This document shows positions 1 through 44,138 of a stretch of 44,138 bases of DNA, one piece after another. This DNA is from Escherichia phage vB_EcoS_XY2, in sequence record MN927226.1; one strand, written 5' to 3'. Both the position numbers and the translations under genes were made by a program. Positions within the stretch are counted from its first letter, which is position 1; each line of letters starts with the position of its first letter. The notes beneath the pieces are model-generated. The model ran no database searches. It saw only the letters and a program-made list of their open reading frames with translations, and had not been told where the DNA came from.

Positions 1-40
1 TCTGGCAGGCCCCACGCTTTTACCTCATATCTCTGTACCA

Positions 41-223
41 TTACTCCACCCCTTCCACATGTGTAACTGACCCACAGTTCGCGCACTCGACGTAATCAGG
101 GTACTGGTCTTTGTATTTCTGTAGCTCAGCTTCAAGTTTCGCGTAATCTTCGTAAAGCACTAACACGCCCTCAACATCAGGAGTAAACCCGAATATCTGG
201 TCGTAGGTATATCTCTGCACCAT
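41..223 (-). CDS. small early protein (60 aa), tandem paralog of CDS 43783..44052
   Basis: ORF MVQRY...CANCGSVTHVEGVE; AGGAGA RBS before ATG at 223; last 87 nt identical to 3' end of 43783..44052; stop overlaps next ATG (TAATG). Confidence 0.6.
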   Translation of the reverse strand: MVQRYTYDQIFGFTPDVEGVLVLYEDYAKLEAELQKYKDQYPDYVECANCGSVTHVEGVE

Positions 224-225
224 AA

Positions 226-429
226 TCACTTCTCCTGTTTACCAAGTCGCTTAGGTGAGCAGATAGCGCGTACCTCTGAATCGTTTGGCTTGTCGCCCTG
301 AAACAGGAAGTGCGCGTTCTCTGCGGCGCGTGCAGCTGACTGGCACGCCTCCATCGAGTAAAACGTTTCTGATGCCGCGAGTTGCATCTGGCCCGCGGAC
401 AGTACCCAGATAAATAAGATGCTGGTCAT
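226..429 (-). CDS. hypothetical protein (67 aa) with hydrophobic N-terminus
   Basis: ORF track; ATGA overlap with stop of 426..974. Confidence 0.5.
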   Translation of the reverse strand: MTSILFIWVLSAGQMQLAASETFYSMEACQSAARAAENAHFLFQGDKPNDSEVRAICSPKRLGKQEK

Positions 430-974
430 TTCAGTTTAGCCCCGCAATCAAGACACTTTTTAGTAAAACCCGGCGCAAAGCCTTTGCGCAAACCGACGGT
501 ATTAGCGTGTTGGCAATCGCTCAATTCCGATTCTTGCTTACCGCATTTAGCGCAAATGAAGTAGTCCCCTTTTTCATCTAGCACCCAATCATGCTCGCAT
601 TCCTGGGTATCCTCTTTACAGCAACCGGATTGCTCCTGTTTGCGGATAAGTTTGTACGCTTCCGCGTCACCCGTAGCCCGAACCAGCGCCAGATGCAAAT
701 CCTTAATCTGCGACGAAGCATCACGTAACTGGTTTTTAAGTGACTGCACCTCATGCGCCAGGTCTTCGCACTGCTGCTTGTGCGGGTTGTGCTGGTTGTG
801 CTCCAGGCCGATGTAAGCGTCGATTACGGCGTTTTCTTCATCGGTATAGTTACCGCGACCCGCGATACTACGGTCAATACTCCACCGTTTGATTTCACCC
901 ATTACATCCGCGACTGGTAGCTGCTGCCGTAGTTGGTCAATCAGGTACTCGAATACTTCGTTTTTGTTACTCAT
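426..974 (-). CDS. hypothetical Cys-rich early protein (182 aa)
   Basis: ORF track; GAGAGGAGAG RBS before ATG; C-terminal CxxC pairs (CAKCG, CLDCG). Confidence 0.7.
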   Translation of the reverse strand: MSNKNEVFEYLIDQLRQQLPVADVMGEIKRWSIDRSIAGRGNYTDEENAVIDAYIGLEHNQHNPHKQQCEDLAHEVQSLKNQLRDASSQIKDLHLALVRATGDAEAYKLIRKQEQSGCCKEDTQECEHDWVLDEKGDYFICAKCGKQESELSDCQHANTVGLRKGFAPGFTKKCLDCGAKLK

Positions 975-1005
975 ACTACGTCTCTCCTCTCGTTTGTGTA
1001 AATGA

Positions 1006-1034
1006 ATAGTAGCCTATTCTATCTTAGTGTGCAA
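1006..1034 (-). promoter_or_regulatory. sigma70-like promoter TTGCAC-N17-TACTAT with GAATAG-N4-CTATTC dyad
   Basis: Reverse complement reads TTGCAC, 17-bp spacer, TACTAT upstream of CDS 426..974; perfect inverted repeat 1004-1019. Confidence 0.45.
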
Positions 1035-1346
1035 GTAAATTTTATTGGTGTTTTAAAGATAATCGTTCACCCCGAATCCAGTAGTACCTCGGGCGTCGTG
1101 CCCACTGACGCCATCGCATAACAAGGTACTTGTTGCCGTCTGACGCAACAATAAGCCCGAATCGCTTTTCTCCGTTTCTACTGGTCCAGGTTACGGTGTC
1201 ATTCAGTTTCATTGTTGCATCTCCTGCAATAGTCGCTTCGATTGTTGCGTTTGGTGAAAGTGTCGCTTTTTGACGACACTAAGTTAAAGTTGTACGCTGC
1301 TGTGTAGCAGCGTAAGTCACTCAGTAAAATCCCAAACTATTGAACA

Positions 1347-1547
1347 TCACACTTCCGGCGGCTCAGGTAACGGCATCCAGTGGGTCACGTACTTATTGTA
1401 GTGATTCCAGAACGGCTTTCTCTCGTCGTCAGGAACTATGTAATAATCGTGCTGAACTGCGTTATTCAACGTTTCATACACCAGGAACTCCGCATCTGTA
1501 CACCCATTACCCGGCAGCAGTTCACTACACTTAATCCACTTACTCAT
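1347..1547 (-). CDS. DUF551-like phage protein (66 aa)
   Basis: ORF track; C-terminal THWMPLPEPP motif recalled as typical of DUF551. Confidence 0.55.
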   Translation of the reverse strand: MSKWIKCSELLPGNGCTDAEFLVYETLNNAVQHDYYIVPDDERKPFWNHYNKYVTHWMPLPEPPEV

Positions 1548-1550
1548 ATC

Positions 1551-1694
1551 TCACCTCCGATTCGCGATAAACAACGCACCAGCTTTCCACGCCCGCCACG
1601 CGAGACGCGTCTTAACGTTCAGGTACTCTTTCTTTAAACCCTTGCTAACTGGCAGACCCTCGACAACAGCCCACCGTTCGAATGCTTCTCTCAT
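1551..1694 (-). CDS. small hypothetical protein (47 aa)
   Basis: Hand-translated MREAFERWAVVEGLPVSKGLKKEYLNVKTRLAWRAWKAGALFIANRR; AGGTGAGGA RBS; below ORF-track length cutoff. Confidence 0.4.
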   Translation of the reverse strand: MREAFERWAVVEGLPVSKGLKKEYLNVKTRLAWRAWKAGALFIANRR

Positions 1695-1697
1695 AAC

Positions 1698-1919
1698 TTA
1701 GTCCTCACCTAATGCCTGAGTCGCGACCAGGATGATAGCTGACAAGCACTGCGCGCAAGGCTCTTGCCTGAATCCGTTTTCTACGGCGATTAAAGCGTGT
1801 TGGGCATCCTGGAACAGCCATTCACCGTACGATGGATTAGCCCCGCACCACGTTTCTATTTTATTCGTCGGCAATTTAACCCCATCCAGATGGTCTACCT
1901 TAATTATGTGTTTTCTCAT
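1698..1919 (-). CDS. hypothetical protein (73 aa)
   Basis: ORF track; first ATG is at 1919 (track start 1931 is GTG). Confidence 0.5.
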   Translation of the reverse strand: MRKHIIKVDHLDGVKLPTNKIETWCGANPSYGEWLFQDAQHALIAVENGFRQEPCAQCLSAIILVATQALGED

Positions 1920-2019
1920 ACCAACCCCCACAACGCGTGCACCACATAAACGGCGCTGACAATTAAAATAAACGGGTAATTATTCACGGCAACCTCCCTC
2001 AGAGTCGTCGGCACGAGCA

Positions 2020-2238
2020 TCATGATTCGGCGCCGTTGTGAATGATGCGGAAACAACATTGAAGAAAACTAACGGTTAAAGTCTCGCCCACAGTGTCCTC
2101 TAAATCCCATTCATCACCGTCTTCATCTAAAACGTATCGACGGCCGTCGTAATATACTCCTGACGAATATTTGTTACCTTTCACAAACCAATCCTGCACA
2201 TCCTGGCGGGATTCAATACAAATTAATTCTTCCATCAC
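2020..2238 (-). CDS. hypothetical protein (72 aa)
   Basis: ORF track; ATGA overlap with upstream stop. Confidence 0.5.
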   Translation of the reverse strand: MMEELICIESRQDVQDWFVKGNKYSSGVYYDGRRYVLDEDGDEWDLEDTVGETLTVSFLQCCFRIIHNGAES

Positions 2239-2426
2239 TTCACCCCTTTGAATTTAAAATTGTTGCCAATTAGTTTCATTTCATACTCTTGGTAATACGC
2301 CGCGGAACTTAACCCGTGCTCCCTGAGTAAGCTAACGACATAAGAACTTCGGTACACTGCCGATTTCTTTTCAATAATACCTAAGCTACCGTACATCGTT
2401 TTAATCAACTGACCCTTCTTAAACAT
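2235..2426 (-). CDS. hypothetical protein (63 aa)
   Basis: ORF track; ATG at 2426 preceded by GAGGAG; first gene after promoter 2461-2489. Confidence 0.5.
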   Translation of the reverse strand: MFKKGQLIKTMYGSLGIIEKKSAVYRSSYVVSLLREHGLSSAAYYQEYEMKLIGNNFKFKGVK

Positions 2427-2460
2427 AACCACCACTCCTCTGTCTCGTTTCGATAAGTGA

Positions 2461-2489
2461 ATAGTATCCTATTATATTGGGGTGTGCAA
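2461..2489 (-). promoter_or_regulatory. early promoter TTGCAC-N17-TACTAT (leftward operon)
   Basis: Reverse complement cttgcacaccccaatataataggatactattcac; near-identical to modules at 25334 and 34320. Confidence 0.5.
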
Positions 2490-2561
2490 GAGAATAGTTA
2501 CGTTGCCGTTGTGATTCTTCGGGGAGGGTTGTGCCTTTATTCTTATTACTTGGTAACTAAA

Positions 2562-2581
2562 GGGCAGGCTTAAGCCTGCCC
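2562..2581. terminator. perfect hairpin GGGCAGGC-TTAA-GCCTGCCC in divergent control region
   Basis: 8-bp perfect stem with 4-nt loop read directly. Confidence 0.4.
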
Positions 2582-2718
2582 AATAATCGTTACATTTTTA
2601 CGGTTGCGAATCTACGGCACATTAAGAAACAGTAGATATTTCAGCGGGTTACTTCTTTAAATGAGATTTAGATACACTTATCCTTAAACCCCAAGGCAAG
2701 CATCTCAGCTGTCTGGGA

Positions 2719-2756
2719 GGGGTTGACGAATCCCTCGGGGAGGGTTCGTCAACTCC
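2719..2756. repeat. 38-bp nested near-perfect palindrome
   Basis: GTTGACGAA/TTCGTCAAC outer arms around CCCTC-GGG-GAGGG inner arms. Confidence 0.6.
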
Positions 2757-2847
2757 GTAATATATACAAGTCCCAAAACCATTATACAAACATGTGTCAA
2801 GAACTTTCAATAACATTTTTGTAAAGATTAAATATTACAGAGATTGG

Positions 2848-2876
2848 TTGCTTTTACATTCCCGCTATCCTATACT
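2848..2876 (+). promoter_or_regulatory. sigma70-like promoter TTGCTT-N17-TATACT for rightward operon
   Basis: Hexamers read directly, about 30 bp upstream of CDS 2908. Confidence 0.4.
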
Positions 2877-2907
2877 CAGTTTCACCAAACAAACAGGAGA
2901 TATAAAA

Positions 2908-3090
2908 ATGTCGCATTATATGACGCAGAATGAAGTAGCTGAACGTATCGGGGTGACACGTCAGACCATTAATAACTGGTTGCGCAGCGGCAAATTCCCT
3001 GACTGCTGTATTAAGGTTATGGGCCGCCGTTTACCGGGAACATTTGACCGTAATAAAGTCGAAGCATGGATTAAGGAGAACGTGAAATGA
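2908..3090 (+). CDS. small HTH DNA-binding protein (AlpA/excisionase-like, 60 aa)
   Basis: MSHYMTQNEVAERIGVTRQTINNWLRSGKFP; CAGGAGA RBS 7 nt upstream; track start 2794 lacks RBS. Confidence 0.6.
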   Translation: MSHYMTQNEVAERIGVTRQTINNWLRSGKFPDCCIKVMGRRLPGTFDRNKVEAWIKENVK

Positions 3091-3377
3091 AAGGCGTAAT
3101 TTTCCACAATAAAGCAGAAAACGAAGTGTATATGGTTCACTCCGTGGCCGGAGAGTTCGCTTTATGCTTCAATATCTCTTGCCATCTTGATACCTACCGG
3201 CCTTTCTGCGTAGAAACAGAAATGAAGCTAATTAGCTTACGCCAACTAAGCACCATGTCGGCATCGCTTAACGTAAGAGATAATCTCGAGTATATCGACT
3301 TCTATTTCGGCGATGATTTGGTCGAGGAATATTTTGAAGAGTATAAAAATTTGCTGGAAGGGTTGGCTAAACGGTAA
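3087..3377 (+). CDS. hypothetical protein (96 aa)
   Basis: ORF track; ATGA overlap with stop of 2908..3090. Confidence 0.6.
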   Translation: MKGVIFHNKAENEVYMVHSVAGEFALCFNISCHLDTYRPFCVETEMKLISLRQLSTMSASLNVRDNLEYIDFYFGDDLVEEYFEEYKNLLEGLAKR

Positions 3378-3446
3378 AAAGAAACCCCAACGCAAGAACG
3401 TCGGGGTCAAAGCACAAATCATCAAAGTAAGCACAAGGATTATACA

Positions 3447-3575
3447 ATGACGAAGTTAATAGTTCCACAGCTGCGCCGACAGAAACACGGCGCCGATTTC
3501 TTCGCGCCGGTAAAGATGAACCGCGCAATGCGCCGTATGCAGGAAGCCTTAGAACGTGCGGAGAAAAAGAAATGA
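3447..3575 (+). CDS. small basic protein (42 aa)
   Basis: Hand-translated MTKLIVPQLRRQKHGADFFAPVKMNRAMRRMQEALERAEKKK; stop overlaps primase ATG (ATGA). Confidence 0.4.
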   Translation: MTKLIVPQLRRQKHGADFFAPVKMNRAMRRMQEALERAEKKK

Positions 3576-5794
3576 ATATTGTTTTTGCAACGCTGCGTAA
3601 CACATTCGATAAAAACCCTGTAGCGCGTGAAATGCCGCTGGAGCAGTTTGTCGAGTATGTCTGCGATACATCGAAGCGTTTATCCGTGGACCCGTCATGG
3701 ACTAAGGAAGAGTACGACGCTGCCAAGATTAAACAGAAAGCTATTGCGCCTGTTGGTGGTCGCCGTAAAAACGCTATCCTGGAAGACAGTGTGGTTAAGT
3801 TCGATTTCGACCATCTCAACCGTACTCAGTACCGCGACCTGACACGCAAATTCAAGAACGCGCCGTTCTTCAATATTCTGCACACAACGGCATCGCATCA
3901 GCACGCATGTAAAAATGGAGATTACGCTTTCCGCGTTCTGGTTCCAGCTCGCACGCCGTTTAACTCTAACGACGCGTGGATGGTGCAACGTGCTATTTGT
4001 GCAGAGTTAGAAATAGACGAAGCGTTGCGCGACCACTGCACAGAAGACGGCAACCGCCTTATCTACCTGCCGCATAAAGAGTCGAAGATAACGGTTACAG
4101 AAGGGCGTGTTATCCGTGCTGAGCGGTACATCAAGAAAGCCGAAGAGATGGGGTTGCGTAAGCGTGAGGCTAAAACACTTGCCGCCGATGAGTATGGGCT
4201 TAACGCTGATATAGCGCATTTCTGCGAAGCCGAGCTTGGCCTTGACGCTTTATCTTCCGGGCGCGGGTACGAAGTGCCATGCCCTAACGAACATCTGCAT
4301 ACAGGCAAGGGCTCCACCAGCATAATGCTCGACGGTAAAGAAGTGCGCTTTGTCTGCCAGCATACAAACAACGGCGCTTGCACCGAGCTTAACCGTAGGC
4401 AGCATTTGGCCCTGCGTATGTGTGGCCTACCCGACGAGCTTAACATAGATAAGCAACCTATCAGCATTAACAGCATTCGTGCGGCTCTGCCTGATTTACC
4501 GGAAGAAGAGATTGAAGAACTACACCGCACAGAGAACGAGGACCCAGTAACTTGCAGCCTCGACGACCTGGAAGACGATGCGGAATCAGAGGAGGACGAG
4601 TTACCAGAACCGGTAAAGGCTGATTTCGTCGTTGAAGGGTACATGCCGTCGGATTGTATCTGGGATATCGTCGGGGAATCTGGCACGTACAAATCGTTCT
4701 ATACGCTGGGGATGATGTACCTCAGCGCCGCCGGGTACAGGTTTGCGGGGGCGGATACCCAGCGTTGCCACCATTTCTATATTGATGGTGAGGGTGGCGC
4801 AGCTACACGCACCCGTATTGATGCACTAGCGGCTAAATATGGCGGGGAAGGTAAAGATTATGTACACGTCATCGATATGGGCGAAGTCGGCAAACTTAAA
4901 AGCCTGATTAAGTTAATGCGCGAAACTGCTGGCGACGAGCCAATTGGCATGGTTGCGTTCGACACCCTTAACCAGACCCTGGCACTGACGATTGATAAGT
5001 TCGACGAGAACAGTTCATCAACAGCAATCGGCATGGGTAAAGTTATCGCCATTCTGAAAGAAGTACGCGATGCAACTAAAGCCGCAGTAGGCGTTGTCCA
5101 CCATACGCCGAAGGGTGGAAAGAAAGCACGCGGCAGTGGGGCGCTGTATGCGGGTGTTGACGTGGAACTGACAATCGAACGTGCAACCGACCGTCAAATA
5201 AACGTATACCACTCGAAATTTAAGCACGGTCCTCAACAGAAAACGGTTGGCATGGTGCTGGAGTCTGTGCAGTTCCGCGAAGCTCCGCCGCCGAAAGAGT
5301 ACCGTGCGGTTGAGTTCCTGGGGGGCACAGAAGAATACGGCACAATCGTAAACCTGGACCTTCCTGAACCACACAAGGCGCTTGTGTTGATGCCGTGGGG
5401 TTTCGAGCCGTTCAAAACTGACGAGGAGAAAGAGCGGGAAGAAGGGTTGACGAAAGAAGGTAAGCAAAAAGTAAAGGAAGAAGTTAAACGCGGCAGGGAT
5501 GAAGTAAGGAAGGAGTCAATACTTTCGGCACTGGAAGACCTGCAACAGTCAGATGACACAGGTCGCGGTTTTACTCAGCAGCAGATAGTGGCTCGTTCCG
5601 GTGACTTCTCTGTGACTAACACCCATCTTGATAAAATGTTGAAAGATGGAGAACTAATGCTTGGTTGCGATGCTAACGGCGAAGTAGTACCGAGAACATA
5701 TCGTATACCCGAAAGAATAGGGGATAGATTAAGGCCGAAGACACTATACGAACCAAATGAGATGCTGGTGGTGACAGAGGAGGATTTGGAATAG
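3572..5794 (+). CDS. DNA primase/helicase-like replication protein (740 aa)
   Basis: Cys/His cluster CPNEHLHTGKGS...CQHTNNGAC; Walker-A-like GESGTYKS; position at head of replication module. Confidence 0.75.
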   Translation: MNIVFATLRNTFDKNPVAREMPLEQFVEYVCDTSKRLSVDPSWTKEEYDAAKIKQKAIAPVGGRRKNAILEDSVVKFDFDHLNRTQYRDLTRKFKNAPFFNILHTTASHQHACKNGDYAFRVLVPARTPFNSNDAWMVQRAICAELEIDEALRDHCTEDGNRLIYLPHKESKITVTEGRVIRAERYIKKAEEMGLRKREAKTLAADEYGLNADIAHFCEAELGLDALSSGRGYEVPCPNEHLHTGKGSTSIMLDGKEVRFVCQHTNNGACTELNRRQHLALRMCGLPDELNIDKQPISINSIRAALPDLPEEEIEELHRTENEDPVTCSLDDLEDDAESEEDELPEPVKADFVVEGYMPSDCIWDIVGESGTYKSFYTLGMMYLSAAGYRFAGADTQRCHHFYIDGEGGAATRTRIDALAAKYGGEGKDYVHVIDMGEVGKLKSLIKLMRETAGDEPIGMVAFDTLNQTLALTIDKFDENSSSTAIGMGKVIAILKEVRDATKAAVGVVHHTPKGGKKARGSGALYAGVDVELTIERATDRQINVYHSKFKHGPQQKTVGMVLESVQFREAPPPKEYRAVEFLGGTEEYGTIVNLDLPEPHKALVLMPWGFEPFKTDEEKEREEGLTKEGKQKVKEEVKRGRDEVRKESILSALEDLQQSDDTGRGFTQQQIVARSGDFSVTNTHLDKMLKDGELMLGCDANGEVVPRTYRIPERIGDRLRPKTLYEPNEMLVVTEEDLE

Positions 5795-5803
5795 GTAAAA
5801 AGA

Positions 5804-5822
5804 AAGGGGCTTTAAGCCCCTT
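5804..5822. terminator. hairpin AAGGGGC-tttaa-GCCCCTT between converging genes
   Basis: Stem-loop read directly; T-run follows on minus strand. Confidence 0.5.
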
Positions 5823-6027
5823 CACCTAACGCCAGCCACTTGGCGTCTACTTCCAGAACTTCCGCCAGCTTGAACAGCGTCGCCGGCCGGACGTCCTGAG
5901 TTACCCCGAGCGCAAGCTGGTTAATCGCGCCCTGGGAAACGCCAGCCAGGACCGCCAGACGGCGCTGGGAGATGCCGAGTTCTTTACGGCGTTGTTCTAC
6001 GCGGATACCTAGTTCAGATGGTTGCAT
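5812..6027 (-). CDS. XRE/Cro-CI-type HTH transcriptional regulator (71 aa)
   Basis: LGISQRRLAVLAGVSQGAINQLALG HTH motif; solo minus-strand gene divergent from 6152 operon. Confidence 0.75.
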   Translation of the reverse strand: MQPSELGIRVEQRRKELGISQRRLAVLAGVSQGAINQLALGVTQDVRPATLFKLAEVLEVDAKWLALGEGA

Positions 6028-6091
6028 GTCAATTACTCCTTAGTCAGTTGATATGTGAATAGTACCATATTAATTATTTTAGAAAAGCCCA

Positions 6092-6120
6092 TTGACATGT
6101 GAATAGTTCGCTATTATAGT
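6092..6120 (+). promoter_or_regulatory. sigma70 promoter TTGACA-N17-TATAGT with GAATAG-N4-CTATTA dyad in spacer
   Basis: Consensus -35, 17-bp spacer; dyad 6101-6116; second degenerate box 6057-6072. Confidence 0.6.
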
Positions 6121-6151
6121 TAACCCATACCAAACGAGAGGAGAGAAACAA

Positions 6152-6652
6152 ATGTTAGAGAAATTCTTAGTATTGCTGGAACGTTTCGTAGTTGCACATG
6201 AACTGATTGCCGCGAACAGTGCGAAACAAGTTGTTCAGGTTGCCGCGCCGCTGGAAGTAGAGACTGTATCGTACACCAAAGAAGCGGTAGCTGAGTGCGC
6301 TGAAGAAGCAACAAAAGAAATCCCGGTAGAAGGTGAAGACATCGTTGACACTAAACCGGCAGAAGAAGAGAAGCCAAAACGCAAGCCGCGTAAAGCTAAA
6401 GTAGAGGAAACGACGCCAGAGCCGGAAGAAGAGAAAGAAGAAGTAGACTATAAGTCTCTGCGCGACCAGATTCAGGCTATCGACGATGCAATTAACGAAG
6501 GTCCGAGCGATGCCGCGTGCGATGATTCTGATGAACTGCTGGAAGAGTTCACAGGTAAGAAAATGAAGATTGCAGCGATTAAAGACGAAGACCTGGCTGA
6601 ATACCTGGAACGCTTGACAGCAATCAAGAACAAGTATTTCGAAGAAGAATAA
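6152..6652 (+). CDS. highly acidic early protein (166 aa)
   Basis: ORF track; strong RBS; E/D-rich composition. Confidence 0.7.
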   Translation: MLEKFLVLLERFVVAHELIAANSAKQVVQVAAPLEVETVSYTKEAVAECAEEATKEIPVEGEDIVDTKPAEEEKPKRKPRKAKVEETTPEPEEEKEEVDYKSLRDQIQAIDDAINEGPSDAACDDSDELLEEFTGKKMKIAAIKDEDLAEYLERLTAIKNKYFEEE

Positions 6653-6659
6653 CTATCAG

Positions 6660-6678
6660 GCGGCCTTCGGGCCGCTTT
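6660..6678 (+). terminator. hairpin GCGGCC-TTCG-GGCCGC then TTT
   Basis: Read directly after stop of 6152..6652. Confidence 0.5.
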
Positions 6679-6695
6679 AACGGAGGGGCGGAAAT

Positions 6696-6974
6696 ATGAT
6701 TTACCAACTCTACCGCGCCGTAGACAGGCGGGATAACACAGAGGCGTTGTGGCTGTTGCGTGCGCCGTCCGGTGCACACCAGATGGAAGAGATGGCGTAC
6801 TTAGGCAAAGTACCGCGTCCTAAAGATATAGGTCGTCACGTGTCGCGGATTAAACGCACGACATTCGCCAAGCCCGACTTTTATGTCTTCGAGTCGATGT
6901 ATGGATGGGCCTTACATTGCGACCACAAGACACGGCATTTAATTGACCAGTGGGAGAGCAGAGCATGGTTTTAA
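6696..6974 (+). CDS. hypothetical protein (92 aa)
   Basis: ORF track; GGAGGGG RBS. Confidence 0.6.
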   Translation: MIYQLYRAVDRRDNTEALWLLRAPSGAHQMEEMAYLGKVPRPKDIGRHVSRIKRTTFAKPDFYVFESMYGWALHCDHKTRHLIDQWESRAWF

Positions 6975-8206
6975 AGGAACGCGGCGGAAATAACGATGTA
7001 CACGCCTTACTGTCGCCGTCTGGGGCTAAAAAGTGGCTTAGCTGCGCGGCATCACTGGCCTGTGAAAAAGATATTCCTAACACGTCAGGTAAAGCTGCGG
7101 TATTAGGCACAGCAATGCACACCATAGCTGAGATGCACCTTAACCAGTACATCAAAGGTACTGCGCTGCCGTTAGAGCGCGAAGTAGGCGCTTACGTGCT
7201 GGATGAGGGTAAAGGCCAGATTAAGGCGCTAATCAGTCCGATGAAAGGTGCTGTACTGATTACGGCGGATATGATTGAGCAGGTGCGCAAGTACACCGAC
7301 TACTGCAAAGCGATTATAGATGTAGCGACTTACGCCAAGCTGGAAATGCGCGTCAATCTTACTGAGGTATTGCATCCGGGGTATGAAGGCGTTGAGACGT
7401 TCGGAACCGCTGACATTGTTGCCGTTCAGGAACTGGCTAACACCGATGAGCACATGCTAATCATCGGCGACCTTAAAACCGGGCGACATCGTGTCGAAGC
7501 GAAAGAAAACAAGCAGCTTATGCTTTACGCTCTCGGTGTTTATCGCCGACTCAAGAGACGTTATAACATAACAGTTGTTCGTCTGGTAATCTTCCAGCCG
7601 TACACTGGCGGCGCGTCGGAGTGGGACATCTCGGTTGAAGGCCTTGAACTGTTCACTAAGTTCGCACAGAAACGCGCGCTGTTAGCTATCGATGCGTATT
7701 TCCGTGGGAAGAAGAACCTGAAAGCGTCGGACTTCAAGCCGTCGGTCGATGGTTGTCAGTGGTGTCGGTTCTCAGAACAGTGCGCCGCGCGTACAAAAAC
7801 CGTCAACTCTGTGCTGGCGGAAGAACTGGAGGACGATTTTGCGCTTGAGCTTACGCCAGAGCAACTCGTAGCTGAGTATGAGAAGTTGCCGCTGTTGCGC
7901 CAGCACATCGACAAGGTTGAGAAAGCTATGGCCGTCGCATTGCATTCCGGTAAGAAGGTGCCGGGGTACAAGCTGGTTGAAGGACGCCAGGGTAATCGTG
8001 CGTGGAAAGACGCAGAGAAAGTAGCAGAACTCTACGGCGACAAGCTGACTAAAGAAGTGCTCATGTCACCTACCGAAGCTGTTAAAGTGATACCGGAAGA
8101 AGAACTGAAAGACTTCATCACACGTAAGCCGGGTGCACCATGTGTTGCAACGGCAGACGACAAGCGTCCTGAGTGGGATCAGGTAACAGAGGAGGATTTG
8201 GAATGA
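6965..8206 (+). CDS. PD-(D/E)XK nuclease, DUF2800/Cas4-like, with C-terminal Cys cluster
   Basis: GDLKTGRHRVEAKENKQLMLYALGVY nuclease core and CQWCRFSEQC; ATG at 6965 after GGGAGAG. Confidence 0.7.
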   Translation: MVLKERGGNNDVHALLSPSGAKKWLSCAASLACEKDIPNTSGKAAVLGTAMHTIAEMHLNQYIKGTALPLEREVGAYVLDEGKGQIKALISPMKGAVLITADMIEQVRKYTDYCKAIIDVATYAKLEMRVNLTEVLHPGYEGVETFGTADIVAVQELANTDEHMLIIGDLKTGRHRVEAKENKQLMLYALGVYRRLKRRYNITVVRLVIFQPYTGGASEWDISVEGLELFTKFAQKRALLAIDAYFRGKKNLKASDFKPSVDGCQWCRFSEQCAARTKTVNSVLAEELEDDFALELTPEQLVAEYEKLPLLRQHIDKVEKAMAVALHSGKKVPGYKLVEGRQGNRAWKDAEKVAELYGDKLTKEVLMSPTEAVKVIPEEELKDFITRKPGAPCVATADDKRPEWDQVTEEDLE

Positions 8207-8376
8207 TGGTTTATATTCTCACGCGGTATCACCGCCGATATTCTATTCAAGAACTTGATATTGTTTCTGTTCACGCTAAACGCACCGACGCCGACAAAAT
8301 TGCAGAAGAGAAGAACTCGAAGCATGAGGCGGTGCAGCCCTATATTTATAAGGTAGTTCCGAAGAAACTTAAATAA
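8203..8376 (+). CDS. hypothetical protein (57 aa)
   Basis: ATGA overlap with nuclease stop; GAGGAGGA RBS lies in nuclease 3' end. Confidence 0.5.
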   Translation: MMVYILTRYHRRYSIQELDIVSVHAKRTDADKIAEEKNSKHEAVQPYIYKVVPKKLK

Positions 8377-8380
8377 AGTG

Positions 8381-8409
8381 TTGACACCTGAATAGTTAGC
8401 TATTATAGT
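8381..8409 (+). promoter_or_regulatory. sigma70 promoter TTGACA-N17-TATAGT with GAATAG-N4-CTATTA dyad
   Basis: Same architecture as 6092-6120; upstream of CDS 8464. Confidence 0.6.
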
Positions 8410-8463
8410 TCTAATCACTGACCGGGCAGCTTCCCGGAGTAAACTGAAAAGCGAGAAATCACG

Positions 8464-9090
8464 ATGGGTATTAAACTGAATCTGCGTAAAGTAAACACTG
8501 CATGGGTTAACGTATTTGAACGTGAAAAAGACCGTGAAAACGATGATGGCTCAATCACTAAAGGCCAGTACAGCGCGACTATCATCCTGCCGTATGACCA
8601 TGCTCAAATCGATGCACTCTACGGCACCGTTTACGCTGTAGTTGAAGAAGCGTTAGGCGCAGCCGCTGCCGAGAAATGGATGAAGTCCAACTACGGTGAA
8701 GGTAAGCACATGGATAAATGCGCGATTAAAGACATTGCCGAGCGCGACAATCCGTTTGAAGACTTCCCGGAAGGCTTCTACTTCAAAGCGAAGGCACAGA
8801 AACAGCCGCTGATTGTAACCTCTAAAAAAGGTGAGACTCAGGTAGAGCAGGACTTCAACGTAGACGGCGAACAGATTGAAGGTGAACAGGTTTACAGCGG
8901 ATGCTTAGCTAACGTAAGCGTTGAAATCTGGTTCAGCCAGAAATACAAAGTCCTCGGCGTTAACCTGCTGGCGATTAAATACGTTGGCGAAGGCAAAGCG
9001 TTCGGCGGTTCTAAAGTCGCTGCGAGCGTCAATGACCTGGAAGACGACGAAGAAGATGAAGCACCGCGCCGCGAACGTCGCCGCCGCTAA
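8464..9090 (+). CDS. DUF2815-like putative ssDNA-binding protein
   Basis: ORF track; sits between DUF2800 nuclease and DNA polymerase; acidic tail DLEDDEEDE. Confidence 0.55.
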   Translation: MGIKLNLRKVNTAWVNVFEREKDRENDDGSITKGQYSATIILPYDHAQIDALYGTVYAVVEEALGAAAAEKWMKSNYGEGKHMDKCAIKDIAERDNPFEDFPEGFYFKAKAQKQPLIVTSKKGETQVEQDFNVDGEQIEGEQVYSGCLANVSVEIWFSQKYKVLGVNLLAIKYVGEGKAFGGSKVAASVNDLEDDEEDEAPRRERRRR

Positions 9091-9109
9091 TATCTGAATC
9101 AATTTAACT

Positions 9110-9132
9110 AAGGCCCTTCATTGGGCCTTTTT
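9110..9132 (+). terminator. Rho-independent terminator AAGGCCC-ttcatt-GGGCCTT then TTTTT
   Basis: Hairpin plus T-tract after stop of 8464..9090. Confidence 0.65.
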
Positions 9133-9149
9133 ACTAGGGGTCAAAAATA

Positions 9150-11351
9150 ATGAGTTACCTGTTCTTAGACTTTGAAACATTCTCAGAAGCCGATTTGAAG
9201 AAAGTCGGTTCTTACGCTTACGCCGAACACCCGTCAACCGAAGTGCTTATCTGTACATATGCTTTTGACGACGAACCTGTGCGGGTATGGGATTGCACCG
9301 ACGGCAGCGACATGCCGGGGGATTTACACCGCGCACTGCGCCGCCTTGTTAAGCCCAACAGCCGCATCAAGATGGTGTGGCACAACGGTGGACTTTTCGA
9401 TCGCCTAATCATGAAACACTGCTGGGACTTTGATATTCCGGTAAGTAACACCATTGATACTATGATTTGGGCGTTCCGCCACGCGCTGCCGGGTTCTCTT
9501 GATGCGCTGTGCGAAGTGCTGGGCGTGTCTGCAGACAACGCGAAAGATAAACGCGGCAAGGCTCTGATTAAGCGTTTCTCTAAACCGACGCCGAAGAACT
9601 ACAAAATCCGCCGCTACACCGCAGAAACTCACCCTGACGAGTGGGCGATGTTCATCAGGTACGCCGTGAGCGACATCACTGCGATGCGTGAAGTCTTCCA
9701 TAAGCTGCCGCGTTGGGGTAACTCCGAGTTCGAAGACCGTGTACTGGAACTTGACCAGTTAATCAACGACCGCGGATTTAAGGTTGACGTCGCACTGGCG
9801 GAAGCCGCGATTGAAGCCGTAGAGAAGCACAAGGCACAGTTACAGGAAGAAGCTCAACGTAAATACGGCGGCTCGCTTACCGGTAAAGACTTCCTTCCGA
9901 TTCTGCGTGAACTTTCGCCCGCGCACCGCATACACAATGCACAGAAGTCGACGCTTAACGACCTGTTGGCAGATGATGATTTACCGGACGACGCCCGGAT
10001 GATTATCGAAATGCGCCTCGGGGCCGCGTCAACAGCGTCAACGAAATATACCCCGCTGCTGTTGGGCCGCTCGTCGGACGACCGCCGTCGTGGTTGCTTG
10101 CAGTACGGCGGAGCGAAACGTACTCTGCGATGGGCGGGTAAAGGATTCCAGCCGCAGAACCTGGCGCGAGGTTACTATCACGATGATGAACTGGATAAAG
10201 GCATTTCAGCGTTACTTAAGGGTCGAGCGCATCGCCGTTTTGATGTAGCCAAGCTAACAGCATCTACGGTTCGTAGCTGCATTATCCCGGAAGCGGGGTA
10301 TAAGTTTGTCGTTGCCGATTACTCTAACGTTGAAGGCCGTGGTTTAGCGTGGCTGGCCGGAGAAGAAACCGCGCTCGATACGTTCCGCGCCGGACTGGAT
10401 ATTTACTGCGTAACCGCAGGTAAGATGTTCGGCATGGACCCCGATGACATTAAGAAAAACTTCAAGGAAATCAGACAGATAGGCAAGGCTTGCGAGCTTG
10501 GCCTCGGCTATGAAGGCGGCGTCGGAGCGTTCGTTACGTTCGCCAAAAACTTAGGTCTTGACCTTATTGAGATGGCAAAAACAATGGACGGTACATTCCC
10601 CGACCACATCTGGTCAGCCACCGCGAGAGGATATGAATGGGCGCGCATCCAGGAAGCCAAGCGCCCCCCGCATCCAGGTGAAAAGGACGACAGGCCATCA
10701 TATATTCTTGATAAAAAAGTATGGCGTACTTGTGACGCTATCAAGCGTATGTGGCGCGAGTCACACCCGGAAACAGTAGCGTTCTGGCGCGACCTTAAAG
10801 ATGGAATTTTAGCCGCTGTGCGTAATCCTGGTCGTGAATTTTGGGCGGGGGCACACTTGCGCAGAAATGGGGAAAGGGCTATCCGCATATGGCGTACTGT
10901 AGAATTTGATTCATCCGGTAGGAAGGTTCCGGGTTGGTGGTTGTGTATGGAGTTGCCGTCTGGCCGTATCCTCTCGTATCCGGGAATCGGGGTTAGTGTG
11001 ACAAAGGAAACAGATGAAGACGGACGGGTGAACACGAATGTGCGAATCAAGTATCAAGGTGAAAACCAGTTAACCCGCCAATGGACTACCCTGTACACAC
11101 ACGGCGGCAAAGCCTGCGAAAACATTGTTCAGGCGCTGTGCCGGGATTTACTCGCATATGCGATGATTAAGGTTGAGGATGGCGGGTATCCCATCGTGCT
11201 TTCGGTACACGATGAACTGGTGTGCGAAACTCCAGATACGCCGGAATACAGTGTGGCTGAACTGGAACGATTGATGTGCGCGTTGCCTGAGTGGGCAGAA
11301 GGCTTCCCTCTTGTAGCGGAAGGTAGCGAAATGTACAGATATGCTAAATGA
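9150..11351 (+). CDS. family-A DNA polymerase with N-terminal 3'-5' exonuclease domain
   Basis: N-terminal FLDFETFS exonuclease motif; 733-aa ORF. Confidence 0.8.
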   Translation: MSYLFLDFETFSEADLKKVGSYAYAEHPSTEVLICTYAFDDEPVRVWDCTDGSDMPGDLHRALRRLVKPNSRIKMVWHNGGLFDRLIMKHCWDFDIPVSNTIDTMIWAFRHALPGSLDALCEVLGVSADNAKDKRGKALIKRFSKPTPKNYKIRRYTAETHPDEWAMFIRYAVSDITAMREVFHKLPRWGNSEFEDRVLELDQLINDRGFKVDVALAEAAIEAVEKHKAQLQEEAQRKYGGSLTGKDFLPILRELSPAHRIHNAQKSTLNDLLADDDLPDDARMIIEMRLGAASTASTKYTPLLLGRSSDDRRRGCLQYGGAKRTLRWAGKGFQPQNLARGYYHDDELDKGISALLKGRAHRRFDVAKLTASTVRSCIIPEAGYKFVVADYSNVEGRGLAWLAGEETALDTFRAGLDIYCVTAGKMFGMDPDDIKKNFKEIRQIGKACELGLGYEGGVGAFVTFAKNLGLDLIEMAKTMDGTFPDHIWSATARGYEWARIQEAKRPPHPGEKDDRPSYILDKKVWRTCDAIKRMWRESHPETVAFWRDLKDGILAAVRNPGREFWAGAHLRRNGERAIRIWRTVEFDSSGRKVPGWWLCMELPSGRILSYPGIGVSVTKETDEDGRVNTNVRIKYQGENQLTRQWTTLYTHGGKACENIVQALCRDLLAYAMIKVEDGGYPIVLSVHDELVCETPDTPEYSVAELERLMCALPEWAEGFPLVAEGSEMYRYAK

Positions 11352-11364
11352 TGAGGGGCGATTT

Positions 11365-11862
11365 ATGAGAGATTTAATTAATTGGCATGACCATTTCTAC
11401 TACGAACCTGACACGGGGAAGATACGATGGAAGTATTCCCCGAGACACAGTATAAACGCCGGAGACGAAGCCGGTAGCCCAAGTAAGAGGGGCTACATCT
11501 GTATCGTCGTCAGAGGGGTTAGTTACAGGGCTAATCGCATCGCGTGGGAGATGTATAACAATGACCGTTTAGGGCCTGATGATGAGGTAGACCATATAAA
11601 TCACATCCTGGATGATAATCGTGCATGCAACCTTCGGAAAGTATCCCGTACTGATAATAACCGAAACGCATCTCGCAGAAAAGATAACAAGTCAGGCCTC
11701 ACTGGTGTGCACTGGAACGCACGGGCGGATAAATGGAAAGCAGGGATATTCGTTGACGGTAAACTTATATTCCTGGGCCACCATGACAATATATTTGACG
11801 CGGCTTGTGCCCGGAAATCTGCGATTGTTCGCTACGGCTTTCATGAGAATCACGGAGGTTAG
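11365..11862 (+). CDS. HNH homing endonuclease with AP2-like DNA-binding domain
   Basis: VDHINHILDDNRACNLR HNH motif; GVHWNARADKWKAGIFVDGK AP2-like; GAGGGG RBS before ATG 11365. Confidence 0.7.
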   Translation: MRDLINWHDHFYYEPDTGKIRWKYSPRHSINAGDEAGSPSKRGYICIVVRGVSYRANRIAWEMYNNDRLGPDDEVDHINHILDDNRACNLRKVSRTDNNRNASRRKDNKSGLTGVHWNARADKWKAGIFVDGKLIFLGHHDNIFDAACARKSAIVRYGFHENHGG

Positions 11863-11863
11863 A

Positions 11864-11995
11864 ATGCCAAGTAAACTGATTATCGCGGTACTGGCGGGAT
11901 TTGCCGCCGGTGTCTACTGTCACGAGGGACAATACGGCATGATGGTTGCCATATTGGGCATGTTCATCGCAATTTATATGTGGGTGCTGGAATGA
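11864..11995 (+). CDS. small membrane protein (43 aa)
   Basis: Hand-translated MPSKLIIAVLAGFAAGVYCHEGQYGMMVAILGMFIAIYMWVLE; GGAGG RBS. Confidence 0.45.
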   Translation: MPSKLIIAVLAGFAAGVYCHEGQYGMMVAILGMFIAIYMWVLE

Positions 11996-12081
11996 AAATT
12001 TACTGGTTTTATGAAGAAGACTGCCGAATCTGCCCGCGCTGCGGGATTGAGCATACGAAACGTGAGGGGTGCGTATTATGA
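11992..12081 (+). CDS. tiny Cys-rich peptide (29 aa)
   Basis: MKIYWFYEEDCRICPRCGIEHTKREGCVL; ATGA overlaps on both sides. Confidence 0.35.
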   Translation: MKIYWFYEEDCRICPRCGIEHTKREGCVL

Positions 12082-12230
12082 CAATGTTTGTATTTAGGAC
12101 CATAGTAACCATGCTCGCACTGTTACTCGGTGCGGGAATAGCTGCTATGTTCTGTTACGGCCTGTTCTTTCAGTTTGCCGGTGTTGCCATTCTAGGCTGG
12201 GTTTTCCTTACCTGGATGCTGCGGTCATGA
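12078..12230 (+). CDS. small membrane protein (50 aa)
   Basis: MTMFVFRTIVTMLALLLGAGIAAMFCYGLFFQFAGVAILGWVFLTWMLRS; ATGA overlaps. Confidence 0.45.
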   Translation: MTMFVFRTIVTMLALLLGAGIAAMFCYGLFFQFAGVAILGWVFLTWMLRS

Positions 12231-12559
12231 CTAAAGAGGGCCGCATCCAGAAATACGCAAAAGAGCGATTCGAGGCCATTGGTGGCCTCGTTCGTAAACT
12301 TTCCTACGAAGGACGTTCAGGCGCTCCTGACCTGCTGGCAATTCTACCCGGCGGCATCGTCTGGTTCGTCGAGGTGAAGAAAGACGAAAACACTAAGCCA
12401 GACCCGCACCAGCTACGGGAACACGAGCGTATACGTAAACGTGGCGCAAATGTTTTTGTCGTTGGTTCGATAAAACAGATTGACACCCTAATAGCAGACT
12501 ATTATAGTAAGCACATACCCCAACAATATAAGGAATTTAGAAATGAAACACGAATATGA
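12227..12559 (+). CDS. VRR-NUC domain nuclease
   Basis: GAPDLLAILPGGIVWFVEVKK core read as VRR-NUC. Confidence 0.7.
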   Translation: MTKEGRIQKYAKERFEAIGGLVRKLSYEGRSGAPDLLAILPGGIVWFVEVKKDENTKPDPHQLREHERIRKRGANVFVVGSIKQIDTLIADYYSKHIPQQYKEFRNETRI

Positions 12560-12734
12560 CCGCAAACCAGCACGTGACATCGTACCAGGCGACATGATTT
12601 TCAACGTTAAGACCCGTCGTCCTGTTGCCGTTGATACGGTGTTCGTCGAGTCGAACGGTAAACTGGTTATTGAAGACGTAACCGGTAACGTTACGGCGTT
12701 CGGGCGTAAAGAGTTAGTTCTGGTGGCGAAATGA
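12543..12734 (+). CDS. hypothetical protein (63 aa)
   Basis: ORF track. Confidence 0.5.
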   Translation: MKHEYDRKPARDIVPGDMIFNVKTRRPVAVDTVFVESNGKLVIEDVTGNVTAFGRKELVLVAK

Positions 12735-13528
12735 ACTATTACAACGAATGGGATAAAGGCGCAGCCGCGTGGCTGCGTGAATTAATTAACAATAAACTAA
12801 TTCCTTACGGATATGTCGATGAACGATCAATCACCGAAGTCACCCCTTCAGACCTGGAAGGATTTACACAGTGTCACTTCTTTGCCGGAATCGGAGGGTG
12901 GCCCCTTGCACTCCAGCTGGCAGGAATACCAGAAAGCACTCGACTCTGGACAGGATCACCACCTTGCCAGCCGTTTAGCGTTGCCGGTAAGTCTCTCGGA
13001 TTTGACGACGATCGACACCTTGCCCCAGCATTTCTCAGGCTCATCAGAGAGTGCAAGCCTGAATTGCTGTTTGGAGAGCAGGTTGCAGCAGCAATTGGGA
13101 AGCACTGGCTCGATTTTGTATTCCTTAACCTGGAAGACAAAGGCTACGCCTGCGGGGCGTCAGTATTGCCAGCTTGCAGCGTCGGCTCTCCACAGGAAAG
13201 GAAAAGAATCATCTTTGGCGCGAGGATGGGCGACACCAACGGCGCGAGGATGGAAGGATTACGGGGATCTCAGCAAGACATTTTACAGAAAGGACGGAAA
13301 ATTCAGGAACGATACTCTTTATCGCCAGATGTGGCTTCATGTTTATGGGATTCATGGAAACCCAACCATGGAGCAGATAAGGAAACTAGAGTCATACCAG
13401 GCGGATTTTGCGAGGCAACTCATGGGGTATCCGCAAGAGTGGGACGATTGCGCGGTTACGGCAATGCCATCGTCCCGCAAGTAGCCGCTGAATTTATAAA
13501 GGCGTTCATGGGGGCAGTAAATGAGTAA
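12731..13528 (+). CDS. DNA cytosine-5 methyltransferase (compact; possibly frameshifted)
   Basis: FAGIGGW, SPPCQPFSVAGK, PQERKRIIFGAR, GNAIVPQV motifs in this frame; a GYP-type motif lies in overlapping frame. Confidence 0.65.
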   Translation: MNYYNEWDKGAAAWLRELINNKLIPYGYVDERSITEVTPSDLEGFTQCHFFAGIGGWPLALQLAGIPESTRLWTGSPPCQPFSVAGKSLGFDDDRHLAPAFLRLIRECKPELLFGEQVAAAIGKHWLDFVFLNLEDKGYACGASVLPACSVGSPQERKRIIFGARMGDTNGARMEGLRGSQQDILQKGRKIQERYSLSPDVASCLWDSWKPNHGADKETRVIPGGFCEATHGVSARVGRLRGYGNAIVPQVAAEFIKAFMGAVNE

Positions 13529-14945
13529 GTTTCAAAGGCGTGAGTACCAAAAGCTCATGACTTCGTTCATGCTGCAGCATCCACGCTGTAATATCTGGTG
13601 CGGCATGGGAGGGGGTAAAACCTCCTCCACTATGTGGGTGCTAAACCGCTTGTTCCGCAACGGGAAGCTTACGGAAGAGGACCGTGTGTTAATCCTCGCC
13701 CCGTTGCGTGTTGCGTCCGGCACATGGCCTGCTGAACAAACTAAGTGGGGTTTCCCGTGTCTGCGTGTCGTCGATGCGACTGGTTTGGAGAAGCGCCGCA
13801 TCGCGGCGCTGGAGTCAGATGCTAACGTGGTGTGCACGAACTACGAAGTTATCGAGTGGCTTATTGACTACTACGGCAAAGACGACTGGCCTTTTACGGT
13901 TATCGTCGCCGATGAAAGCACGAAGCTCAAGTCATTCCGTAGCCGTTCTGGAGGCAGCAAGAGGGCAAAGGCGCTTAGTAAAGTGGCATTTGGCAAAGTT
14001 AAGCGTTTCATTAACCTGACTGGCACGCCGTCACCAAACGGCCTCAAGGACTTGTGGGGGCAGAACTGGTTTATCGACGCTGGCGAGCGCCTCGGTTCTT
14101 CGTACACGTCATTCACTGACCGCTGGTTTAACTCGGTACAGAAAGGTAAGTCCGCGATGGCGCGCGAGTATCATGCCCGCCCTGGTGCGGATAATGAGAT
14201 TCACCAGAAGATGAAAGACATCAGCCTGACTATCGACCCTGCTGAGTGGTTCGGTTGTGAAGCGCCTGTTATCGTGCCGGTTGAAATCGACCTGCCGAAG
14301 AAAGCGCGTCAGGCGTACATCGATATGGAGGAGAAGTTATTCGCGGAACTTGAGAGCGGGGAAGTTGAAGCGGCTAACGCTGCGGCGAAAACATCAAAAT
14401 GCTTGCAGATTGCATCCGGTGCCGTATATGTATCAGGGCCGGACGGAGAAGCAACCAAAGACTGGGAGAAAGTGCACGACACGAAGCTGGATGCGCTGGA
14501 GTCCATCGTGGAGGAGTTACAAGGTGCGCCGTTGCTGGTGGCCTATCAGTTTAAGCACGAACTGGAGCGCATCCTTAAGCGATTCCCACAAGCACAGGCC
14601 TTTGCCAAAGGTGCCGGGGGTAATAAGCAGATGGAAGCGTGGAACCGCGGTGAAGTAGAAATCTTATGCGTACATCCTGCGTCAGCGGGCCATGGTTTGA
14701 ATTTACAAGACGGCGGACATCATCTGGCATTCATCTCACAAGGCTGGAACCTTGAGCACTATTTGCAGGTTGTCGAGCGTATAGGCCCGGTCCGTCAGAA
14801 ACAGGCGGGCCACGAGCGCCCGGTGTTCCTCTATCACATCGTTGCTAAAGACACGCTGGATGAGGTTGTTGCGGCGCGTACGGACGAGAAGAAATCGGTC
14901 CAGGAAGAGTTGCTTAATTACATGAAGAGACGAGGTAAGAAATGA
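13521..14945 (+). CDS. SNF2-family helicase
   Basis: Walker A GMGGGKTS, DEST box VIVADEST, C-terminal helicase motifs. Confidence 0.8.
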   Translation: MSKFQRREYQKLMTSFMLQHPRCNIWCGMGGGKTSSTMWVLNRLFRNGKLTEEDRVLILAPLRVASGTWPAEQTKWGFPCLRVVDATGLEKRRIAALESDANVVCTNYEVIEWLIDYYGKDDWPFTVIVADESTKLKSFRSRSGGSKRAKALSKVAFGKVKRFINLTGTPSPNGLKDLWGQNWFIDAGERLGSSYTSFTDRWFNSVQKGKSAMAREYHARPGADNEIHQKMKDISLTIDPAEWFGCEAPVIVPVEIDLPKKARQAYIDMEEKLFAELESGEVEAANAAAKTSKCLQIASGAVYVSGPDGEATKDWEKVHDTKLDALESIVEELQGAPLLVAYQFKHELERILKRFPQAQAFAKGAGGNKQMEAWNRGEVEILCVHPASAGHGLNLQDGGHHLAFISQGWNLEHYLQVVERIGPVRQKQAGHERPVFLYHIVAKDTLDEVVAARTDEKKSVQEELLNYMKRRGKK

Positions 14946-15079
14946 ACATCATAGCTCCTATTCCAGCATTGCAAAAACGTATCAAGGAACTGGAAGAAGA
15001 GGTTCTACGCCTACGGCAACAGAGAGATGCCGCTAATGCGCAACTGGCGTTTGTGCTGGAGAAGTTATCGGAAGAGTAG
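14942..15079 (+). CDS. small coiled-coil protein (45 aa)
   Basis: Hand-translated MNIIAPIPALQKRIKELEEEVLRLRQQRDAANAQLAFVLEKLSEE; ATGA overlap. Confidence 0.45.
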   Translation: MNIIAPIPALQKRIKELEEEVLRLRQQRDAANAQLAFVLEKLSEE

Positions 15080-15083
15080 AGAA

Positions 15084-15103
15084 AAGGCCCCAAACGGGGC
15101 CTT
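15084..15103. terminator. bidirectional terminator AAGGCCCC-aaac-GGGGCCTT
   Basis: Perfect 8-bp stem between converging plus module and tailspike gene. Confidence 0.7.
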
Positions 15104-15107
15104 AGTT

Positions 15108-17291
15108 TTAATCGCAAAGTAATGCTTTGGTGAAGTTTGGAACCCACGGCATCCTGTCAGAAATTACTAAATCTCTAATCAGAATCCCACAATCAGCAGA
15201 TGCGCCGCTGTACGTAACTTGAATGTTAAAACTTGTAGCCTGACTTCTTGCAAGGCTAATGGCTGCAAAATAATCAGTCCCTGTCTGTGGTGAGATAGTT
15301 ACATATGACGTTCCAAGCCCTATTTTCACAACAGTATTAGTTCCGTAGCTAGTGAACTGGTGGCGGAACAAAACATAAACTCTGTCGTGGTTATTAAAAA
15401 CAGCATTTGACGTAGTTATAGGGATTGTGAACGTTTTAACAGTCGCGTCTCGCTGGAAATTAACCTGCAAGTTATCCACAGAAGTTGTCATTACAATGCC
15501 AGACTGTTGCGGGTAGGCTGCGCCATTATTGGCATTAAGCGCAGACCTTTTAAAAAGAACAAATGGTTTTGAAGACATCTGTTCACTCTCCCAGGTACTT
15601 GTCCCGCTGTCGTCCCAAAAAAGACCTTTAAAATAGTACATTACACTGGCGGCCACAGTCCAACCGGCTAAATCAAACATGCTGCCGGTGGCATCTGTTA
15701 AGTCGCAGTTGATGAATCTATTAAATCTGTTAGTAGAGTTTTGGTATACACACCGTGGTGTAGTCGTTCCAGATGTGATATTAGGGTCTGCAAACGATAC
15801 CGAGTTGAATGTCACATACTCGCACCCATCCATGACAATACCGCCGCGAGTCACTGCGCCAGAACGTTGGATGTTAGTAAATGTACTGTTACGCATCTTT
15901 GTAAGAAGGGCGAACGTACAATCTGATGTCAGAGAACCATCGGCGTTATGCGCTTCTCCGTGGAAATCTGTGAAATGGATATCTCGGAAACCTTTTACAT
16001 CTGTCGCGGTATTCCCCGCGAGACTTTCTGAGTAGATAGCGTATGTCGCACGGCTCGCCCAACCCACTCGGTCAAAGGTGCACGCAAAAATCTGTCGGTC
16101 TGTGTGGCAGGAGAACCTAATACTAGGGTTGCCGGATGTTGCCCATGAAGGGTTGTCGTCGATTGTGCTAAAGAACATGCAATCCCGGAATGACAGACCC
16201 GTTAAATTGCCGCGGGCGATGTCTGTATTAGAACGGAGTACAACCCCACCGCCTAATGTCCATACGTGGCTTAATTCCAGGTTCTCTACGTCTCCAGATG
16301 TTGCGTTTTTAGGGTGGATAACAACACCGGCATCGAATGTTCCAGATACAGATACTCGACGGACGACGGCATTACGGCTTCCACCAATGTGCAGTCCAAC
16401 CACATTCGGTTGTGAACCATCTGCGTTTATCTGGAAACCTTCAATATAGAAAGGGTCTTGCCCTGAGTTATCAATAGCGACGATAGCTGGTCCTGTAGCG
16501 CCAGCAATTACGTTGGTGCCCGTGAAGCTAGGGAGCGCCATGAAATATGTTTCTGGATAGACCCCAACAATACGCGTCCTACGCGGTAGGTTAAGAGTAG
16601 AATCAAGCCAAAAGAATCCAGCCGGGAAACGTAAAGTAACCCCGGTACCAATATTAGCGCTCGTTGCTGCCGTCAAAGCCTGCTCGATGTATGTCCGTAC
16701 GCTTCCTAGAGCTTTTGATGCGCTAACATCGTTTAGCGCTGCGATAACGTTAGCCGGGAGGTAGTCGAGTATGTTTATCTCTGTTTTTTCTGCTTGAGTG
16801 CTAAGGTAATCAAACTCTTCCTGTACGGTCCTACCAGATGTTGTGCCAACTAACCCTGCACCAGTGCTTAGGGCCAAATCGCGGCGCAATGCAGCTTCGC
16901 TAACAACAACAACCCATGCGGTCTGACCCACTCCGCCCGTCGAGGCTGGCGTCGAAGATGCAGGTATAGTTTTTGGCAGAGCACCTTTCCACGCATAATA
17001 GTTGCCGTCGCCAGATGGCCCTGGCCACAACACCGCCAAGTCGGCGTCATTCGCGCCCAACGTCCCACCTGTTTCGAATGTGAAAGACGCAGGTCTGAAA
17101 CCGGCGTCACGCAACACGGCGGGGAGTGTCTTCTGCGTCTGCCCTGTAACCTGATTTGTTGCGTAATCAATATCAGCACCAGTAGCAACACCACCGGATT
17201 TACCAGTAATAACCTCAGCTTCGAAAATCTGGTGTTTCTTGGCGGTCTGTAAATCCGCCAGGCTTAAAACGTCACCGCATCCGCTTGACAT
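15108..17291 (-). CDS. tailspike / depolymerase-type receptor-binding protein
   Basis: 727-aa ORF last in tail module; WKGALPKTIPASSTPASTGGVGQTAW linker motif; repetitive beta-helix-like body. Confidence 0.75.
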   Translation of the reverse strand: MSSGCGDVLSLADLQTAKKHQIFEAEVITGKSGGVATGADIDYATNQVTGQTQKTLPAVLRDAGFRPASFTFETGGTLGANDADLAVLWPGPSGDGNYYAWKGALPKTIPASSTPASTGGVGQTAWVVVVSEAALRRDLALSTGAGLVGTTSGRTVQEEFDYLSTQAEKTEINILDYLPANVIAALNDVSASKALGSVRTYIEQALTAATSANIGTGVTLRFPAGFFWLDSTLNLPRRTRIVGVYPETYFMALPSFTGTNVIAGATGPAIVAIDNSGQDPFYIEGFQINADGSQPNVVGLHIGGSRNAVVRRVSVSGTFDAGVVIHPKNATSGDVENLELSHVWTLGGGVVLRSNTDIARGNLTGLSFRDCMFFSTIDDNPSWATSGNPSIRFSCHTDRQIFACTFDRVGWASRATYAIYSESLAGNTATDVKGFRDIHFTDFHGEAHNADGSLTSDCTFALLTKMRNSTFTNIQRSGAVTRGGIVMDGCEYVTFNSVSFADPNITSGTTTPRCVYQNSTNRFNRFINCDLTDATGSMFDLAGWTVAASVMYYFKGLFWDDSGTSTWESEQMSSKPFVLFKRSALNANNGAAYPQQSGIVMTTSVDNLQVNFQRDATVKTFTIPITTSNAVFNNHDRVYVLFRHQFTSYGTNTVVKIGLGTSYVTISPQTGTDYFAAISLARSQATSFNIQVTYSGASADCGILIRDLVISDRMPWVPNFTKALLCD

Positions 17292-17303
17292 ATAGAGTCC
17301 TCT

Positions 17304-19871
17304 TTAATTAAAACCATTGCTGAATCCGTCGGAGAAACCGCTGCCGTATGGCGCGACGCCGTCGTATTTATAGAATCCGTCGTCATAGTTGTAGCCTGTA
17401 ATCTTGACCGTGCGGTCATCGCCCGGGTCGATTGAAGAAACAACTATCTTCTGAGCATTATGCCTTGCTTCGTTGCCGAATGAAAACTCAGTTTTTAGCG
17501 CACTATTCCCCGTGTAGATTGCCTCCTCCGGCGCAGAGAGCATAATCACTTCGCGGTCGTGGCTCCCTTTGATAACAGAGATACTCTGAACAGAGCCGTC
17601 GCGCTTCTTAAGAATGATGGAGTGGTCGTCGCCGGGTGTGAACGTAACGGGCTGTGACAACGTCAGCGTAAGCCCATTAACGGCAACAACATAACCATCC
17701 TGCGGCGCGATGCGTGAGCCTTTAACCACGCTGATTACGCCGCCCGGTGTAGCGAGTGCCCCCTCTTCGGTAGCTTCGAACTCTACGACAACTTTACTTA
17801 ACGCGTTGCGCTGGTAGCGACGCCACGCCAGCCAATATGCCTGCTGATAGTTACGTACGCCCTTCGATTCATATTCCTCGGTGTTTGCTCCGAGTTCTTC
17901 CGGGATATAAATCGTTTCCTGTACGTTAGTATCCGGGTCGATGTATGAGAACGACAGGCTATCATAGGTTGTCGAATCGTTGAACGTGCGCGTCCATTTC
18001 TCTGTACCAGTAGTTTTGCTGCGGTGGGTGAACACCATCTCAGGCCCAGCAACCGGACGGTCGAATCGCAGCATAATATCCGCACCTTTACGGTACGCAG
18101 TACAGAACACGGCTTCCGCTATAGTCTGAACGATGTCCTGCATCGTGGTGTCGTAGTCGTCGAACGTGTAGCAGAATTGTCCCGCTAATTCACTGCCGAA
18201 ATAGGACTCAATTTCTTCCTGCACAGCGAGTAACTTGTCCATGTTTGCGGTTGTCAGTTCTAAGTTACCTACCGCCGGGTCACGGGCCAGTCTGATTAGC
18301 GACTGCACCGCCTGAGTATTTGTGGTCATTACAGTATCGAATATGCCGTTACCTAAGTATTTGTAACACATCTCGGTTGCTATCATGCGTAGTTCCGGTT
18401 CTGACACCTCCGCGGCACGTGGCGTTTGTTTACGAGCGCAGTGTACGGTGGTTCTGTTGCCGTAGTGTGGGGTTGTGTCCAGAGACTGCCCGTACAGATT
18501 AGTGAAAGTAACCTCATCACTAACAGTACCTTCAAAATCTTTATCGGTGTCGGAAACACGACGCATACGGGCGCGGAATCTGGAAGCAGTTGGTAAACTT
18601 CCGTAAAGAGTAATACCTGTGTAATCCGTGTTCCGGCCTGTTACGGTTCCTTGTACAGTAAATATATCACCTACAGGCTGTTTCAGCTCATCAACCATCT
18701 GGTATTGCAGTTCCACTGTCACTGAAGCGCGGTTATAGTCGCCGTTGTATTTATACATGCCGTTGCTGGCGGCGACATTGGCTACAACACGGTCGACAGT
18801 ACCGCGGGTGATGTACGCCCATTCAGAGAGAGAAGCCGCGTAAGTGTCCGCCGGGCCTATAAGATGGTTACCCTCTTCACCTATAAACCACACAGACGCC
18901 CCTAGCTGGTTCCATACTGATTGATTTGTACTGACGTCCACAATAAGGGTGGTTTCACTAACCGAAAGAACCGTGTACCTCCCGTCCAGGTTAACCTCAT
19001 TACCCAAAGACCCTGGGGTTGTATCTGCATATACGTTATCGAAGTATGCCAGGTCCCCGACCGCCAAAAACTCATCGAAACCAGCGTCATCGCCTACTAC
19101 AACGCCGGTTGTTCCCTGCCGCTGGACAGTGTAGTCCTGCACGTCTATAGCGATATCATTAGGGGCGGGAAGAACAGCGCCATCGACATCGGCGTTTTTA
19201 AATGTAACGTACAATTTCTGGTCTATAGGGTCGCCGATATGCAATTGTGGTGTGCTGGTGTTATTCGGCGAAGTGTAAGGAGAATACACCGTCACCGACG
19301 AGCCAGTTATCTCGCTGATTCGGGTATCTGCCTCAGTTACACCGTCTTCCTCAATATGCAGATACCCTCGACCGGCGTCATAGTACGCATATTCAATAAG
19401 CGCACCCGCGGCATTAAACACCTTATATGTCTGCATCAGGTCATTGGGGATGGTCTGCACTGTCCCGCAGATATCATAGGAACGCTCATAAGGTCGTGGC
19501 TTGTTTGAGCGGTCGGTGAGACTGTTGTTAGGCGACGTAGCCTGATTGTTGGTAGCGGAATAATTAGCGTTAGCCGCTGTGTTTAGCCCGAACAATTTGG
19601 CGATTGGCTTAAGGATGAAACTGAATACACTCCCGATGGCGTCGCCAATGCCGCCACCAGCGCCCTCAATAATGTGGTACACGGCGTCCTCGTCTTTGAG
19701 CGCGTCGAAGTCGTCTGTAACATCAGTATCATCACCAATCTCGCCAAGATAGACGCGTACCGGAACGCCGTCCGGGATACGGTTAACGACAAACTCCATC
19801 GGCATCCCGACGTGTTTTGTACGGTTGAAAGCGCCATCAGCGTTTCGCGTGTAGTGCAGGATTATCGCCAA
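17304..19871 (-). CDS. tail tip / central fibre protein (lambda J-like)
   Basis: 855-aa ORF after NlpC/P60 gene; start codon uncertain (TTG at 19871 or ATG at 19805). Confidence 0.65.
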   Translation of the reverse strand: MAIILHYTRNADGAFNRTKHVGMPMEFVVNRIPDGVPVRVYLGEIGDDTDVTDDFDALKDEDAVYHIIEGAGGGIGDAIGSVFSFILKPIAKLFGLNTAANANYSATNNQATSPNNSLTDRSNKPRPYERSYDICGTVQTIPNDLMQTYKVFNAAGALIEYAYYDAGRGYLHIEEDGVTEADTRISEITGSSVTVYSPYTSPNNTSTPQLHIGDPIDQKLYVTFKNADVDGAVLPAPNDIAIDVQDYTVQRQGTTGVVVGDDAGFDEFLAVGDLAYFDNVYADTTPGSLGNEVNLDGRYTVLSVSETTLIVDVSTNQSVWNQLGASVWFIGEEGNHLIGPADTYAASLSEWAYITRGTVDRVVANVAASNGMYKYNGDYNRASVTVELQYQMVDELKQPVGDIFTVQGTVTGRNTDYTGITLYGSLPTASRFRARMRRVSDTDKDFEGTVSDEVTFTNLYGQSLDTTPHYGNRTTVHCARKQTPRAAEVSEPELRMIATEMCYKYLGNGIFDTVMTTNTQAVQSLIRLARDPAVGNLELTTANMDKLLAVQEEIESYFGSELAGQFCYTFDDYDTTMQDIVQTIAEAVFCTAYRKGADIMLRFDRPVAGPEMVFTHRSKTTGTEKWTRTFNDSTTYDSLSFSYIDPDTNVQETIYIPEELGANTEEYESKGVRNYQQAYWLAWRRYQRNALSKVVVEFEATEEGALATPGGVISVVKGSRIAPQDGYVVAVNGLTLTLSQPVTFTPGDDHSIILKKRDGSVQSISVIKGSHDREVIMLSAPEEAIYTGNSALKTEFSFGNEARHNAQKIVVSSIDPGDDRTVKITGYNYDDGFYKYDGVAPYGSGFSDGFSNGFN

Positions 19872-20227
19872 AATTCAATCTCCGTGTACGTGTCTCTGAG
19901 ATCCGCCAGCCTGTCAAGCCGTACCTGACGGGAAGCAAGCTCGCAATGGCTCACCATCCCGTCGAAGTAAACTCCTGCGTGCCACACGATACGACCGCCG
20001 CGGCGATACCCCATAAGCACCGCACAGAAGTTTTCAGGCTTATCAATTTTTGTAAGTCCCTTCGTGTCACGATGGCCTTCGTCGAACGCTTCGTTAATCG
20101 CCGTTGGGCTTGTAACGTCGAACGCCGGGGTTTCTAACCCGGCATCGGCCCGTACAATGCGAACGTGATGCCAGCAATTGCGCTTGCGAAAGTCGTAAGG
20201 TATGCCCGTGTAGTCGTTAATATTCAT
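19862..20227 (-). CDS. NlpC/P60-like tail assembly protein (lambda K-like)
   Basis: Conserved Cys/His (NCWHH); position in tail-tip cluster. Confidence 0.55.
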   Translation of the reverse strand: MNINDYTGIPYDFRKRNCWHHVRIVRADAGLETPAFDVTSPTAINEAFDEGHRDTKGLTKIDKPENFCAVLMGYRRGGRIVWHAGVYFDGMVSHCELASRQVRLDRLADLRDTYTEIEFWR

Positions 20228-20739
20228 GTGGTCAACAGGCCGCGTAATAACGGTATCTCTTTAGGTGTCATCAGTATACCAGTGCTTCGCTGGTTCAGCA
20301 TAGGTGTACCAACATCCGCGGAGAACTCGCCCTTCTCCTGGTTGATGGCCTGCAACTCATACATGACAGGACCGTCAGCCGGATAAGACAGGTCTGTGCT
20401 GACGTAACGACGGAAGACGAACTTCGGCAACTCGGTGTTACTCATAGGGATTTTATCCATCTCATCGTCAAGTTGATTGAGAATATCCGGTAAAGTAAAC
20501 GTGGTCATCTGGTCCATATCACTGTTGTTAGCAGCTCCCGACGCCTCCATCGGGGTGGGTTCGAATGTGATTGTTTCGCCCGTCTCCAGTGTTGCCGTAA
20601 GTTCCTGTAACCCGCGCACAAGATAGTACGTCTTCGATAGCAACGGGTGGCTGATTTGCAACGTGATGTAGTCCATCTCGCCGTCGGGATTTGAGGCCAG
20701 CTTACGGCGATAGGCGGCTTCTACAGATTCCTGGCTCAT
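20224..20739 (-). CDS. minor tail protein
   Basis: ORF track; position between distal tail and K-like genes. Confidence 0.55.
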   Translation of the reverse strand: MSQESVEAAYRRKLASNPDGEMDYITLQISHPLLSKTYYLVRGLQELTATLETGETITFEPTPMEASGAANNSDMDQMTTFTLPDILNQLDDEMDKIPMSNTELPKFVFRRYVSTDLSYPADGPVMYELQAINQEKGEFSADVGTPMLNQRSTGILMTPKEIPLLRGLLTT

Positions 20740-20742
20740 AAA

Positions 20743-22143
20743 TTAACCGTCCACATTAAAATCAATACGAGTGATGTACTTGCTACCCCATGCAGAATCC
20801 GCTTGTGGGATGGTGGCGTAATCGCCAACTGCCGGAACAGTTACCACAGAGCCGTCGGAATACATAATGTCGATGCTTGTTGCGCCATTCATTGCCACTT
20901 TTGCTGATGCCGTTGGACGAGTTACCGGTGACTCCTCGGTCACTATCGGGGAGGAGGCAAACTCTGAAGGCTCCATCTGGATTAGGGCTATAATGAACCC
21001 ACTGACATCATCCCCTGTGAAGGTGAGGGAGTTAGACGGAGACAACATGTTTATCTGCGAATAAATCAATCCGCCGGAGTCGTTAGTGTCCGCTGACATT
21101 GAAACGTGATACCACCCACCACCAAGATTGCTTACGAACGACCTTGAGGTGTCGCCTGATATCAAATAGCCGGAGGCTAAGTCAACATAGGCATACTGGA
21201 AATTATCTAAAGCGGCTCGGTTGCCGATGGCTACCGCTGCCGACTGGTACTCATCTGCTTTTATAATAGCACTAATAGAGTATCTTGTTTCTTGTTCTGG
21301 GGCCTCTGCCTTGTTTATATAATGGTTACCTGATACCGACGTTGCGGTTAATTTAGCAGCATAAGTTTCTTGGAATAACGCCAAAGAACTCGCCGTGGTT
21401 GTTGTTCTGGCACGTGAAAATGATGTAGATAGTAAGTTGTTAGAATGTTCTACCACATTGGTAGCAGCCTTTTCCGGCGGCACACGCCCAACTGCAGTTC
21501 CGTCAATAAACGTAAGAGGCCATTCATTAGTGGCGGACTGCACAAGATTGCCGTTGCGGTTGATGTAATAAACCTGCGGCCCTTCATACACAATGCGGCT
21601 ATCAAGAGTCGACGCCAGAAGGTTAATCGGCGGATATCCGGCAGGGCCTTCATTACTCCAGATTCGTGGAAACGTTGATTGCGCGGTTCCGTAGGCTTTA
21701 AGGAAACACCCCAGCCCGTCACCATAGCAACCATACAAATCCGGCAGATTATTGACAAGACACTGGTTCTCGAGGTCCTGGAACGGGGATTTCTCGGCGG
21801 TTGCCGTGAAAGTAATCGTCCAGTTAATGCCGTCTTCGGTGGACTCCGCGATGGTGGACGTGATGGTTACCTGATAATCTTCAATACCCATGCCGAAGTC
21901 ATGCGCCATCCAGAAACTTGACGCGCCGCCGTCCACTTTCTCAAGGAACGACAGGAACGCCTGTCGCCCTAGTGCAGATGTAATCAGGGTTACGCTTATC
22001 GGGAACACATCATAATACGTGTCACGGCCTTGACGCACTCCGCCACCGGCTAAATCTACACTCCAGACGTTGTTGCGTCTGGTCATTGAGTAGCCTTTCG
22101 ATACCACCGGCTTAAGGCTACGTGGGAAATATAAGTCGCTCAT
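20743..22143 (-). CDS. minor/distal tail protein with long C-terminal extension
   Basis: 466-aa ORF directly after tape measure; TAATG coupling. Confidence 0.6.
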   Translation of the reverse strand: MSDLYFPRSLKPVVSKGYSMTRRNNVWSVDLAGGGVRQGRDTYYDVFPISVTLITSALGRQAFLSFLEKVDGGASSFWMAHDFGMGIEDYQVTITSTIAESTEDGINWTITFTATAEKSPFQDLENQCLVNNLPDLYGCYGDGLGCFLKAYGTAQSTFPRIWSNEGPAGYPPINLLASTLDSRIVYEGPQVYYINRNGNLVQSATNEWPLTFIDGTAVGRVPPEKAATNVVEHSNNLLSTSFSRARTTTTASSLALFQETYAAKLTATSVSGNHYINKAEAPEQETRYSISAIIKADEYQSAAVAIGNRAALDNFQYAYVDLASGYLISGDTSRSFVSNLGGGWYHVSMSADTNDSGGLIYSQINMLSPSNSLTFTGDDVSGFIIALIQMEPSEFASSPIVTEESPVTRPTASAKVAMNGATSIDIMYSDGSVVTVPAVGDYATIPQADSAWGSKYITRIDFNVDG

Positions 22144-24455
22144 TATTTAAACCCCGGCGCGTTTCTTGTGGCCTTGCGGGCCTTGCTAATCTTACTGTTG
22201 CTGTTCTGCAAAGATGCAGCAACTTGCTCTTCTATGATGATACGCAGACGGCCTTCATCATCCTGCTCGGTGGATACGTTGCCAATCTGACTCGATGTAT
22301 TATTTACAATGGTAACATTAGATGGGCCGGAAGAAGACCCGTTTTGCCCCATAATTTCTTTCATCTGCTGTGCGGTGCGTACACGTGACGCACCAGCGGG
22401 CATGATAACTTCTGGTTTACCACGTTCAGCGATGGTTGAAGCCTGCCCGGCTGATAACTGTCCGCCCTGTTCACGTGCGGACCTGATAGCGGAAATCTGC
22501 GCCATACCCGCCCCAACGGCAGCGGCGGCAGCTACAGGAGCCAGGAACGGACCAACTACAGGGATAGCCGCTGTGGACTTGTACGCCTCGATAGCCGCGG
22601 TGTACGTGGCGATAGTGGCCTGTACGATAGCGAATGCCTTATACGCGCCAGAAGCCTCGCCCAAAGCCGAACCGATGTTTGAAGCCATGTTACCGAAGGC
22701 GGTTGCCGTTGCGTCGGCACGCTTCGTAGCATACTGCTCATTGATGGCGTTAAGCGCCGCCTGGTACTGCTTCTCACTAATAAGCCCCTGCTCACGGTAC
22801 TTATCCGCTACCTCCAGTTTCTGCTGTTCCTGGATGTCGAGAAGCTCAAGCTCAGTAGCGTTCTGACCCATAATCTGCGCCATGAAGTCCTCGCCTTTCT
22901 GCTGCTTTTCCTGCTGCTCTTTTCTTTTCTTATCCAGTTCTTCCTGTCTGGCCTGCTCGGCTGTGAGCATAATTTGAGTTTTGGCGTTTTCATACTGCTG
23001 CTGGCTTATCGTTCCGGCGCGGTTGAACTCCTCCAGTTTCGCCAGTTTCTGTTCTTCCGCAGCGGTAATGCGCGAAATCTCATCTCCGGTTGTGCGGTCG
23101 ACAGTAGCCAGGAAATCTTCCGCCGCTTTTTTCTGACGTTGTGCCGCTGTTTCTTCGCGTTTGGCTTGTGCCGCCAGACGTTCCTCGTTCGATTTAGCCT
23201 CGCGGTCGGCCTTCTCTTTCTCGGTCTTGTCAATGCGGGCGATGTCTTGCTGCGCTTCCGCGTCGCGGGCCGCATTATACGCGGCTATCTGTTCTTTGGT
23301 GACAGCTTCACGTTTAGCGAACGCCTGCTTATCCAGTTCAGCTTGCGCACGGATACGCTCGCGGTCACTTAAGATAGCGATTTGCTGGTTTTTGACGATA
23401 GCTTCGTTCTGTTCCTGGAATCTCTGCGTTGTTGAGTTGACGTTACGACCAAGATTCTTTTGGGCCTCTGCCGCCGCGTTTGCTGACTTCTCCGCGTTCT
23501 CCAGTGCCGTGGCGTTCTTGTTGGCGTTGTCCGTCAGGCGGATAAGTTCCGGGTTCAACTGTTTTGTGTTACCGAGCCAGTCGGTAAACACATCGGCGAT
23601 GCGACGGGCATTCTCGGCGGTTGGCTCTTTGTTAAACGCACTCTGCGCCGCTATCATCTCCAGCGCCTGGTCACGGTTAACTCCGAACTTACTGCTAAGC
23701 TCCGCGATATTCTGCGCCAGCATGTTGACGCCTACGATGTTGCCCTCGTAAGTGCCGCCGAGTTTTTCTAATGTGTCGCCTACATCTGCGCCCTTAGAGA
23801 CTAATGCATCATACTGGCTAATCGCCGATGCCGTGGAGGCTTTCCACGTTTCCCATGATTCGGCATCTTCACGAACAGCTTTAGCGGTTTGCTGCGCGAT
23901 AAGGTCCGCGTTAGCCTTAGCCAGAGCAAGCTGAGTCTCTGCTGCTTCTCTGCTGATTTGGGTAAGCTGAATAAGGCCGTCTGTCAGTTCAAGAGAACCG
24001 GATGCCGTTTGCTGGAAGGTGTCTTTTAACTGTTTCTGCGCGGCTTCGAGGTCTTTTGAACTGCCTTCTGCTTCGGTTAGCGATTTGTACAGGACACCAC
24101 CGATTGCTGACGCAAGAGCAATTACGGCCCCAAGCACCGCGCCACCAGGGCCGAAAGCACCCGCAAGCTGAGAGCCTTGTTGCCCGATTGCTACGAATGC
24201 AGACGTGCCGGACTGCAACTGGACGACCATGTCCTGCACCTGGAAGCCTACCTGCCCGGCGGCGTTACGGAATTTAGCGAAACCGTCAGAAGCCGCTTTA
24301 GACGTAGCGGAGTTTACTTTATTAACATCCGGCGTTAGTTTGTTTACGGATGTGTCCGCACGGTCTGCGGATGCCGCCATAGCGTCAAGCTGTTTAGCGG
24401 CTACATCAGCGCCTTCTGTTTTTACTCTGGCAATTAGGGAAGCCGTATCAGCCAT
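22143..24455 (-). CDS. tail tape measure protein
   Basis: 770-aa Ala/Gln/Glu-rich coiled-coil ORF after chaperone pair; ATG 24455 with GAGGG RBS. Confidence 0.85.
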   Translation of the reverse strand: MADTASLIARVKTEGADVAAKQLDAMAASADRADTSVNKLTPDVNKVNSATSKAASDGFAKFRNAAGQVGFQVQDMVVQLQSGTSAFVAIGQQGSQLAGAFGPGGAVLGAVIALASAIGGVLYKSLTEAEGSSKDLEAAQKQLKDTFQQTASGSLELTDGLIQLTQISREAAETQLALAKANADLIAQQTAKAVREDAESWETWKASTASAISQYDALVSKGADVGDTLEKLGGTYEGNIVGVNMLAQNIAELSSKFGVNRDQALEMIAAQSAFNKEPTAENARRIADVFTDWLGNTKQLNPELIRLTDNANKNATALENAEKSANAAAEAQKNLGRNVNSTTQRFQEQNEAIVKNQQIAILSDRERIRAQAELDKQAFAKREAVTKEQIAAYNAARDAEAQQDIARIDKTEKEKADREAKSNEERLAAQAKREETAAQRQKKAAEDFLATVDRTTGDEISRITAAEEQKLAKLEEFNRAGTISQQQYENAKTQIMLTAEQARQEELDKKRKEQQEKQQKGEDFMAQIMGQNATELELLDIQEQQKLEVADKYREQGLISEKQYQAALNAINEQYATKRADATATAFGNMASNIGSALGEASGAYKAFAIVQATIATYTAAIEAYKSTAAIPVVGPFLAPVAAAAAVGAGMAQISAIRSAREQGGQLSAGQASTIAERGKPEVIMPAGASRVRTAQQMKEIMGQNGSSSGPSNVTIVNNTSSQIGNVSTEQDDEGRLRIIIEEQVAASLQNSNSKISKARKATRNAPGFK

Positions 24456-25226
24456 CTTCTCTGCCCTCAAATATTCCGTCTAAGCCCATGATAACCTCGG
24501 CTTCGAACAAACTTATGCCGTAACCGGCGACATCACGAAACGCTACCAAATCTTGCCATTTGAGCGCATCGCGCGGGATTATAACGATAGTATCATCTGT
24601 TTCGCGCTGTAGGAATTTAATGGCACGGTATTTCTCGAACACGTCGATAAGAGAAACGGGGCATTCCGGCCCCGTCGCTTCTTTCATCTGCGGTTCTTTA
24701 ATCACGCCCATTGCAATCAAAGCCGCCTGGTGGCCCGCCGCGATGTCGTCGAATTGCTTACGTTTGTGGCGGTCGACAAAGCACCATTGCGCAAATTCAT
24801 ACAGCGCTTTTACTTTTCCGAGAGTTTCTCACGGCTATCGGTGTGATGCTTAACTACGGCCTCTGCCAACCCACTGTACTGGTCGAACAGGTTAGCAAGC
24901 GCCTCTTTGCTGAATGGTTCGTCGAATGACCAACCGGTGACGATTTCCACGGCAAGCTGCTTGTTCAGGTCCATCACCCGCCAGCCCTTCTCATCATTAT
25001 AGCGCGCCCAGTTATTCAGCGCCTCGCACTCTTTATCTAATGGCGCAAGTTCTTCCGTAAGGCGTCGAATTGCCGTTGTGTAGGCACGGCCCGCACGAAC
25101 ACCAGCGTCACAATCGGGGCCGATGACCTGCAACCATTCACCGGAGTCTTTACCACTCGGCAGAAGGATAGGCATTTTAGTACCGGCGGCGTGGCGGTCA
25201 GCAAAATAGAAATCAGAAAGTTTCAT
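24448..25226 (-). CDS. tail assembly chaperone G-T fusion via putative -1 frameshift
   Basis: -1 frame open from 24828 to 24448 with no initiator ATG until 24711; heptamer GGAAAAG at G 3' end. Confidence 0.45.
24810..25226 (-). CDS. tail assembly chaperone (lambda G-like)
   Basis: 138-aa ORF upstream of tape measure; AAAGGA RBS. Confidence 0.6.
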   Translation of the reverse strand: MKLSDFYFADRHAAGTKMPILLPSGKDSGEWLQVIGPDCDAGVRAGRAYTTAIRRLTEELAPLDKECEALNNWARYNDEKGWRVMDLNKQLAVEIVTGWSFDEPFSKEALANLFDQYSGLAEAVVKHHTDSREKLSEK

Positions 25227-25333
25227 TCTTTAATCCTTTGGTTAAGAGGTTACAGGTTAAGGTTAATGCGCCAGACGGGAACCACCCGCTTTTCGTGTGC
25301 GACACTAGGCGCAAACTTATTCTAACACACTAC

Positions 25334-25362
25334 TTGCGCGCCCCAATATAATAGGGTACTAT
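25334..25362 (+). promoter_or_regulatory. early-type promoter TTGCGC-N17-TACTAT for plus-strand island
   Basis: ttgcgcgccccaatataatagggtactattca; near-identical to 34320-34350. Confidence 0.55.
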
Positions 25363-25390
25363 TCACCAGTAACTTACTGAGGGTATAATT

Positions 25391-25717
25391 ATGCGTAAAT
25401 TAGTATTAGCTCTGGGGTTTATGTCTTTTGCTACTTTTGGAGCCCCGTGCGAACAGGTATTTAGTGAATCTGTTCTTATGACTTCTGGTGTGCTCGAGAA
25501 AGCCGACCCTACTATTGTAAAGGCGTTCAAGGACTCTACAGTTCGCGAGTGTGAGGCCGCCGTGGAGGTTGGTAAATCGGGCCTACCCCCGCAGGCCGTA
25601 ACCTACACAGTGATACGTTCGGTAGAGAAAAACGGAGATGCTTTCTATAGCCTACTGACAGCCACCCGTCTGCAAATGGTAATGACAGGGTGGGCGATAG
25701 GCGCAGAAAGTAAATAG
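25391..25717 (+). CDS. secreted/periplasmic protein (108 aa)
   Basis: N-terminal MRKLVLALGFMSFATFGAP signal-like segment, two Cys; GAGGG RBS. Confidence 0.65.
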   Translation: MRKLVLALGFMSFATFGAPCEQVFSESVLMTSGVLEKADPTIVKAFKDSTVRECEAAVEVGKSGLPPQAVTYTVIRSVEKNGDAFYSLLTATRLQMVMTGWAIGAESK

Positions 25718-25782
25718 TTGCCTTTATTTAAAGGAATCCACTGTGGTTAAATAGGACAAATCCTAAACACGAGGAAGTAAGC

Positions 25783-26913
25783 ATGGCCCAGAAGAAAATA
25801 ACCGACGAACAGTTACAGGAAGAATTGAACGCCGGGATGAAGAATGTAGACATCGCCCGTAAATACGGCATCTCAGACCGAGTTATTCGTATCCGTAAAG
25901 CGAAGCTGGCTAAGAAAGGTGTAGGCCACGGGCGTGACGTTAGCCACCTTGTCCCAGACGGCTACAAGATTAAAGGGACGTCGTCTCTGGTAGACGAGTT
26001 CGGCAATACTAAGTTGCAATGGGTTAAGACAGACACCGACGCTGAACGTCAGGTCGAGTTGATGAAAGCCGTGATTGAAGGCATGAAGTCAGAGATTACG
26101 CCAGTTGCGCCGGCTAAAGCGACTCGAGCCAAACGCGACGACAAGCTACTCAATCTTTACACGGTATCTGATTTCCATCTCGGTATGCTTGCCTGGGCCG
26201 ACGAGAGCGGCGACGACTGGGATATAAAGATTGCGGAAGACCTGTTCTCTCGTTGGTTCGACGCGGCGTTTCAGAAAGCACCGGATGCAGGAACAGGAGT
26301 TATTAACCTGCTGGGTGATTTCGCGCACTTCGATAGTCTGGATGCCGTTACACCTGAGTCGCGTCACGTGTTGGACGCAGACACTCGCTACCAGAAACTC
26401 GTCCGCTACATGATTCGTATGGTACGCCGTGTTGTAGATATGGCACTGGTTAAACATAAAAATGTTCGCTTGCTTATCGTACAGGGGAACCATGACCCTG
26501 TAGGCTCTGTATGGCTGGCTGAAATGTTCACAGTTTTATATTCGAACGACAGCCGAGTGATTGTCGATACGTCGCCGGATGTTTACAAGATGGTGCAACA
26601 CGGAAAAACGACGTTGTTCTTTCACCACGGGCATAAGGCGCGATTCGATGCTATCGAACCGGTTATGATTGCCAAGTTCCGCAAAGCGTTCGGTGAGAGT
26701 GTTTACAGCTACGCCCACGTAGGCCACCTGCACCACCAGAAGATTGTAGAAAGCCGTAACATGATTGTTGAGCAACACCGCACCTTAGCGGCGAAAGACG
26801 CCTACGCCTCGCGCGGCGGATGGATGTCAGGCCGTAGTGCAAATGTAATTACTTATAGCGCCGAATATGGCGAGGTCGCACGTTTAACTATTTCACCGGA
26901 GATGCTGGGATGA
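25783..26913 (+). CDS. HTH domain fused to calcineurin-like metallophosphoesterase
   Basis: Ordered motifs SDFHLG, LLGDFAHFD, VQGNHDP, FFHHGH, HVGHLHH after an HTH-like N-terminus. Confidence 0.75.
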   Translation: MAQKKITDEQLQEELNAGMKNVDIARKYGISDRVIRIRKAKLAKKGVGHGRDVSHLVPDGYKIKGTSSLVDEFGNTKLQWVKTDTDAERQVELMKAVIEGMKSEITPVAPAKATRAKRDDKLLNLYTVSDFHLGMLAWADESGDDWDIKIAEDLFSRWFDAAFQKAPDAGTGVINLLGDFAHFDSLDAVTPESRHVLDADTRYQKLVRYMIRMVRRVVDMALVKHKNVRLLIVQGNHDPVGSVWLAEMFTVLYSNDSRVIVDTSPDVYKMVQHGKTTLFFHHGHKARFDAIEPVMIAKFRKAFGESVYSYAHVGHLHHQKIVESRNMIVEQHRTLAAKDAYASRGGWMSGRSANVITYSAEYGEVARLTISPEMLG

Positions 26914-27140
26914 CTTCAAAATACAACCGAACAATGACAAACACTCACGGCAGCACTATGACCGTAGACGTTTACGATGTTCTCCGTGCCTTCGACATCC
27001 GTGACCCCGCACTACAGCACGCATTGAAGAAGTTATTGTGCATGGGTCTTCGCGGGCATAAGGACACCGGAACCGACTTAGCAGAAGCAATTGAAAGTCT
27101 GGAGAAGTTACGGGAGTATCGAAGTAATATTGATGAGTGA
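26910..27140 (+). CDS. hypothetical protein (76 aa)
   Basis: ORF track; ATGA overlap with upstream stop. Confidence 0.55.
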   Translation: MTSKYNRTMTNTHGSTMTVDVYDVLRAFDIRDPALQHALKKLLCMGLRGHKDTGTDLAEAIESLEKLREYRSNIDE

Positions 27141-27143
27141 GAA

Positions 27144-27165
27144 AAAGGCCCCTTTCGGGGCCTTT
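27144..27165. terminator. bidirectional terminator AAAGGCCCC-tttc-GGGGCCTTT
   Basis: Perfect 9-bp stem between island end and major tail gene stop. Confidence 0.7.
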
Positions 27166-27168
27166 TCC

Positions 27169-28335
27169 TTACGCGTAGCTAATACGCTGTATTACAATAG
27201 AAGATTGGTATTGATTGCCTGTGGACTGTCCTTCTATGCTCTGAGTGATTGACTCAGGTCCGCCGATCTCTGGCGTAACCGCCGTGAGTTCTGCGCGTTT
27301 CAGACTGAAAGACATAGCCCCGTTTACCCCCGCCAGAATAGAGTTAATCTCTACCTGCTGTTCGTTGATAAACTTCTGAATCATAGCCATGTCATACAGC
27401 TTACCGGAGATGGAGAAGGTGTTAGCTGCGCGGCTACGTTCCACAAACGCAACGTTAGAGTTGCCGAGTTCGAACTGTGCGGACGCGCTGTTGTCGTTGG
27501 TGATGGTAAGGCTATCACAACGCAACGGCGTAGAGCCATCGAACACGGAAACGTCAACCGAAGAGAATGGCTCATCACCAAAAGTAATAGATGAGAAGTT
27601 GGAACCGGTCGGCGGCGTAGTGAGAATCTCCTGACTGCGACCGATGAATGGGAAGCTGCCGGTTACCATAGCGTTAACTGCCTGCTCAATAGTGAAACCA
27701 GAAACTTCCACGCCTTTGGTTAACGTGTACGCGTCAGTGCCGCCGCACTGGCCTTTGTACCAGGTAAGGATAGAGAACGTCTTACACGTGTTACCGGTTT
27801 CCAGCGTGTCGCCAGTTTTAGCCTTACTAGTTTTTGTCTCGGTGGTCAGGGTGTGTTGGATACCAGCACCAGTAACGACCGTAGCTGTTACTGCAGTAAC
27901 GATAAATGGTTTTGCGTTATCGCCTGTTAAGTCGGTAAACGCAATCAGGTCGCCTACCACAACTCCGTCAGTGATAAAGCTGCCGGTGGCACGTGTGAAC
28001 GTCTTGCCAGCCGGTGCGACGGTAATCGATAACCCTGACAGAGATGCGCCAGCCTGCCACGTAGAGCCTAAAGCCCCGGCTAACCAGTCGTCCTGGCTTT
28101 TAGAGCTAAGCTCAATTGCGTATTCACCGCTAACCTGTTTGTTACCGGTGCGGATGGATGTAGTTTCACGGCTGCCGTCCAGTTCGTTGGAGGTCAGCGT
28201 GTCGCGGGTAATAGCAGGAACGCCGCCAGTGTTACGCAACGGCGACCATACCGGGTTAGTCGGTGTTACGCCCGGGGTAGTTTCCGCCACATAGAATTGC
28301 GCGGTATTCGCGCCCTTAAAAGGAGTTGTAGCCAT
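27169..28335 (-). CDS. major tail protein
   Basis: 388-aa ORF before chaperone/tape-measure genes, followed by strong terminator; ATG 28335 with AAGAGG RBS. Confidence 0.65.
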   Translation of the reverse strand: MATTPFKGANTAQFYVAETTPGVTPTNPVWSPLRNTGGVPAITRDTLTSNELDGSRETTSIRTGNKQVSGEYAIELSSKSQDDWLAGALGSTWQAGASLSGLSITVAPAGKTFTRATGSFITDGVVVGDLIAFTDLTGDNAKPFIVTAVTATVVTGAGIQHTLTTETKTSKAKTGDTLETGNTCKTFSILTWYKGQCGGTDAYTLTKGVEVSGFTIEQAVNAMVTGSFPFIGRSQEILTTPPTGSNFSSITFGDEPFSSVDVSVFDGSTPLRCDSLTITNDNSASAQFELGNSNVAFVERSRAANTFSISGKLYDMAMIQKFINEQQVEINSILAGVNGAMSFSLKRAELTAVTPEIGGPESITQSIEGQSTGNQYQSSIVIQRISYA

Positions 28336-28337
28336 AT

Positions 28338-28751
28338 TCACAGCCTCTTGGTGAATGCAATAAAGTTAATTGACAATGGTCGTTTGGCCCATCCGTTTTC
28401 TACAATCAGCGGCCCCAGGCTAACCGATTGAACCTCGGCGCAGATGTCGTTACGCGAAAATGACTTACCTGCTTTAAACGCCGTGTTAAGTAAGTCTGCC
28501 ATTTTATTGATTGGCGCGCTACCTTTCACCGATGCGTAGTTAATGTCTACCTGATAAATACCAGAGCGTTGCTCAGTGAAGAACAAATCCGCCTGCTCGG
28601 TATCTGCCAGTAGCATGTAACTCGCCAGATACGGCGTATCGGTTGACGTCGGCGCGTCGATGTTTTCAAGCGCAACCTTGATGCCGTTGGCGGTTCCGAA
28701 GGCTACCAGCGGAACATCGAACGCTTTTGTTAAGTCCTCAAAGTAGCCCAT
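28338..28751 (-). CDS. tail completion / neck protein
   Basis: ORF track; TAATG coupling. Confidence 0.5.
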   Translation of the reverse strand: MGYFEDLTKAFDVPLVAFGTANGIKVALENIDAPTSTDTPYLASYMLLADTEQADLFFTEQRSGIYQVDINYASVKGSAPINKMADLLNTAFKAGKSFSRNDICAEVQSVSLGPLIVENGWAKRPLSINFIAFTKRL

Positions 28752-29251
28752 TATTTATACTTCCTCGCTTCTTCTTCGAGCAGTTTATTGAATCGCTGAA
28801 CGTTAACCCGGACAACACCTTGCGGAGCCTGAAGGGAATATCCGTCTGTGGTTGTTCTGCTGGGCGCTTTCGGCCTCAATGGGCCAACAAATTTAGAGCC
28901 TAAGTTAGAAGGACGCTTAGGGCCATGGAAGCCGGTAGCGTAACCCCCGAACTCTATAACTTCCGCATACGGCAGATTATTTGTCAGGGTGAACTCGCTC
29001 CAGTCGGGTAAACCAGACACGGTAGAAACCATGGCACTTATTGCGTTCGCCCCGCTAGGGTCAGTACCGCGGCTTGTACCGGAAGCGGGGGTACTGCCAG
29101 AGGCCATCCAGTTCATTCGGAACCGGCCTGTATCTACCGGACTCGCCTTTATAATAGCGGAAAACAGCTTGATAGACACCTGACGCATCACCTTCTCGGG
29201 GTTCTTCTTCGCCTTTTCCACGAACTTAGAGACATCAAGCGCGAAACTCAT
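28751..29251 (-). CDS. head-tail joining protein
   Basis: ORF track; ATGA coupling. Confidence 0.5.
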   Translation of the reverse strand: MSFALDVSKFVEKAKKNPEKVMRQVSIKLFSAIIKASPVDTGRFRMNWMASGSTPASGTSRGTDPSGANAISAMVSTVSGLPDWSEFTLTNNLPYAEVIEFGGYATGFHGPKRPSNLGSKFVGPLRPKAPSRTTTDGYSLQAPQGVVRVNVQRFNKLLEEEARKYK

Positions 29252-29607
29252 TTTCTCACCTGAATAAAGTATGCCACGACATCATCGTTAACCATCTTCT
29301 TCTCGATAGCTACAACAGACCATTGCTCGCCGCCAAATTGTACCTTGTCTTCCATCTTCGGAACGACACTGCAATCCGCTTTAACAATCATGTCGCCAGC
29401 CTGAATCGTCGTACCGTTCACCAGTCCTGCGTTTACCGGAACCGGAACAGCCTTCAACGGCAACACTTCATCCGCAGACCAGACGTACTCACCGAGAACT
29501 TCATCCCACACTTTCGAACCAGCGCGAATCAGAGATACCGTGCTACCGAATTTGGTTAACAGGCGTGTACCAACACCTTGCATACGTTTACTGAAAGCTG
29601 TTCCCAT
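29248..29607 (-). CDS. head-tail joining protein (119 aa)
   Basis: ATG 29607 with GGAGG RBS; TAATG overlap. Confidence 0.5.
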   Translation of the reverse strand: MGTAFSKRMQGVGTRLLTKFGSTVSLIRAGSKVWDEVLGEYVWSADEVLPLKAVPVPVNAGLVNGTTIQAGDMIVKADCSVVPKMEDKVQFGGEQWSVVAIEKKMVNDDVVAYFIQVRK

Positions 29608-30221
29608 TACGCGGCCTCCAGTCTCGAAATGACCAGTAGCGCGGATGGTGCTGTGCCCCATGCAGTTACGGTAGCCGCTTGTGGGTACACGCCGCCGAAG
29701 TTGCTCCCGGCGCTATCCCGCATAATCTGAACAGCAAACGTCTGGCCTGCGGTCGGGTTAATAACGACGCGGGACTCAATCGGGATTGTTATGTCGGTGC
29801 TAACCAGTTTCGTGGCGGCGGGCGAACCATACTGAGCGCCGTTAAGAAGAATGCGCGATAAAAGGATTGAGGTACCGCTAGCACCCGTGCGCCCAGCCTG
29901 TGACTTGATGCGAACGGCGTAGTTACCCACGGTGTTGAATGTAACCAGCCCGGCGGCATTAATCATTACCGGGTCAGATGCGCTTCCCTGAGCTGCACCG
30001 AAAGTTAACTGCAATGCTGTATCTACCGCGGTAGGCGCTTGTATTACGGTAGACGCAGCGCGGAGAACTTCAACCTCTTTAACCCCCGGAGTGGTGTAAA
30101 TAGGCGAGTCAGCCATCTGCGTCATTACTTCGCGTAATTTCGCGGGGGTGATAAGCCCGGTAGTGTTATCGGGAAGATTCGCTCCGATAAGGGTAAACAT
30201 CTCTGACTTAGTCTTCGCCAT
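29607..30221 (-). CDS. structural protein (204 aa)
   Basis: ORF track; within morphogenetic operon. Confidence 0.5.
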   Translation of the reverse strand: MAKTKSEMFTLIGANLPDNTTGLITPAKLREVMTQMADSPIYTTPGVKEVEVLRAASTVIQAPTAVDTALQLTFGAAQGSASDPVMINAAGLVTFNTVGNYAVRIKSQAGRTGASGTSILLSRILLNGAQYGSPAATKLVSTDITIPIESRVVINPTAGQTFAVQIMRDSAGSNFGGVYPQAATVTAWGTAPSALLVISRLEAA

Positions 30222-30223
30222 TT

Positions 30224-30736
30224 TTAACCCCGGTACACGTTAAACGAGAATCCATTGTTAAGCCCACCACACAGTAACGGGCGTAAGGCGTCGTCAGCAG
30301 CGGTAATAGAAGTTGTAGTGCCACTGTTGCCGTTGTTGAAGTATGTTACTGTTACCGCACCCTCAACACGCTCAGTCTGCACGGAACGCCCATCTGAGTT
30401 AGCCCGAACATCAGTACCCGCCCCGTACGTGGTGGACGCGATTACCTGCGCAAGAATCACCTGTTTTGGGATGGCATTGTTCGATACAGGGAACCCATTC
30501 AACGTCACGCCAGTGCGAGGGTACGCAAGAGACTGTTCGGCGGATACACGGCGACCGCACATCTGCGGTTCTGCAAGCCCGACATAAGTAGCACCGTTGC
30601 GCAGGGCCACCTCTGCGGCGGTATCGTCTGCAGGTAGCTCCAGACCATAATTAGCCGCTAACGCGCGGGCGTCAGCCAGACTAATGTAACTGTCAGCATT
30701 AGGTACTATTGACCCATCTTCCACGATTAGCGGCAT
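30224..30736 (-). CDS. head-tail connector / head completion protein
   Basis: ORF track; GAGGAA RBS. Confidence 0.5.
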   Translation of the reverse strand: MPLIVEDGSIVPNADSYISLADARALAANYGLELPADDTAAEVALRNGATYVGLAEPQMCGRRVSAEQSLAYPRTGVTLNGFPVSNNAIPKQVILAQVIASTTYGAGTDVRANSDGRSVQTERVEGAVTVTYFNNGNSGTTTSITAADDALRPLLCGGLNNGFSFNVYRG

Positions 30737-30739
30737 AAA

Positions 30740-30919
30740 TTATTCCTCTGACTTACGGCGGCGATGCTTAGTACCACCGCCGTTGTTGTGCGCTTCTTCG
30801 TTGTCCGGTTGAGTCGCAACCAGTTCATCCGCTTCTACCACACCGCGAACAGGCATCACCTGACCGTATAAAATATCAACGTGGGTGTACTTTTCGCGGA
30901 TTACATAATTATCTGCCAT
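30740..30919 (-). CDS. small structural-module protein (59 aa)
   Basis: Hand-translated MADNYVIREKYTHVDILYGQVMPVRGVVEADELVATQPDNEEAHNNGGGTKHRRRKSEE; AAGGAAAGG RBS. Confidence 0.4.
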   Translation of the reverse strand: MADNYVIREKYTHVDILYGQVMPVRGVVEADELVATQPDNEEAHNNGGGTKHRRRKSEE

Positions 30920-30955
30920 GACCTTTCCTTATTACGGCCCCGAAGGGCCGCTGTA

Positions 30956-31297
30956 TTAAGACACAGTTGCTACAGTGCTGCTGGAGATAATATTACCATA
31001 CGCATCGTGAACAACCACTTTATACGTGCCTGAATCTGCGCTAGTAGTAGACGCCTTCACATAGGAAGCAGCGTTTGCCCCGGCGATAGCGTTGTTGTTC
31101 TTGTACCACTGGTAGGAGTATGGCTCCAGACCGCCAGTTACGGTTACGGTCAGTGTCATAGTTCCCCCTGTGCTTACTGAGGTAGTACTCGCCAGCGCAG
31201 ATGAGAAAGACGCGGGGGCGATATTTGCCATATCGATTTTAGCGCCTACGGTATCGGCTGAAACACCGGTAATGCGACGTTTGATTACATCAACCAT
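30956..31297 (-). CDS. Ig-like domain head protein (113 aa)
   Basis: YQWYKNNNAIAGA...SGTYKVVVHDAYGN Ig-like pattern; AAAGGAG RBS. Confidence 0.55.
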   Translation of the reverse strand: MVDVIKRRITGVSADTVGAKIDMANIAPASFSSALASTTSVSTGGTMTLTVTVTGGLEPYSYQWYKNNNAIAGANAASYVKASTTSADSGTYKVVVHDAYGNIISSSTVATVS

Positions 31298-31309
31298 TTT
31301 TAAGCTCCT

Positions 31310-31609
31310 TTAGCTTACAGTTCCTGCGTTTTTAAGCGCAGTCAACAGATTTGCTACGGTAGTGCGCAGCGCGGTAACATCGGTTCGGAGTTTGTTGTAC
31401 TCCGCTACAAGGGCGTCGAACTCTTCCTTAGTCGGTGCCGCGGCGGACTGCACCCCGGCGGCGGCGGTAATGGCCGCAGGTGCAGCCACAGTAGCTGACT
31501 TTTTAACCCCACCAACTACGCTGGTAGTAGCAGGCGTGACTGGGATATCAAAGTCACCGAAGTCGACATTCTGAAGGCTGCGCGGCAAGCCTTTTCCGGT
31601 CTTAGCCAT
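31310..31609 (-). CDS. Ala-rich head-associated protein (99 aa)
   Basis: ORF track; AAGAGG RBS. Confidence 0.55.
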   Translation of the reverse strand: MAKTGKGLPRSLQNVDFGDFDIPVTPATTSVVGGVKKSATVAAPAAITAAAGVQSAAAPTKEEFDALVAEYNKLRTDVTALRTTVANLLTALKNAGTVS

Positions 31610-31632
31610 AATTTACCTCTTAGTAAATGAAA

Positions 31633-31652
31633 AGAGGGACCGAAGTCCCTCT
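31633..31652 (-). terminator. hairpin after major capsid gene
   Basis: AGAGGGAC-cgaa-GTCCCTCT; T-rich tract follows on minus strand. Confidence 0.5.
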
Positions 31653-31668
31653 CGATTATAGCTTAACC

Positions 31669-32718
31669 TTAAGCACCGACACCAGTTACCAGGAAGGCAA
31701 TCGGTACGTGCTTGCGGTCAACCACACGGTTCCAGTTGGAGGCGTTCGCCAGGTCCTGCCAGGAAGCAGAGCGCGGGGTAGTCTCGGTGCCGTTGCCAGT
31801 GATTACTGCACTGGTGAAGCTGTAACCAAACGGATGTAGCAACCAGGTCTTACGGGTCCACAGGGTTTCAACGCCGCCGCCGTTGGCACGGGACGCTTCG
31901 CGCTCGTATTCCAGCGGGTTGGACGGAGAACCTTCACCGTAACCGATAGCGCCGTTGCCGAAGATGATGGAGATGAACTTACGGGTCGGGCCAGTGCCGA
32001 CTACGGTCATGCTGTCGTCAACAATCACGCGGTAGCCCTGGTATGTGGCGAACATGGTGTTGTTGTCCGCGTCACGGATGAAGTCGATAAGCTGCTGCTT
32101 ACGTGCCTGCGCATAAACGAAGCTATGCATCGCGATAGCCCCCAGCACTTCACCGCCGTTGCCCATCAGAGCATCGCCCATAGTCTGGGTAGCGTCGATG
32201 AACGCGCCCGCATCGAAGCCCAGAGTAGCAGACACGTCGATTACCATGTCATTCTGCTCGTGGTATGCGTCGGTAGCGGCTACGTTGTCATTGTACAGCC
32301 CGAGCGCGGTAGCAATCAGACGGCGTTGTGCCTGACGCTGCCAGAAGTTATCCAGACGTGACGCTACGGATTGCAGCGGGTTCTGGCTGGTCAGTTCAAC
32401 GGTCAAATCCGCCTGACCGAAACCTTCGTTCAGGTACGCAACGCGCGCCATCATCTCGCCGGTCTGCACGTTACGCGGGGTGGCGATGTCCTGGTATACG
32501 TCGTTCGAGTAGTTCGGCTCGATAGAGGTATCAATCGCTTTCCAGAAAGGAATATTAGCGACGTTGGACGGGCCGCGGGCAATCTCGGCGGCGTATGGGG
32601 TCGGGGTGAGAATACCAGACTGGAAGAACGCGGTTTTTTCTACCGGGTCCTCGGTCATATAAGACGCCAGGACCGGGATGTTGCCAGTTACGATATCGCC
32701 GATAGTGGTAATTGCCAT
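31669..32718 (-). CDS. major capsid protein
   Basis: 349-aa ORF after scaffold gene and before terminator hairpin; GAGGAA RBS. Confidence 0.8.
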   Translation of the reverse strand: MAITTIGDIVTGNIPVLASYMTEDPVEKTAFFQSGILTPTPYAAEIARGPSNVANIPFWKAIDTSIEPNYSNDVYQDIATPRNVQTGEMMARVAYLNEGFGQADLTVELTSQNPLQSVASRLDNFWQRQAQRRLIATALGLYNDNVAATDAYHEQNDMVIDVSATLGFDAGAFIDATQTMGDALMGNGGEVLGAIAMHSFVYAQARKQQLIDFIRDADNNTMFATYQGYRVIVDDSMTVVGTGPTRKFISIIFGNGAIGYGEGSPSNPLEYEREASRANGGGVETLWTRKTWLLHPFGYSFTSAVITGNGTETTPRSASWQDLANASNWNRVVDRKHVPIAFLVTGVGA

Positions 32719-32720
32719 TA

Positions 32721-33422
32721 TTATTTCCTCAGGGCTTTAAGTTGCCGTTCAAATTCGGCAGGGTTCGATTTATACAGGGCTAAACGCTCTGCTTCACTCA
32801 TGTCTTTAAACGCTGGTGCGGCCCCGCCGCCTTTGCCACCGGAAGCCCCGCCGCCGGAAGCTGCATTTGCTTTAATCAAATGCGAAAACGCTTTGTGTTC
32901 ACGCAGGTATTTGCGGAACTGTTCCGGGTCAGTCGTGATTACGTTACCGTCTGCGCCGACAAACTTAGTAACCACATCATCACCTTCGAACTCAGTCTTA
33001 ACGAACGGCGCAAGGATGTCCACTGCTTCCGGGGTAATAAAGTCACCCGCGAAAGAGCCTAGCACCGCTTTACGTTCGCTGCCGAGGATGCGCTCTGCCA
33101 TTTTGGAGATGCGGCCATCTTTCTCGGCTAACACCGGGTCATACTGGCTACGAATCGTCTTTTCAAACTCGTCCATCTTACCGGCGGCCTTTAACGCCTC
33201 CTGGTGCGCACGCTGCCGTTCTTCTTCGGCCTCTTTTGCTTTACGGGCGGCTTCTTTCTTCTCCGCCAGCAATGCTTCCTGATTGGCCTTAAGCCCGGCA
33301 ACTTCTTTCTCAATCAGCGCCTGAACTTCTTCAGCGGTGAACATTTTAGGAGCGTCACCGCCACCAGCTTTATCTTCTGCTCCAGCTTCTTCCTGGAACG
33401 GATAACGTAAAAAACGATTCAT
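32721..33422 (-). CDS. head scaffolding protein
   Basis: Charged coiled-coil-like ORF immediately upstream of capsid; ATG 33422. Confidence 0.6.
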   Translation of the reverse strand: MNRFLRYPFQEEAGAEDKAGGGDAPKMFTAEEVQALIEKEVAGLKANQEALLAEKKEAARKAKEAEEERQRAHQEALKAAGKMDEFEKTIRSQYDPVLAEKDGRISKMAERILGSERKAVLGSFAGDFITPEAVDILAPFVKTEFEGDDVVTKFVGADGNVITTDPEQFRKYLREHKAFSHLIKANAASGGGASGGKGGGAAPAFKDMSEAERLALYKSNPAEFERQLKALRK

Positions 33423-33504
33423 AGTCAGTATGTCCCCTGGACGTTGGAATCCGGGCCACCCGGATTTACATGTCAAGAATAAATTATTCCAACATGCAAG
33501 GCAA

Positions 33505-33768
33505 CTATTCCAGAATATTCCTCACGTAATCCTGCAACATGAACACTTTCAGTCTCAGTTGCCGTACGCATTCAGCATTCTGAACGTCGACGGCCAAATC
33601 CTCATCAGCGTCGCTACTTGGCTGCGCCAGTTTGCACGGCGGCTGCATCATCGTCGTATCCGGGGATGGAATTGGCGTTGGCGACGGCGTGGGACTTGAG
33701 CTGCACGCGCTCAGGGTCAAAAGTGCACACGCTGCGACCAGGCGTTTTAATGTACTTAACGACTTCAC
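33505..33768 (-). CDS. o-spanin (Rz1-like outer-membrane lipoprotein)
   Basis: Lipobox LSAC after hydrophobic signal; Pro-rich mature region; overlaps i-spanin in another frame. Confidence 0.55.
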   Translation of the reverse strand: MKSLSTLKRLVAACALLTLSACSSSPTPSPTPIPSPDTTMMQPPCKLAQPSSDADEDLAVDVQNAECVRQLRLKVFMLQDYVRNILE

Positions 33769-34000
33769 GGGTAATCACCTCTGATTTCGTCTTGCCTTCG
33801 TTGTCAGCGGCGGCGGCCTTCGATTCATCCTGCTGCTGCCGTTGTGTTTTCTCCGCTAACTCAGCCTGTGCTTTCTGCTGTTGCTGCGAAACGAGATTAG
33901 CCCGGCCTTCGTTCCATCCGCTGCGATACTGGTAGATGCCGTGTGCGTAAACCAGGATGATGAAACATGCTCCTGCTACGACAGTTGCTTTAAGATTCAT
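33614..34000 (-). CDS. i-spanin (Rz-like)
   Basis: N-terminal TM ATVVAGACFIILVYA then Gln/Glu-rich coiled coil. Confidence 0.6.
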   Translation of the reverse strand: MNLKATVVAGACFIILVYAHGIYQYRSGWNEGRANLVSQQQQKAQAELAEKTQRQQQDESKAAAADNEGKTKSEVITREVVKYIKTPGRSVCTFDPERVQLKSHAVANANSIPGYDDDAAAVQTGAAK

Positions 34001-34011
34001 GTTTCCCCTTT

Positions 34012-34044
34012 CTCGATAAGTAAAGCCCCGCCATAAAGCGGGGC
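34012..34044 (-). terminator. hairpin GCCCCGC-N6-GCGGGGC then T-rich tract
   Basis: Read directly; 12 nt upstream of i-spanin start. Confidence 0.35.
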
Positions 34045-34251
34045 GCTAGTCCTTATCATTTAAACATAGAAACGGCGTAATCTCAGTAAACCAGTTACTT
34101 TTTACACAAGCAATAGAGTATGGCCCTTCCGAACGCGTCAGCGTAACTACACTCAGGACTTACGTCCAGCTCCGTTACCTGCCCGCGCCGCGGTCGCTTG
34201 TTCATACTTCACAAGCTCAGGTGGAGCTTAGCACATTTTTAGTGAAAAGTC

Positions 34252-34267
34252 AACTATTCGAATAGTT
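34252..34267. repeat. perfect 16-bp palindrome AACTATTCGAATAGTT
   Basis: Read directly, about 55 bp upstream of promoter 34320. Confidence 0.6.
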
Positions 34268-34319
34268 TATTCCAGAATTTACAATTGAGTGGAATAACTT
34301 GAATAAGTAAATAAATAGT

Positions 34320-34348
34320 TTGCGCACCCCAATATAATAGGGTACTAT
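34320..34348 (+). promoter_or_regulatory. early-type promoter TTGCGC-N17-TACTAT for DnaN-like gene
   Basis: ttgcgcaccccaatataatagggtactatcca; near-identical to 25334-25364. Confidence 0.55.
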
Positions 34349-34375
34349 CCAGTTAACTTAAACAGGAGATGAGAA

Positions 34376-34897
34376 ATGGTTACTACAGTAATTACTTTCC
34401 CTGCGTATGTAGGGGCGAAAATATGCAGGGCTAAAAATGATGTTCGCTACTATTTGAACGCTTTTTACATAGACCCTGAAGGATTGATAGTGTCTACGGA
34501 CGGTCATAGATTGTTCTGCGACAACGTGAAGACAAACGTCGAAACTGGAGTTCTAATAGACATCAAAGGGAGGGAGCCTTCTAAATTTAATTACGCGGAG
34601 GTAGACCACGACAACGGCAGTGTTTCTTTCTATGACGATAGTCGTGCGCTTATATGTACACTTCCGGTGTATGTTGTAGACGGAAAATTTCCTGACTGGC
34701 GACGCGTAGCGCGCATTACACCTGGTTCAGTTGATAGCATAGGGTTTACTCTGTGTTATTTGGCAGACGCGCACAAGATTTCTAAGGCATATAAAAATGA
34801 AATTGCTCGTTTCGATTTCCAGGACAAAACCAGAGGATGCAAAATATCATTTTCAAACACAGCATTTATGGTGTTAATGCCTGCGCGAGTTAAATAA
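34376..34897 (+). CDS. truncated beta sliding clamp (DnaN) homolog, domain II plus C-terminal part of domain III
   Basis: DVRYYLN, TDGHRLF, VDGKFPDWRRV, IGFTLCY and C-terminal FMVLMPARV match recalled E. coli DnaN segments; 173 aa vs 366. Confidence 0.75.
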   Translation: MVTTVITFPAYVGAKICRAKNDVRYYLNAFYIDPEGLIVSTDGHRLFCDNVKTNVETGVLIDIKGREPSKFNYAEVDHDNGSVSFYDDSRALICTLPVYVVDGKFPDWRRVARITPGSVDSIGFTLCYLADAHKISKAYKNEIARFDFQDKTRGCKISFSNTAFMVLMPARVK

Positions 34898-34901
34898 AAC
34901 T

Positions 34902-34921
34902 AAGGCCCCTTACGGGGCCTT
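34902..34921. terminator. bidirectional terminator AAGGCCCC-ttac-GGGGCCTT
   Basis: Perfect 8-bp stem right after stop of 34376..34897. Confidence 0.7.
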
Positions 34922-34924
34922 TTA

Positions 34925-35386
34925 TCATTCTGGCTTAGTGACCTTCGCCGCTTTACTTACCGCCTCTACCCCATCGGCATCGGTAACTTTAACGAAGTAT
35001 TCACCGACTGCGTTAACCGTCAGAGACAAAGCCTCTTCAGGTGCGTTTACAACTTCCTTACCGTCTTTGTACCATGTCAGCGCATATGGTGCTTTGCCCG
35101 CCTTAACTTCAACAGCGATAGTTGCACTGCCGTCTGTCAGTTCAGTGTCCTGCGGTTGCACAGAGAAATACACGTCGCCAGCGTCCGCCAGATACGGAAT
35201 CTCATAAAGCATACCCGCCGCTGGCAGCGCAATACCGGTCTTGTCTGCAAACGGCATATCATCCACTGGTGTACCGAGTACACTTTCATCCTCAATAAAT
35301 ACCACGTTCTCGCCAGAGCCAGACACGCGGGCGTACTGGACAACACGGCGCGACGGTACATCAGTTACTTTGAAAAAGCCCATCAT
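34925..35386 (-). CDS. Ig-like domain protein (153 aa)
   Basis: ALTWYKDGKEV...GEYFVKVTDADG Ig-like pattern; TAATG coupling. Confidence 0.55.
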   Translation of the reverse strand: MMGFFKVTDVPSRRVVQYARVSGSGENVVFIEDESVLGTPVDDMPFADKTGIALPAAGMLYEIPYLADAGDVYFSVQPQDTELTDGSATIAVEVKAGKAPYALTWYKDGKEVVNAPEEALSLTVNAVGEYFVKVTDADGVEAVSKAAKVTKPE

Positions 35387-36462
35387 TAATCCCCTTTCAG
35401 ATAATCAGCAACACGTTTATCGAGTTCCGCCATCTGCTTAAGCGTGAGCGGATTCCCGAAACCATCTACAGATATTACGCGAAACTCTTCCGGCGATATA
35501 CCGCTGTTACGGAAAATCTTACCGCGAACAGGACCGAGCGCCTGGTCCTGAAACCATGCTGGTTGTTGTTTCAGGAACTCGTAATAGGTGGTGTCCGCGC
35601 TTACCTGAGTACCGCCGTCCGCACCCTTAGCCGCACGTTTTGCGCCTTTATCAAGGAAGTCGAACTCTGAACTGATTACCGGTGCAGTGGTACTTCGGCA
35701 ATTAGGATGGGCTGGTGGCATCGGACCTTTACCGATTTCCCACGTCATTCCGTCTCTGGCCCTGCAAATCGTGCTGGTACGGCTGTCCAAAGTTGACACC
35801 CACTCATATTTCTCGATGATGTCGTCGTTCTGGCGGTACGTCTCGTTACGGGCCTCGTTGGATACGTGGGACAGCGCGGTGCGGATTACCGTAGTCGCGT
35901 TACGTTCTGAGATGTCGGCTAGCCCACCAGCGCCAACAACATTCTTAACAATCTGCCGTGTGGTTTGACCTTGCACAAAGCCCATCTTAACTCCAGTTAC
36001 AAGACGTGCTACTTCCGTTTCACCCCAGCCGTCCATCAGCTTAGTGAAATCAACGGGCTTGTCGCTCAATGATAATGGTTGAAACTCGGCAGCGGCCCAT
36101 ACCTGCTCAGCGGTAGGCGTAACAAATTCCGCGTCTACGTTGGCGGTCAGTGTCTTTACGTTCCACTCAGCCTCGTACGCCGCCAGTTCCTTAAGGTCGT
36201 CTGTTAGCTTTGTTTGCCAGTCACCCGTAATACCGGTTAGTGCTTCTTCCAGGTCGCGTAACAGTTTATTCAGTCGCGCAGTGCTGCGACCGTCGTCACC
36301 GAATAACAGCACCTGCCGTTTGATTTCATCCCTTATCTCCTGAATGAACGGCGTGAGGTCTTTCACTTCACCGGATGCGGTGCGTTGCAGCCATATCTGA
36401 TGGCTGATTAGGGATGTAAGTAAGCTCATAGATAAACCCTGTGGCGCTAAAGTTAATAGCAT
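35386..36462 (-). CDS. head morphogenesis / minor head protein
   Basis: 358-aa ORF immediately after portal gene. Confidence 0.6.
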   Translation of the reverse strand: MLLTLAPQGLSMSLLTSLISHQIWLQRTASGEVKDLTPFIQEIRDEIKRQVLLFGDDGRSTARLNKLLRDLEEALTGITGDWQTKLTDDLKELAAYEAEWNVKTLTANVDAEFVTPTAEQVWAAAEFQPLSLSDKPVDFTKLMDGWGETEVARLVTGVKMGFVQGQTTRQIVKNVVGAGGLADISERNATTVIRTALSHVSNEARNETYRQNDDIIEKYEWVSTLDSRTSTICRARDGMTWEIGKGPMPPAHPNCRSTTAPVISSEFDFLDKGAKRAAKGADGGTQVSADTTYYEFLKQQPAWFQDQALGPVRGKIFRNSGISPEEFRVISVDGFGNPLTLKQMAELDKRVADYLKGD

Positions 36463-36498
36463 ACTATAAGAAAGCCCCTTTCGGGGCTATAGGTGAAC

Positions 36499-37980
36499 TT
36501 ACTGCTGAGTGGTGTCCTGTTGCTGCGCCGACTGCGGAATCTCTCCCGCTACCTGAGCAACAGAACCCAACGGCAGAGGTGCGTCTTCAATAGCGTTCTG
36601 AATGTCCTCATCTGTCCAGTCAGTCACACCTGCCTTGCGCAACGCAGCATAGTAAGCGGTGGCGGGTAGCAGGCCAGCGTTAATATCCGCCATCCACTGA
36701 GCGCGGTCCTGAGCTGTCATAGGTTGCAGGAAGAATTCCATATTCAGCTTGAACTCAATCTCAGTATCTTCACTAAGCCCAAGCATACCCGCAACCCAGC
36801 GCAACGCATCGGTATACGCCATGCTTACATTACGTGCTATTGTTGCCATGACTGACGTGTCGGCGCCGCGTTGCAGGCGGGCCGATTCCGCGGTGATTTG
36901 CTGCGTCGGGGTGATAAGCTGCGCGCCAATCTGGATGGCCTGATTCTCTTTATCCAGCATATTCTGTTTGGCGAGGTTAGTTTCCGCCGCCTGAACCAGA
37001 AACGCATTTCCGCCGGAGCCGATGTTGTGGCCTGAACGCGACCCCATGCGTATGCCGTGTGGGTTGGCTTCTTTCCACTGCTCCATGCTCATGTTCTCGC
37101 CGGGGGCAATGAACAGTGTCGGTTGACCTACTATAAAGCTGGCCTCTTCCACATCGGCCGAATTTCTGAAGTGTCCTATATTTAGCTCAGCTAACGGCAG
37201 TAAAGGCGCATCGTCTATAGTGGCGTCGTTGTTGCTTGCGCCAATGAACGTGAACGGGATTTTACCGCGCAACTGTTCGCCGAGTTCCGGGAAGATTTCG
37301 ATTACTTCATCCTGTGCGCCACCTTCGGCATCGAAGCGGTAGATGCGCTGGCGGTAGCGACCGTCAATCAGGTCAAGGACGCGGTATTGCTCGCCGAATT
37401 TTGTTTCAAACTCAGCGCCTGGTTCCGAGTATTCCCATGCCTCACGCAATACAACCATCGTCACGCGGTTCACTGAACCGATGCGGGTGAGTCTCCAGTT
37501 GATAATGTTCTCCGCGGTATAGAATGCGATTACCGGGTTTAATAATCCCGCGTTCTGCTCTGCCGCCGTTGCTGCGGCTGTTTCCGGGGCGTCCACCAGC
37601 AACCCGCCACGGCCTATCGAGTTAATCTCCATCAGCGTATCCTGCGCGTGCTGCCACAGCCCGACACCTGAACCGTCAGCGTTGTGCAACAGGTACTCAA
37701 GTTCAGGCGGGATAATCTGCTCAGGGTCTTTGCGCATCACTGACCCAGTCATCCCCGCCAGCGTGCGTTTGGTGAAATTGTAGCAGATAGCGCCGTTCTC
37801 GTATTCTTCCTGTCGCTGTGCTGCGTAGGTCTGGTCAGGCTCGTTCTTCCCGACGTTGCGCAGATAGCGGATAAGGTCGCCTTCAAGAGCGTGGCGTACC
37901 TTCTGCCATTTATCGAAGTGATGCAGCCATTCCCGGTGTTTTGTCTTAACACCCTGATTCTGACCGTTCATAGTTAACAT
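36499..37980 (-). CDS. portal protein
   Basis: 493-aa ORF immediately after terminase large subunit; AAGAGGA RBS. Confidence 0.8.
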   Translation of the reverse strand: MLTMNGQNQGVKTKHREWLHHFDKWQKVRHALEGDLIRYLRNVGKNEPDQTYAAQRQEEYENGAICYNFTKRTLAGMTGSVMRKDPEQIIPPELEYLLHNADGSGVGLWQHAQDTLMEINSIGRGGLLVDAPETAAATAAEQNAGLLNPVIAFYTAENIINWRLTRIGSVNRVTMVVLREAWEYSEPGAEFETKFGEQYRVLDLIDGRYRQRIYRFDAEGGAQDEVIEIFPELGEQLRGKIPFTFIGASNNDATIDDAPLLPLAELNIGHFRNSADVEEASFIVGQPTLFIAPGENMSMEQWKEANPHGIRMGSRSGHNIGSGGNAFLVQAAETNLAKQNMLDKENQAIQIGAQLITPTQQITAESARLQRGADTSVMATIARNVSMAYTDALRWVAGMLGLSEDTEIEFKLNMEFFLQPMTAQDRAQWMADINAGLLPATAYYAALRKAGVTDWTDEDIQNAIEDAPLPLGSVAQVAGEIPQSAQQQDTTQQ

Positions 37981-37992
37981 TGAATAATCCTC

Positions 37993-39264
37993 TTAAAGTG
38001 CGAAAGTCACCGGGACGTTAATAACTGGTTTGCGAATCGGCATTTCATACGCGATAGGGTATGTGGTTCCATCATTCTGGTGGTCCACACCGCCTGATTT
38101 ATCCGGTTCGCCGTTCTTGTCGTAAGCCTGTTGCTCCAGACATCGTGCGGTAACCGGGCAAGCCTGCTCATTAATCATGACCATACCAGATTCAAGCGCC
38201 TTATTCATCGCCGCTACGCGGTCTTTAACCGGTGGGTTTGTCGATTTAGCGCGCACTTCGAAGCCGGCCTGCTGTAACTGGGCAATATCAGATGTGCTGG
38301 CGTTGTTACTTTTACGGTTTTTACCGCTTGCGTCGGGGTACATAACGATATAGTGGCCCTTACTTTTCCAGCGCTCTGTTACGGCTCTCACCACATCGGG
38401 CGTATCGAACATATCCACCAACTCGGCGACTGCATGCCAGACTTTGCCACGTTGCACGTAAACTGTACTAGCCATGTGGCCTACGTTAAAGTCCTGCCCG
38501 ATATACAGAGTCTCGCCTGGTTTTATTGTTTCGCGGCTGCTGTTTTTCCTGCGGTCATAGGCGTAATAGACAGTCCCCGCCGTCAGGTTGACGAACTCGC
38601 CGTTGATGTAGGCGTCAATCAACTGACCCGGGTATGTGTCGCGTAACGACTGCACATAATCTTCTGGCAGGAACGGGTTAGACAGGGTGGACGCCTGAAT
38701 CATCTCGTAGCCTGGATTCTTTTTGACTACCCAGCGGTCATGTACGAAACGGAATCCTTCCGGGGTAGTGAACACGGAAACGGTATTAGCAGGTTTCGGT
38801 GTAATAGGTTTATATGTCCGCGGCAACTGGCGGTTACGGGCGATGACTTTGTTCCACGCGTGCTCGGCGTGCTCCATGTTAAGGGTGTCCAACTCGTCGA
38901 TTTTCGCACGAAACGATTCGTAGCCAACGATTCGTGCTGGATTATCAAGTGTACGCAGAACAAAATCCCCAAATTGTCCGGAAGACGTATAGATTATGTT
39001 GTCAGACTTGTTGTATTTGTACCGGATACCCCAGTCGGTGAGCTTTTCTTCCATACGCGGTGCAAGGATGAGGCGCACCAGGTCATAAGTCGGCTCATAC
39101 ATGGCGATGATAGAATCGCTACCACCTTCCATGCTGTCGAGTAGTGCAGAGTTGCACATAACTTCGGATTTACCCGTACCGAAGCCAGCTACGAATGCCG
39201 GAAACTTGCAATGCATACCGAGAAACGCGCCTTGCGGCTCCGTTGCCGTGATATTAACGTTCAC
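37993..39264 (-). CDS. terL: terminase large subunit
   Basis: Walker A GFGTGKSE near N-terminus; between small terminase and portal; start codon uncertain. Confidence 0.85.
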   Translation of the reverse strand: MNVNITATEPQGAFLGMHCKFPAFVAGFGTGKSEVMCNSALLDSMEGGSDSIIAMYEPTYDLVRLILAPRMEEKLTDWGIRYKYNKSDNIIYTSSGQFGDFVLRTLDNPARIVGYESFRAKIDELDTLNMEHAEHAWNKVIARNRQLPRTYKPITPKPANTVSVFTTPEGFRFVHDRWVVKKNPGYEMIQASTLSNPFLPEDYVQSLRDTYPGQLIDAYINGEFVNLTAGTVYYAYDRRKNSSRETIKPGETLYIGQDFNVGHMASTVYVQRGKVWHAVAELVDMFDTPDVVRAVTERWKSKGHYIVMYPDASGKNRKSNNASTSDIAQLQQAGFEVRAKSTNPPVKDRVAAMNKALESGMVMINEQACPVTARCLEQQAYDKNGEPDKSGGVDHQNDGTTYPIAYEMPIRKPVINVPVTFAL

Positions 39265-39763
39265 CGGACACCACCTTAATTGTTACTTCGCTGATTGGCT
39301 CGTCGCGTACTTCTTCGGCGACAACTGTTTTATTCAACCCCAGTTTCGCAGCAGCAAACGTAGCAGAGATACCTGCGGCCCCTGTCTCGGTGAAGTACGC
39401 CTCTTCCAGCGCCTGCGCCGTTTCATAGGCTTCTGCAAATGCGGGAATCTCACGCAGCCAAAGCTTAATAATCGGGATAGTGACTCCGATGTGTAAGGCG
39501 AAGCGGGCCAGTGACGGTGGTTTATCCTGAATCAGCGGGCGTTCGTCACCCTTAGACGTTGGCACAAGCTCCCACGACGTGCGGTCGAAGAACTCGATTA
39601 ACGCGTCACAGTAGTCCGGGTCCCACAATGCCGCAGAATTACGGGATGATTGATAAAGGCTCTGTTTACCGCGCGGTCGTTTACGGCGACGGTTTGCGCT
39701 AACAGCTTCTTCATGTGCAGCTTGCACCACCTCTGGTGATGGCTGCTTAAGTTTCAGCTTCAT
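39254..39763 (-). CDS. terS: terminase small subunit (putative)
   Basis: Basic N-terminus; position immediately upstream of terL; ATG 39763 with AAGGGG RBS. Confidence 0.55.
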   Translation of the reverse strand: MKLKLKQPSPEVVQAAHEEAVSANRRRKRPRGKQSLYQSSRNSAALWDPDYCDALIEFFDRTSWELVPTSKGDERPLIQDKPPSLARFALHIGVTIPIIKLWLREIPAFAEAYETAQALEEAYFTETGAAGISATFAAAKLGLNKTVVAEEVRDEPISEVTIKVVSGER

Positions 39764-39828
39764 AGAATCCCCTTGCATATGCGTCTGACCATCAGAGCGC
39801 ACCAGACGCGCCCTACGCGTCTAAATGG

Positions 39829-39858
39829 ATTATATAAGGGGATTGGGCGGGATGTACA
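39829..39858 (-). promoter_or_regulatory. candidate late promoter TGTACA-N18-TATAAT upstream of terminase
   Basis: Hexamers read on minus strand between terminator 39863-39880 and terS. Confidence 0.3.
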
Positions 39859-39862
39859 GAAA

Positions 39863-39880
39863 AGCCCTCCGTAGAGGGCT
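39863..39880 (-). terminator. hairpin AGCCCTC-cgta-GAGGGCT then TTT on minus strand
   Basis: Follows stop of small gene 39891..40046. Confidence 0.5.
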
Positions 39881-39890
39881 TGTGGGTTGG

Positions 39891-40046
39891 TTATTCTGTT
39901 ATATCGCCGCCGTCTACCAGTGCGATTGGTATTCTCACTTCACCGTTGAATGTTTCGGCATACCAGAACTTTTCACACTGCGTTACGCTGAAAACATCGA
40001 GTTCTGACGTAGCCCCTGTTTTCCAGTAGATAGTTAACTTTTTCAT
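39891..40046 (-). CDS. small hypothetical protein (51 aa)
   Basis: Hand-translated MKKLTIYWKTGATSELDVFSVTQCEKFWYAETFNGEVRIPIALVDGGDITE; strong RBS AAGAGGAGAGTGGAGA. Confidence 0.45.
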   Translation of the reverse strand: MKKLTIYWKTGATSELDVFSVTQCEKFWYAETFNGEVRIPIALVDGGDITE

Positions 40047-40279
40047 TCTCCACTCTCCTCTTTAGCAATACGTTGCTCAGTTTTAGTGATACCACGGCGC
40101 GTGAATAACACCGGGCTAGTCTTAACGTGCGTCATCAGACGATTGTTATAAATTACGTGGCGCTCACAATCAACGTCTTTACTGTACTTAGCAATCGTCA
40201 TTTCGTTGATACCGGTTTGTCGGCATGTCTCCGCCATCGTACCAAATTCTTTAATCAGGTTAGGAATGCTGGTAATCAT
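40043..40279 (-). CDS. small protein with HTH-like segment (78 aa)
   Basis: ORF track frame; ATG 40279 forms ATGA with upstream stop. Confidence 0.5.
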   Translation of the reverse strand: MITSIPNLIKEFGTMAETCRQTGINEMTIAKYSKDVDCERHVIYNNRLMTHVKTSPVLFTRRGITKTEQRIAKEESGE

Positions 40280-40446
40280 CCTAAGAAATTCCTCGTTGTC
40301 CACATCGCATTCGGATATTTGTTATCGCGGTCCTGCACCACGGCGACCATGTTACCACGTTGCACCAGGCAGAAGTGACGCTGTTGCTCGCCGTTGTAAC
40401 GGCGCCAGATTGCTTCTTCGATTGCTGCGTTGATGTCGCTGAACAT
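40276..40446 (-). CDS. small hypothetical protein (56 aa)
   Basis: Hand-translated MFSDINAAIEEAIWRRYNGEQQRHFCLVQRGNMVAVVQDRDNKYPNAMWTTRNFLG. Confidence 0.45.
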   Translation of the reverse strand: MFSDINAAIEEAIWRRYNGEQQRHFCLVQRGNMVAVVQDRDNKYPNAMWTTRNFLG

Positions 40447-40529
40447 TAGTATCTACCCCACAGAAAACCGACCAATAGCCCAATGAAGTAACTAAGACCA
40501 ACCAGACTTATAACAACCTCAAGACTCAT
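40446..40529 (-). CDS. tiny hydrophobic peptide (27 aa)
   Basis: MSLEVVISLVGLSYFIGLLVGFLWGRY; fills gap between coupled genes. Confidence 0.25.
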   Translation of the reverse strand: MSLEVVISLVGLSYFIGLLVGFLWGRY

Positions 40530-40533
40530 GCTC

Positions 40534-40731
40534 TCACCCCACTATCTCATCGCCAAGCCACGCCGTTTCTCGTATATCGTCTACTACACACGCAGCGTGC
40601 TCACGGCTAATCGCAAAAATGTAGAAACTGAACTTCTTCCCATCGGCGTCGATGTGGTTAACCGAGTAAGGTTTCCACAGGACGCCATCGATAACTACCG
40701 GCTCAGGCGTGCTCATCTGGCGCCTCAACAA
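40534..40731 (-). CDS. hypothetical protein (65 aa)
   Basis: ORF track. Confidence 0.5.
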   Translation of the reverse strand: MLRRQMSTPEPVVIDGVLWKPYSVNHIDADGKKFSFYIFAISREHAACVVDDIRETAWLGDEIVG

Positions 40732-41011
40732 GACAACTCAGCATGTCAGTAATCTCCGTCTCAAGCCGTTTTCCTAACGCCGATTTAGTGCAGTGTTCGG
40801 CCCACTCCCCGGATTGCAACAATCCAATCATATTTTCTATGTCAGACGCGATGGCTTGTAGCTCTTTAAACGCCTCTAGAAGTTCTTTATACGCCTCCAG
40901 TTGAAACTCACCGTTAATTGACAGTTGCCCGCCTAACGTCTGTTTCTCCGACTCAAGCACCATAATACGGCGCTCGAGCGATGCAATTGTGATTTTATGC
41001 ATTGGTGTCAC
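40703..41011 (-). CDS. coiled-coil hypothetical protein (102 aa)
   Basis: ORF track. Confidence 0.55.
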   Translation of the reverse strand: MTPMHKITIASLERRIMVLESEKQTLGGQLSINGEFQLEAYKELLEAFKELQAIASDIENMIGLLQSGEWAEHCTKSALGKRLETEITDMLSCLVEAPDEHA

Positions 41012-41180
41012 CTTTGTTCAGGTTGAAGCGGTTAATCAGTTCGCGGCGCGCCTCATAAAGCGACTCCACCATTTGCTCGGCTACCGCGATTTTATTATTC
41101 AGGACGCACATCACGTGGCTAATGTCTACGCCGCCGTTAACGGCCTCTACCATCATCTTTTCATATTCACGGTCAGTCAT
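40995..41180 (-). CDS. hypothetical protein (61 aa)
   Basis: ORF track; overlapping coupling with upstream gene. Confidence 0.5.
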   Translation of the reverse strand: MTDREYEKMMVEAVNGGVDISHVMCVLNNKIAVAEQMVESLYEARRELINRFNLNKGDTNA

Positions 41181-41334
41181 TTTTACGCTCTCCCCACATG
41201 CGGTTGAGATACTTGTTCTTGTCCGGCCCAGGGAAACTGTTACGTTTCATCAGTTCCTCGCGTGTCGGGAACGGGGTGTGACTCACCTTACGGCCTACTC
41301 GTAATGGTTGGCTTACTTGACCTTGTTCGCTCAT
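41173..41334 (-). CDS. small hypothetical protein (53 aa)
   Basis: Hand-translated MSEQGQVSQPLRVGRKVSHTPFPTREELMKRNSFPGPDKNKYLNRMWGERKND; ATGA overlap. Confidence 0.45.
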   Translation of the reverse strand: MSEQGQVSQPLRVGRKVSHTPFPTREELMKRNSFPGPDKNKYLNRMWGERKND

Positions 41335-41528
41335 TCTACAACCTCCCATTTAACGCCGTGGAAACCATCACCGTCATCGTTACCAAAGTCTATGAAAATA
41401 TGGCAGTCGTCGTCGGAGTCTATATAACCGAAACCAGTAGCTGTCGGGTTGTATACATCATACACTTTACCCTCTGTGACATAGTCAAGGGCGGCTAACC
41501 AGAGAATTTTAGCGGCTTTAACTTTCAT
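41331..41528 (-). CDS. acidic hypothetical protein (65 aa)
   Basis: ORF track. Confidence 0.5.
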   Translation of the reverse strand: MKVKAAKILWLAALDYVTEGKVYDVYNPTATGFGYIDSDDDCHIFIDFGNDDGDGFHGVKWEVVE

Positions 41529-41773
41529 TTCTTCTCTCCTGCATAAGCTGCTTTCAGTGTCTGCATAGCAGCGAACCAGAACGCATCCGCAGGGATATTG
41601 CGGCTCAGGTTACTAACGGCGATATGCGCCATCAGTTGTGCGTCTTTGAATGCTTCGGTATCTGTGATTTTCATTGGAAATTTACGCATAGCAACCGGGT
41701 CATTACCCATAGTCCATGCGATACATTTGGCTTCAAGTTCCTCGGTTATTGCGATTGTCTGTACGTTACTCAT
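41525..41773 (-). CDS. hypothetical protein (82 aa)
   Basis: ORF track; first gene after promoter 41807-41835. Confidence 0.55.
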   Translation of the reverse strand: MSNVQTIAITEELEAKCIAWTMGNDPVAMRKFPMKITDTEAFKDAQLMAHIAVSNLSRNIPADAFWFAAMQTLKAAYAGEKK

Positions 41774-41806
41774 CTTCTCTACTCCGTTCTCGTTGTCGAT
41801 GGAGTA

Positions 41807-41835
41807 AATATAATAGGGTCATAGATAATAGTCAA
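41807..41835 (-). promoter_or_regulatory. sigma70-like promoter TTGACT-N17-TATATT
   Basis: Read on minus strand; spacer contains CCCTATTA element. Confidence 0.45.
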
Positions 41836-41856
41836 CTAGTCATCGCAGAAAATAGA

Positions 41857-41889
41857 TAAAAAAAATCCCGGCTGGGTCAGGGCCGGGAT
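41857..41889 (-). terminator. Rho-independent terminator after lysis cassette
   Basis: ATCCCGGC/GCCGGGAT stem followed on minus strand by 8 T. Confidence 0.7.
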
Positions 41890-41953
41890 AAAACTGGAGA
41901 GCAGAGGGATGGAACAGGAGGTGACTTAAGTATCGTCTGATTAGTCCTAAGTG

Positions 41954-42442
41954 TCAACCTTTCACCGCGCGCCCGATAGCCTCTGCCTCCTGCCACGGTT
42001 TACCGTCGAACAGCGCCAGACGACCAGCTGTACGGCGGCGCAGGCCGAGTAATGGTTTGCCGTTCTGGTTGATGAACAACGCCAGCTTAGCCCGCAGCGT
42101 CGCAACATCACCGGAACGCAGTGCCTTACCCGTACCGGTGGCAGCGGCAATCACACCAGCACCAGCGTTATAGACCAGGTCGCACACTGCATCGAACTGT
42201 GCCTGTGTCAGGGAGTGGTGTGCCGCTGCGTCAACCGCAGCTACGGCCTTAGCCATATCACGATTCAGTAACAGGAGTCCCTGACCCTTCGTAATCTTCT
42301 GCCCTTCATACACATGAGGGCCGTAGCTTCCGTAGCCAATAGTAAGGTACTTCTCGTTCGGCGTAGCACGATACGCAGTTCCACGGAACCCCTCGAATGC
42401 AGCGGTAAAATGCAATCCATTATCTGAAATGTTTCGAGACAC
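41954..42442 (-). CDS. endolysin (T4-lysozyme-like, GH24)
   Basis: FEGFRGTAYR...YLTIGYG and TQAQFDAVCDLVYNAGAG motifs; GTG start 42442 with GGAGG RBS. Confidence 0.8.
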   Translation of the reverse strand: MSRNISDNGLHFTAAFEGFRGTAYRATPNEKYLTIGYGSYGPHVYEGQKITKGQGLLLLNRDMAKAVAAVDAAAHHSLTQAQFDAVCDLVYNAGAGVIAAATGTGKALRSGDVATLRAKLALFINQNGKPLLGLRRRTAGRLALFDGKPWQEAEAIGRAVKG

Positions 42443-42692
42443 GCTTATGTCCTCCGTATGACAGCCACGCCTGACGAATCTGGCGCAGCGCAACTAATGT
42501 GATTAATGTCTCAGGCAGCGTCGGAGACATGCTGCCCTGTAACAGGTGGATACATCCTGCGGCGCAGACAATAGCAGTCAGGATATAGAGCACCCGGCCA
42601 AATAGCCCGTCGTCAACGCTGGGATGATACACATTAAACAGCGATGTGCCTCCGATTGCCAGCATTACGGCAAACCAGAATAGCTCAGTCAT
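42420..42692 (-). CDS. two-TM holin/antiholin-like protein (90 aa)
   Basis: Two hydrophobic helices then basic C-terminus; internal ATG 42692. Confidence 0.5.
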   Translation of the reverse strand: MTELFWFAVMLAIGGTSLFNVYHPSVDDGLFGRVLYILTAIVCAAGCIHLLQGSMSPTLPETLITLVALRQIRQAWLSYGGHKRVSKHFR

Positions 42693-42993
42693 GTGGTCCT
42701 CCTGGGCGGGCAATATCGCCGCCCGATACGATACCGGACAGACGGGAATAGATAGGCATCCAGAGAATAGCGATAATGAAGCCCAGGCCTGCGATTTCAC
42801 GGTCGCCCGTGATTCCAAACCATTGAGCTGCGAGAGGTGCGCCAAATACGGCGCAAGTGAAGCCAGTTGCAATAAAGCAGAAGCCGTCGATAGGGCCGGA
42901 AATAGCGGACTTATGTTGCCTTAGTCCGATTACCCCTCCGGCTAGTGCGGCAGCGAGAAGCCACCCCGTCACAGTTTCAGTAAATTTATCCAA
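42685..42993 (-). CDS. holin (three predicted TM helices)
   Basis: Three hydrophobic segments in 102 aa upstream of endolysin; TTG start after GGAGGA. Confidence 0.6.
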   Translation of the reverse strand: MDKFTETVTGWLLAAALAGGVIGLRQHKSAISGPIDGFCFIATGFTCAVFGAPLAAQWFGITGDREIAGLGFIIAILWMPIYSRLSGIVSGGDIARPGGPHD

Positions 42994-43052
42994 GATGAAT
43001 CCTCCAGGTGCGTATTAAGTATGCAGTAACTGGAGGATACCACGGGTAGGAA

Positions 43053-43493
43053 TTATCCTAATAGTTGTTTGGTAATAATCTTGCCGCCGGTGTCAGGGTC
43101 GAACTTCGATGCAACTGCTACACCACCTTGCGCCGAATACCCACATTCCATAGCCGCTAGGGCATAAGGGGCGCCTGAACCAACGGCGGAAAAGCTGTCC
43201 GCAATCTGAATAACCAAACTAAGAGCACAATCCCAAGATTTATAGAACTCCACCCTACACAACGTTTCGATGTCTTTAACCCACACCAAGGCAGAGAAAT
43301 CAAAATCGTAGTGCTTAGGCACTAAAATACTATCGTCCTCCACTAAAAGGATACCAACCCCTGCATCGCCAGCCGCCCCAATAACAACAAATTCGTTCTC
43401 GTATATCTTTGTGTCTGTGTTGTAACTGTTACTCCCGCACACAACACGGGTATCACAGGCCATTGTCTTTCCGTCAAACGCGATAGTAGTCAT
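43053..43493 (-). CDS. HslV/proteasome-beta-like Ntn-hydrolase peptidase homolog (146 aa)
   Basis: N-terminal Met-Thr-Thr; AVGSGAPYALAA matches recalled HslV AIGSGGPYAQAA; ATGA coupling. Confidence 0.65.
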   Translation of the reverse strand: MTTIAFDGKTMACDTRVVCGSNSYNTDTKIYENEFVVIGAAGDAGVGILLVEDDSILVPKHYDFDFSALVWVKDIETLCRVEFYKSWDCALSLVIQIADSFSAVGSGAPYALAAMECGYSAQGGVAVASKFDPDTGGKIITKQLLG

Positions 43494-43783
43494 TTATGTC
43501 TCCAGATGTATTGTCGTCTCTGTGGTTTCGTCGGAATATCATCGTACCCCAGCGATTTCCAGTAATTAAATAGCCGGTTCGCGATAGCTGCGCGTTCCTT
43601 TGTTTTAAACTCACCGAGATTCACTGCCTTTCCGTTCTGGAATCCACAGGCGCGGATAGCTTTACGCCGTTCTTGTATCTCTGGGTACAGCACGTTACGG
43701 CGACGCTTGTGTATACGTGTCTTCGCTCTCGGTGACAGCGGCGCAAGGCCGCTTCGTTTCAGGATGTCAGTTGCTAACGACAT
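43490..43783 (-). CDS. basic hypothetical protein (97 aa)
   Basis: ATG 43783 overlaps stop of upstream paralog (TAATG). Confidence 0.55.
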   Translation of the reverse strand: MSLATDILKRSGLAPLSPRAKTRIHKRRRNVLYPEIQERRKAIRACGFQNGKAVNLGEFKTKERAAIANRLFNYWKSLGYDDIPTKPQRRQYIWRHK

Positions 43784-43869
43784 TACTCCACCCCTTCCAC
43801 ATGTGTAACTGACCCACAGTTCGCGCACTCGACGTAATCAGGGTACTGGTCTTTGTATTTCTGTAGCTC
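43781..43869. repeat. 89-bp direct repeat, copy 2 (copy 1 at 39..127)
   Basis: Exact 89-nt identity read directly; covers 3' end of a paralog plus start codon of next gene. Confidence 0.9.
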
Positions 43870-44052
43870 GGCGTTTACTTCTGCCAGTCTCGACACAAGC
43901 CCTTCTATTTCCTTGTCGGCGTCGGCTAGACGTTCCTGGTAATAGTCGTCCAGTTCCTTATAGCTGTCGTACTCTACATAATCGCCGTATGCGTACTCAG
44001 CCATCTCAGGCTCTGGCAGGCCCCACGCTTTTACCTCATATCTCTGTACCAT
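43783..44052 (-). CDS. small early protein (89 aa), tandem paralog of CDS 41..223
   Basis: MVQRYEVKAWGL...CANCGSVTHVEGVE; shares N-terminal MVQRY and identical C-terminal 29 aa with the 41..223 product. Confidence 0.6.
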   Translation of the reverse strand: MVQRYEVKAWGLPEPEMAEYAYGDYVEYDSYKELDDYYQERLADADKEIEGLVSRLAEVNAELQKYKDQYPDYVECANCGSVTHVEGVE

Positions 44053-44138
44053 TACTCCACCCCTTCCACATGTGTAACTGACCCACAGTTCGCGCACTCG
44101 ACGTAATCAGGGTACTGGTCTTTGTATTTCTGTAGCTC
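44012..44138. repeat. 127-bp terminal redundancy identical to positions 1..127
   Basis: Exact identity of window ends; runs through coding sequence. Confidence 0.95.

What the first reader, a model, noticed from the sequence alone, without database searches (positions are those of the whole stretch)
1..127. Exact 127-bp redundancy of the window ends indicates a circular or circularly permuted complete genome
Positions 1-127 equal 44012-44138, giving a unique length of 44011 bp. The redundancy runs through coding sequence and ends exactly at the boundary of the 89-bp internal repeat. 127 is a common maximal k-mer length in de Bruijn assemblers, so this looks like an assembly overlap of a circular contig rather than a biological terminal repeat; biological direct terminal repeats are normally non-coding. 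Features at the start of the window duplicate those at the end.
Basis: partly seen in the sequence, partly recalled or inferred. Interest (0 to 1): 0.35.

Follow-up and report, generated by a model that had tools for sequence, protein, structure and literature searches.

The report
Assembler end overlap on phage genome
The identical 127 bases at both ends of this sequence are most likely a by-product of the assembly software closing a circle, which tells us the 44,011-base genome of an ordinary E. coli phage (genus Kagunavirus) is complete but says nothing about its real DNA ends.

Summary
Observation confirmed. Window 1-127 equals 44012-44138 exactly, and 127 is the longest prefix that equals a suffix, so the unique length is 44,011 bp. 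The overlap is entirely coding. Its right edge coincides with the right edge of an exact 89-bp internal repeat.

The window is a lytic E. coli siphophage of genus Kagunavirus (Guernseyvirinae), about 92-95% identical to BASEL phages Bas70-76. It is collinear around the whole circle with the complete Bas72 record. The end-to-start join lies inside Bas72, Bas71 and five independent metagenome contigs.

TerL and TerS are 89% and 93% identical to those of Salmonella phage Kenya-K47. For K47, PhageTerm, restriction mapping and PFGE indicate pac/headful packaging.

[quoted passage not shown] A toy k=127 de Bruijn graph shows that window 1-127 is the single node that branches if a few reads join repeat copy B to the sequence after copy A. 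That would account for the coincidence with the repeat edge.

Verdict: this is an assembly overlap of a circular map of a headful-packaged, circularly permuted genome, not a biological terminal repeat. The finding is ordinary and of low interest. Reads were not available, so the assembler setting and read coverage remain untested.

The parts
1..127 (.). Left copy of the 127-bp end overlap (38 nt unique sequence plus the 89-bp repeat copy B)
   Evidence: identical to 44012-44138; this 127-mer is unique on the circle, and it is the only out-branching node if repeat copy B is joined to the sequence downstream of copy A.
44012..44138 (.). Right copy of the 127-bp end overlap
   Evidence: One copy should be removed, giving a 44,011-bp circular map.
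43781..43869 (.). 89-bp exact internal repeat, copy A (3' end of gene X1 plus the start codon of gene Y)
44050..44138 (.). 89-bp exact internal repeat, copy B (3' end of gene X2 plus the start codon of X1). It is the same sequence as 39-127, and its right edge is the contig end.
   Evidence: In five other contigs with the same gene arrangement the two copies differ at 7-9 of 89 positions.
43783..44052 (-). Gene X1 (89 aa, function unknown). Its first 41 nt fall in the overlap.
   Evidence: translation; exactly this protein is encoded on 23 contigs read from public assemblies; the C-terminus matches phrog_29624.
41..223 (-). Gene X2 (60 aa, phrog_29624, function unknown). Its last 87 nt fall in the overlap.
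   Evidence: E 8.7e-45, full-length match starting at the ATG
43490..43783 (-). Gene Y (97 aa, phrog_9632), immediately downstream of X1. It is conserved in relatives and anchors the synteny across the join.
39254..39802 (-). Small terminase subunit. Records of relatives are opened here by convention, and this is the expected neighbourhood of the pac site.
   Evidence: phrog_3064, E 7e-76; 93% identical to Kenya-K47 gp1. BASEL records start at window 39802.
37993..39264 (-). Large terminase subunit (Terminase_6N/6C)
   Evidence: 99% identity to Bas71/XY1, about 89% to Jerseyviruses; 89% identity to Kenya-K47, with no gaps.
36499..37980 (-). Portal protein
   Evidence: phrog_145, E 6e-147

Best explanation
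The 127-bp terminal redundancy is most likely the k-mer overlap that a de Bruijn graph assembler leaves when it writes a closed loop as a linear contig.

- Assembler (inferred): k = 127, most likely SPAdes or metaSPAdes; MEGAHIT with k-max 127 is also possible.
- Genome (shown): the underlying object is the complete 44,011-bp genome of a lytic E. coli siphophage of genus Kagunavirus.
- Biology (inferred from close orthologs, not measured here): virions carry linear DNA cut from concatemers by a pac/headful terminase. The molecules are therefore circularly permuted and terminally redundant by far more than 127 bp. Reads from such a population have no fixed ends and assemble into a circle.
- Position of the cut (inferred): the contig was opened at the node made of 38 unique bases plus the whole 89-bp repeat. 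That node becomes a branch point if a minority of reads join repeat copy B to the sequence after copy A. Such reads could come from recombinants, a tandem duplication of the 269-bp unit, or library chimeras. Once the weak branch is removed, the loop stays anchored at that node.
For: 1. Exact 127-nt identity, the longest prefix equal to a suffix.
2. [quoted passage not shown] Phage U136B had 127-bp repeats on its SPAdes contig and they were removed (PMC8104045). Phage AXL1 had a 127-bp duplication at its SPAdes contig ends; its contig ends were checked by PCR and Sanger sequencing, and exploring the duplication as a DTR gave no confirmation (PMC9206674).
3. The join is internal in independent genomes. 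Bas72 aligns window 43966 to 44138 to 128 to 773 in one HSP. Logan contigs L010 (98.5% identity), L011, L016, L013 and L008 span it. In the GenBank records found, the region lies at interior positions.
4. The window is collinear with the whole Bas72 circle. Bas72's record ends map to window 39802/40043, and the window's ends map to about Bas72 40096.
5. The overlap is fully coding, within conserved genes. No promoter-like or terminator-like site was found in the overlap or within several hundred bases of it.
6. TerL is 89% and TerS 93% identical to Kenya-K47. For K47, PhageTerm gave P1-like headful packaging, the EcoRV map looked circular and the PFGE band was broad (PMC10783031). Other Guernseyvirinae-like phages: Shashou (pac site) and Sciku (headful) by PhageTerm, and fBC-Eco01 with no termini found.
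7. Toy de Bruijn graph. At k=127 all 44,011 k-mers are unique, so the genome is a plain cycle. The duplication-type junction makes window 1-127 the only out-branching node. The loop written from that node reproduces the 44,138-nt window exactly.
Against: - No reads, coverage profile or assembler log are available, so k = 127 is inferred from the length alone.
- The source contig could not be found in any collection.
- One paper on a relative with 84% TerL identity, phiEap-2, states that restriction fragments fit a linear rather than a circular map (PMC4913238). However, its record start maps roughly 2 kb from this window's join, not at it.
- Direct pairwise comparison of TerL with model-phage terminases (T1, P22, SPP1, Sf6, lambda, HK97, T7) was uninformative. 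The headful assignment therefore rests on the close ortholog K47 and on published analyses.
- The minority-junction explanation for where the contig was opened is a model, not an observation.
Confidence: 0.9

Rival explanations
1. The overlap is an assembler artefact and the map is circular, but the contig was cut at this node because the copy number of the 269-bp unit (X1 body plus repeat) is truly unresolved. Either the phage carries two or more tandem X1 units, giving a true length of 44,011 + n x 269 bp, or the population is heterogeneous for it.
For:: a tandem duplication gives exactly the observed branch geometry, with an out-branch at window 1-127 and an in-branch at 43781; the two repeat copies are identical only in this genome, whereas five other contigs show 7-9 differences. 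That indicates recent recombination or gene conversion at this locus. A random opening point would hit one of the four informative nodes with probability of about 4/44,011.
Against: No public relative or contig examined carries more than one X1 unit. Paired reads normally let an assembler resolve a 269-bp tandem repeat. A few chimeric reads would produce the same branch.
Confidence: 0.08
2. The 127 bp are a genuine short direct terminal repeat of the virion DNA, as in T7- or SP6-like phages, and the window is the true linear genome.
For: Short exact DTRs of 100-300 bp exist in other phage groups; 165-289 bp were reported for K1E/K1F-like podophages (PMC5582158). One relative, phiEap-2, was reported as linear by restriction mapping.
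Against: - The repeat lies wholly inside two protein-coding genes and would cut gene X1.
- Its length equals a standard assembler k.
- The same sequence is internal and single-copy in relatives, and no relative's record starts here.
- TerL and TerS are close orthologs of those of a headful phage.
- There is no detectable similarity to T7 gp19.
- The start of the phiEap-2 record does not map to this position.
Confidence: 0.015
3. The circle is a false closure. The contig is an incomplete linear piece whose two ends happen to lie in copies of a repeated element, so part of the genome is missing.
For: The overlap contains an 89-bp sequence that does occur twice in the genome.
Against: The overlap also contains 38 nt that occur nowhere else, and every 127-mer of the circle is unique. 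The window covers the whole circle of Bas72 in order, and its two ends meet at one point of Bas72 with nothing in between. The 44,011-bp length lies within the 41-46 kb range of the genus.
Confidence: 0.01
4. The molecule is physically circular in the sample, for example a replicative or plasmid-like form, rather than a permuted linear virion genome.
For: A circular template also assembles into a loop with a k-mer overlap. If the sample was a cellular metagenome, replicating intracellular forms would contribute.
Against: The genome encodes a complete terminase, portal, head and tail set and no integrase or partition genes among the annotated relatives. Relatives are virulent siphophages with linear packaged DNA.
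Confidence: 0.02

Closest known systems
SPAdes/metaSPAdes k=127 end overlap of circular contigs (documented assembly artefact)
   Same: The direct repeat at both contig ends is exact and exactly 127 bp long. It falls at an arbitrary, coding position. Removing one copy gives a circular map. The same has been described for phage assemblies (PMC5923482, PMC8104045, PMC9206674).
   Different: The assembler used for this window is unknown. In addition, the opening point here is not arbitrary: it sits at the exit of an 89-bp internal repeat, which suggests a graph branch at that node.
Salmonella phage Kenya-K47 and other Jerseyviruses (Guernseyvirinae), with pac/headful packaging
   Same: TerL is 89% and TerS 93% identical. 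Genome size (about 43 kb), G+C content (about 50%) and gene order are the same. These genomes also assemble without fixed ends.
   Different: The genus differs (Kagunavirus, with an E. coli host), as do the tailspike and many early genes. Packaging was not measured for this genome.
Escherichia phages Bas70-76 (BASEL collection), 590B, NTEC3, XY1 (genus Kagunavirus)
   Same: Nucleotide identity is 92-96% over 72-92% of each half of the window. They are fully collinear circular maps. TerL is 99% identical to Bas71 and XY1.
   Different: About 12% of the sequence is replaced relative to Bas72 (early genes, part of the tailspike). This genome has the X2-X1 tandem with identical 89-bp ends. By coverage times identity it falls below the 95% species threshold against every record found.
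Short exact direct terminal repeats of T7/SP6-like podophages
   Same: A direct repeat of roughly 100-300 bp at both ends of a genome of about 40-45 kb.
   Different: From general knowledge of T7-like phages, those repeats are non-coding, conserved in position among relatives, and made by a terminase of a different clade. None of this holds here.

Membership tests
De Bruijn assembler k-mer overlap of a circular contig | Prefix and suffix are identical without any mismatch | tested here: met
   127/127 identical, with no longer match.
De Bruijn assembler k-mer overlap of a circular contig | Overlap length equals the final k of the assembler | tested here: inconclusive
   127 is the largest k of SPAdes, and 127-bp overlaps are documented. 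The assembler and k used for this contig are unknown, and the source contig was not found.
De Bruijn assembler k-mer overlap of a circular contig | The end-to-start join is genuine contiguous sequence | tested here: met
   Bas72, Bas71 and Logan contigs L008, L010, L011, L013 and L016 span the join internally.
De Bruijn assembler k-mer overlap of a circular contig | Read coverage over the overlap equals that of the rest of the genome, with no read-start pile-ups | not testable with these tools
   No reads are available.
Headful (pac) packaged, circularly permuted, terminally redundant phage genome | Terminase orthologous to one with experimentally supported headful packaging | tested here: met
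   TerL is 89% and TerS 93% identical to Kenya-K47. K47 evidence: PhageTerm headful, circular-like EcoRV map, broad PFGE band (PMC10783031).
Headful (pac) packaged, circularly permuted, terminally redundant phage genome | No conserved physical ends: the genome assembles as a circle and relatives are opened at different, conventional points | tested here: met
   Relatives' records are flagged circular and start at terS, at TerL or elsewhere. The window's ends fall inside them.
Headful (pac) packaged, circularly permuted, terminally redundant phage genome | Virion DNA longer than unit length, a submolar pac fragment, and a gradient of read starts downstream of pac | not testable with these tools
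   This needs reads or virion DNA. One dissenting report exists for phiEap-2, whose restriction map was read as linear (PMC4913238).
Short exact DTR genomes (T7/SP6-like) | The repeat is non-coding and marks the same ends in relatives | tested here: not met
   The repeat is entirely inside genes X1 and X2. It is internal and single-copy in all relatives examined.
Short exact DTR genomes (T7/SP6-like) | Terminase of the T7-like clade | tested here: not met
   No detectable similarity to T7 gp19. The closest relatives are Guernseyvirinae and Dhillonvirus terminases.
Genus Kagunavirus (Guernseyvirinae) | High nucleotide identity and collinearity with recognised members over most of the genome | tested here: met
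   Identity is 88-96% over 72-92% of each half of the window with Bas70-76, XY1, SZH-1 and fEg-Eco19, which include records classified as Kagunavirus. 88% of the window aligns to Bas72.

The most novel reading that the evidence does not exclude
The contig was opened exactly at the exit of the 89-bp repeat because the phage population really is heterogeneous at this locus. In this reading, the two identical 89-bp gene ends act as a recombination site that generates duplication and deletion variants of the 269-bp X1 cassette. The identity of the two copies, against 7-9 differences in five other genomes, would be the trace of recent gene conversion. The terminal overlap itself would still be an artefact.
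Probability: 0.2. Interest if true: 0.2.

Novelty: not a real feature. Interest (0 to 1): 0.07.

Why it matters
The practical value is in curation.

- One copy of the 127 bp should be trimmed, giving a genome length of 44,011 bp.
- Features at the window start duplicate those at its end and must not be counted twice. Gene X1 is split at the left end and intact at the right end.
- The contig can be treated as a complete genome. By convention it would be reopened upstream of the small terminase gene, near window 39802.
- The overlap should not be reported as a direct terminal repeat or used to infer the packaging mode.

Biologically, nothing new follows beyond one more complete Kagunavirus genome.

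Tried and rejected
1. Finding the source contig, to read the assembler from its name. All attempts were negative:
   - an exact 51-mer scan of IMG/VR found only a different 40,896-bp contig;
   - a 60-mer scan of JGI metagenomes;
   - a 60-mer scan of GTDB genomes;
   - exact-protein look-ups with the tailspike, the DNA polymerase and a 466-aa tail protein.
2. Classifying TerL directly against solved structures (no significant hit) and against TerL of T1, P22, SPP1, Sf6, lambda, HK97 and T7. All comparisons were non-significant; the best were SPP1 and Sf6 at E of about 0.05-0.2. The packaging assignment therefore rests on the 89%-identical K47 ortholog and on published analyses.
3. Genuine DTR: rejected. 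The repeat is coding, it is internal in relatives, and the terminase is of the wrong type.
4. False closure through the 89-bp repeat: rejected. The overlap contains 38 unique bases, all 127-mers of the circle are unique, and the whole circle is collinear with Bas72.
5. Whether the reported linear ends of phiEap-2 coincide with the window ends: they do not. They map roughly 2 kb away, and that record also has an inverted helicase-primase gene.
6. A first motif search with the wrong spacer (AATAG-N5-CTATT) found nothing. The N4 spacing was the correct one.

Full report
**1. Observation**

The window is 44,138 nt long. Its first 127 nt are identical to its last 127 nt. This is the longest prefix that equals a suffix; the only other one is a trivial 2-mer. 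The unique length is therefore 44,011 bp.

An exact 89-bp direct repeat lies at 43781-43869 (copy A) and at 44050-44138 (copy B, the same sequence as 39-127). The copies are 269 bp apart. The repeat does not extend on either side, and the next base is G at 43870 versus A at 128. The right edge of the overlap is therefore exactly the right edge of repeat copy B. Its left edge lies 38 nt upstream of the repeat, in unique sequence.

All 127 bases are coding on the minus strand:
- Positions 1-41 are the start of gene X1 (43783-44052, 89 aa).
- Positions 41-127 are the end of its paralog X2 (41-223, 60 aa, full-length match to phrog_29624).
- The two genes are joined by an overlapping TAATG.

**2. 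What the window is**

Megablast of both halves against 50,697 phage records gives 72-92% coverage per half of the window at 92-96% identity. The hits are E. coli siphophages of genus Kagunavirus, subfamily Guernseyvirinae: BASEL Bas70-76, 590B, NTEC3, KMB35, XY1.

An alignment to the whole Bas72 record (43,746 bp, flagged circular) is collinear around the entire circle:
- Window 34896-39802 matches Bas72 4908-1.
- Window 40043-43063 matches Bas72 43566-40546.
- Both window 43966-44138 and window 1-773 land on Bas72 40142-39304.

Bas72's record ends fall inside the window, at the start of the small terminase gene. The window's ends fall inside Bas72. Nothing is missing between the window's two ends. 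At 44,011 bp the genome lies within the 41-46 kb range of the genus.

**3. The join is real sequence**

A synthetic junction (window 42801-44138 followed by 128-1500) matches interior positions of many GenBank records. Bas72 and Bas71 align across the join in one piece, and the full 127-mer is 95-96% identical there.

Gene X1 as an exact protein is on record in 24 blocks of public assemblies, of which 23 contigs were read. Five of these (L008, L010, L011, L013, L016) carry the same X2-X1 tandem and span the join internally. L010 is 98.5% identical over 1,648 nt. The closure is therefore not an artefact of the internal repeat. In addition, all 44,011 127-mers of the circle are unique.

**4. Why 127 bp, and why at this position**

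From general knowledge, 127 is the largest k that SPAdes accepts. It is part of the SPAdes k series for 250-nt reads and of the JGI metaSPAdes k series. It is also the k-max of MEGAHIT's meta-large preset.

The literature held here states the artefact explicitly:
- 127-bp repeats on the SPAdes contig of phage U136B, which were removed (PMC8104045).
- A 127-bp duplication at the SPAdes contig ends of phage AXL1. The contig ends were checked by PCR and Sanger sequencing, and exploring the duplication as a direct terminal repeat gave no confirmation (PMC9206674).

The coincidence with the repeat edge needs an explanation. A randomly opened loop would hit one of the four informative nodes with probability of about 4/44,011. 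A toy node-centric de Bruijn graph at k=127 shows three things:
- The genome alone forms an unbranched cycle.
- Adding a junction that joins the sequence upstream of copy B, the repeat, and the sequence downstream of copy A creates exactly one out-branching genome node. That node is window 1-127. It also creates one in-branching node, starting at 43781.
- Writing the loop from that node and closing it reproduces the 44,138-nt window string exactly.

The opposite (deletion-type) junction would instead mark nodes at 43743 and 39.

My inference is that a minority of reads carried the duplication-type junction. They could come from recombinants, a tandem duplication of the 269-bp unit, or library chimeras. 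After the weak branch was removed, the loop stayed anchored at that node. This step is a model and has not been observed.

**5. How the real DNA ends are most likely made**

The packaging genes are:
- terS, 39254-39802 (phrog_3064);
- TerL, 37993-39264 (Terminase_6N/6C);
- portal, 36499-37980.

TerL is 99% identical to that of Bas71 and XY1 and about 89% identical to Salmonella Jerseyviruses. It is only 54% identical to the K1G-type Kagunavirus TerL.

Against Salmonella phage Kenya-K47, TerL is 89% identical without gaps and TerS is 93% identical. For K47, PhageTerm called P1-like headful packaging, the EcoRV pattern resembled the circular map, and undigested DNA gave a broad PFGE band. The authors concluded headful packaging with pac initiation (PMC10783031).

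Other Guernseyvirinae-like phages agree:
- PhageTerm predicted a pac site for Shashou and headful packaging for Sciku.
- PhageTerm found no termini in fBC-Eco01.
- K1G and K1H terminases grouped with headful types.

The most likely biology is therefore concatemer cutting by a pac/headful terminase. This gives circularly permuted linear molecules with a terminal redundancy far larger than 127 bp. That is inferred from orthology, not measured here.

My own pairwise comparison of TerL with T1, P22, SPP1, Sf6, lambda, HK97 and T7 terminases, and with solved structures, was uninformative.

One dissenting report exists. For phiEap-2 (TerL 84% identical), the authors read their restriction fragments as fitting a linear map (PMC4913238). 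Its record start maps roughly 2 kb from this window's join, not at it. It therefore gives no support for ends at these coordinates.

**6. Rivals**

- Genuine short DTR. This is contradicted by the coding content, by the internal single-copy status of the sequence in relatives, by the terminase type, and by the exact match of the length to an assembler k.
- False closure. This is contradicted by the 38 unique bases in the overlap and by the whole-circle collinearity.
- Physically circular episome. This is unlikely for a virulent siphophage with a full terminase, portal, head and tail set.
- Unresolved or heterogeneous copy number of the 269-bp X1 unit. This is the only rival with appreciable weight. 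It predicts the same graph geometry, and it would change the length by multiples of 269 bp without changing the conclusion about the overlap.

**7. Comparison with known kinds, and novelty**

The feature behaves like, and meets the testable criteria of, the documented k=127 end overlap of circular contigs. The genome is a member of a well-described genus with a known packaging style. The terminal repeat is not a biological feature.

The genome itself is one more Kagunavirus. It is probably below the 95% species threshold relative to every record found. That estimate is a rough one from coverage times identity, not a formal calculation.

**8. Verdict**

The finding is ordinary. Its practical consequences are to trim one copy, treat the genome as a complete 44,011-bp circular map, and not annotate a DTR. 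Interest is low. The untested items are reads, coverage and assembler settings, and they are listed as decisive next steps.

Noticed in passing
window 43781-43869 and 44050-44138 (= 39-127); loci L008, L010, L011, L013, L016: The two 89-bp gene ends of the tandem paralogs X1 and X2 are identical in this genome. In five independent contigs with the same arrangement they differ at 7-9 of 89 positions. The window's version is 1 nt from copy A of L015. Copy B therefore looks recently overwritten by gene conversion that was confined to the homologous 89 bp.
   Followed up: partly
window 1005, 2460, 6058, 6102, 8391, 12490, 25350, 34336 (and weaker sites): The palindrome AATAG-N4-CTATT occurs 13 times (at most 1 mismatch) against 1.3 expected. 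Most copies sit between the hexamers of strong sigma-70-like promoters (TTGACA-N17-TATAGT) in intergenic regions. It looks like an operator for a phage regulator.
   Followed up: partly
window 37993-39802 (TerL, TerS): The packaging module is of the Jerseyvirus type: 89-93% identical to Salmonella phages and 99% to Bas71/XY1. Other Kagunaviruses (K1G, Snoke, EC3-1) carry a TerL that is only 54% identical. This indicates a module exchange within the genus.
   Followed up: partly
window 128-980 versus L001/L007/L014 (IMGVR_UViG_3300015188_000003, 40,896 bp): A contig that is 99.4% identical up to the X1 start codon lacks X2, the 67-aa gene and the 182-aa gene (window about 128-980). It resumes at about window 981. 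This early-gene region is a hotspot of cassette gain and loss. Some relatives carry an HNH_3 endonuclease gene here.
   Followed up: no
window 15079-15110 and 34895-34926: Two related G+C-rich hairpins (an 88% complementary pair) lie at points where transcription units converge. They are likely bidirectional terminators (pair I3).
   Followed up: no
L027 (phiEap-2, KT287080.2) 37244-39897: In the phiEap-2 record the helicase-primase gene is inverted relative to the DNA polymerase and helicase genes, when compared with this window. The inversion lies next to the record's ends. It may be a rearrangement or an assembly or orientation problem in that record. It bears on that paper's 'linear, not circular' claim.
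   Followed up: no
whole window: The closest records cover 72-92% of each half of the window at 92-96% identity (88% of the window aligns to Bas72). The genome would therefore probably count as a new species of Kagunavirus under the 95% rule. No formal intergenomic distance was computed.
   Followed up: no

What the first reader, a model, noticed from the sequence alone, without database searches (positions are those of the whole stretch)
2459..2489. Conserved ~33-bp promoter module reused for the leftward early operon and both plus-strand islands
Near-identical sequences TTGC(G/A)C-[G/A]CCCCAATATAATAGG(G/A)TAC-TAT(T/C)CA occur at 2459-2489 (minus), 25334-25364 (plus) and 34320-34350 (plus), with a diverged copy at 1004-1034 (minus). 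Each sits 25-35 bp upstream of a first gene and reads as -35 TTGCRC, 17-bp spacer, -10 TACTAT. This implies the two islands are co-regulated with early genes. The conserved spacer suggests more than sigma70 recognition, for example a regulator site.
Basis: seen in the sequence. Interest (0 to 1): 0.5.

Follow-up and report, generated by a model that had tools for sequence, protein, structure and literature searches.

The report
Phage promoter cassette with embedded operator
The repeated 32-bp sequence is real: it is a host-type promoter of a Kagunavirus coliphage carrying a short palindrome, probably a repressor site, that recurs at most other promoters of the genome, and the motif has already been reported in related phages.

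Summary
Three near-identical 32-bp copies lie at 2458-2489(-), 25334-25365(+) and 34320-34351(+), with a diverged fourth at 1003-1034(-). None is expected by chance. Each reads TTGCRC-17 bp-TACTAT and ends 24-31 nt before a start codon.

The window is a Kagunavirus (Guernseyvirinae), about 95% identical to BASEL phages Bas75/76.

The conserved core is not the whole spacer. It is a 14-bp inverted repeat, AATAG-N4-CTATT (18 bp with flanks), overlapping the -10.

- The same palindrome sits inside three strong TTGACA-17-TATAGT promoters of the rightward replication genes (6092, 8381, 12480).
- Weakened copies lie upstream of a 71-aa HTH gene and over the -35 of two late-type promoters.
- Its distance from the -35 varies (4, 7 or 10 nt), so it behaves as an operator rather than as a polymerase contact.

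The best candidate binder is the 71-aa protein, whose closest solved relative is phage 434 Cro. This is inferred, not shown.

The motif is already published as a PHIRE "phage promoter" in fBC-Eco01 and SGP-C. fBC-Eco01 ascribes it to a phage RNA polymerase, but this window encodes none.

Both islands are moron-like cassettes: module, variable gene(s), shared terminator. Interest is modest.

The parts
2458..2489 (-). Class A promoter cassette A1: -35 TTGCAC 2489-2484, 17-bp spacer, -10 TACTAT 2466-2461, palindrome AATAGGATACTATT 2473-2460. Heads the leftward operon of small early genes (first ATG 2426).
   Evidence: conserved in 29 related loci
1003..1034 (-). Class A promoter cassette A2, the diverged copy with spacer ACTAAGATAG and a perfect palindrome at 1005-1018. 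It is an internal promoter before the 182-aa gene 426-974.
25334..25365 (+). Class A promoter cassette I1, with a perfect palindrome at 25350-25363. Heads plus-strand island 1: a 108-aa gene, a 376-aa metallophosphoesterase/DNA-repair-exonuclease-like gene, and a 76-aa gene.
   Evidence: orthologous module in about 45 Kagunavirus loci with three different downstream sequences
34320..34351 (+). Class A promoter cassette I2, with the palindrome at 34336-34349 (one mismatch, CTATC). Heads plus-strand island 2: a 173-aa gene, phrog_3007, annotated as sliding-clamp-like in fBC-Eco01.
6092..6120 (+). Class B promoter B1: TTGACA-17-TATAGT with the palindrome AATAGTTCGCTATT (6102-6115) in the spacer/-10. 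Heads the rightward operon starting at 6152.
8381..8409 (+). Class B promoter B2: TTGACA-17-TATAGT with the palindrome at 8391-8404. Lies upstream of the Gp2.5-like SSB gene (8464) and the DNA polymerase gene.
12480..12508 (+). Class B promoter B3: TTGACA-17-TATAGT with the palindrome at 12490-12503. Lies upstream of the 12543.. methylase/helicase block.
6058..6071 (-). Degenerate palindrome (AATATGGTACTATT on the minus strand) in the divergent control region, 31 nt upstream of the HTH_3 gene. A candidate autoregulatory, weaker operator.
   Evidence: invariant in 40 loci; annotated as PHIRE promoter PP5 in fBC-Eco01
5812..6027 (-). 71-aa HTH_3 (Xre/Cro-type) protein, the best candidate for the palindrome-binding regulator.
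   Evidence: Pfam HTH_3 E 2.3e-12; closest solved structure is phage 434 Cro, 71 aa, E 2e-6, nearly full length; clade-level co-occurrence with the palindrome
2908..3090 (+). 60-aa HTH_17 (excisionase/MerR-like) protein, the alternative candidate regulator. Its own promoter, TTGCTT-17-TATACT at about 2849-2877, lacks the palindrome.
   Evidence: no homologue in Tsm2, which keeps the palindrome
41807..41840 (-). Class C promoter: TTGACT (41835-41830)-17-TATATT, with the one-mismatch palindrome ACTAGTTGACTATT over the -35. Follows the post-lysis terminator and heads the operon running into the terminase and structural genes.
   Evidence: Jerseyvirus has AATAGTTGACTAGT at the same place
34225..34258 (-). 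Class C promoter: TTGACT (34253-34248)-17-TAAGCT, with the one-mismatch palindrome AATAGTTGACTTTT over the -35. Points leftward toward the spanin, scaffold and capsid genes.
   Evidence: annotated as 'Host promoter1' in fBC-Eco01
27146..27163 (.). Bidirectional terminator module AGGCCCC-N4-GGGGCCT closing island 1.
34903..34920 (.). Bidirectional terminator module AGGCCCC-N4-GGGGCCT closing island 2. The same module lies at 15085-15102, at the end of the rightward replication operon.

Best explanation
The 32-bp element is a portable promoter-operator cassette of a Kagunavirus.

Host sigma70 RNA polymerase would use TTGCRC as the -35 and TACTAT, 17 bp downstream, as the -10. Transcription would start about 7 nt further on, giving a leader of roughly 25-30 nt. 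All of this is inferred from geometry.

A 14-bp inverted repeat, AATAG-N4-CTATT (18 bp with flanks: ATAATAG-N4-CTATTCA), overlaps the -10 and the start site. This repeat is the feature common to at least eight, and probably ten, promoters of the genome.
- In the four class A cassettes it starts 10 nt after the -35.
- In the three TTGACA-17-TATAGT promoters of the replication genes it is in reverse orientation, 4 nt after the -35.
- In two late-type promoters an imperfect copy covers the -35 itself.

Because it always lies inside the core promoter but in different registers, it most likely acts as an operator: a dimeric protein bound there would exclude RNA polymerase.

The most likely binder is the phage's own 71-aa, 434-Cro-like HTH protein (5812..6027). 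Its gene sits in a divergent control region with one perfect and one weakened copy of the site. That arrangement would allow shut-off of early and middle transcription plus autoregulation.

The near-identity of three of the cassettes, including the CCCCAATAT spacer, reflects copying of the cassette within Kagunavirus. There it forms the conserved 5' junction of exchangeable gene cassettes closed by a shared terminator.

Shown: the repeats, their geometry, their conservation and their distribution. Inferred: promoter use, protein binding, the identity of the binder and the direction of regulation.
For: - Non-random repeats: the module has 3 exact pattern matches against 0 expected. The palindrome has 13 matches at one mismatch or fewer against 1.28 expected.
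- All strong sites lie 24-70 nt upstream of start codons.
- Class B promoters score 11/12 to the sigma70 consensus and carry the same palindrome in reverse orientation.
- The palindrome is kept at positionally homologous promoters in Jerseyvirus TUMS_E4 and Serratia phage Tsm2, while the intervening spacer differs. The Jerseyvirus island promoter has it 7 nt from the -35, with TATTAT as the -10.
- In about 40 Kagunavirus loci the half-sites, the -35 and the -10 are invariant or nearly so. N4 and the bases between the -35 and the palindrome vary.
- The 71-aa protein is Pfam HTH_3. Its best PDB match is 434 Cro, of the same length. From my own knowledge, 434 operators are also 14-bp dyads.
- Tsm2 has no HTH_17 homologue but keeps both HTH_3 and the palindrome.
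- Lineages whose HTH_3 recognition helix begins VSQ (Kagunavirus, Jerseyvirus, Tsm2) have 2-5 perfect sites per 20 kb. Lineages with VTQ/MTQ (Cornellvirus-like VSiA, SE1, L240-L244) have none.
- No ORF of 400 aa or more has an RNA polymerase domain, and none is annotated in Bas75 or fBC-Eco01.
- Cassette behaviour: identical modules are followed by different first genes in different isolates. The same terminator module lies at both island ends.
Against: - No transcript 5' ends or binding data exist for any member of the subfamily.
- The class A hexamers are weak by consensus (TTGCAC 3/6, TACTAT 4/6; in Jerseyvirus the -35 is TGGCGC).
- A perfect TATAAT (YATAAT across genera) lies in the 'spacer' of class A. 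This could mean a different -10 assignment.
- The co-occurrence of helix type and palindrome rests on only two or three independent evolutionary events.
- Tsm2 has no recognisable palindrome next to its own HTH_3 gene.
- HTH_3 is only 51% identical between Kagunavirus and Jerseyvirus and differs at three recognition-helix positions, although the core site is the same.
- A repressor site on late promoters as well is awkward for a simple early-to-late switch.
Confidence: 0.55

Rival explanations
1. The palindrome is an operator, but for a different protein: the 60-aa HTH_17 excisionase/MerR-like protein (2908..3090), or a host transcription factor that the phage exploits.
For: HTH_17 is far more conserved between Kagunavirus and Jerseyvirus (82%) than HTH_3 (51%), matching the identical core site in both genera. 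Its own promoter lacks the palindrome, as expected for an upstream regulator. The SGP-C authors speculated it could act as a cI/Cox-like switch protein (PMC8790156).
Against: Serratia phage Tsm2 keeps perfect palindromes at a class A and at class B promoters but has no HTH_17 homologue by tblastn at E<=1. The spacers are the optimal 17 bp, not the 19-20 bp of MerR-type promoters. I could recall no E. coli regulator consensus with this half-site and spacing (OxyR ATAG-N7-CTAT and the ARG box TGAAT-N4-ATTCA differ); that is from memory and was not tested. The motif tracks phage lineage, not host: Salmonella Cornellvirus-like phages lack it while Salmonella Jerseyviruses have it.
Confidence: 0.2
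2. There is no separate regulator. The conserved bases are intrinsic promoter determinants for host RNA polymerase (-10, extended or discriminator contacts, AT-rich spacer). The near-identity of three copies is simply recent duplication or gene conversion of a good promoter.
For: Each palindrome half overlaps a -10-like hexamer (TATAAT, TACTAT, TATTAT or TATAGT). Three copies share even the non-palindromic CCCCAATAT spacer, and only within Kagunavirus, which looks like copying. The modules flank exchangeable genes.
Against: In class B the upstream half-site AATAG lies at about -25..-21, where sigma70 makes no base-specific contact, yet it is invariant across genera. The palindrome shifts by 3-bp steps relative to the -35/-10 (4, 7, 10 nt), which does not fit a fixed polymerase contact. 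Dyad symmetry is maintained while N4 varies. Weakened copies sit over -35 elements and next to the HTH gene.
Confidence: 0.15
3. Class A is an activator-dependent (middle-type) promoter. The true -10 is the perfect TATAAT inside the 'spacer', and TTGCRC-N-CCCC immediately upstream is an activator or appropriator site rather than a -35.
For: YATAAT directly before AATAG is kept in Kagunavirus, Jerseyvirus and Tsm2 class A promoters. The TTGCRC hexamer is a poor -35 and is TGGCGC in Jerseyvirus.
Against: The first T of TATAAT is often C. No conserved -35 lies 16-18 bp upstream of it. TTGCRC is always exactly 17 bp from TACTAT. YAT-AATAG is also explained as the extended half-site, mirrored by CTATT-AT in class B.
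Confidence: 0.07
4. The motif is a promoter for a phage-encoded RNA polymerase, as labelled for the same sequences in the fBC-Eco01 paper and GenBank record.
For: PHIRE detects it as the dominant repeated 20-mer. It is published as 'Phage RNAP promoter PP1-PP7', consensus tgAATAGTa-ccTATTat-T (PMC9825357; record OM272052).
Against: No RNA polymerase domain is found in any window ORF of 400 aa or more, and none is annotated in Bas75, fBC-Eco01, fTaEco03 or TUMS_E4. The motif is a palindrome, occurs in both orientations relative to the downstream genes, and is nested inside canonical sigma70 -35/-10 pairs.
Confidence: 0.02

Closest known systems
Lambdoid Cro/repressor-operator systems, especially phage 434 Cro (71 aa) and P22 C2/Cro
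   Same: A small Xre/HTH_3 protein whose best solved match is 434 Cro. Dyad-symmetric 14-18 bp sites overlap the core of sigma70 early promoters. The divergent control region next to the regulator gene holds a strong and a weaker site.
   Different: No CI-type repressor with a cleavable domain, integrase or attP is annotated in the four relatives' records I read. The sites are single and scattered over eight to eleven promoters of the whole genome, including gene islands inside the structural module and late-type promoters, rather than tripartite OL/OR clusters. The half-site sequence (AATAG) is unrelated to 434 (ACAA). Binding is untested.
PHIRE 'phage-specific promoters/regulatory elements' reported for Guernseyvirinae (fBC-Eco01 PP1-PP7; SGP-C TAATAGTACCCTATTATGTT; Golestan, seven elements)
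   Same: It is the same sequence element at homologous positions. fBC-Eco01 PP2, PP3, PP6 and PP7 correspond to the island, A1 and A2 cassettes here, and PP5 to the site upstream of the HTH gene.
   Different: Those reports list 20-mers without noting the dyad symmetry, the surrounding -35/-10, the two orientations or a candidate binding protein. fBC-Eco01 ascribes them to a phage RNA polymerase that the genome does not encode.
Morons of lambdoid phages (promoter + gene + terminator inserted between late genes; Juhala et al. 2000, from my own knowledge)
   Same: Both plus-strand islands are autonomous units inside the head/tail gene block, each with its own promoter at the 5' end and a strong terminator at the 3' end. 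Their cargo varies between isolates.
   Different: Classic morons carry their own assorted promoters and are typically expressed from the prophage. Here the units use a phage-wide standard promoter-operator cassette and a standard terminator. The cargo includes DNA-metabolism genes, and the phage is described as virulent.
PeSL (promoter-early stem-loop) mobile regulatory cassettes of T4-type phages (Arbiol et al. 2010, from my own knowledge)
   Same: A repeated, nearly identical early-promoter module marks the junctions of exchangeable small-gene cassettes and probably provides homology for shuffling.
   Different: PeSLs combine the promoter with a stem-loop in one unit and have no operator palindrome. 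Here the promoter and terminator modules are separate and the promoter embeds a dyad site. Recombination at the module is inferred only from comparative data.

Membership tests
sigma70-dependent bacterial/phage promoter | -35-like and -10-like hexamers separated by 17 +/- 1 bp, with TA...T kept in the -10 | tested here: met
   TTGCRC-17-TACTAT occurs four times and only at these sites. The hexamers match consensus 3/6 and 4/6. The class B relatives match 11/12.
sigma70-dependent bacterial/phage promoter | Located upstream of a transcription unit with a leader and ribosome-binding site | tested here: met
   The modules end 24-31 nt before an ATG preceded by a GGAG-type RBS. A terminator lies upstream of A1 (2581-2562).
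sigma70-dependent bacterial/phage promoter | Transcripts start 5-9 nt downstream of the -10 | not testable with these tools
   No 5'-end data exist for any Guernseyvirinae phage in the searched literature. The K1B4 RNA-seq gives gene-level counts only.
Cro/Xre-type repressor operator (434/P22-like) | Dyad-symmetric site of about 14-18 bp | tested here: met
   AATAG-N4-CTATT has 6 exact and 7 one-mismatch copies against 1.28 expected. The dyad is kept while N4 varies.
Cro/Xre-type repressor operator (434/P22-like) | Site overlaps the core promoter, so that binding excludes RNA polymerase | tested here: met
   By my calculation from the hexamer positions, the palindrome centre lies at about -12.5 (class A), -18.5 (class B), -15.5 (Jerseyvirus island) and -33.5 (class C).
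Cro/Xre-type repressor operator (434/P22-like) | Cognate small HTH_3 protein encoded by the same genome, adjacent to operators | tested here: met
   The 71-aa HTH_3 protein is 434-Cro-like. Its gene abuts the region holding sites 6058 and 6102.
Cro/Xre-type repressor operator (434/P22-like) | Specific binding of the protein to the site, and repression | not testable with these tools
   Only indirect evidence: clade-level co-occurrence of recognition-helix type and palindrome.
Cro/Xre-type repressor operator (434/P22-like) | Part of a lysis-lysogeny switch with a CI-type repressor and integration functions | tested here: not met
   No integrase or CI-like gene is annotated in Bas75, fBC-Eco01, fTaEco03 or TUMS_E4. 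So it works like a Cro operator but is not a lambdoid immunity region.
Phage-RNA-polymerase promoter (published label) | Genome encodes its own RNA polymerase | tested here: not met
   No RNA polymerase Pfam domain is found in any ORF of 400 aa or more, and none is annotated in relatives.
Moron / mobile regulatory cassette | Own promoter and own terminator flanking cargo inserted in a late operon, with cargo variable between relatives | tested here: met
   Class A module at the 5' end and the AGGCCCC-N4-GGGGCCT terminator at the 3' end of both islands. Three different sequences follow the identical island-1 module across about 45 loci. Island-2 cargo differs in Bas75, fBC-Eco01 and K1B4.

The most novel reading that the evidence does not exclude
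A siphovirus marketed and used as 'strictly virulent' carries a complete single-repressor circuit. One Cro-like protein would have operators embedded in essentially every promoter class of the genome (early, replication, moron and late), in several registers. This would serve for temporal shut-off and could also, in principle, silence the whole genome. That would give a mechanistic basis to the disputed report of immune, possibly episomal 'lysogens' of a Jerseyvirus-like phage (SGP-C, PMC8790156). The same promoter-operator cassette would double as the recombination junction through which new genes plug into the regulon.
Probability: 0.25. Interest if true: 0.55.

Novelty: new member of a known kind. 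Interest (0 to 1): 0.3.

Why it matters
Kagunavirus and Jerseyvirus phages are popular therapy, biocontrol and synthetic-biology chassis, and Bas70-76 are now BASEL reference phages. Their transcription programme is nevertheless essentially unstudied.

- **A first wiring diagram.** The published 'phage promoters' appear to be sigma70 promoters sharing one palindromic operator, probably for the Cro-like protein. That gives a testable set of about ten promoters, one candidate regulator and ready-made portable promoter and terminator parts.
- **A literature correction.** It removes a mis-annotation (a phage RNA polymerase that does not exist).
- **A safety question.** It raises whether a genome-wide repressor circuit could support a repressed carrier state.

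None of this is conceptually new biology: operator-controlled phage promoters and morons are textbook.

Tried and rejected
- **Phage RNA polymerase promoter.** Rejected: no RNA polymerase domain in any large ORF and none annotated in relatives.
- **Antisense promoter in the class A cassette.** The minus-orientation reading resembles class B (TCGATA-17-TATATT at 2450-2478). Rejected as a general feature, because the -35-like hexamer is absent from the island copies and weakened in fBC-Eco01.
- **Per-column conservation across about 40 Kagunavirus loci.** Only weakly informative: the whole intergenic regions are conserved at this divergence. The cross-genus comparisons were more useful.
- **A replacement palindrome in Cornellvirus-like phages (VSiA, SE1), to demonstrate covariation.** No clearly repeated dyad was found, only recurrent TATTAGT/ACTAAT words. 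The covariation argument therefore stays at presence/absence level.
- **Scan of IMG/VR for ATAATAG-N4-CTATTCA.** Multi-copy loci were the 41-45 kb Kagunavirus-type contigs. It gave no evidence for the motif in other phage groups.
- **Rfam scan of the window.** No hits.
- **K1B4 RNA-seq paper and supplements.** No per-gene temporal table or 5' ends. Timing classes are unreliable: sampling ran to 120 min with a 30-min latent period, and phage reads reached at most 8.9%.
- **Literature search for TSS or transcriptome data on Jerseyvirus/Jerseyvirinae.** Nothing usable.
Full report
**1. Identity of the window**

The first 8 kb match Escherichia phages AnnaReinhart_Bas75 and VerenaMeyer_Bas76 at about 95% identity, and several hundred Kagunavirus and Jerseyvirus records more distantly. 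The window is therefore a complete or near-complete genome of a Kagunavirus (Guernseyvirinae), in reverse orientation relative to Bas75.

The gene layout is as follows.
- Minus strand: small early genes, lysis genes, terminase, head and tail genes.
- Plus strand: a replication block at about 2.9-15 kb (HTH_17, helicase-primase, nuclease, Gp2.5-like SSB, DNA polymerase, methylase, SNF2 helicase).
- Two short plus-strand islands sit inside the structural block.

**2. The observation**

- A degenerate 32-mer matches exactly at 2458-2489(-), 25334-25365(+) and 34320-34351(+), with zero matches in 100 shuffles (read directly).
- The diverged copy is at 1003-1034(-).
- TTGCRC-N17-TACTAT occurs only at these four places, against 0.49 expected.
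- The modules end 24-31 nt before start codons that have good ribosome-binding sites.

**3. What the conserved core is**

A relaxed scan with the 3' half of the module also hit 6056-6070, 6100-6114 and 8389-8403 on the opposite strand. Those positions lie inside three near-consensus promoters, TTGACA-17-TATAGT, at 6092, 8381 and 12480 on the plus strand.

Read side by side:
- class A is YATAATAG-N4-CTATTCA;
- class B is TGAATAG-N4-CTATTATAGT.

These are the same 18-bp imperfect palindrome in opposite orientation. The core AATAG-N4-CTATT occurs 6 times exactly and 7 times with one mismatch, against 1.28 expected.

The exact or near-exact copies are:
- the four class A cassettes;
- the three class B promoters;
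- a site 31 nt upstream of the 71-aa HTH gene (6058-6071);
- two sites in which the palindrome straddles a TTGACT -35 on the minus strand, at 41827-41840 and 34245-34258. Each heads a unit running into late genes.

A further one-mismatch copy at 36455-36468 follows the terminator between the portal and head-morphogenesis genes. I could not assign it a role.

**4. Register**

The distance from the -35 hexamer to the palindrome differs by class.
- Class B: 4 nt, with -10 = TATAGT, overlapping the right flank.
- Class A: 10 nt, with -10 = TACTAT, made of the last two N4 bases plus CTAT.
- Orthologous island promoter of Jerseyvirus: 7 nt, TTGCAT-AACCGTT-AATAGTGGCCTATTAT, with -10 = TATTAT.

In every case a plausible -10 lies exactly 17 bp from a TTG-hexamer, so the promoter geometry is maintained while the palindrome slides in 3-bp steps. 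In class B the upstream half-site lies at about -25..-21, where sigma70 holoenzyme makes no sequence-specific contacts (textbook knowledge).

This argues that the palindrome is a module of its own that has to overlap the core promoter. That is the signature of a repressor operator. It does not fit a polymerase recognition element, an upstream activator site, or a MerR-type site, which needs 19-20 bp spacers.

**5. Conservation**

In about 40 Kagunavirus contigs from IMG/VR and four complete genomes, the half-sites, the -35 and the -10 are invariant or nearly so. N4 and the bases between the -35 and the palindrome vary.

Across genera the palindrome persists at homologous promoters.
- Jerseyvirus TUMS_E4: TGGCGCaaccaaacatAATAGGGTACTATT before the early operon, plus class B and class C equivalents.
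- Serratia phage Tsm2: TTGCGTtatgtggcatAATAGAATACTATT.

It is ACTAAGATAG in A2, AACCAAACAT in Jerseyvirus and TATGTGGCAT in Tsm2. The near-identity of A1, I1 and I2 is therefore best read as copying of one cassette within Kagunavirus. The functionally constrained parts are the -35, the palindrome and the -10.

**6. Who binds?**

The window encodes two small HTH proteins.
- The 71-aa protein (5812..6027, minus) is Pfam HTH_3. Its best match among all solved structures is phage 434 Cro, also 71 aa, aligned over nearly its full length (E 2e-6). The 434 repressor and P22 C2 follow. From my own knowledge, 434 operators are 14-bp dyads.
- The 60-aa protein (2908..3090, plus) is HTH_17, excisionase/MerR-like.

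Three comparative observations favour the first.
- (i) Its gene lies in the divergent control region, which contains one perfect operator (6102-6115, inside rightward promoter B1) and one weakened operator (6058-6071).
- (ii) Tsm2 has no HTH_17 homologue but keeps HTH_3 and perfect palindromes.
- (iii) Recognition-helix type and palindrome content co-occur:

| HTH_3 recognition helix | Lineage | Perfect palindromes |
|---|---|---|
| GVSQGAINQLAL | Kagunavirus | 3-5 per ~20 kb |
| GVSQSLITHLAT | Jerseyvirus, 11 loci | 2-4 per ~20 kb |
| GVSQGMLNHLRG | Tsm2 | 3 per 40 kb |
| GVTQSAISHLCC | Cornellvirus-like, six genomes | none |
| GMTQGGIGHIVT | L240 | none |

There are caveats. This represents only two or three independent events. 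Tsm2 has no palindrome next to its own HTH_3 gene. The Kagunavirus and Jerseyvirus helices differ at three positions although the core site is identical. I therefore treat 'operator for the Cro-like protein, acting as repressor' as the most likely mechanism (about 0.55), not as shown.

**7. The islands**

Island 1 (25391-27140) encodes:
- a 108-aa protein of unknown function;
- a 376-aa metallophosphoesterase (phrog_704 'DNA repair exonuclease');
- a 76-aa protein.

Island 2 encodes a 173-aa phrog_3007 protein, annotated as 'DNA polymerase III sliding clamp' in fBC-Eco01.

Each island begins with a class A cassette and ends with the same bidirectional terminator, AGGCCCC-N4-GGGGCCT (27146, 34903). 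That terminator also closes the rightward replication operon at 15085.

Across relatives the identical island-1 cassette is followed by at least three unrelated first sequences. One of these is an Imm-type superinfection-immunity gene, seen directly in K1B4 and annotated in fBC-Eco01 and fTaEco03. Island-2 cargo also differs: Bas75 has a 67-aa gene, while fBC-Eco01 and K1B4 each have two separate head-region units with a class A cassette. Even A1 has a different first gene in K1B4.

The cassette is thus the conserved 5' junction of exchangeable, moron-like units. The set is wider than 'the leftward early operon', however.

**8. What is already known**

The motif is in the literature.
- The fBC-Eco01 paper lists seven PHIRE 'Phage RNAP promoters', for example PP1 TGAATAGTACCCTATTATAT and PP5 TGAATAGTACCATATTAATT, with consensus tgAATAGTa-ccTATTat-T. 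They are annotated in GenBank OM272052 at positions homologous to the sites here (PMC9825357).
- The SGP-C paper reports the PHIRE element TAATAGTACCCTATTATGTT in a Jerseyvirus-like phage. It speculates about its Cro-like ORF49 and HTH_17 ORF46, and claims immune, possibly episomal lysogens (PMC8790156).
- The Golestan paper reports seven PHIRE promoters (PMC7203180).

In the passages I read, none notes the dyad symmetry, the enclosing sigma70 hexamers, the two orientations or the link to the Cro-like protein.

The 'phage RNA polymerase' attribution is contradicted by gene content.

Only one transcriptome of a congener exists (K1B4; PMC12645636).
- It classes an HTH gene among only four 'early' genes.
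- It classes the superinfection-immunity gene as 'late', together with DNA polymerase and the methylases. I infer this is the island-1 first gene.
- Sampling ran to 120 min with a 30-min latent period, and phage reads reached at most 8.9%. These classes therefore say little about promoter timing.

**9. Verdict**

This is a real, strongly non-random feature.

It is a new, uncharacterised member of a well-known kind: sigma70 phage promoters with a Cro/Xre-type operator, and moron cassettes. The motif itself has been published before. Interest is modest (0.3).

The most novel reading still open is a genome-wide single-repressor circuit in a phage regarded as strictly virulent, possibly able to silence the genome (probability about 0.25).

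Noticed in passing
window 2556-2810 (-): A near-consensus sigma70 promoter without the palindrome (TTGAAA-18-TATAAT, 2810-2781) is followed about 220 nt later by a strong terminator (2581-2562). No ORF starts after the predicted transcription start. The RNA folds much better than shuffles (z = -4.35), including a long hairpin at about 2715-2760. There is no Rfam match. In the fBC-Eco01 record the same unit is 'Host promoter3' plus a terminator with no CDS between. It is a candidate phage small RNA just upstream of cassette A1.
   Followed up: partly
window 15085-15102, 27146-27163, 34903-34920 (and degenerate 9111-9128): A repeated bidirectional terminator module, AGGCCCC-N4-GGGGCCT, lies at every convergent junction between plus- and minus-strand units (4 matches against 0.15 expected). 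Together with the class A cassette it frames the islands as standardised plug-in units.
   Followed up: partly
window 36455-36468 (minus-strand reading TATAGTATGCTATT): A one-mismatch copy of the palindrome lies immediately after the terminator between the portal and head-morphogenesis genes. It is conserved in Kagunavirus and Jerseyvirus, but no convincing -35/-10 surrounds it. Its role is unknown; it could be a remnant of a moron junction or a stand-alone operator. In fBC-Eco01 a class A moron sits at this very junction.
   Followed up: no
window 984-995 (-), 6132-6143 (+), about 2436-2451 (-): The leaders downstream of cassettes A2 and B1 share an exact AAACGAGAGGAG. A1 has AAACGAGACAGAGGAG, and Jerseyvirus and Tsm2 have similar GAAACGAGA leaders. 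This is a conserved 5'-UTR/RBS element common to otherwise different promoters.
   Followed up: partly
window 41860-41970 (-): TTGACA-17-GATACT at about 41955-41927 (minus) lies at the end of the lysis block. About 40-95 nt downstream is a strong terminator (CCCGGC...GCCGGG followed by a T-run). Together they would make a very short transcript just upstream of the late-type promoter at 41840. I did not examine it further.
   Followed up: no
L043 (VSiA) 37000-37300; L109 (SE1) 3745-4115; L044 (Tsm2) 9560-10150: In Cornellvirus-like phages and Tsm2, HTH_3 and helicase-primase are co-oriented, HTH_17 is missing, and the 300-600 bp non-coding gap before the early operon is filled with G-rich repeats (GGGGGAG...) or CGGAA-containing repeats. 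It may be an origin or another regulatory region.
   Followed up: no
window 2715-2760 and 2515-2530: The motif TCGGGGAGGGTT occurs twice, at about 2519 and about 2745. The second copy is part of a long inverted repeat, GGTTGACGAA...TTCGTCAACC, inside the candidate small-RNA unit.
   Followed up: no

What the first reader, a model, noticed from the sequence alone, without database searches (positions are those of the whole stretch)
2436..2907. 470-bp divergent control region with stacked palindromes and a 12-bp direct repeat
Between the divergent first genes of the two strands lie a perfect GGGCAGGC-TTAA-GCCTGCCC hairpin (2562-2581), a 38-bp nested palindrome (2719-2756), two copies of TCGGGGAGGGTT (2519-2530 and 2735-2746), and promoters on both strands. 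This density of symmetric elements in the largest non-coding gap suggests an origin of replication, a packaging signal or a multi-operator regulatory hub, not just spacer DNA.
Basis: seen in the sequence. Interest (0 to 1): 0.45.

Follow-up and report, generated by a model that had tools for sequence, protein, structure and literature searches.

The report
Conserved non-coding cassette between phage promoters
The largest gene-free gap of this E. coli phage (a Kagunavirus) holds two outward-facing promoters, a third predicted promoter that would transcribe the gap itself, and a hairpin-bearing ~110-bp non-coding cassette that is among the best-conserved stretches of the genome; it is most likely a transcription-driven replication origin or a cis-acting leader RNA, but no experiment yet shows which.

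Summary
They differ in weight. The 20-bp palindrome (2562-2581) is under structural selection. The 38-bp palindrome belongs to one of several interchangeable right-hand modules. The 12-bp direct repeat is lineage-specific and not conserved.

The window is a complete Kagunavirus genome, 100% identical over 2300-3100 to phage VerenaMeyer_Bas76. The gap contains:
- P_L (2457-2489, minus strand), one of seven copies of a palindromic promoter/operator motif.
- P_R (2848-2876, plus strand).
- P_x, a predicted third promoter (2781-2810, minus strand), back-to-back with P_R, which would transcribe the central ~330 bp.
- A left cassette (2502-2620) that occurs in only three unrelated types (A, B, C).

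Type A is about 93% identical between E. coli and Salmonella phages. It ranks in the top 0.4% of 100-nt genome windows.

Cassette type does not co-vary with small terminase, the primase N-domain or the HTH protein. This argues against a packaging site and against an initiator-specific iteron origin.

The closest architectural match is the transcript-dependent origin of lactococcal phage c2. My best explanation is a transcription-activated origin (confidence about 0.35). The main rival is a regulatory leader or small RNA (about 0.3).

The parts
2235..2426 (-). First gene of the leftward block (small hypothetical protein, Bas76_0057). The block continues through early genes, lysis, terminase and structural genes.
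2457..2489 (-). P_L: -35 TTGCAC (2484-2489), 17-nt spacer, -10 TACTAT (2461-2466), predicted start near 2454. It contains the palindromic motif GAATAGTAnCCTATT, one of 7 copies in the genome, each about 30 nt upstream of a start codon. Probably a promoter plus an operator.
   Evidence: published consensus tgAATAGTa-ccTATTat-T in PMC9825357
2490..2519 (.). Block upstream of P_L that is conserved in all cassette types (…AGTTACGTTGCCGTTGTGATTCTT). It contains the left arm (TGCCGT 2504-2509, GATTC 2513-2517) of the long-range inverted repeat that closes the cassette.
2502..2620 (.). Left cassette, type A, closed by TGCCGT/ACGGCA (2504-2509 with 2614-2619) and GATTC/GAATC (2513-2517 with 2608-2612). 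Only three unrelated types (A, B, C) were found among 53 distinct sequences.
2519..2530 (+). Copy 1 of TCGGGGAGGGTT. Variable or deleted in relatives; not a conserved element.
2531..2561 (.). A+T-rich segment (71% A+T) GTGCCTTTATTCTTATTACTTGGTAACTAAA. It is 97.9% identical between E. coli-phage and Salmonella-phage members. Candidate unwinding element or protein/RNA recognition site.
2562..2581 (.). Hairpin 1, GGGCAGGC-TTAA-GCCTGCCC. The stem is kept by compensatory changes within type A and between types A and B. The loop varies in sequence and length. On the minus strand it is followed by TTTAGTT, which is terminator-like.
2582..2636 (.). Right half of the conserved type-A core (…CGTTACATTTTTACGGTTGCGAATCTACGGCAC…), about 90% identical between the two phage genera.
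2645..2845 (.). Right-hand module of the window's own type. At least four unrelated right-module types exist in relatives, and they assort independently of the left cassette.
2719..2756 (.). Hairpin 2, the 38-bp imperfect palindrome; its loop holds copy 2 of TCGGGGAGGGTT (2735-2746). It lies at about +19 to +56 of the predicted P_x transcript. Other right-module types have a different G+C-rich hairpin at a comparable place.
2781..2810 (-). P_x: TTGAAA (2805-2810), 18-nt spacer, TATAAT (2781-2786), predicted start near 2774. It stands back-to-back with P_R and points into the central region towards P_L.
   Evidence: the same site is annotated as a promoter in fBC-Eco01, and a minus-strand RpoD-type promoter is annotated about 75 bp upstream of the HTH gene in phage AG11
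2555..2774 (-). Predicted non-coding P_x transcript up to the terminator-like hairpin 1 (about 215-220 nt). Minimum free energy -73.2 kcal/mol, z = -4.95 against shuffles. No ORF with a ribosome-binding site. Read-through would run into the P_L operon.
   Evidence: predicted only; no transcript data
2848..2876 (+). P_R: TTGCTT (2848-2853), 17-nt spacer, TATACT (2871-2876), predicted start near 2883. It is the promoter of the HTH / primase-helicase / replication block.
2908..3090 (+). First rightward gene, a 60-aa HTH_17 (excisionase-like) DNA-binding protein. The primase-helicase follows at 3572-5794.

Best explanation
The gap is the divergent control region of a lytic Kagunavirus. Two proximal sigma-70-type promoters fire outwards. 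P_L drives the early/lysis/structural block and P_R drives the replication block.

Between them lie about 350 bp that encode no protein. They appear to be transcribed leftwards from a third promoter, P_x. That transcript would run through a G+C-rich hairpin (hairpin 2), then through the conserved type-A cassette. The cassette is a composite stem-loop capped by hairpin 1. A short U-tract and a nearly invariant A+T-rich segment follow, just upstream of P_L.

I propose that this promoter-hairpin-A+T-rich unit is the phage's transcription-activated origin of replication. Host RNA polymerase starting at P_x would open the A+T-rich segment, or leave an RNA 3' end there. The phage's T7-like replisome (primase-helicase, Gp2.5-like ssDNA-binding protein, family-A DNA polymerase) would then use that end or opening. 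No sequence-specific phage initiator would be needed.

Shown: the anatomy, the conservation, the hairpin covariation, the three cassette types, and the lack of co-variation with phage proteins. Predicted from consensus and conservation: the three promoters and the transcript. Inferred by analogy only: origin function.
For: 1. Conservation. The core 2521-2620 is in the top 0.4% of 100-nt windows for identity to Salmonella phage Ent2. Between E. coli- and Salmonella-phage members the core is 92.6% identical and the A+T-rich part 97.9%. The adjacent HTH gene is about 77% identical at the nucleotide level.

2. Hairpin 1 is selected as a hairpin. Three of 8 stem pairs show compensatory changes, 98.9% of cells are paired, and loops vary in sequence and length.

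3. P_x recurs in unrelated right modules: TTGAAA-18-TATAAT, TTGACT-17-TAAGCT, TTGACA-17-TAAGGT or TAAGTT, and TTGACA-16-TAAAAT. All are on the minus strand, 4-47 bp from P_R. Against shuffles p is 0.003 and 0.001 for two types and 0.05-0.38 for the others. Others annotated promoters here independently.

4. There is no coding potential, no Rfam family and no tRNA.

5. The cassette comes in three unrelated types, each nearly invariant. The types do not co-vary with TerS, the primase N-domain, the helicase core, the HTH protein or the Cro-like regulator. This fits a protein-independent, cis-acting element.

6. The architecture matches the c2-type (Ceduovirus) origin. That origin is a non-coding region between divergent gene blocks, flanked by two tandem promoters. 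It comes in three unrelated types that are more than 90% conserved within a type. It has an essential non-coding transcript and works without phage proteins (PMC7150918).

7. T4 oriF and oriG consist of a promoter plus an A+T-rich unwinding element, and active T4 origins sit at points of transcriptional divergence (PMC3016281).

8. The cumulative GC skew is lowest at 2-3 kb and the GC content is lowest there. The replication genes are of T7 type, and no initiator gene is annotated.
Against: There is no direct evidence of replication initiation, and no transcript data.

The GC-skew minimum is fully confounded with the switch in gene orientation.

The U-tract after hairpin 1 exists only in type A; types B and C lack a comparable tail.

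The basal inverted repeat is missing in two natural type-C variants, L129 and L137.

Left and right modules recombine freely. In c2, by contrast, no recombinant origins are known and chimeras are reported to be dead.

Folding z-scores and wobble patterns do not say which strand, or whether RNA or DNA, carries the structure.

Everything listed as support fits a purely regulatory leader RNA equally well.

There is no sequence similarity to any known origin. All 387 matching phage records carry enterobacterial-type phage names, mainly Salmonella, Escherichia and Kagunavirus.
Confidence: 0.35

Rival explanations
1. The element is a regulatory leader or small RNA, not an origin. P_x makes a structured non-coding RNA with one of three roles. 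It may terminate at hairpin 1, giving a ~215-nt small RNA comparable to lambda's 6S transcript from pR'. It may read through as a long 5' leader that controls the leftward operon. Possible control modes are attenuation, RNase III/E processing, protection from Rho, and put-like cis-acting antitermination that carries polymerase through the terminator-like hairpins of the long leftward block.
For: The P_x evidence is the same as for the best explanation. Hairpin 1 followed by TTTAGTT scores as an intrinsic terminator on the minus strand and was annotated as such in fBC-Eco01. The minus-strand RNA 2550-2775 folds with z = -4.95. In Salmonella-type right modules, hairpin 2 shows T-A to G-C compensation. 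Three sequences there have an A.C on the plus strand that is a G.U only in the minus-strand RNA. The lack of co-variation with phage proteins fits a cis-acting RNA that works on host polymerase. The leftward block contains several terminator-like hairpins.
Against: The best-conserved 31 nt (2531-2561) lie downstream of the putative terminator and are mostly unpaired in the predicted folds. Types B and C have no U-tract after the hairpin. Wobble evidence for hairpin 1 is split, with one variant favouring each strand. There is no Rfam match. No complementarity of 11 nt or more to other parts of the phage was found, apart from promoter motifs. No E. coli match was found at blastn sensitivity.
Confidence: 0.3
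2. The element works purely at the DNA level, as a protein-binding platform. Host nucleoid proteins (IHF-type bending) and phage HTH regulators would bind the core and the AGTTAC-type sites to set the balance between P_L, P_x and P_R. The hairpins would be incidental.
For: P_L carries the palindromic GAATAGTAnCCTATT motif found at 7 sites, two of them upstream of the Cro-like regulator gene. AGTTAC/GTAACT is about 8-fold enriched in the central region of all module types. In Salmonella phages it forms a perfect 7-1-7 palindrome at the P_x start. An IHF-consensus site sits just right of the left cassette in 6 of 7 representative module combinations, against 4 such sites in the whole 44-kb window.
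Against: The centres of the palindromes change length by 1-2 nt and the arms co-vary, which duplex operators do not tolerate but hairpins do. The window itself lacks the IHF-like site. Three unrelated cassettes occur with the same set of phage DNA-binding proteins. A 110-bp block that is nearly invariant is more than operators usually need.
Confidence: 0.15
3. The element is the packaging (pac) site for headful packaging.
For: Jersey-like phages package by a headful mechanism, probably starting from a pac site whose position is unknown (PMC10783031). Some GenBank records of relatives start inside this region (celemicas, templet).
Against: The small-terminase gene is at 39257-39802, about 7 kb away around the circle. 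TerS proteins 97-100% identical to the window's occur with cassette types A, B and C, and so does the ~88% cluster. The region contains no GATC sites of the kind found in the P1 pac site (the P1 comparison is from my own knowledge; the count is).
Confidence: 0.03
4. There is no specific function. The palindromes and repeats would be chance features of an A+T-rich spacer between two promoters.
For: The 12-bp repeat is not conserved. The right-hand module is highly variable.
Against: The core is conserved at the top 0.4% of the genome across genera. The stem of hairpin 1 shows compensatory substitutions. Only three discrete cassette types exist, each nearly invariant.
Confidence: 0.03

Closest known systems
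Origin of replication of lactococcal prolate phage c2 and other Ceduovirus phages (PE1-T transcript)
   Same: A non-coding region separates two divergently transcribed gene blocks. It is bounded by two tandem promoters of one block, has no ORF or ribosome-binding site, and comes in three sequence types that are highly conserved within a type and unrelated between types. The distal promoter makes a non-coding transcript. Function does not depend on phage proteins (PMC7150918).
   Different: There is no sequence similarity. The host (Gram-negative) and the replication genes differ. Here the left and right modules recombine freely, whereas recombinant c2 origins are not seen and chimeras are reported non-functional. 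Origin activity and the transcript are untested here.
T4 oriF/oriG and the T7 primary origin (promoter plus A+T-rich unwinding element; the RNA serves as primer)
   Same: A promoter points into an A+T-rich segment. The element sits at a point of transcriptional divergence and compositional-skew change. The replisome is of the T7 type (Gp2.5-like ssDNA-binding protein, family-A polymerase, primase-helicase), and no initiator gene is annotated.
   Different: T4 uses MotA-dependent promoters and T7 uses its own RNA polymerase; here the promoter is of host sigma-70 type. T4 unwinding elements need no specific sequence, whereas this segment is nearly invariant. About 215 nt with two hairpins lie between promoter and A+T-rich segment. 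R-loop formation is untested.
Lambda pR'-6S RNA-tR' and HK022 put: promoter-proximal non-coding leaders that decide read-through of a long late operon (from my own knowledge of these systems)
   Same: A constitutive-looking promoter is followed by a short structured non-coding RNA and a terminator-like hairpin. This sits at the head of a block that runs through lysis, terminase and structural genes. In the put case no sequence-specific phage protein is needed.
   Different: No Q-like or N-like gene or binding site was identified. The U-tract is present only in type A. There is no similarity to put, nut or qut sequences, and Rfam gave no match. About 14 small early genes lie between the element and the lysis genes.
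Single-strand initiation hairpins of RSF1010 oriV (ssiA and ssiB, recognised by the plasmid primase; from my own knowledge)
   Same: G+C-rich hairpins lie in a non-coding region next to a RepA-type (AAA_25) helicase/primase system. The hairpins are selected for pairing rather than for loop sequence.
   Different: RSF1010 has iterons bound by RepC and a pair of hairpins on opposite strands. Neither arrangement is seen here. Cassette type does not co-vary with the primase domain.

Membership tests
c2-type (Ceduovirus) transcript-dependent phage origin | Lies in the non-coding region between two divergently transcribed gene blocks | tested here: met
   The gap 2427-2907 lies between the leftward and rightward blocks.
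c2-type (Ceduovirus) transcript-dependent phage origin | Flanked by two tandem promoters of the same block; the distal one gives a non-coding transcript | tested here: inconclusive
   P_x and P_L are both on the minus strand. They are predicted from consensus, recurrence and conservation. No transcript data are available.
c2-type (Ceduovirus) transcript-dependent phage origin | No ORF or ribosome-binding site between the two promoters | tested here: met
   Only ORFs of 55 aa or less occur, and none is conserved. Indels that are not multiples of three, and unrelated cassettes, occur in relatives.
c2-type (Ceduovirus) transcript-dependent phage origin | A few discrete types, highly conserved within and unrelated between, without recombinants | tested here: inconclusive
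   There are three left-cassette types, each nearly invariant. However, left and right modules occur in many combinations.
c2-type (Ceduovirus) transcript-dependent phage origin | Drives plasmid replication without phage proteins | not testable with these tools
   This needs cloning into a conditional vector.
c2-type (Ceduovirus) transcript-dependent phage origin | Sequence homology to a known c2, bIL67 or 923 origin | tested here: not met
   Among the 387 matching phage records, every organism-name class is enterobacterial (mainly Salmonella, Escherichia and Kagunavirus) except one Pseudomonas-named record. The resemblance to c2 is architectural only.
Promoter plus unwinding-element origin (T4 oriF/oriG, T7 primary origin) | Promoter directed into an A+T-rich element | tested here: inconclusive
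   P_x is predicted. The segment 2531-2561 is 71% A+T but lies about 215 nt downstream, beyond two hairpins.
Promoter plus unwinding-element origin (T4 oriF/oriG, T7 primary origin) | Persistent R-loop, or an RNA-to-DNA transition, in the A+T-rich element | not testable with these tools
   This needs mapping of nascent DNA 5' ends or R-loop footprinting.
Iteron origin bound by a phage initiator | Three or more regularly spaced direct repeats | tested here: not met
   All direct-repeat families have two copies. The 12-mer is not conserved. AGTTAC is enriched but irregularly placed.
Iteron origin bound by a phage initiator | Origin type co-varies with the initiator's DNA-binding domain | tested here: not met
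   The window-type primase N-domain occurs with cassettes A, B and C, and other N-domain types occur with A and B.
pac site of a headful-packaging phage | Located in or next to the small-terminase gene | tested here: not met
   terS is at 39257-39802, about 7 kb away on the circle.
pac site of a headful-packaging phage | Recognised by TerS, so its sequence type should follow the TerS type | tested here: not met
   TerS proteins that are 97-100% identical occur with types A, B and C.
Intrinsic terminator or small-RNA gene | G+C-rich stem followed by a U-tract, downstream of a promoter | tested here: inconclusive
   Met on the minus strand in type A: 8-bp stem followed by TTTAGTT. Types B and C lack a comparable tail.
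Any curated RNA family (Rfam 15) | Match at or above the family's gathering score | tested here: not met
   The whole window gave 0 matches. The region searched at E up to 10 gave only three chance-level hits of 16-17 bits.
Duplex operator for a dimeric regulator (the two large palindromes) | Fixed half-site spacing and conserved half-site sequence | tested here: not met
   The centre of hairpin 1 varies (TTAA, CTTAA, CCTAA, TTAAG, CTAAA), and the arms change together.

The most novel reading that the evidence does not exclude
The A, B and C cassettes would be interchangeable, protein-independent cis-acting modules transcribed by host polymerase from P_x. They would be either transcript-primed replication origins for a T7-type replisome in phages that lack their own RNA polymerase, or a new class of leader RNA that reprograms host polymerase for the long leftward operon. 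Either way, this would be an undescribed non-coding element family shared by several hundred Salmonella and E. coli phages that are used in therapy and biocontrol.
Probability: 0.3. Interest if true: 0.6.

Novelty: new member of a known kind. Interest (0 to 1): 0.42.

Why it matters
Guernseyvirinae (Jerseyvirus and Kagunavirus) are among the phages most often isolated against Salmonella and E. coli. They are used for biocontrol and as chassis for engineered phages. I found no described replication origin, early transcription map or non-coding RNA for them in the papers I searched.

This gap holds one of the most conserved stretches of their genomes, and it encodes no protein. If it is the origin, three things follow. 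It defines where replication starts in a T7-type replisome that depends on host RNA polymerase. It gives a minimal replicon for phage engineering. It explains why only three cassette types circulate. If it is a leader RNA, it is a new handle on how these phages time early against late expression.

Practically, the two tiny ORFs annotated inside the gap in Bas76 are probably not genes. The 'phage-polymerase promoters' reported for fBC-Eco01 are more likely host-type promoters with an operator.

Tried and rejected
- Rfam, at gathering scores on the whole window and at a permissive E-value on 2400-2950, gave nothing meaningful. ARAGORN found no tRNA or tmRNA.
- Small ORFs in the gap were rejected as genes. 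They are not conserved, are broken by indels and span unrelated cassettes.
- The 12-bp direct repeat as an iteron was rejected, because copy 1 is variable or deleted.
- I looked for a partner protein that tracks cassette type. TerS, the HTH_17 protein, the primase N-domain, the helicase core and the Cro-like regulator were all negative.
- I tried to decide between RNA strands from folding z-scores and from wobble versus mismatch variants. Both were inconclusive.
- DnaA boxes are not enriched or conserved. No Fis-consensus site was found in any representative. The IHF-like site is conserved in relatives but absent in the window itself.
- Homologues outside the phage group: none in E. coli chromosomes. 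The only plasmid hit is itself a Kagunavirus genome.
- The distant loci L038-L042, found through the HTH protein, proved unrelated and uninformative.
- Literature searches for a mapped origin, transcriptome or pac position in Jerseyvirus or Kagunavirus found none. The primary c2 origin papers (PMC194990, PMC529073) were not available, so the c2 features are cited from PMC7150918.
Full report
**What the window is.** The 44,138-base window is a complete, circularly closed phage contig. Its first ~127 bases recur at the end. Over 2300-3100 it is 100% identical to Escherichia phage VerenaMeyer_Bas76 (PQ850632), and related records are classified as Guernseyvirinae, genus Kagunavirus. The finding lies between two gene blocks. 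The first gene of the leftward block has its ATG at 2426 on the minus strand. That block runs through about 14 small early genes, lysis genes, terminase and all structural genes. The first gene of the rightward block is a 60-aa HTH_17 protein at 2908-3090. It is followed by a primase-helicase with an AAA_25 domain (3572-5794), an exonuclease, a Gp2.5-like ssDNA-binding protein, a family-A DNA polymerase and a resolvase. Nothing upstream can read into the gap, because both blocks leave it and converge on the far side of the circle.

**Check of the observation.**
- Hairpin 1 (2562-2581) is a perfect 20-bp palindrome. It is tied for the longest perfect inverted repeat in the genome. Markov-simulated 481-bp sequences contain any perfect stem of 8 bp or more in about 7% of trials.
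- The 2719-2756 element is imperfect: 15-nt arms, 87% complementary, 8 nt between the arms.
- TCGGGGAGGGTT occurs exactly twice in the window.
- The gap is the largest non-coding gap if two tiny ORFs annotated in Bas76 are discounted (window 2457-2573 and 2723-2824). In relatives they span unrelated cassettes and carry 10-11-nt indels, so I discount them.

**Promoters.**
- P_L: the 33 nt at 2457-2489 recur, inverted, at 25341-25366 and 34320-34348. Their palindromic core GAATAGTAnCCTATT occurs 7 times, against 0.2 expected. Where I checked (P_L and the copies at 1004 and 6057), the copy lies about 30 nt upstream of a start codon on the strand it faces. Two copies precede the Cro-like regulator gene. 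This is the 'phage promoter' consensus published for fBC-Eco01 (PMC9825357). No phage RNA polymerase gene is annotated, so I read it as a host-type promoter (TTGCAC-17-TACTAT) with a built-in operator.
- P_R: TTGCTT-17-TATACT (2848-2876), or a near variant, is present in all relatives.
- P_x: TTGAAA-18-TATAAT on the minus strand (2810 down to 2781) matches 11 of 12 consensus positions (p = 0.003 against shuffles). In relatives whose right-hand modules are unrelated in sequence, the best minus-strand promoter upstream of P_R is again a near-consensus -35 with a TAnnnT -10. The forms are TTGACT-17-TAAGCT, TTGACA-17-TAAGGT or TAAGTT, and TTGACA-16-TAAAAT, 4-47 bp from P_R. Against shuffles their p-values range from 0.001 to 0.38. 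The annotators of fBC-Eco01 marked a minus-strand promoter at the same place, and those of AG11 marked one about 75 bp upstream of the HTH gene. I regard P_x as probable but unproven.

**The central region is modular.** I collected 53 distinct sequences from IMG/VR, metagenomes and GenBank. They show that the ~120 bp after the conserved block …GTTGCCGTTGTGATTC come in only three unrelated types (22 type A, 21 type B, 10 type C). Each type is nearly invariant inside. The window carries type A. All three types share three features:
- An apical G+C-rich hairpin at the same place (A: GGGCAGGC/GCCTGCCC; B: GGGTGGGC/GCCCACCC; C: GGTGCC/GGCACC).
- An enclosing stem.
- Closure by a long-range inverted repeat, TGCCGT…ACGGCA. 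Two type-C variants lack the right arm.

To the right of the cassette lie at least four unrelated right-hand modules. They assort independently of the left cassette. Each carries its own G+C-rich hairpin within the first ~90 nt downstream of P_x. The window's 38-bp palindrome lies in one such module, which is held by only the 20 of 387 matching phage records that cover at least 80% of the gap.

**Selection.**
- Type A is shared by E. coli and Salmonella phages: 387 matching records, 266 of them Salmonella phages.
- Between the two host groups the core 2531-2636 is 92.6% identical and the A+T-rich part 2531-2561 is 97.9% identical. The adjacent HTH gene is about 77% identical at the nucleotide level.
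- Against the whole genome of Salmonella phage Ent2, the window 2521-2620 ranks in the top 0.4% of 100-nt windows.
- In hairpin 1, three of eight stem pairs show changes on both sides (C-G to U-A, A-U to G-C, C-G to U-A), and 98.9% of cells are paired. The loop varies in sequence and by 1-2 nt in length. That pattern means the element works as an extruded hairpin, in RNA or single-stranded DNA, and not as a duplex operator.
- By contrast, copy 1 of the 12-bp repeat is variable or deleted.

**What it is not.**
- It matches no Rfam family and contains no tRNA.
- It has no homologue in E. coli chromosomes. The single plasmid hit is itself a type-B Kagunavirus genome deposited as a plasmid.
- It is unlikely to be the pac site. 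terS lies about 7 kb away, and TerS proteins that are 97-100% identical occur with types A, B and C.
- It is unlikely to be an iteron origin read by the primase-helicase. No repeat family has more than two copies. The window-type primase N-domain occurs with A, B and C, and other N-domain types occur with A and B.
- No phage DNA-binding protein within 3 kb tracks the cassette type.

**Which strand, RNA or DNA?** This remains unresolved.
- The predicted P_x transcript 2775-2550 folds with z = -4.95. Across types, however, the cassette folds about equally well on both strands.
- Single-step variants of hairpin 1 give one case favouring each strand.
- In Salmonella-type right modules, hairpin 2 has a T-A to G-C compensation. 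Three sequences there carry a pair that is G.U only in the minus-strand RNA. This is a weak hint for the P_x transcript.
- Hairpin 1 followed by TTTAGTT scores as a minus-strand terminator in type A. Types B and C lack such a tail.

**DNA-level features.**
- AGTTAC/GTAACT is the most enriched hexamer, about 8-fold over the genome, in the central region of all module types.
- An IHF-consensus site lies just right of the left cassette in 6 of 7 representative combinations, but not in the window itself.
- DnaA boxes are not enriched.
- GC content and cumulative GC skew are lowest at 2-3 kb. This coincides with the switch in gene orientation, so it is not independent evidence.

**Comparison with what is known.** The closest match in architecture is the origin of lactococcal phage c2 and other Ceduovirus phages. 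That origin has these properties (PMC7150918):
- A non-coding region between two divergent gene blocks.
- Two flanking tandem early promoters, PE1 and PE2.
- No ORF or ribosome-binding site.
- Three unrelated types, each more than 90% conserved.
- A non-coding transcript (PE1-T) implicated in transcription-mediated initiation.
- Function without phage proteins.

T4 oriF and oriG (a promoter plus an A+T-rich unwinding element, with an R-loop primer) show the same logic, as does the T7 primary origin. Active T4 origins also sit at points of transcriptional divergence (PMC3016281). This phage has a T7-type replisome and no annotated initiator. The same anatomy also fits a promoter-proximal regulatory RNA, such as the lambda 6S/tR' arrangement or HK022 put (from my own knowledge). 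Membership in any of these families by sequence is not met. The resemblance is in how it may work.

**Verdict.** Its most eye-catching details, the 12-bp repeat and the 38-bp palindrome, matter least. The important object is the type-A cassette (2502-2620, with its conserved core running on to 2636) together with P_x. I commit to a transcription-activated origin as the most likely mechanism (about 0.35). A cis-acting regulatory leader or small RNA is close behind (about 0.3), followed by a purely DNA-level protein-binding platform (about 0.15). Pac site and chance are each about 0.03. Transcript-end mapping and early marker-frequency sequencing would settle it.

Noticed in passing
window 1-127 and 44011-44138: The first ~127 bases of the window are repeated at its end. 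This is the overlap left by assembling a circular or circularly permuted genome, so the true unit length is about 44,011 bp.
   Followed up: yes
window 1004-1018, 2459-2473, 6057-6071, 6101-6115, 8390-8404, 25350-25364, 34336-34350: There are seven copies of the palindromic motif GAATAGTAnCCTATT, against 0.2 expected. Those I checked lie about 30 nt upstream of a start codon. Two stand in tandem before the Cro-like HTH_3 regulator gene (5812-6027, minus strand), which suggests autoregulation. The fBC-Eco01 paper attributes this motif to a phage-encoded RNA polymerase, but no such gene is annotated in Bas76.
   Followed up: partly
whole window: GATC is strongly depleted. The count of 16 over both strands means about 8 sites, against roughly 170 expected for 44 kb. 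There is none in the control region, although the phage encodes a DNA methyltransferase. This looks like avoidance of restriction or Dam-dependent processes.
   Followed up: no
window 3572-5794 and loci L003-L037: The primase-helicase gene is itself a mosaic. Its N-terminal ~310 codons and its helicase core occur in different combinations among relatives. All type-C loci pair the window-like N-domain with a helicase core that gave no nucleotide match to the window's.
   Followed up: partly
type-C loci, e.g. L004, about 80-105 nt after GTTACGTTGCCG: Type-C cassettes carry a (GAGT)n tetranucleotide run with about 3 copies in most sequences and 6-7 in L004, next to a (GAAAC) repeat. One type-B variant (L016) has the complementary CTCA run. 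This is a slippage-prone microsatellite inside the conserved cassette.
   Followed up: no
L160 (CP088689.1, 44,086 bp, 'plasmid pC16EC0033-2' of a blood isolate of E. coli): This record is a complete Kagunavirus genome with a type-B cassette, the HTH gene and a RepA-family helicase, deposited as a circular non-mobilizable plasmid. It may reflect a carrier state or phage DNA in the culture.
   Followed up: partly
window 2457-2573 (+) and 2723-2824 (+): Two small ORFs annotated as hypothetical proteins in Bas76 (Bas76_0056 and Bas76_0055) overlap P_L, hairpin 1 and hairpin 2. They are not conserved in relatives and are probably over-predictions.
   Followed up: yes
window 34001-35000: This is the second-lowest GC kilobase of the genome (0.43). 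It holds a copy of the promoter motif (34320-34352), a perfect 16-bp palindrome AACTATTCGAATAGTT (34252-34267) and a terminator-like hairpin (34902-34921). It may be a second control region.
   Followed up: no
L161 (Salmonella phage Ent2) 37472-38477: In this Jerseyvirus the equivalent gap is annotated as about 1 kb without genes. Its helicase and DNA polymerase genes carry annotated inteins, which the window's Bas76 homologues do not show.
   Followed up: no

What the first reader, a model, noticed from the sequence alone, without database searches (positions are those of the whole stretch)
5770..5794. Primase and DUF2800 nuclease end with the same heptapeptide VTEEDLE encoded by an identical 19-nt stretch
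The 3' ends of CDS 3572..5794 and CDS 6965..8206 both read ACAGAGGAGGATTTGGAAT plus stop. In the nuclease this also supplies the RBS for the overlapping next gene, but no gene follows the primase, so RBS function alone does not explain it. By analogy with acidic C-terminal tails of T7 replication proteins that dock onto the polymerase, this could be a shared interaction tag. The SSB-like protein also ends in an acidic DLEDDEEDE segment.
Basis: partly seen in the sequence, partly recalled or inferred. Interest (0 to 1): 0.45.

Follow-up and report, generated by a model that had tools for sequence, protein, structure and literature searches.

The report
Shared docking tail on phage replication proteins
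The identical ends of the phage primase-helicase and nuclease are two copies of a short acidic "…E-D-L-E" peptide that also occurs in the phage's single-strand DNA-binding protein. The peptide is conserved across distant relatives with different codons, so it most likely acts as a common docking tag like the one known in phage T7, and the 19-base DNA identity is a by-product.

Summary
ACAGAGGAGGATTTGGAAT occurs only at 5774-5792 and 8186-8204 and encodes (V)TEEDLE+stop at the ends of the primase-helicase and the DUF2800 nuclease. The window is Escherichia phage vB_EcoS_XY2 (Kagunavirus).

The DNA identity itself is not special. Only 5 of 17 relatives with the same two peptides have identical codons, and the two tails are no more alike within a genome than between genomes. 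The GAGGAGG codons track the presence of an ATGA-overlapping downstream gene. Sister phages have such a gene after the primase too.

The peptide is what is under selection. An acidic-x-D-L end is found in 81/82 primase-helicases and 82/86 nucleases of Guernseyvirinae and Dhillonvirus. It is found in 1/3718 other ORFs. All six Leu codons are used.

XY2 has exactly four copies genome-wide: primase linker, primase end, nuclease end, and the start of the gp2.5-like SSB tail.

Distant duf2800-gp2.5-polA modules show the same principle with other sequences. In Enc34, five proteins end in …DEV.

Best reading: a T7-like shared docking motif for one phage-encoded partner, either the SSB groove or PolA. 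The partner was not tested here. This is a new variant of a known kind.

The parts
3572..5794 (+). Replicative primase-helicase CDS (740 aa). The helicase half is RepA-like (AAA_25).
   Evidence: ORF and translation. Pfam AAA_25 at residues 345-516. PHROG 3228 'replicative helicase-primase'. 100% identical to the vB_EcoS_XY2 protein.
4553..4585 (+). Internal copy of the motif in the primase-helicase interdomain linker: C-S-L-D-D-L-E-D-D-A-E.
   Evidence: One of only four genome-wide matches to [DEN]DL[DEGS][DEN]. 80% nt identity to the SSB copy (D9). The pattern C-[STQ]-x-[DE]-D-L-x-[DN]-[ED]-P is conserved just upstream of the helicase domain in all lineages.
5771..5791 (+). C-terminal tail VTEEDLE of the primase-helicase. 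Copy 1 of the 19-nt repeat is 5774-5792 and the stop TAG is 5792-5794.
   Evidence: The D-L end is conserved in 81/82 relatives and all six Leu codons are used.
5803..5823 (.). GC-rich hairpin between the convergent primase and HTH-regulator genes. No + strand gene follows the primase in this phage.
   Evidence: Terminator-like hit on the - strand. Sequence. ORF list.
6965..8206 (+). DUF2800 / PD-(D/E)XK exonuclease CDS (413 aa).
   Evidence: The Pfam DUF2800 match spans residues 13-402 and stops before the tail; PDDEXK_1 also matches. PHROG 69 'exonuclease'.
8183..8203 (+). C-terminal tail VTEEDLE of the nuclease. Copy 2 of the 19-nt repeat is 8186-8204. GAGGAGG at 8189-8195 also serves as the Shine-Dalgarno sequence of the next gene.
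   Evidence: The D-L end is conserved in 82/86 relatives. GAGGAGG is present in 22/35 tails with an overlapping start and in 3/51 without one.
8203..8376 (+). Small accessory gene (57 aa) whose ATG overlaps the nuclease stop (ATGA). It occupies a variable slot.
   Evidence: At least 10 unrelated gene families occupy this slot in relatives. No Pfam or PHROG match.
8464..9090 (+). gp2.5-like ssDNA-binding / annealing protein (DUF2815, Enc34_ssDNA-bd), 208 aa. Candidate receptor and also a carrier of the motif.
   Evidence: Pfam PF10991. PHROG 112. Weak PDB sequence hits to 4JG2 and Enc34 ORF6 5ODJ.
9025..9060 (+). SSB copy of the motif (S-V-N-D-L-E-D-D-E-E-D-E), at the start of the disordered tail just after the OB-fold …FGG. 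It is followed by the basic end APRRERRRR (9061-9087).
   Evidence: D191 and L192 are invariant in the SSB alignment. The equivalent ATDSDLDD, NDDDLDDD and SDEDLGDD occur in other lineages.
9150..11351 (+). Family A DNA polymerase (733 aa). It has no copy of the motif and is the candidate receptor by analogy with T7 gp5.
   Evidence: Pfam DNA_pol_A and 3'-5' exonuclease domain. PHROG 17. No motif found.

Best explanation
VTEEDLE is one instance of a short linear peptide motif, roughly [ST]-acidic-x-D-L followed by acidic residues or by the C-terminus. In this phage it occurs four times: in the primase-helicase linker, at the primase-helicase C-terminus, at the DUF2800 exonuclease C-terminus, and at the start of the disordered tail of the gp2.5-like SSB.

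Shown: the motif is under purifying selection at the protein level. It is specific to these three proteins. Its exact spelling changes together in the proteins of one genome across lineages.

Inferred: it is a docking tag that plugs these proteins into one phage-encoded partner, in the way the DxDF tails of T7 gp4 and gp2.5 share binding sites on T7 DNA polymerase.

My preferred receptor is the ssDNA-binding groove of the SSB itself. The proximal tail of DUF2815 and gp2.5 proteins docks there in trans in crystals. Under this model the two enzymes that generate ssDNA, the helicase and the exonuclease, carry or recruit SSB/annealase and hand it to nascent ssDNA. The PolA polymerase is the main alternative receptor.

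The 19-nt identity has no function of its own. It arises from the same peptide combined with the same codon choice. GAG-GAG-GAT forms the Shine-Dalgarno sequence of ATGA-overlapping accessory genes that sit after both genes in this phage group. XY2 has lost the one after the primase.
For: Protein-level conservation:
- The tails are VTEEDLE/VTEEDLE (Shashou), VTEEDLE/VSEEDLE (K1ind2), TTEGDLE/VTEDDLEA (Jerseyvirus wksl3), TSEEDDLEN/ATDSDLED (Cornellvirus), ATDDDLKD/ATDEDLSNE (Dhillonvirus) and ASDEDLNS/ASDEDLS (Klebsiella 37P2), with unrelated codons.
- Over the window plus 87 loci, the pattern [DEN]xDL+0-3 aa+end is found in 81/82 primases and 82/86 nucleases. It is found in 1/3718 other six-frame ORFs of at least 100 aa.
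- D-L is invariant. Asp uses GAT/GAC and Leu uses TTG/TTA/CTG/CTA/CTC/CTT.

Independence from the RBS:
- K1ind2-type nuclease tails are followed by TAA plus a promoter. They keep VSEEDLE but use GTTAGTGAAGAAGAT, which has no SD.

Specificity in XY2:
- The relaxed motif has exactly 4 hits in 39,398 aa of six-frame ORFs, all in primase-helicase, nuclease and SSB.
- These are also the only two proteins with acidic C-termini.

Same motif in SSB and linker:
-.

Co-variation within genomes:
- In W5 the nuclease has ATDSDLED and the SSB has ATDSDLDD.
- In 80 distant duf2800-gp2.5 loci the nuclease tail copies the SSB tail: AESLI/AESLI, EGLV/EGLV, DDFM/EDFM, AEFI/GEFV.
- The last 2-4 residues are more alike within a genome than in shuffled pairings, 0/10000.
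- In Enc34 the primase ends …DPFDDEDEV, the exonuclease …GAYDDEDEDDDEV, the SSB …DAYDEDEDEWDEDEV and TerS …DDDEV, each with different codons.

Precedent:
- T7 gp2.5 ends …DEDGDF and gp4 ends …NDTDF.
- PMC12339929 describes the gp2.5 tail anchoring to the gp5 front basic patch, and used the gp4-tail peptide DTDF in PDB 6P7E as the template for that modelling.

Receptor hint:
- In the Enc34 SSB crystal, the end of the traceable tail inserts into the concave-sheet groove of a neighbouring SSB. By my count from the published primers and residue numbers this is …TSDAYD, which is the motif.
- Similar contacts are reported in two other DUF2815 structures and in gp2.5 (PMC5686142).

Partner is phage-encoded:
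- T7, XY2 and Dhillonvirus all infect E. coli yet use different tail spellings.
Against: - No binding was measured or modelled. The only structure prediction possible here, the SSB with a 14-sequence alignment, failed (pLDDT 36).
- The motif is short and acidic, so part of the resemblance between proteins could reflect a generic need for acidic tails on DNA-binding proteins.
- In the SSB and the linker the motif is internal, unlike the strictly C-terminal Phe of T7.
- Natural variants show some tolerance: …EEDL without the last E (3 cases), …EEDSE, and …DDLEALTS.
- The co-variation statistics do not correct for shared ancestry of the genomes.
- In Enc34 and some distant loci the small terminase also carries the tail. 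That fits neither a pure polymerase hub nor a pure SSB hub comfortably.
- Bas14 phages with a truncated DUF2800 nuclease are viable, so tail phenotypes may be subtle.
Confidence: 0.65

Rival explanations
1. Nucleotide-level explanation only. The repeat is a Shine-Dalgarno/translational-coupling cassette (GAGGAGG-N7-ATGA) for a downstream overlapping gene. The primase copy is a relic of such a cassette, and the shared peptide is a side effect.
For: The nuclease copy does drive an ATGA-overlapping gene. In Shashou and many IMG/VR Kagunaviruses the primase stop is also overlapped by a gene, and the Shashou record annotates an RBS inside the tail. An SD core is present in 34/35 nuclease tails with an overlapping start and in 17/51 without one.
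Against: The peptide persists where no SD and no downstream gene exist. Examples are the K1ind2-type nuclease GTTAGTGAAGAAGATTTGGAATAA followed by a promoter, Dhillonvirus primase GATGACGACCTGAAAGATTAA, and the Cornellvirus and 37P2 primases. The invariant Leu lies outside the SD and uses all six codons. Internal copies in the SSB and the primase linker cannot be RBSs. This mechanism explains the codon choice but not the motif.
Confidence: 0.05
2. Recent duplication, gene conversion or a recombination junction. The two tails are kept identical by DNA exchange, or the shared 19-23 nt serves as a homology patch for shuffling the accessory genes that follow both genes.
For: Identity is 22/23 nt in XY2. 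Both tails sit exactly at the border of highly variable accessory-gene slots.
Against: Mean nucleotide difference between the two tails is 1.18 within a genome and 1.22 for cross-genome pairings. Exact identity is found in 5/17 within genomes and 16% across genomes. No gene family is found in both slots. In Cornellvirus, Dhillonvirus, 37P2 and Enc34 the shared peptides use different codons, for example Ser AGT vs TCC.
Confidence: 0.05
3. Cis-acting DNA-mimic tails. Each acidic tail folds back on the DNA-binding site of its own protein to tune DNA affinity or specificity, with no common partner. The similarity reflects the same physicochemical requirement.
For: The gp2.5 tail competes with ssDNA for the protein's own groove, per the title of Marintcheva et al. 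2008 as cited in PMC5686142. Removing the Enc34 SSB tail abolishes ssDNA/dsDNA discrimination. All carriers are DNA-binding proteins, including TerS in Enc34.
Against: Generic acidity does not predict an invariant D-L. It also does not predict genome-specific identical endings such as DEV in five Enc34 proteins, AESLI/AESLI or EGLV in three proteins, nor a second copy in the primase linker.
Confidence: 0.15
4. Host-directed tag. The tail docks onto a host protein such as an SSB-tail-binding enzyme, the clamp or a protease adaptor, or it is a degradation or phosphorylation signal.
For: The form acidic-plus-hydrophobic C-terminus resembles the E. coli SSB tail (own knowledge). [ST]-x-x-[DE] also looks like a CK2-type site.
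Against: Phages of the same host (T7, XY2, Dhillonvirus, all on E. coli) use different spellings, while proteins within one genome agree. There is no match to the clamp-binding consensus QL[SD]LF or to the SSB tail …DDDIPF (sequence inspection, consensus from own knowledge). The motif travels with the duf2800-gp2.5-polA module across hosts of different phyla.
Confidence: 0.08

Closest known systems
Bacteriophage T7 acidic C-terminal tails of gp4 helicase-primase (…DTDF) and gp2.5 SSB (…DGDF), reported to dock on the DNA polymerase gp5/thioredoxin
   Same: Two or more replisome proteins of one phage carry the same short acidic tail with a key hydrophobic residue preceded by Asp (D-x-D-F vs E-x-D-L). 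The carriers include the helicase-primase and a gp2.5-fold SSB. The replisome is built around a family A polymerase without a clamp.
   Different: Here the third carrier is a DUF2800 PD-(D/E)XK exonuclease, whereas T7 gp6 has no such tail. The hydrophobic residue is Leu and is followed by 0-3 residues instead of being the C-terminal Phe. The SSB copy is internal and the SSB ends in a basic RRERRRR. The helicase-primase has a second copy in its linker. The helicase is RepA/AAA_25-like and is not a gp4 homologue. Binding to the polymerase is not shown.
duf2800-gp2.5-polA replication/recombination module (Steczkiewicz et al. 2021, PMC8093625; Enc34 ORF6 structure, PMC5686142)
   Same: XY2 has the module in the canonical order nuclease, (small gene), SSB, PolA. 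The SSB tail region that docks in the neighbour's groove in DUF2815 crystals corresponds to the motif.
   Different: The papers I read on this module do not describe the nuclease and primase tails copying the SSB tail. My library searches turned up no paper that does.
Exonuclease-annealase two-component recombinases (lambda Exo-Red-beta, RecE-RecT; 'EATR/SynExo')
   Same: A 5'-3' resection nuclease is physically coupled to the ssDNA-annealing protein so that the annealase is loaded on nascent ssDNA (PMC11611040). The nuclease-SSB reading proposed here works like this.
   Different: The folds and the interface are different. Per my own knowledge, Exo binds the folded Red-beta C-terminal domain. 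Here a disordered tail peptide is proposed to bind an OB-fold groove, and the same tag is also on the helicase-primase.
E. coli SSB C-terminal tip (…DDDIPF) interaction hub
   Same: An acidic, hydrophobic-ended peptide is used as a universal docking element in DNA metabolism (own knowledge; reviewed in PMC9917605).
   Different: The polarity is reversed. In E. coli one protein (SSB) carries the tail and many partners have pockets. Here many proteins carry the tail, which implies one pocket.
Translational coupling by ATGA stop/start overlap with an SD inside the upstream coding sequence
   Same: The nuclease copy, and the primase copy in sister phages, does exactly this.
   Different: Coupling explains the codon choice GAGGAGG. 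It does not explain conservation of the peptide or its presence where no gene follows.

Membership tests
T7-type shared acidic docking tails (gp4/gp2.5 to gp5) | The helicase-primase ends in a short acidic tail that is shared with another replisome protein of the same phage. | tested here: met
   VTEEDLE is on both the primase-helicase and the nuclease, and the related SVNDLEDDEEDE is in the SSB. For comparison T7 has …DTDF and …DGDF.
T7-type shared acidic docking tails (gp4/gp2.5 to gp5) | The C-terminal residue is an aromatic Phe that is required for function. | tested here: not met
   The conserved hydrophobic residue is Leu and is followed by E, S, NS, KD, SNE and so on. F- or Y-type versions exist only in distant modules. 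That T7's C-terminal Phe is essential is stated from my own knowledge.
T7-type shared acidic docking tails (gp4/gp2.5 to gp5) | The SSB carries the motif at its extreme C-terminus. | tested here: not met
   The motif lies 14 residues from the end, and the SSB ends in APRRERRRR.
T7-type shared acidic docking tails (gp4/gp2.5 to gp5) | The tails bind basic patches of the family A DNA polymerase. | not testable with these tools
   No complex prediction was available. XY2 PolA aligns with solved PolA structures only over the palm/fingers core, and T7 gp5 was not among the listed hits, so the gp5 basic patch could not be mapped.
T7-type shared acidic docking tails (gp4/gp2.5 to gp5) | The helicase-primase is homologous to gp4 (DnaG-type primase plus DnaB-type helicase). 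| tested here: not met
   Only Pfam AAA_25 (RepA-like) matches. There is no PDB sequence relative at E <= 0.01. PHROG 3228.
duf2800-gp2.5-polA module | DUF2800 PD-(D/E)XK nuclease, DUF2815/gp2.5-like SSB and family A polymerase encoded side by side. | tested here: met
   PF10926 and PF12705, PF10991, and PF00476 at 6965-8206, 8464-9090 and 9150-11351. The module is described in PMC8093625.
Short linear motif under purifying selection | Conserved residues with synonymous codon turnover, located in a disordered or terminal region, and specific to a defined set of proteins. | tested here: met
   The tail lies outside the Pfam DUF2800 model, which ends at residue 402. A C-terminal disordered region was predicted for the Bas14 homologue.
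SD / ATGA translational-coupling cassette | An SD 5-10 nt upstream of a start codon that overlaps the stop of the upstream gene. | tested here: met
   Met for the nuclease copy: GAGGAGG at 8189-8195 and ATG at 8203. Not met for the XY2 primase copy, which has TAG and no start. Met for the primase copy in Shashou and about 19 other relatives.
Gene conversion between dispersed repeats | The copies are more alike within a genome than between genomes. | tested here: not met
   1.18 vs 1.22 nt differences. Identical in 5/17 within genomes vs 16% in cross pairings.
Bacterial clamp-binding or SSB-tip motifs | QL[SD]LF-type pentapeptide or …D-D-D-I-P-F end (consensus from own knowledge). | tested here: not met
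   Inspection of the tail sequences finds no match.

The most novel reading that the evidence does not exclude
The very widespread duf2800-gp2.5-polA phage module uses a genome-specific, co-evolving 'tail code'. The SSB's own tail peptide is copied onto every enzyme that has to work on SSB-covered or nascent ssDNA: helicase-primase, resection exonuclease, and in some phages the small terminase. All copies compete for one pocket, the ssDNA groove of the SSB, giving a hand-off mechanism for loading and unloading SSB/annealase. XY2's VTEEDLE pair would be the Guernseyvirinae spelling of that code.
Probability: 0.3. Interest if true: 0.75.

Novelty: new variant of a known kind. Interest (0 to 1): 0.55.

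Why it matters
If the tag works as proposed, it gives a simple sequence-readable rule for which proteins belong to the replisome/recombination machine in thousands of uncharacterised siphoviruses: look for proteins that share the SSB's tail peptide. It would extend the T7 paradigm of shared acidic tails to a recombination nuclease and to a non-gp4 helicase-primase.

It also yields cheap experiments in tractable phages, since close relatives Bas70-76 are in the BASEL collection. Tail deletions, tail swaps and peptide binding are all feasible. The motif could help engineer cognate exonuclease/annealase pairs for recombineering.

There is a practical lesson for genome scans as well. An exact DNA repeat at two gene ends was the visible trace of a peptide motif, not a DNA element.

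Tried and rejected
1. AlphaFold2 of the XY2 SSB with the 14 sequences allowed (alignment A3), to see whether the tail docks on the OB fold. Mean pLDDT was 36, which is unusable.

2. Mapping the T7 gp5 basic patch onto XY2 PolA by sequence. Only about 60-110 residues of the polymerase core align with solved PolA structures, and T7 gp5 was not among the listed hits.

3. PDB sequence search with the primase-helicase. No hit.

4. Test for ectopic exchange through the repeat. Genes found after the primase and after the nuclease form disjoint families, so this was rejected.

5. Test for gene conversion. There is no within-genome excess similarity, so this was rejected.

6. The search for homologous proteins for the nuclease and the primase returned only sequences at least 86% identical to the query. 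These were uninformative for conservation. The informative divergence came from annotated phage records, two IMG/VR scans and the representative search.

7. A first, too-strict SSB regular expression missed the Kagunavirus spelling V-N-D-L-E-D. The relaxed pattern fixed this.

8. Literature searches for a prior description of shared nuclease/primase/SSB tails in DUF2800/DUF2815 phages. None was found in the held library, which is not exhaustive.
Full report
**What the window is.** The 44,138-bp window is the genome of Escherichia phage vB_EcoS_XY2. Its primase-helicase is 100% identical to that phage's protein, on a 44,138-bp contig. XY2 is a Kagunavirus (Guernseyvirinae) and is about 96% identical over 3400-9200 to BASEL phages Bas70-76. 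The region of interest is a replication/recombination block:
- primase-helicase, 3572..5794
- a convergent HTH regulator, 5812..6027 on the - strand
- two small genes
- DUF2800 PD-(D/E)XK exonuclease, 6965..8206
- a 57-aa gene starting at 8203
- gp2.5-like SSB (DUF2815), 8464..9090
- family A DNA polymerase, 9150..11351

This is the known duf2800-gp2.5-polA module (PMC8093625).

**Check of the observation.** ACAGAGGAGGATTTGGAAT occurs only at 5774-5792 and 8186-8204, with none expected in shuffles. Including the GGTx prefix, the match is 22/23. Both copies encode VTEEDLE plus a stop. In the nuclease copy, GAGGAGG (8189-8195) lies 7 nt before an ATG that overlaps the TGA stop. After the primase stop (TAG) there is only a GC hairpin (5803-5823) and the convergent HTH gene. 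The SSB contains …SVNDLEDDEEDE but ends in APRRERRRR.

**Is the DNA identity itself meaningful?** No. I compared 39 relatives in which both tails end in …DLE. The two 18-nt tails differ at 0-7 positions. Among the 17 genomes where both peptides are TEEDLE, 5 have identical DNA. Mean difference is 1.18 nt within a genome and 1.22 nt for cross-genome pairings, so nothing keeps the two copies alike. XY2 simply combines the commonest primase allele with the second-commonest nuclease allele.

Codon choice does follow the RBS role:
- Nuclease tails followed by TGA with an overlapping ATG use ACA GAG GAG GAT. Those followed by TAA plus the conserved promoter use AGT GAA GAA GAT (peptide VSEEDLE) and have no SD.
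- Overall, 34/35 nuclease tails with an overlapping start contain an SD core, against 17/51 without one.
- In Shashou and many metagenomic Kagunaviruses the primase stop is also overlapped (ATGA) by a gene. At least five unrelated gene families occupy that slot and at least ten occupy the slot after the nuclease.

So the primase copy in XY2 keeps the RBS-forming codons of an accessory-gene slot that is occupied in sister phages and empty in this one.

**What is conserved is the peptide.** Annotated relatives give these primase/nuclease tail pairs, with unrelated codons, for example Ser AGT vs TCC:

| Phage | Primase tail | Nuclease tail |
|---|---|---|
| Shashou | VTEEDLE | VTEEDLE |
| K1ind2 | VTEEDLE | VSEEDLE |
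| Jerseyvirus wksl3 | TTEGDLE | VTEDDLEA |
| Cornellvirus W5 | TSEEDDLEN | ATDSDLED |
| Dhillonvirus Bas83 | ATDDDLKD | ATDEDLSNE |
| Klebsiella 37P2 | ASDEDLNS | ASDEDLS |

In the last three lineages the primase gene is even on the opposite strand to the nuclease operon.

I then added 80 IMG/VR loci. The pattern [DEN]-x-D-L plus 0-3 residues plus end is present in 81/82 complete primase-helicases and 82/86 nucleases. It is present in 1 of 3718 other six-frame ORFs of at least 100 aa. D-L is invariant. Both Asp codons and all six Leu codons occur at these positions. This is purifying selection on a peptide, independent of any downstream gene.

**More copies in the same genome.** A relaxed pattern, [DEN]DL[DEGS] followed by D/E/N or the end, hits exactly four times in all six-frame ORFs of at least 50 aa in XY2, which total 39,398 aa:
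- the two C-termini
- the SSB at 9031-9045 (…FGGSKVAASVNDLEDDEEDE), immediately after the OB fold
- the primase-helicase interdomain linker at 4562-4576 (…VTCSLDDLEDDAESEEDE)

The SSB copy is present in every lineage: ATDSDLDD in Cornellvirus, NDDDLDDD in 37P2, SDEDLGDD in Dhillonvirus. The Cornellvirus spelling is nearly the same as its nuclease tail ATDSDLED. The linker copy, C-[STQ]-x-[DE]-D-L-x-[DN]-[ED]-P, is also universal, just before the helicase domain. The primase-helicase and the nuclease are the only XY2 proteins with acidic C-termini. PolA, the SNF2 helicase and the terminase lack the motif.

**The principle extends beyond this group.**
- The 150 best 50%-cluster representatives of the nuclease end either in …D-L-x or, further away, in [DE][DE]F[DE]D[LIV], often followed by a terminal …DDL[VI].
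- In 80 distant duf2800 loci every locus had a DUF2815 SSB. The nuclease tail copies the SSB tail of the same genome:

| Locus | Nuclease tail | SSB tail |
|---|---|---|
| L092 | DDFEDVTSDENVEDLV | DEFDDIAEGATADDLV |
| L099 | …AESLI | …AESLI |
| L123 | …EGLV | …EGLV |
| L147 | …DDFM | …EDFM |
| L118 | …AEFI | …GEFV |

- The last 2-4 residues match more often within genomes than in 10,000 shuffled pairings, with none of the shuffles reaching the observed value. Shared ancestry is not corrected for.
- The strict F-motif is present in 51/79 SSB tails and 20/80 nuclease tails. It is present in 3/5325 other ORFs, one of which is a P4-type primase-helicase ending QDDFEDIP in a genome whose SSB ends …PDFTDIP.
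- In phage Enc34 the primase ends …DPFDDEDEV, the exonuclease …GAYDDEDEDDDEV, the SSB …SDAYDEDEDEWDEDEV, ORF3 …GEEEEV and the small terminase …EADDDEV, each with different codons.
- T7 itself has gp2.5 …ADEDGDF and gp4 …SNDTDF, and its gp6 exonuclease has no such tail.

**Mechanism.**

Shown: a short peptide is shared by three proteins of DNA replication and recombination. It is under protein-level selection, it is specific to these proteins, and it changes in concert within genomes.

Inferred: it is a docking tag for one partner. The partner is probably phage-encoded, because T7, XY2 and Dhillonvirus share E. coli as host yet use different spellings.

There are two candidate receptors.
- (a) The ssDNA-binding groove of the gp2.5-like SSB. 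In the Enc34 SSB crystal the end of the traceable tail inserts into the concave sheet of a neighbouring molecule and buries 842 Å². By my count from the published primers and residue numbers this segment is …TSDAYD, which is the motif. The authors report similar contacts in two other DUF2815 structures and in gp2.5 (PMC5686142). The title of Marintcheva et al. 2008, cited there, states that the gp2.5 tail competes with ssDNA for the same binding surface. Under this model the helicase and the exonuclease, the two enzymes that create ssDNA, hold or recruit SSB/annealase through an SSB-tail mimic and release it onto nascent ssDNA. This is the coupling known for exonuclease-annealase pairs (PMC11611040).
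- (b) The family A polymerase, as described for T7, where PMC12339929 models the gp2.5 tail on the front basic patch of gp5 using the gp4-tail peptide DTDF of PDB 6P7E as template.

I favour (a) at about 0.4, against (b) at about 0.3 and something else at about 0.3. The reasons are that the motif works as an internal peptide and that the structural hint comes from the same protein family. None of this was tested here.

**Rivals.**
- RBS only: refuted as a sole cause, because the peptide is kept without an SD or a downstream gene, and because internal copies exist.
- Gene conversion or a recombination junction: there is no within-genome excess similarity and no shared slot genes.
- Cis-acting DNA-mimic tails: possible, but this does not predict an invariant D-L or genome-specific identical endings.
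- Host-directed tag: unlikely, given the different spellings in phages of one host.

**What failed.** PolA cannot be aligned to T7 gp5 outside the catalytic core. The primase-helicase has no solved relative by sequence.

**Comparison and novelty.** The system works like the T7 gp4/gp2.5 tails but is not a member of that family in the strict sense:
- the hydrophobic residue is Leu rather than a terminal Phe
- the SSB copy is internal
- the helicase-primase is not homologous to gp4
- an exonuclease carries the tag

I found no description of this tail sharing in the held literature on DUF2800/DUF2815 phages. The Bas14 retron paper only notes a predicted disordered C-terminal region in the nuclease. 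I rate it a new variant of a known kind with moderate interest (0.55). The concept has a clear precedent, however, and the binding partner is not established.

Noticed in passing
window 1-127, 44012-44138, 43743-43869: The first and last 127 bases are identical, and a third copy 78% identical lies 269 bases before the end (D1). This is either terminal redundancy or an assembly overlap of a circularly permuted genome.
   Followed up: no
window 2450-2479, 6048-6077, 6092-6121, 8381-8410, 12480-12509: There are five copies of a sigma-70-like promoter with an unusually conserved spacer (TTGACAnnTGAATAGTnnnCTATTATAGTT). Two of them score 11/12. Two copies flank the divergent region next to the HTH regulator gene, so the conserved spacer may be its operator.
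   Followed up: partly
window 5803-5823: A GC hairpin sits between the convergent primase and HTH-regulator genes. The regulator's stop codon (5812-5814) lies in the loop. The hairpin has a T-run only on the - strand.
   Followed up: partly
window 5792-5830 and 8203-8376; relatives L002-L087: Both conserved tails mark the 5' edge of accessory-gene slots. At least five unrelated small genes start with an ATGA overlap on the primase stop and at least ten on the nuclease stop in relatives. XY2 has none after the primase and a 57-aa gene of unknown function after the nuclease.
   Followed up: partly
window 9061-9087; L005-L007, L057-L087: After the acidic motif the SSB ends in a basic APRRERRRR. 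In Dhillonvirus, Cornellvirus and 37P2-like phages an acidic/basic unit (for example DDDDEDDKPRKSKKSKRR) is repeated 2-4 times. This is an unusual tail for a gp2.5-type SSB and its function is unknown.
   Followed up: no
L169 (Enc34) 10318-10893; L108, L109, L113, L116, L121-L123, L125, L150, L156: Small-terminase-like proteins carry the same C-terminal ending as the SSB and nuclease of their genome: Enc34 …DDDEV, and L123 …DGLV against …EGLV in both the SSB and the nuclease. This may link packaging to the replication/recombination proteins. XY2's small terminase has no such tail.
   Followed up: partly
window 4497-4525, 6420-6448, 8091-8112: A second set of short acidic repeats, PEEE[IKL][EK]E…, occurs in the primase-helicase, the 166-aa ORF 6152..6652 and the nuclease (D4/D10). 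It may be low-complexity coincidence.
   Followed up: no
literature; homologue of window 6965-8206: The DUF2800 nuclease of Dhillonvirus Bas14 is reported as the trigger of retron type IX (Sen3). Escape mutants carry missense or truncating mutations in it (bioRxiv 10.64898/2026.07.14.737667). The XY2 nuclease may therefore be a defence-system trigger too.
   Followed up: no
P0253: This is a 758-aa representative in which the DUF2800 nuclease (residues 354-756, ending …TDDDLSD) is fused to a 350-aa N-terminal extension of unknown nature.
   Followed up: no

What the first reader, a model, noticed from the sequence alone, without database searches (positions are those of the whole stretch)
6057..6120. 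GAATAG-N4-CTATT(A/C) dyad embedded in promoters, with a small XRE-type HTH gene divergently placed
The dyad occurs in the spacer of TTGACA-N17-TATAGT promoters at 6101-6116 and 8390-8405, in degenerate form at 6057-6072, as a perfect copy at 1004-1019 (GAATAG-tagc-CTATTC), inside the ~33-bp promoter module, and as a head-to-head 16-bp palindrome at 34252-34267. The only classical repressor-like gene, the 71-aa XRE HTH protein at 5812..6027, is transcribed divergently from the box-containing region 6028-6151. The genome has no integrase, so this looks like an operator/regulator circuit for early gene timing rather than lysogeny.
Basis: partly seen in the sequence, partly recalled or inferred. 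Interest (0 to 1): 0.45.

Follow-up and report, generated by a model that had tools for sequence, protein, structure and literature searches.

The report
Cro-like repressor operators in phage promoters
A 16-bp inverted repeat sits inside nearly every recognisable host-type promoter of this virulent E. coli phage (a Kagunavirus) and is most likely the binding site of the phage's small 434-Cro-like repressor: a familiar kind of circuit, not tested by experiment here, whose sites were earlier mislabelled as phage-polymerase promoters.

Summary
The window is a complete Kagunavirus genome. GAATAG-N4-CTATT(A/C) has 5 exact sites (0.02 expected) and 10 sites with at most 1 mismatch; 9 are intergenic. 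An unbiased enumeration ranks it the top dyad in this genome, in other Kagunavirus genomes and in Jerseyvirus.

The dyad lies in promoter cores in three registers: in the spacer, over the -10, or over the -35. A fixed RNA polymerase contact would not do this. Across about 38 relatives, arm positions outside the -35/-10 hexamers are as invariant as the hexamers. The central N4 and the rest of the spacer vary freely (Fisher p=3e-9).

The 71-aa protein is a 434-Cro-like HTH_3 protein by sequence and predicted fold. It is a monocistronic unit divergent from a replication operon, with a perfect and a conserved imperfect operator 44 bp apart.

Its recognition helix varies in Kagunavirus while the arms never change, so it is a poor candidate.

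Best explanation (about 0.6): a Cro-like global repressor with graded operators. Binding and repression are inferred, not shown. The case is a new member of a known kind, of modest interest.

The parts
5812..6027 (-). Gene for the 71-aa XRE/434-Cro-like HTH protein, the proposed repressor
   Evidence: Pfam HTH_3 E=2e-12. phmmer to 434 Cro (1zug/2cro/3cro) E=2e-6 over residues 6-68. AF2 model has five helices, pLDDT 81.7. Foldseek top hit is 2cro, 42% identity, TM 0.74-0.81.
5803..5823 (.). Terminator hairpin directly after the XRE stop codon and after the convergent helicase-primase gene. It makes the XRE gene a monocistronic unit.
   Evidence: Terminator-like site GAAGGGGCTTAAAGCCCCTTT followed by a T-run on the - strand.
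6057..6072 (.). O_L, a weak operator: GAATAGTACCATATTA. It has one arm mismatch that is conserved in all Kagunavirus relatives. It overlaps the XRE gene's own promoter or leader.
   Evidence: The arms GAATAG....ATATTA are identical in 38/38 related loci.
6076..6103 (-). Candidate leftward promoter P_L for the XRE gene: TTCACA-16-TAAAAT. The alternative is an extended -10, TGgTACTAT, at 6059-6067 inside O_L.
   Evidence: Consensus scan, 10/12. No transcription start data; which of the two is used is not known.
6092..6120 (+). P_R, type A promoter TTGACA-17-TATAGT, driving the replication/recombination operon from 6152.
   Evidence: 11/12 consensus match.
6101..6116 (.). O_R, a perfect operator: GAATAGTTCGCTATTA. 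It lies in the P_R spacer, reaches 2 nt into the -10, and touches the P_L -35.
   Evidence: Arms invariant in 38/38 loci while N4 and the 3 nt after the -35 vary.
8381..8409 (+). Type A promoter TTGACA-17-TATAGT with operator 8390-8405, upstream of the ssDNA-binding protein and DNA polymerase genes.
12480..12508 (+). Type A promoter TTGACA-17-TATAGT with operator 12489-12504 (TAATAGCAGACTATTA). It lies inside the 3' end of the VRR-NUC ORF, upstream of the methylase and helicase genes.
1004..1034 (-). Type B promoter TTGCAC-17-TACTAT. The perfect palindromic operator 1004-1019 covers the -10.
2459..2489 (-). Type B promoter TTGCAC-17-TACTAT with operator 2459-2474. It is the first promoter of the leftward small-gene/lysis/structural direction.
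25334..25364 (+). Type B promoter TTGCGC-17-TACTAT with operator 25349-25364. It drives the opposite-strand cassette (phosphoesterase/'DNA repair exonuclease') inside the tail module.
34320..34350 (+). Type B promoter TTGCGC-17-TACTAT with operator 34335-34350. This phage has GGATAG in one arm; the site is perfect in Bas70 and EC3-1.
34225..34267 (-). Type C promoter TTGACT(34253-34248)-17-(TGc)TAAGCT(34230-34225). The imperfect dyad 34244-34259 overlaps the -35. The adjoining half-site forms the 16-bp palindrome 34252-34267. The promoter lies upstream of the spanin/scaffold/capsid block.
   Evidence: Sequence; conserved in Bas70 and EC3-1. The promoter assignment was made by eye.
41807..41841 (-). 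Type C promoter TTGACT-17-TATATT. The imperfect dyad 41826-41841 (GACTAGTTGACTATTA) overlaps the -35. It lies just after a terminator and upstream of small genes and the terminase.
   Evidence: Conserved in Bas70, L041 and Jersey.
2908..3090 (+). Second small HTH gene (60 aa, HTH_17/excisionase-like), the rival reader. Its own promoter, TTGCTT-17-TATACT at 2848-2876, has no dyad.
   Evidence: Pfam HTH_17 E=1.6e-8. Sequence.

Best explanation
The 16-bp dyad (G/T)AATAG-N4-CTATT(A/C) is the operator of the phage's 71-aa 434-Cro-like XRE protein. The protein is proposed to bind as a dimer, one HTH per arm. The arm centres are 10 bp apart, so both arms face the same side of the helix.

Every operator overlaps a core promoter element of a host sigma-70-type promoter: the spacer plus the edge of the -10 (type A), the -10 (type B) or the -35 (type C). 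A bound dimer would therefore shut RNA polymerase out.

The gene is a monocistronic unit, divergent from the replication operon. A perfect operator (O_R) lies in P_R and touches the -35 of the candidate P_L. A conserved one-mismatch operator (O_L) lies 44 bp away over the gene's own promoter or leader.

The proposed sequence of events is as follows. As the protein accumulates, it first turns down the strong replication and small-gene promoters, which carry perfect operators. At higher concentration it turns down its own promoter and the two promoters in front of late gene blocks, which carry conserved imperfect operators.

Shown here:
- the sites and their statistics;
- their promoter context;
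- their pattern of conservation;
- the protein's family and fold.

Inferred:
- binding, and dimeric binding;
- repression;
- the order in which operators fill.
For: 1. **The dyad is real and non-random.**
   - It is far above chance.
   - It is the top dyad by unbiased enumeration in the window, Bas70, Jersey, 36 IMG/VR Kagunavirus loci, L041 and 10 Jerseyvirus loci.

2. **It sits in several registers.** It starts 3 nt after the -35 (type A), 6 nt after it (Jersey 16956) or 9-10 nt after it (type B), or it overlaps the -35 (type C). It is therefore not a fixed RNA polymerase contact.

3. **Its conservation pattern is that of a protein-binding site.**
   - Arm columns outside the hexamers: 6/46 variable, minor-allele fraction 0.006.
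   - Hexamer-only columns: 6/46 variable.
   - N4 plus the rest of the spacer: 32/43 variable, minor-allele fractions 0.130 (N4) and 0.119 (rest of spacer). Fisher p=3e-9.
   - The same pattern holds in Jerseyvirus: no arm changes, while N4 and the flanks vary.

4. **The protein is Cro-like.** HTH_3, 434 Cro E=2e-6 over the full length with the same 71-aa size, a five-helix model, and 2cro as the top fold match.

5. **The local architecture fits.** Two operators lie between the gene and the divergent promoter, and a terminator follows the gene.

6. **The arms track the XRE protein, not HTH_17.**
   - The XRE recognition helix is identical in 40/41 Kagunavirus loci, and the arms are identical with it.
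   - HTH_17 has 5 recognition-helix variants in the same loci with no change in the arms.
   - Eleven Kagunavirus loci carry the Jersey-type HTH_17 helix (the same eight residues, TRRTLNNW) yet keep the Kagunavirus GAATAG arm.

7. **XRE is the shared candidate across genera.**
   - Cornellvirus lacks HTH_17.
   - Cornellvirus still has a related 16-bp element, TAWTAS-N4-STAWTA, in promoters at equivalent genome positions, and it has an XRE homologue.
   - XRE is therefore the only HTH found here in all three genera.

8. **A host factor is unlikely.** Jerseyvirus and Cornellvirus both infect Salmonella but carry different elements.

9. **It is not a structural hairpin.** The hairpin is negligible (-1.8 to -3.2 kcal/mol), and the dyad lies upstream of the predicted transcript starts.
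Against: - There is no binding or expression experiment, here or in the papers found.
- The XRE recognition helices of Kagunavirus (SQGAINQ) and Jerseyvirus (SQSLITH) differ at four positions, yet the arm core AATAG is the same. By the positions that read bases in 434 Cro, Jerseyvirus resembles Cornellvirus (TQSAISH) more than Kagunavirus does. Specificity therefore does not map simply onto the helix.
- The Cornellvirus elements are partly non-palindromic.
- The -10/-35 assignments of types B and C rest on consensus only. Type B also contains a perfect TATAAT that would give another register.
- A repressor with sites on the promoters before late genes is odd for a purely lytic programme.
- Kagunavirus RNA-seq (PMC12645636) classes a '_008 helix-turn-helix domain' gene as early and a '_004 specific DNA binding' gene as middle. 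From gene order I infer that _008 is HTH_17 and _004 is XRE. That would fit a late-accumulating repressor, but the gene identities were not verified.
Confidence: 0.6

Rival explanations
1. The reader and the sites are the same, but the role differs. The XRE protein would be an immunity-type global repressor. By silencing almost all promoters it would allow a non-integrated carrier or pseudolysogenic state with superinfection immunity. In logic this resembles the dispersed C1 operators of plasmid-prophage P1.
For: - Operators lie on essentially all recognisable promoters, including those before late blocks.
- A Jerseyvirus (SGP-C) was reported to give turbid plaques, immune 'lysogens' and possibly episomal DNA (PMC8790156).
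- One complete Kagunavirus genome is deposited as a 44,086-bp circular 'plasmid' of a blood E. coli isolate (CP088689.1).
Against: - Relatives carry no integrase, partition or plasmid-replication-control genes.
- The group is consistently described as strictly lytic, with short latency (e.g. PMC6627115).
- No match was found in 5,426 complete RefSeq E. coli genomes.
- No Jerseyvirus record was found among the plasmids.
- The protein has no C-terminal oligomerisation or S24 domain.
- The single plasmid record could be contamination or phage carry-over.
- The SGP-C evidence is weak.
Confidence: 0.13
2. A different phage protein reads the dyad: the 60-aa HTH_17/excisionase-like protein, the NinH-like protein, or an unrecognised one. 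This could include an activator made from the only dyad-less promoter, which would make the dyad promoters 'middle' class.
For: - HTH_17 exists and is expressed from a promoter without the dyad.
- It is present in Kagunavirus and Jerseyvirus, which share the AATAG dyad, and absent from Cornellvirus, whose element differs.
- RNA-seq of a Kagunavirus puts an 'HTH domain' gene among only 4 early genes and most other genes later.
Against: - The HTH_17 recognition helix varies (5 variants, including EC3-1 with 4 substitutions) while every arm is unchanged.
- Excisionase-type winged-helix proteins typically bind direct repeats as monomers or filaments, not 6-N4-6 palindromes (general knowledge).
- The type A promoters are 11/12 consensus with 17-bp spacing and should not need an activator.
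- Cornellvirus keeps dyad-like elements without HTH_17.
- The NinH match is below the Pfam cut-off.
Confidence: 0.12
3. No dedicated factor is involved. The dyad would be a by-product of promoter architecture: A/T-rich -10-like hexamers on both strands, or a spacer sequence that tunes promoter strength, copied when promoters duplicated.
For: - Each arm resembles a -10 (TACTAT, TATAGT; TATAAT on the other strand).
- In every class one arm overlaps a hexamer.
- The type B promoters share a longer module of about 33 bp, consistent with duplication.
Against: - Arm positions that lie in the spacer are as invariant as the hexamers, while neighbouring spacer bases vary.
- The symmetry is kept in three registers and across two genera whose remaining promoter sequence differs: TTGCACACCCCAATA against TTGACATAACCAAACA.
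- Orthologous sites differ in N4 but never in the arms.
- Duplication cannot explain purifying selection of this shape.
Confidence: 0.1
4. A host DNA-binding protein binds the dyad.
For: The hosts are all enterobacteria. The sequence TGTGA before two of the sites resembles a CRP half-site.
Against: - The second CRP half-site is missing (2-3 of 5 bases).
- No E. coli regulator that I could recall has a 6-N4-6 GAATAG/CTATTC site (from memory, not tested).
- Jerseyvirus and Cornellvirus share the host Salmonella but differ in the element.
- The full promoter-operator module occurs only in Guernseyvirinae-type contigs among 2.9 million viral contigs.
Confidence: 0.03

Closest known systems
Phage 434 Cro and its OR operators (lambdoid Cro/cI-type HTH_3 repressors; also P22 c2)
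   Same: - Same size (71 aa).
- About 41% identity over the whole length, and the same five-helix fold.
- A conserved Gln at the first position of the recognition helix.
- A short dyad operator with half-sites one helical turn apart.
- Operators placed between a divergent gene pair and overlapping the promoter cores.
- One strong and one weaker site near the gene.
   Different: - No partner cI repressor, no OR1-3/OL triplets, and no lysogeny module.
- The operators are 16 bp with a different half-site (kAATAG instead of ACAA).
- The sites are not confined to one control region. They are dispersed over at least 10 promoters of a virulent siphovirus.
P1 C1 repressor with operators dispersed over the plasmid-prophage genome
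   Same: One repressor and many operators, each at a promoter, scattered around a non-integrating phage genome.
   Different: - The resemblance is recalled from general knowledge and was not tested here.
- C1 is an unrelated, larger protein and its operators are asymmetric.
- P1 has plasmid replication and partition functions and antirepressors.
- None of these is present here.
Controller (C) proteins of restriction-modification systems (C.AhdI, C.BclI)
   Same: Small XRE dimers with the same fold (ranks 2-5). They bind paired palindromic boxes in their own promoter and act as a concentration-dependent timing switch.
   Different: C proteins sit in and regulate an R-M operon. Here the gene is not linked to the phage methylase (12731-13528), and the sites are genome-wide.
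'Phage-specific promoter' motif reported by PHIRE for Kagunavirus fBC-Eco01 (tgAATAGTa-ccTATTat-T) and Jerseyvirus SGP-C (TAATAGTACCCTATTATGTT)
   Same: It is the same sequence element, so the repeat itself was already noticed in the literature (PMC9825357; PMC8790156).
   Different: - One of those papers (PMC9825357) read it as promoters for a phage-encoded RNA polymerase; the other (PMC8790156) called it a putative regulatory element.
- No phage RNA polymerase gene is annotated in these genomes.
- Each copy lies within a sigma-70-type -35/-10 pair.
- The symmetry and the link to the Cro-like gene were not noted.

Membership tests
Cro/cI-type XRE (Pfam HTH_3) phage repressor, 434 Cro-like | HTH_3 helix-turn-helix domain | tested here: met
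   PF01381 E=2.3e-12, 47.2 bits against a cut-off of 23. PHROG transcriptional regulator/repressor families.
Cro/cI-type XRE (Pfam HTH_3) phage repressor, 434 Cro-like | Five-helix all-alpha fold of 434 Cro / repressor N-domain | tested here: met
   Single-sequence AF2 model, pLDDT 81.7, helices 5-17, 21-28, 32-39, 48-57 and 62-66. Foldseek top hit 2cro, TM 0.74/0.81. phmmer to 1zug E=2e-6.
Cro/cI-type XRE (Pfam HTH_3) phage repressor, 434 Cro-like | Binds as a dimer to a dyad-symmetric operator with half-sites about 10 bp apart | not testable with these tools
   The site geometry (6-N4-6, arm centres 10 bp apart) and the invariant arms with a free centre are compatible. Binding was not measured.
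Cro/cI-type XRE (Pfam HTH_3) phage repressor, 434 Cro-like | Gene adjacent to its operators, which overlap divergent promoters (autoregulation) | tested here: met
   O_L 6057-6072 and O_R 6101-6116 lie between the gene start (6027) and the divergent operon (6152), overlapping P_R and both P_L candidates.
Lambdoid cI/Cro bistable lysis-lysogeny switch | A partner cI-type repressor (HTH plus S24 peptidase or oligomerisation domain) and an integration or maintenance module | tested here: not met
   The closest annotated genomes carry no integrase or cI. The only other HTH proteins found in the window are HTH_17 and a weak NinH match. Not every window ORF was scanned.
Bacterial sigma-70 promoters | -35 and -10 hexamers at 16-18 bp spacing upstream of an operon | tested here: met
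   Type A promoters match 11/12 and are the best-scoring + strand promoter-like sites in the window; one - strand site without a dyad, TTGAAA-18-TATAAT at 2810-2781, also scores 11/12. Type C at 41835-41807 matches 10/12. Type B (TTGCRC-17-TACTAT) was assigned by eye and. Transcription starts were not tested.
Phage-RNA-polymerase promoters (the interpretation in PMC9825357) | A phage-encoded RNA polymerase that recognises the motif | tested here: not met
   No RNA polymerase gene in the annotated relatives Bas70, Jersey, EC3-1 or Shemara. The motif always sits within a sigma-70-type hexamer pair.
Structured RNA / transcription terminator hairpin | A stable stem-loop that is transcribed | tested here: not met
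   Stems of -1.8 to -3.2 kcal/mol. No Rfam family in the window. The dyads lie upstream of the predicted transcript starts.

The most novel reading that the evidence does not exclude
Guernseyvirinae phages are treated as strictly virulent and used for therapy and biocontrol. They may nevertheless carry a one-protein, dispersed-operator immunity system. In that reading the Cro-like repressor can silence almost all promoters of the incoming genome. This would permit a non-integrated carrier or pseudolysogenic state with superinfection immunity, without an integrase or a cI partner.
Probability: 0.12. Interest if true: 0.6.

Novelty: new member of a known kind. Interest (0 to 1): 0.35.

Why it matters
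- **A testable regulon.** It gives a large, much-used group of E. coli and Salmonella phages (more than 450 genomes; the BASEL phages Bas70-76; many biocontrol candidates) a concrete map of about 10 promoters, one candidate regulator and a graded operator set.
- **A literature correction.** It corrects published readings of the motif as phage-polymerase promoters.
- **Safety.** It bears on the recurring question of what the 'repressor' gene in these supposedly lytic phages does. The answer would be either turning down its own transcription, which is harmless, or supporting immunity and a carrier state, which matters for therapy.
- **Engineering parts.** The near-consensus promoters with a 16-bp operator would also make compact, orthogonal repressible parts.

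Tried and rejected
- **CRP site.** TGTGA precedes two dyads, but the second half-site matches only 2-3 of 5 bases.
- **ArgR and Fur boxes.** Considered from memory only; the half-site spacing does not fit. Not tested.
- **RNA or DNA hairpin.** The stems are too weak and there is no Rfam hit.
- **Phage-polymerase promoter.** No such gene is annotated.
  - It looked attractive, because it is present in Kagunavirus and Jerseyvirus and absent from Cornellvirus.
  - It was weakened by the helix variants that coexist with unchanged arms.
- **Kagunavirus RNA-seq paper.** I tried to settle when the two HTH genes are expressed. The phage gene table is not in the held supplements, so the gene identities remain an inference from gene order.
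- **Salmonella phage MB78 papers.** I recalled this as a possibly related, experimentally studied phage. Nothing usable is in the library.
- **Cornellvirus as a clean covariation test.**
  - Its element is related and enriched (5 sites with at most 1 mismatch against 0.15 expected).
  - It is partly non-palindromic, so the test is inconclusive.
- **Prophage or plasmid copies.** One plasmid-labelled record was found. None was found in RefSeq E. coli genomes, and no Jerseyvirus record was found among plasmids.
Full report
**What the window is.** The 44,138-bp window is a complete genome of a Kagunavirus (Guernseyvirinae; siphoviruses of E. coli). Positions 5000-9000 are 96% identical to Escherichia phages DUEC01 and Bas70. 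They match 452 phage records, mostly Kagunavirus and the sister genus Jerseyvirus of Salmonella. I transferred the Bas70 annotation to obtain a gene map:
- Replication genes run rightward from 6152 to about 15,080.
- A short rightward operon (2908-5794) encodes a small HTH_17 protein and the helicase-primase.
- Small genes, lysis genes, terminase and structural genes run leftward from 2435 through the origin of the window down to about 15,100.
- Two short cassettes interrupt the leftward genes on the + strand.

**Check of the observation.**
- The exact pattern GAATAG-N4-CTATTM occurs at 1004, 2459, 6101, 8390 and 25349, against 0.02 expected; no shuffle reached this.
- With at most one mismatch the list grows by 6057, 12489, 34244, 34335 and 41826.
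- I enumerated every 5-mer inverted repeat with gaps of 0-10. AATAG-N4-CTATT ranks first in the window, in Bas70 and in phage Jersey, ahead of the GC-rich terminator hairpins.
- It also ranks first in 36 Kagunavirus, 1 intermediate and 10 Jerseyvirus loci from IMG/VR.
- Nine of the ten sites lie in the 7% of the genome that is non-coding (P=4e-10). The tenth lies in the 3' end of an ORF, directly upstream of the next gene.

**Anatomy.** The dyad always lies inside a sigma-70-type promoter, but in three different registers.
- **Type A** is TTGACA-nnn-GAATAGnnnnCTAT|TATAGT, at 6092-6120, 8381-8409 and 12480-12508.
  - These three are 11/12 matches to consensus and the best-scoring + strand promoter-like sites in the window; the only other 11/12 site is a - strand one without a dyad (2810-2781).
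  - The dyad fills the spacer.
  - They drive replication and recombination genes.
- **Type B** is TTGCRC-N9-TAATAGGnTACTATTC, at 1004, 2459, 25349 and 34335.
  - The dyad covers the presumed -10, TACTAT.
  - They drive the leftward small-gene operons and the two + strand cassettes.
- **Type C** has the -35 hexamer TTGACT formed by the N4 and the start of one arm.
  - The sites are 41826-41841 (TTGACT-17-TATATT) and 34244-34259 (TTGACT-17-TGcTAAGCT).
  - Each follows a terminator and precedes a block of late genes.
- In phage Jersey a fourth register occurs, with the dyad 6 nt after the -35.
- The only other convincing promoter, TTGCTT-17-TATACT at 2848-2876 in front of the HTH_17/helicase-primase operon, has no dyad. 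This holds in the window and in Jersey.

**Comparative evidence that the dyad is a protein-binding site.** I aligned six orthologous sites from about 38 Kagunavirus genomes.
- The two arms have a minor-allele fraction of 0.3-0.6%. The central N4 has 8.9% and the flanks 4-5%.
- I then separated the columns by role, as in the table below (sequences are related, but the contrast is within the same alignments).

| Column class | Variable columns | Minor-allele fraction |
|---|---|---|
| Arm positions outside the -35/-10 hexamers | 6 of 46 | 0.006 |
| Hexamer-only positions | 6 of 46 | 0.013 |
| Central N4 | 14 of 16 | 0.130 |
| Rest of the spacer | 18 of 27 | 0.119 |

- Arm positions against N4 plus the rest of the spacer (32 of 43 variable) give Fisher p=3e-9.
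- Jerseyvirus repeats the pattern: no arm change in any unique sequence, while N4 and the flanks vary.
- Between the genera the rest of the promoter differs. For example, the spacer ACCCCAATA of Kagunavirus type B is TAACCAAACA in Jersey, yet the dyad persists.
- The full type A promoter-operator string occurs in 46 stretches of the IMG/VR viral contigs. All are on contigs of this phage group.
- As a hairpin the dyad is negligible. No Rfam family matches anywhere in the window.

**Who reads it.** The protein encoded at 5812-6027(-) is Pfam HTH_3.
- Its closest solved relative is 434 Cro. Both are 71 aa, with E=2e-6 and alignment over residues 6-68.
- A single-sequence AlphaFold2 model (pLDDT 81.7) has the five helices of that fold.
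- Foldseek ranks 2cro first, followed by R-M controller proteins, SinR, the 434 repressor and P22 c2.

2908-3090(+) encodes a 60-aa HTH_17/excisionase-like protein, and 40043-40303(-) gives a sub-threshold NinH match.

HTH_17 is a serious rival on distribution. It is about 80% identical between Kagunavirus and Jerseyvirus, which share the dyad. It is absent from Cornellvirus, whose element differs. Three observations favour XRE:
- In phage EC3-1 the XRE protein and all 11 dyads are as in the window, but HTH_17 is only 70% identical, with four substitutions in its recognition helix.
- Across 41 Kagunavirus loci the XRE recognition helix is identical in 40. HTH_17 shows five helix variants, all with unchanged arms. 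The 11 loci with the Jersey-type HTH_17 helix keep the Kagunavirus-specific GAATAG arm, so the one arm difference between the genera (G or T at the outer base) follows the XRE clade.
- Cornellvirus, without HTH_17, still has an enriched 16-bp element, TAWTAS-N4-STAWTA, in promoters at equivalent positions, together with an XRE homologue of 41-43% identity.

Against a simple picture, the recognition helices of Kagunavirus (SQGAINQ) and Jerseyvirus (SQSLITH) differ while the arm core does not. The Cornellvirus elements are also partly asymmetric.

The XRE gene is monocistronic. A terminator hairpin at 5803-5823 follows it and also ends the convergent helicase-primase gene. The upstream region contains:
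- O_L (6057-6072), with one arm mismatch that is identical in all 38 relatives.
- O_R (6101-6116), a perfect site centred 44 bp from O_L.
- P_R (6092-6120), whose spacer and -10 edge are covered by O_R.

Two leftward promoters are possible:
- TTCACA-16-TAAAAT (6103-6076, 10/12). Its -35 abuts P_R's -35 and overlaps O_R by 3 bp, which puts O_L at about +4.5.
- An extended -10, TGgTACTAT (6067-6059), inside O_L. This corresponds to the TTGCGT-17-TACTAT arrangement that I read in Jersey.

Either way O_R blocks P_R and O_L blocks the gene's own promoter. With the first P_L, O_R would be centred near -39.5, a position from which lambda cI activates PRM. I note this only as a possibility.

**Logic of the regulon (inferred).**
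- Perfect operators sit on the replication and small-gene promoters.
- Conserved one-mismatch operators sit on the regulator's own promoter and on both type C promoters.
- At 41826 the mismatch is kept in Kagunavirus but lies in the other arm in Jerseyvirus. This suggests selection for a weakened site there.

This is the pattern expected if operators fill in order of affinity as the protein accumulates. The replication and accessory genes would be turned down first, then the regulator itself and late transcription.

**Literature.** The repeat has been seen before but not interpreted this way.
- PHIRE runs reported 'tgAATAGTa-ccTATTat-T' in Kagunavirus fBC-Eco01 as seven promoters for a phage-encoded RNA polymerase (PMC9825357).
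- They reported 'TAATAGTACCCTATTATGTT' in Jerseyvirus SGP-C as a regulatory element (PMC8790156).
- No such polymerase is annotated in these genomes.
- The SGP-C paper also claims turbid plaques, immune lysogens and possibly episomal DNA.
- A Kagunavirus RNA-seq study lists only four early genes, including an 'HTH domain' gene _008. From gene order this is probably HTH_17, with XRE (_004) classed as middle. I could not verify the identities.
- I found no binding or genetic study of the protein.

**Rivals.** These are:
- the same reader acting as an immunity or carrier-state repressor;
- a promoter by-product without any factor;
- a host factor.

The evidence for and against each is set out in the rival-explanations section. 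For the carrier-state reading there is one hint: a complete Kagunavirus genome deposited as a circular plasmid of a clinical E. coli isolate. Against it, there are no copies in 5,426 complete E. coli genomes and no Jerseyvirus record among the plasmids.

**Verdict.** In kind it is a Cro/XRE repressor-operator system in a virulent phage, so it is a new member of a known kind. It has modest interest, plus a low-probability but more interesting immunity or carrier-state reading.

Noticed in passing
Plasmid record CP088689.1 (locus L086), compared with window 3500-9000: A 44,086-bp circular 'plasmid', pC16EC0033-2, of a human-blood E. coli isolate is a complete Kagunavirus genome (92.7% identity). 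No copy was found in 5,426 complete RefSeq E. coli genomes. It could reflect a carrier state, or phage carried over in the culture.
   Followed up: partly
window 2436-2907: A 470-bp gene-poor gap lies between the divergent promoters P2459(-) and the HTH_17 promoter (2848-2876). It holds a perfect 20-bp palindrome (2562-2581), a 15-nt inverted repeat (2719-2733 / 2742-2756, GGGGTTGACGAATCC / GGGTTCGTCAACTCC), a repeated ATYCYTCGGGGAGGGTT box (2514-2530 and 2730-2746) and a lone extra GAATAG half-site (2491-2496). Its function is unknown; it might be an origin or another control region.
   Followed up: no
window 1020-1034, 2475-2489, 25334-25348, 34320-34334: Type B promoters share a conserved block, TTGCRCRCCCCAATA, upstream of the dyad at 2475-2489, 25334-25348 and 34320-34334 in Kagunavirus; the P1004 copy keeps TTGCAC but has ACTAAGATA in place of CCCCAATA. 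The spacer part (CCCCAATA) is not conserved in Jerseyvirus. It also creates a perfect TATAAT overlapping the dyad's upstream arm, so the true -10 of these promoters is uncertain.
   Followed up: partly
window 9110, 15084-15103, 27145, 34902-34921: A family of near-identical terminator hairpins, AAGGCCCC-N4-GGGGCCTT, recurs at operon ends. At least two of them read as terminators on both strands.
   Followed up: no
window 11341-11862 (+): An HNH endonuclease ORF (Pfam HNH_3) lies directly after the DNA polymerase gene. Bas70 has no counterpart, so it is probably a mobile homing-type insertion.
   Followed up: no
window 36454-36469: A dyad-like sequence, TAATAGCATACTATAA, abuts the terminator hairpin 36473-36488 between the portal and head-morphogenesis genes. 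It is conserved in Bas70 and EC3-1. I could not assign a promoter to it.
   Followed up: partly
L003 (FSL SP-031) 14066, 26544, 33280, 14681, 10988; L004 (Shemara) 8263, 14981, 38486, 31401: Cornellvirus promoters carry a different 16-bp element, TAWTAS-N4-STAWTA (5 sites with at most 1 mismatch against 0.15 expected in SP-031). Some copies are palindromic and some are not. These phages lack the HTH_17 gene and place the helicase-primase gene on the same strand as the XRE gene.
   Followed up: partly
PMC9825357 and PMC8790156 (literature): Published genome papers list this dyad as a PHIRE 'phage promoter' consensus. One attributes it to a phage-encoded RNA polymerase, although no such gene is annotated in these genomes. 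The other uses the XRE gene as evidence that a Jerseyvirus is temperate.
   Followed up: yes
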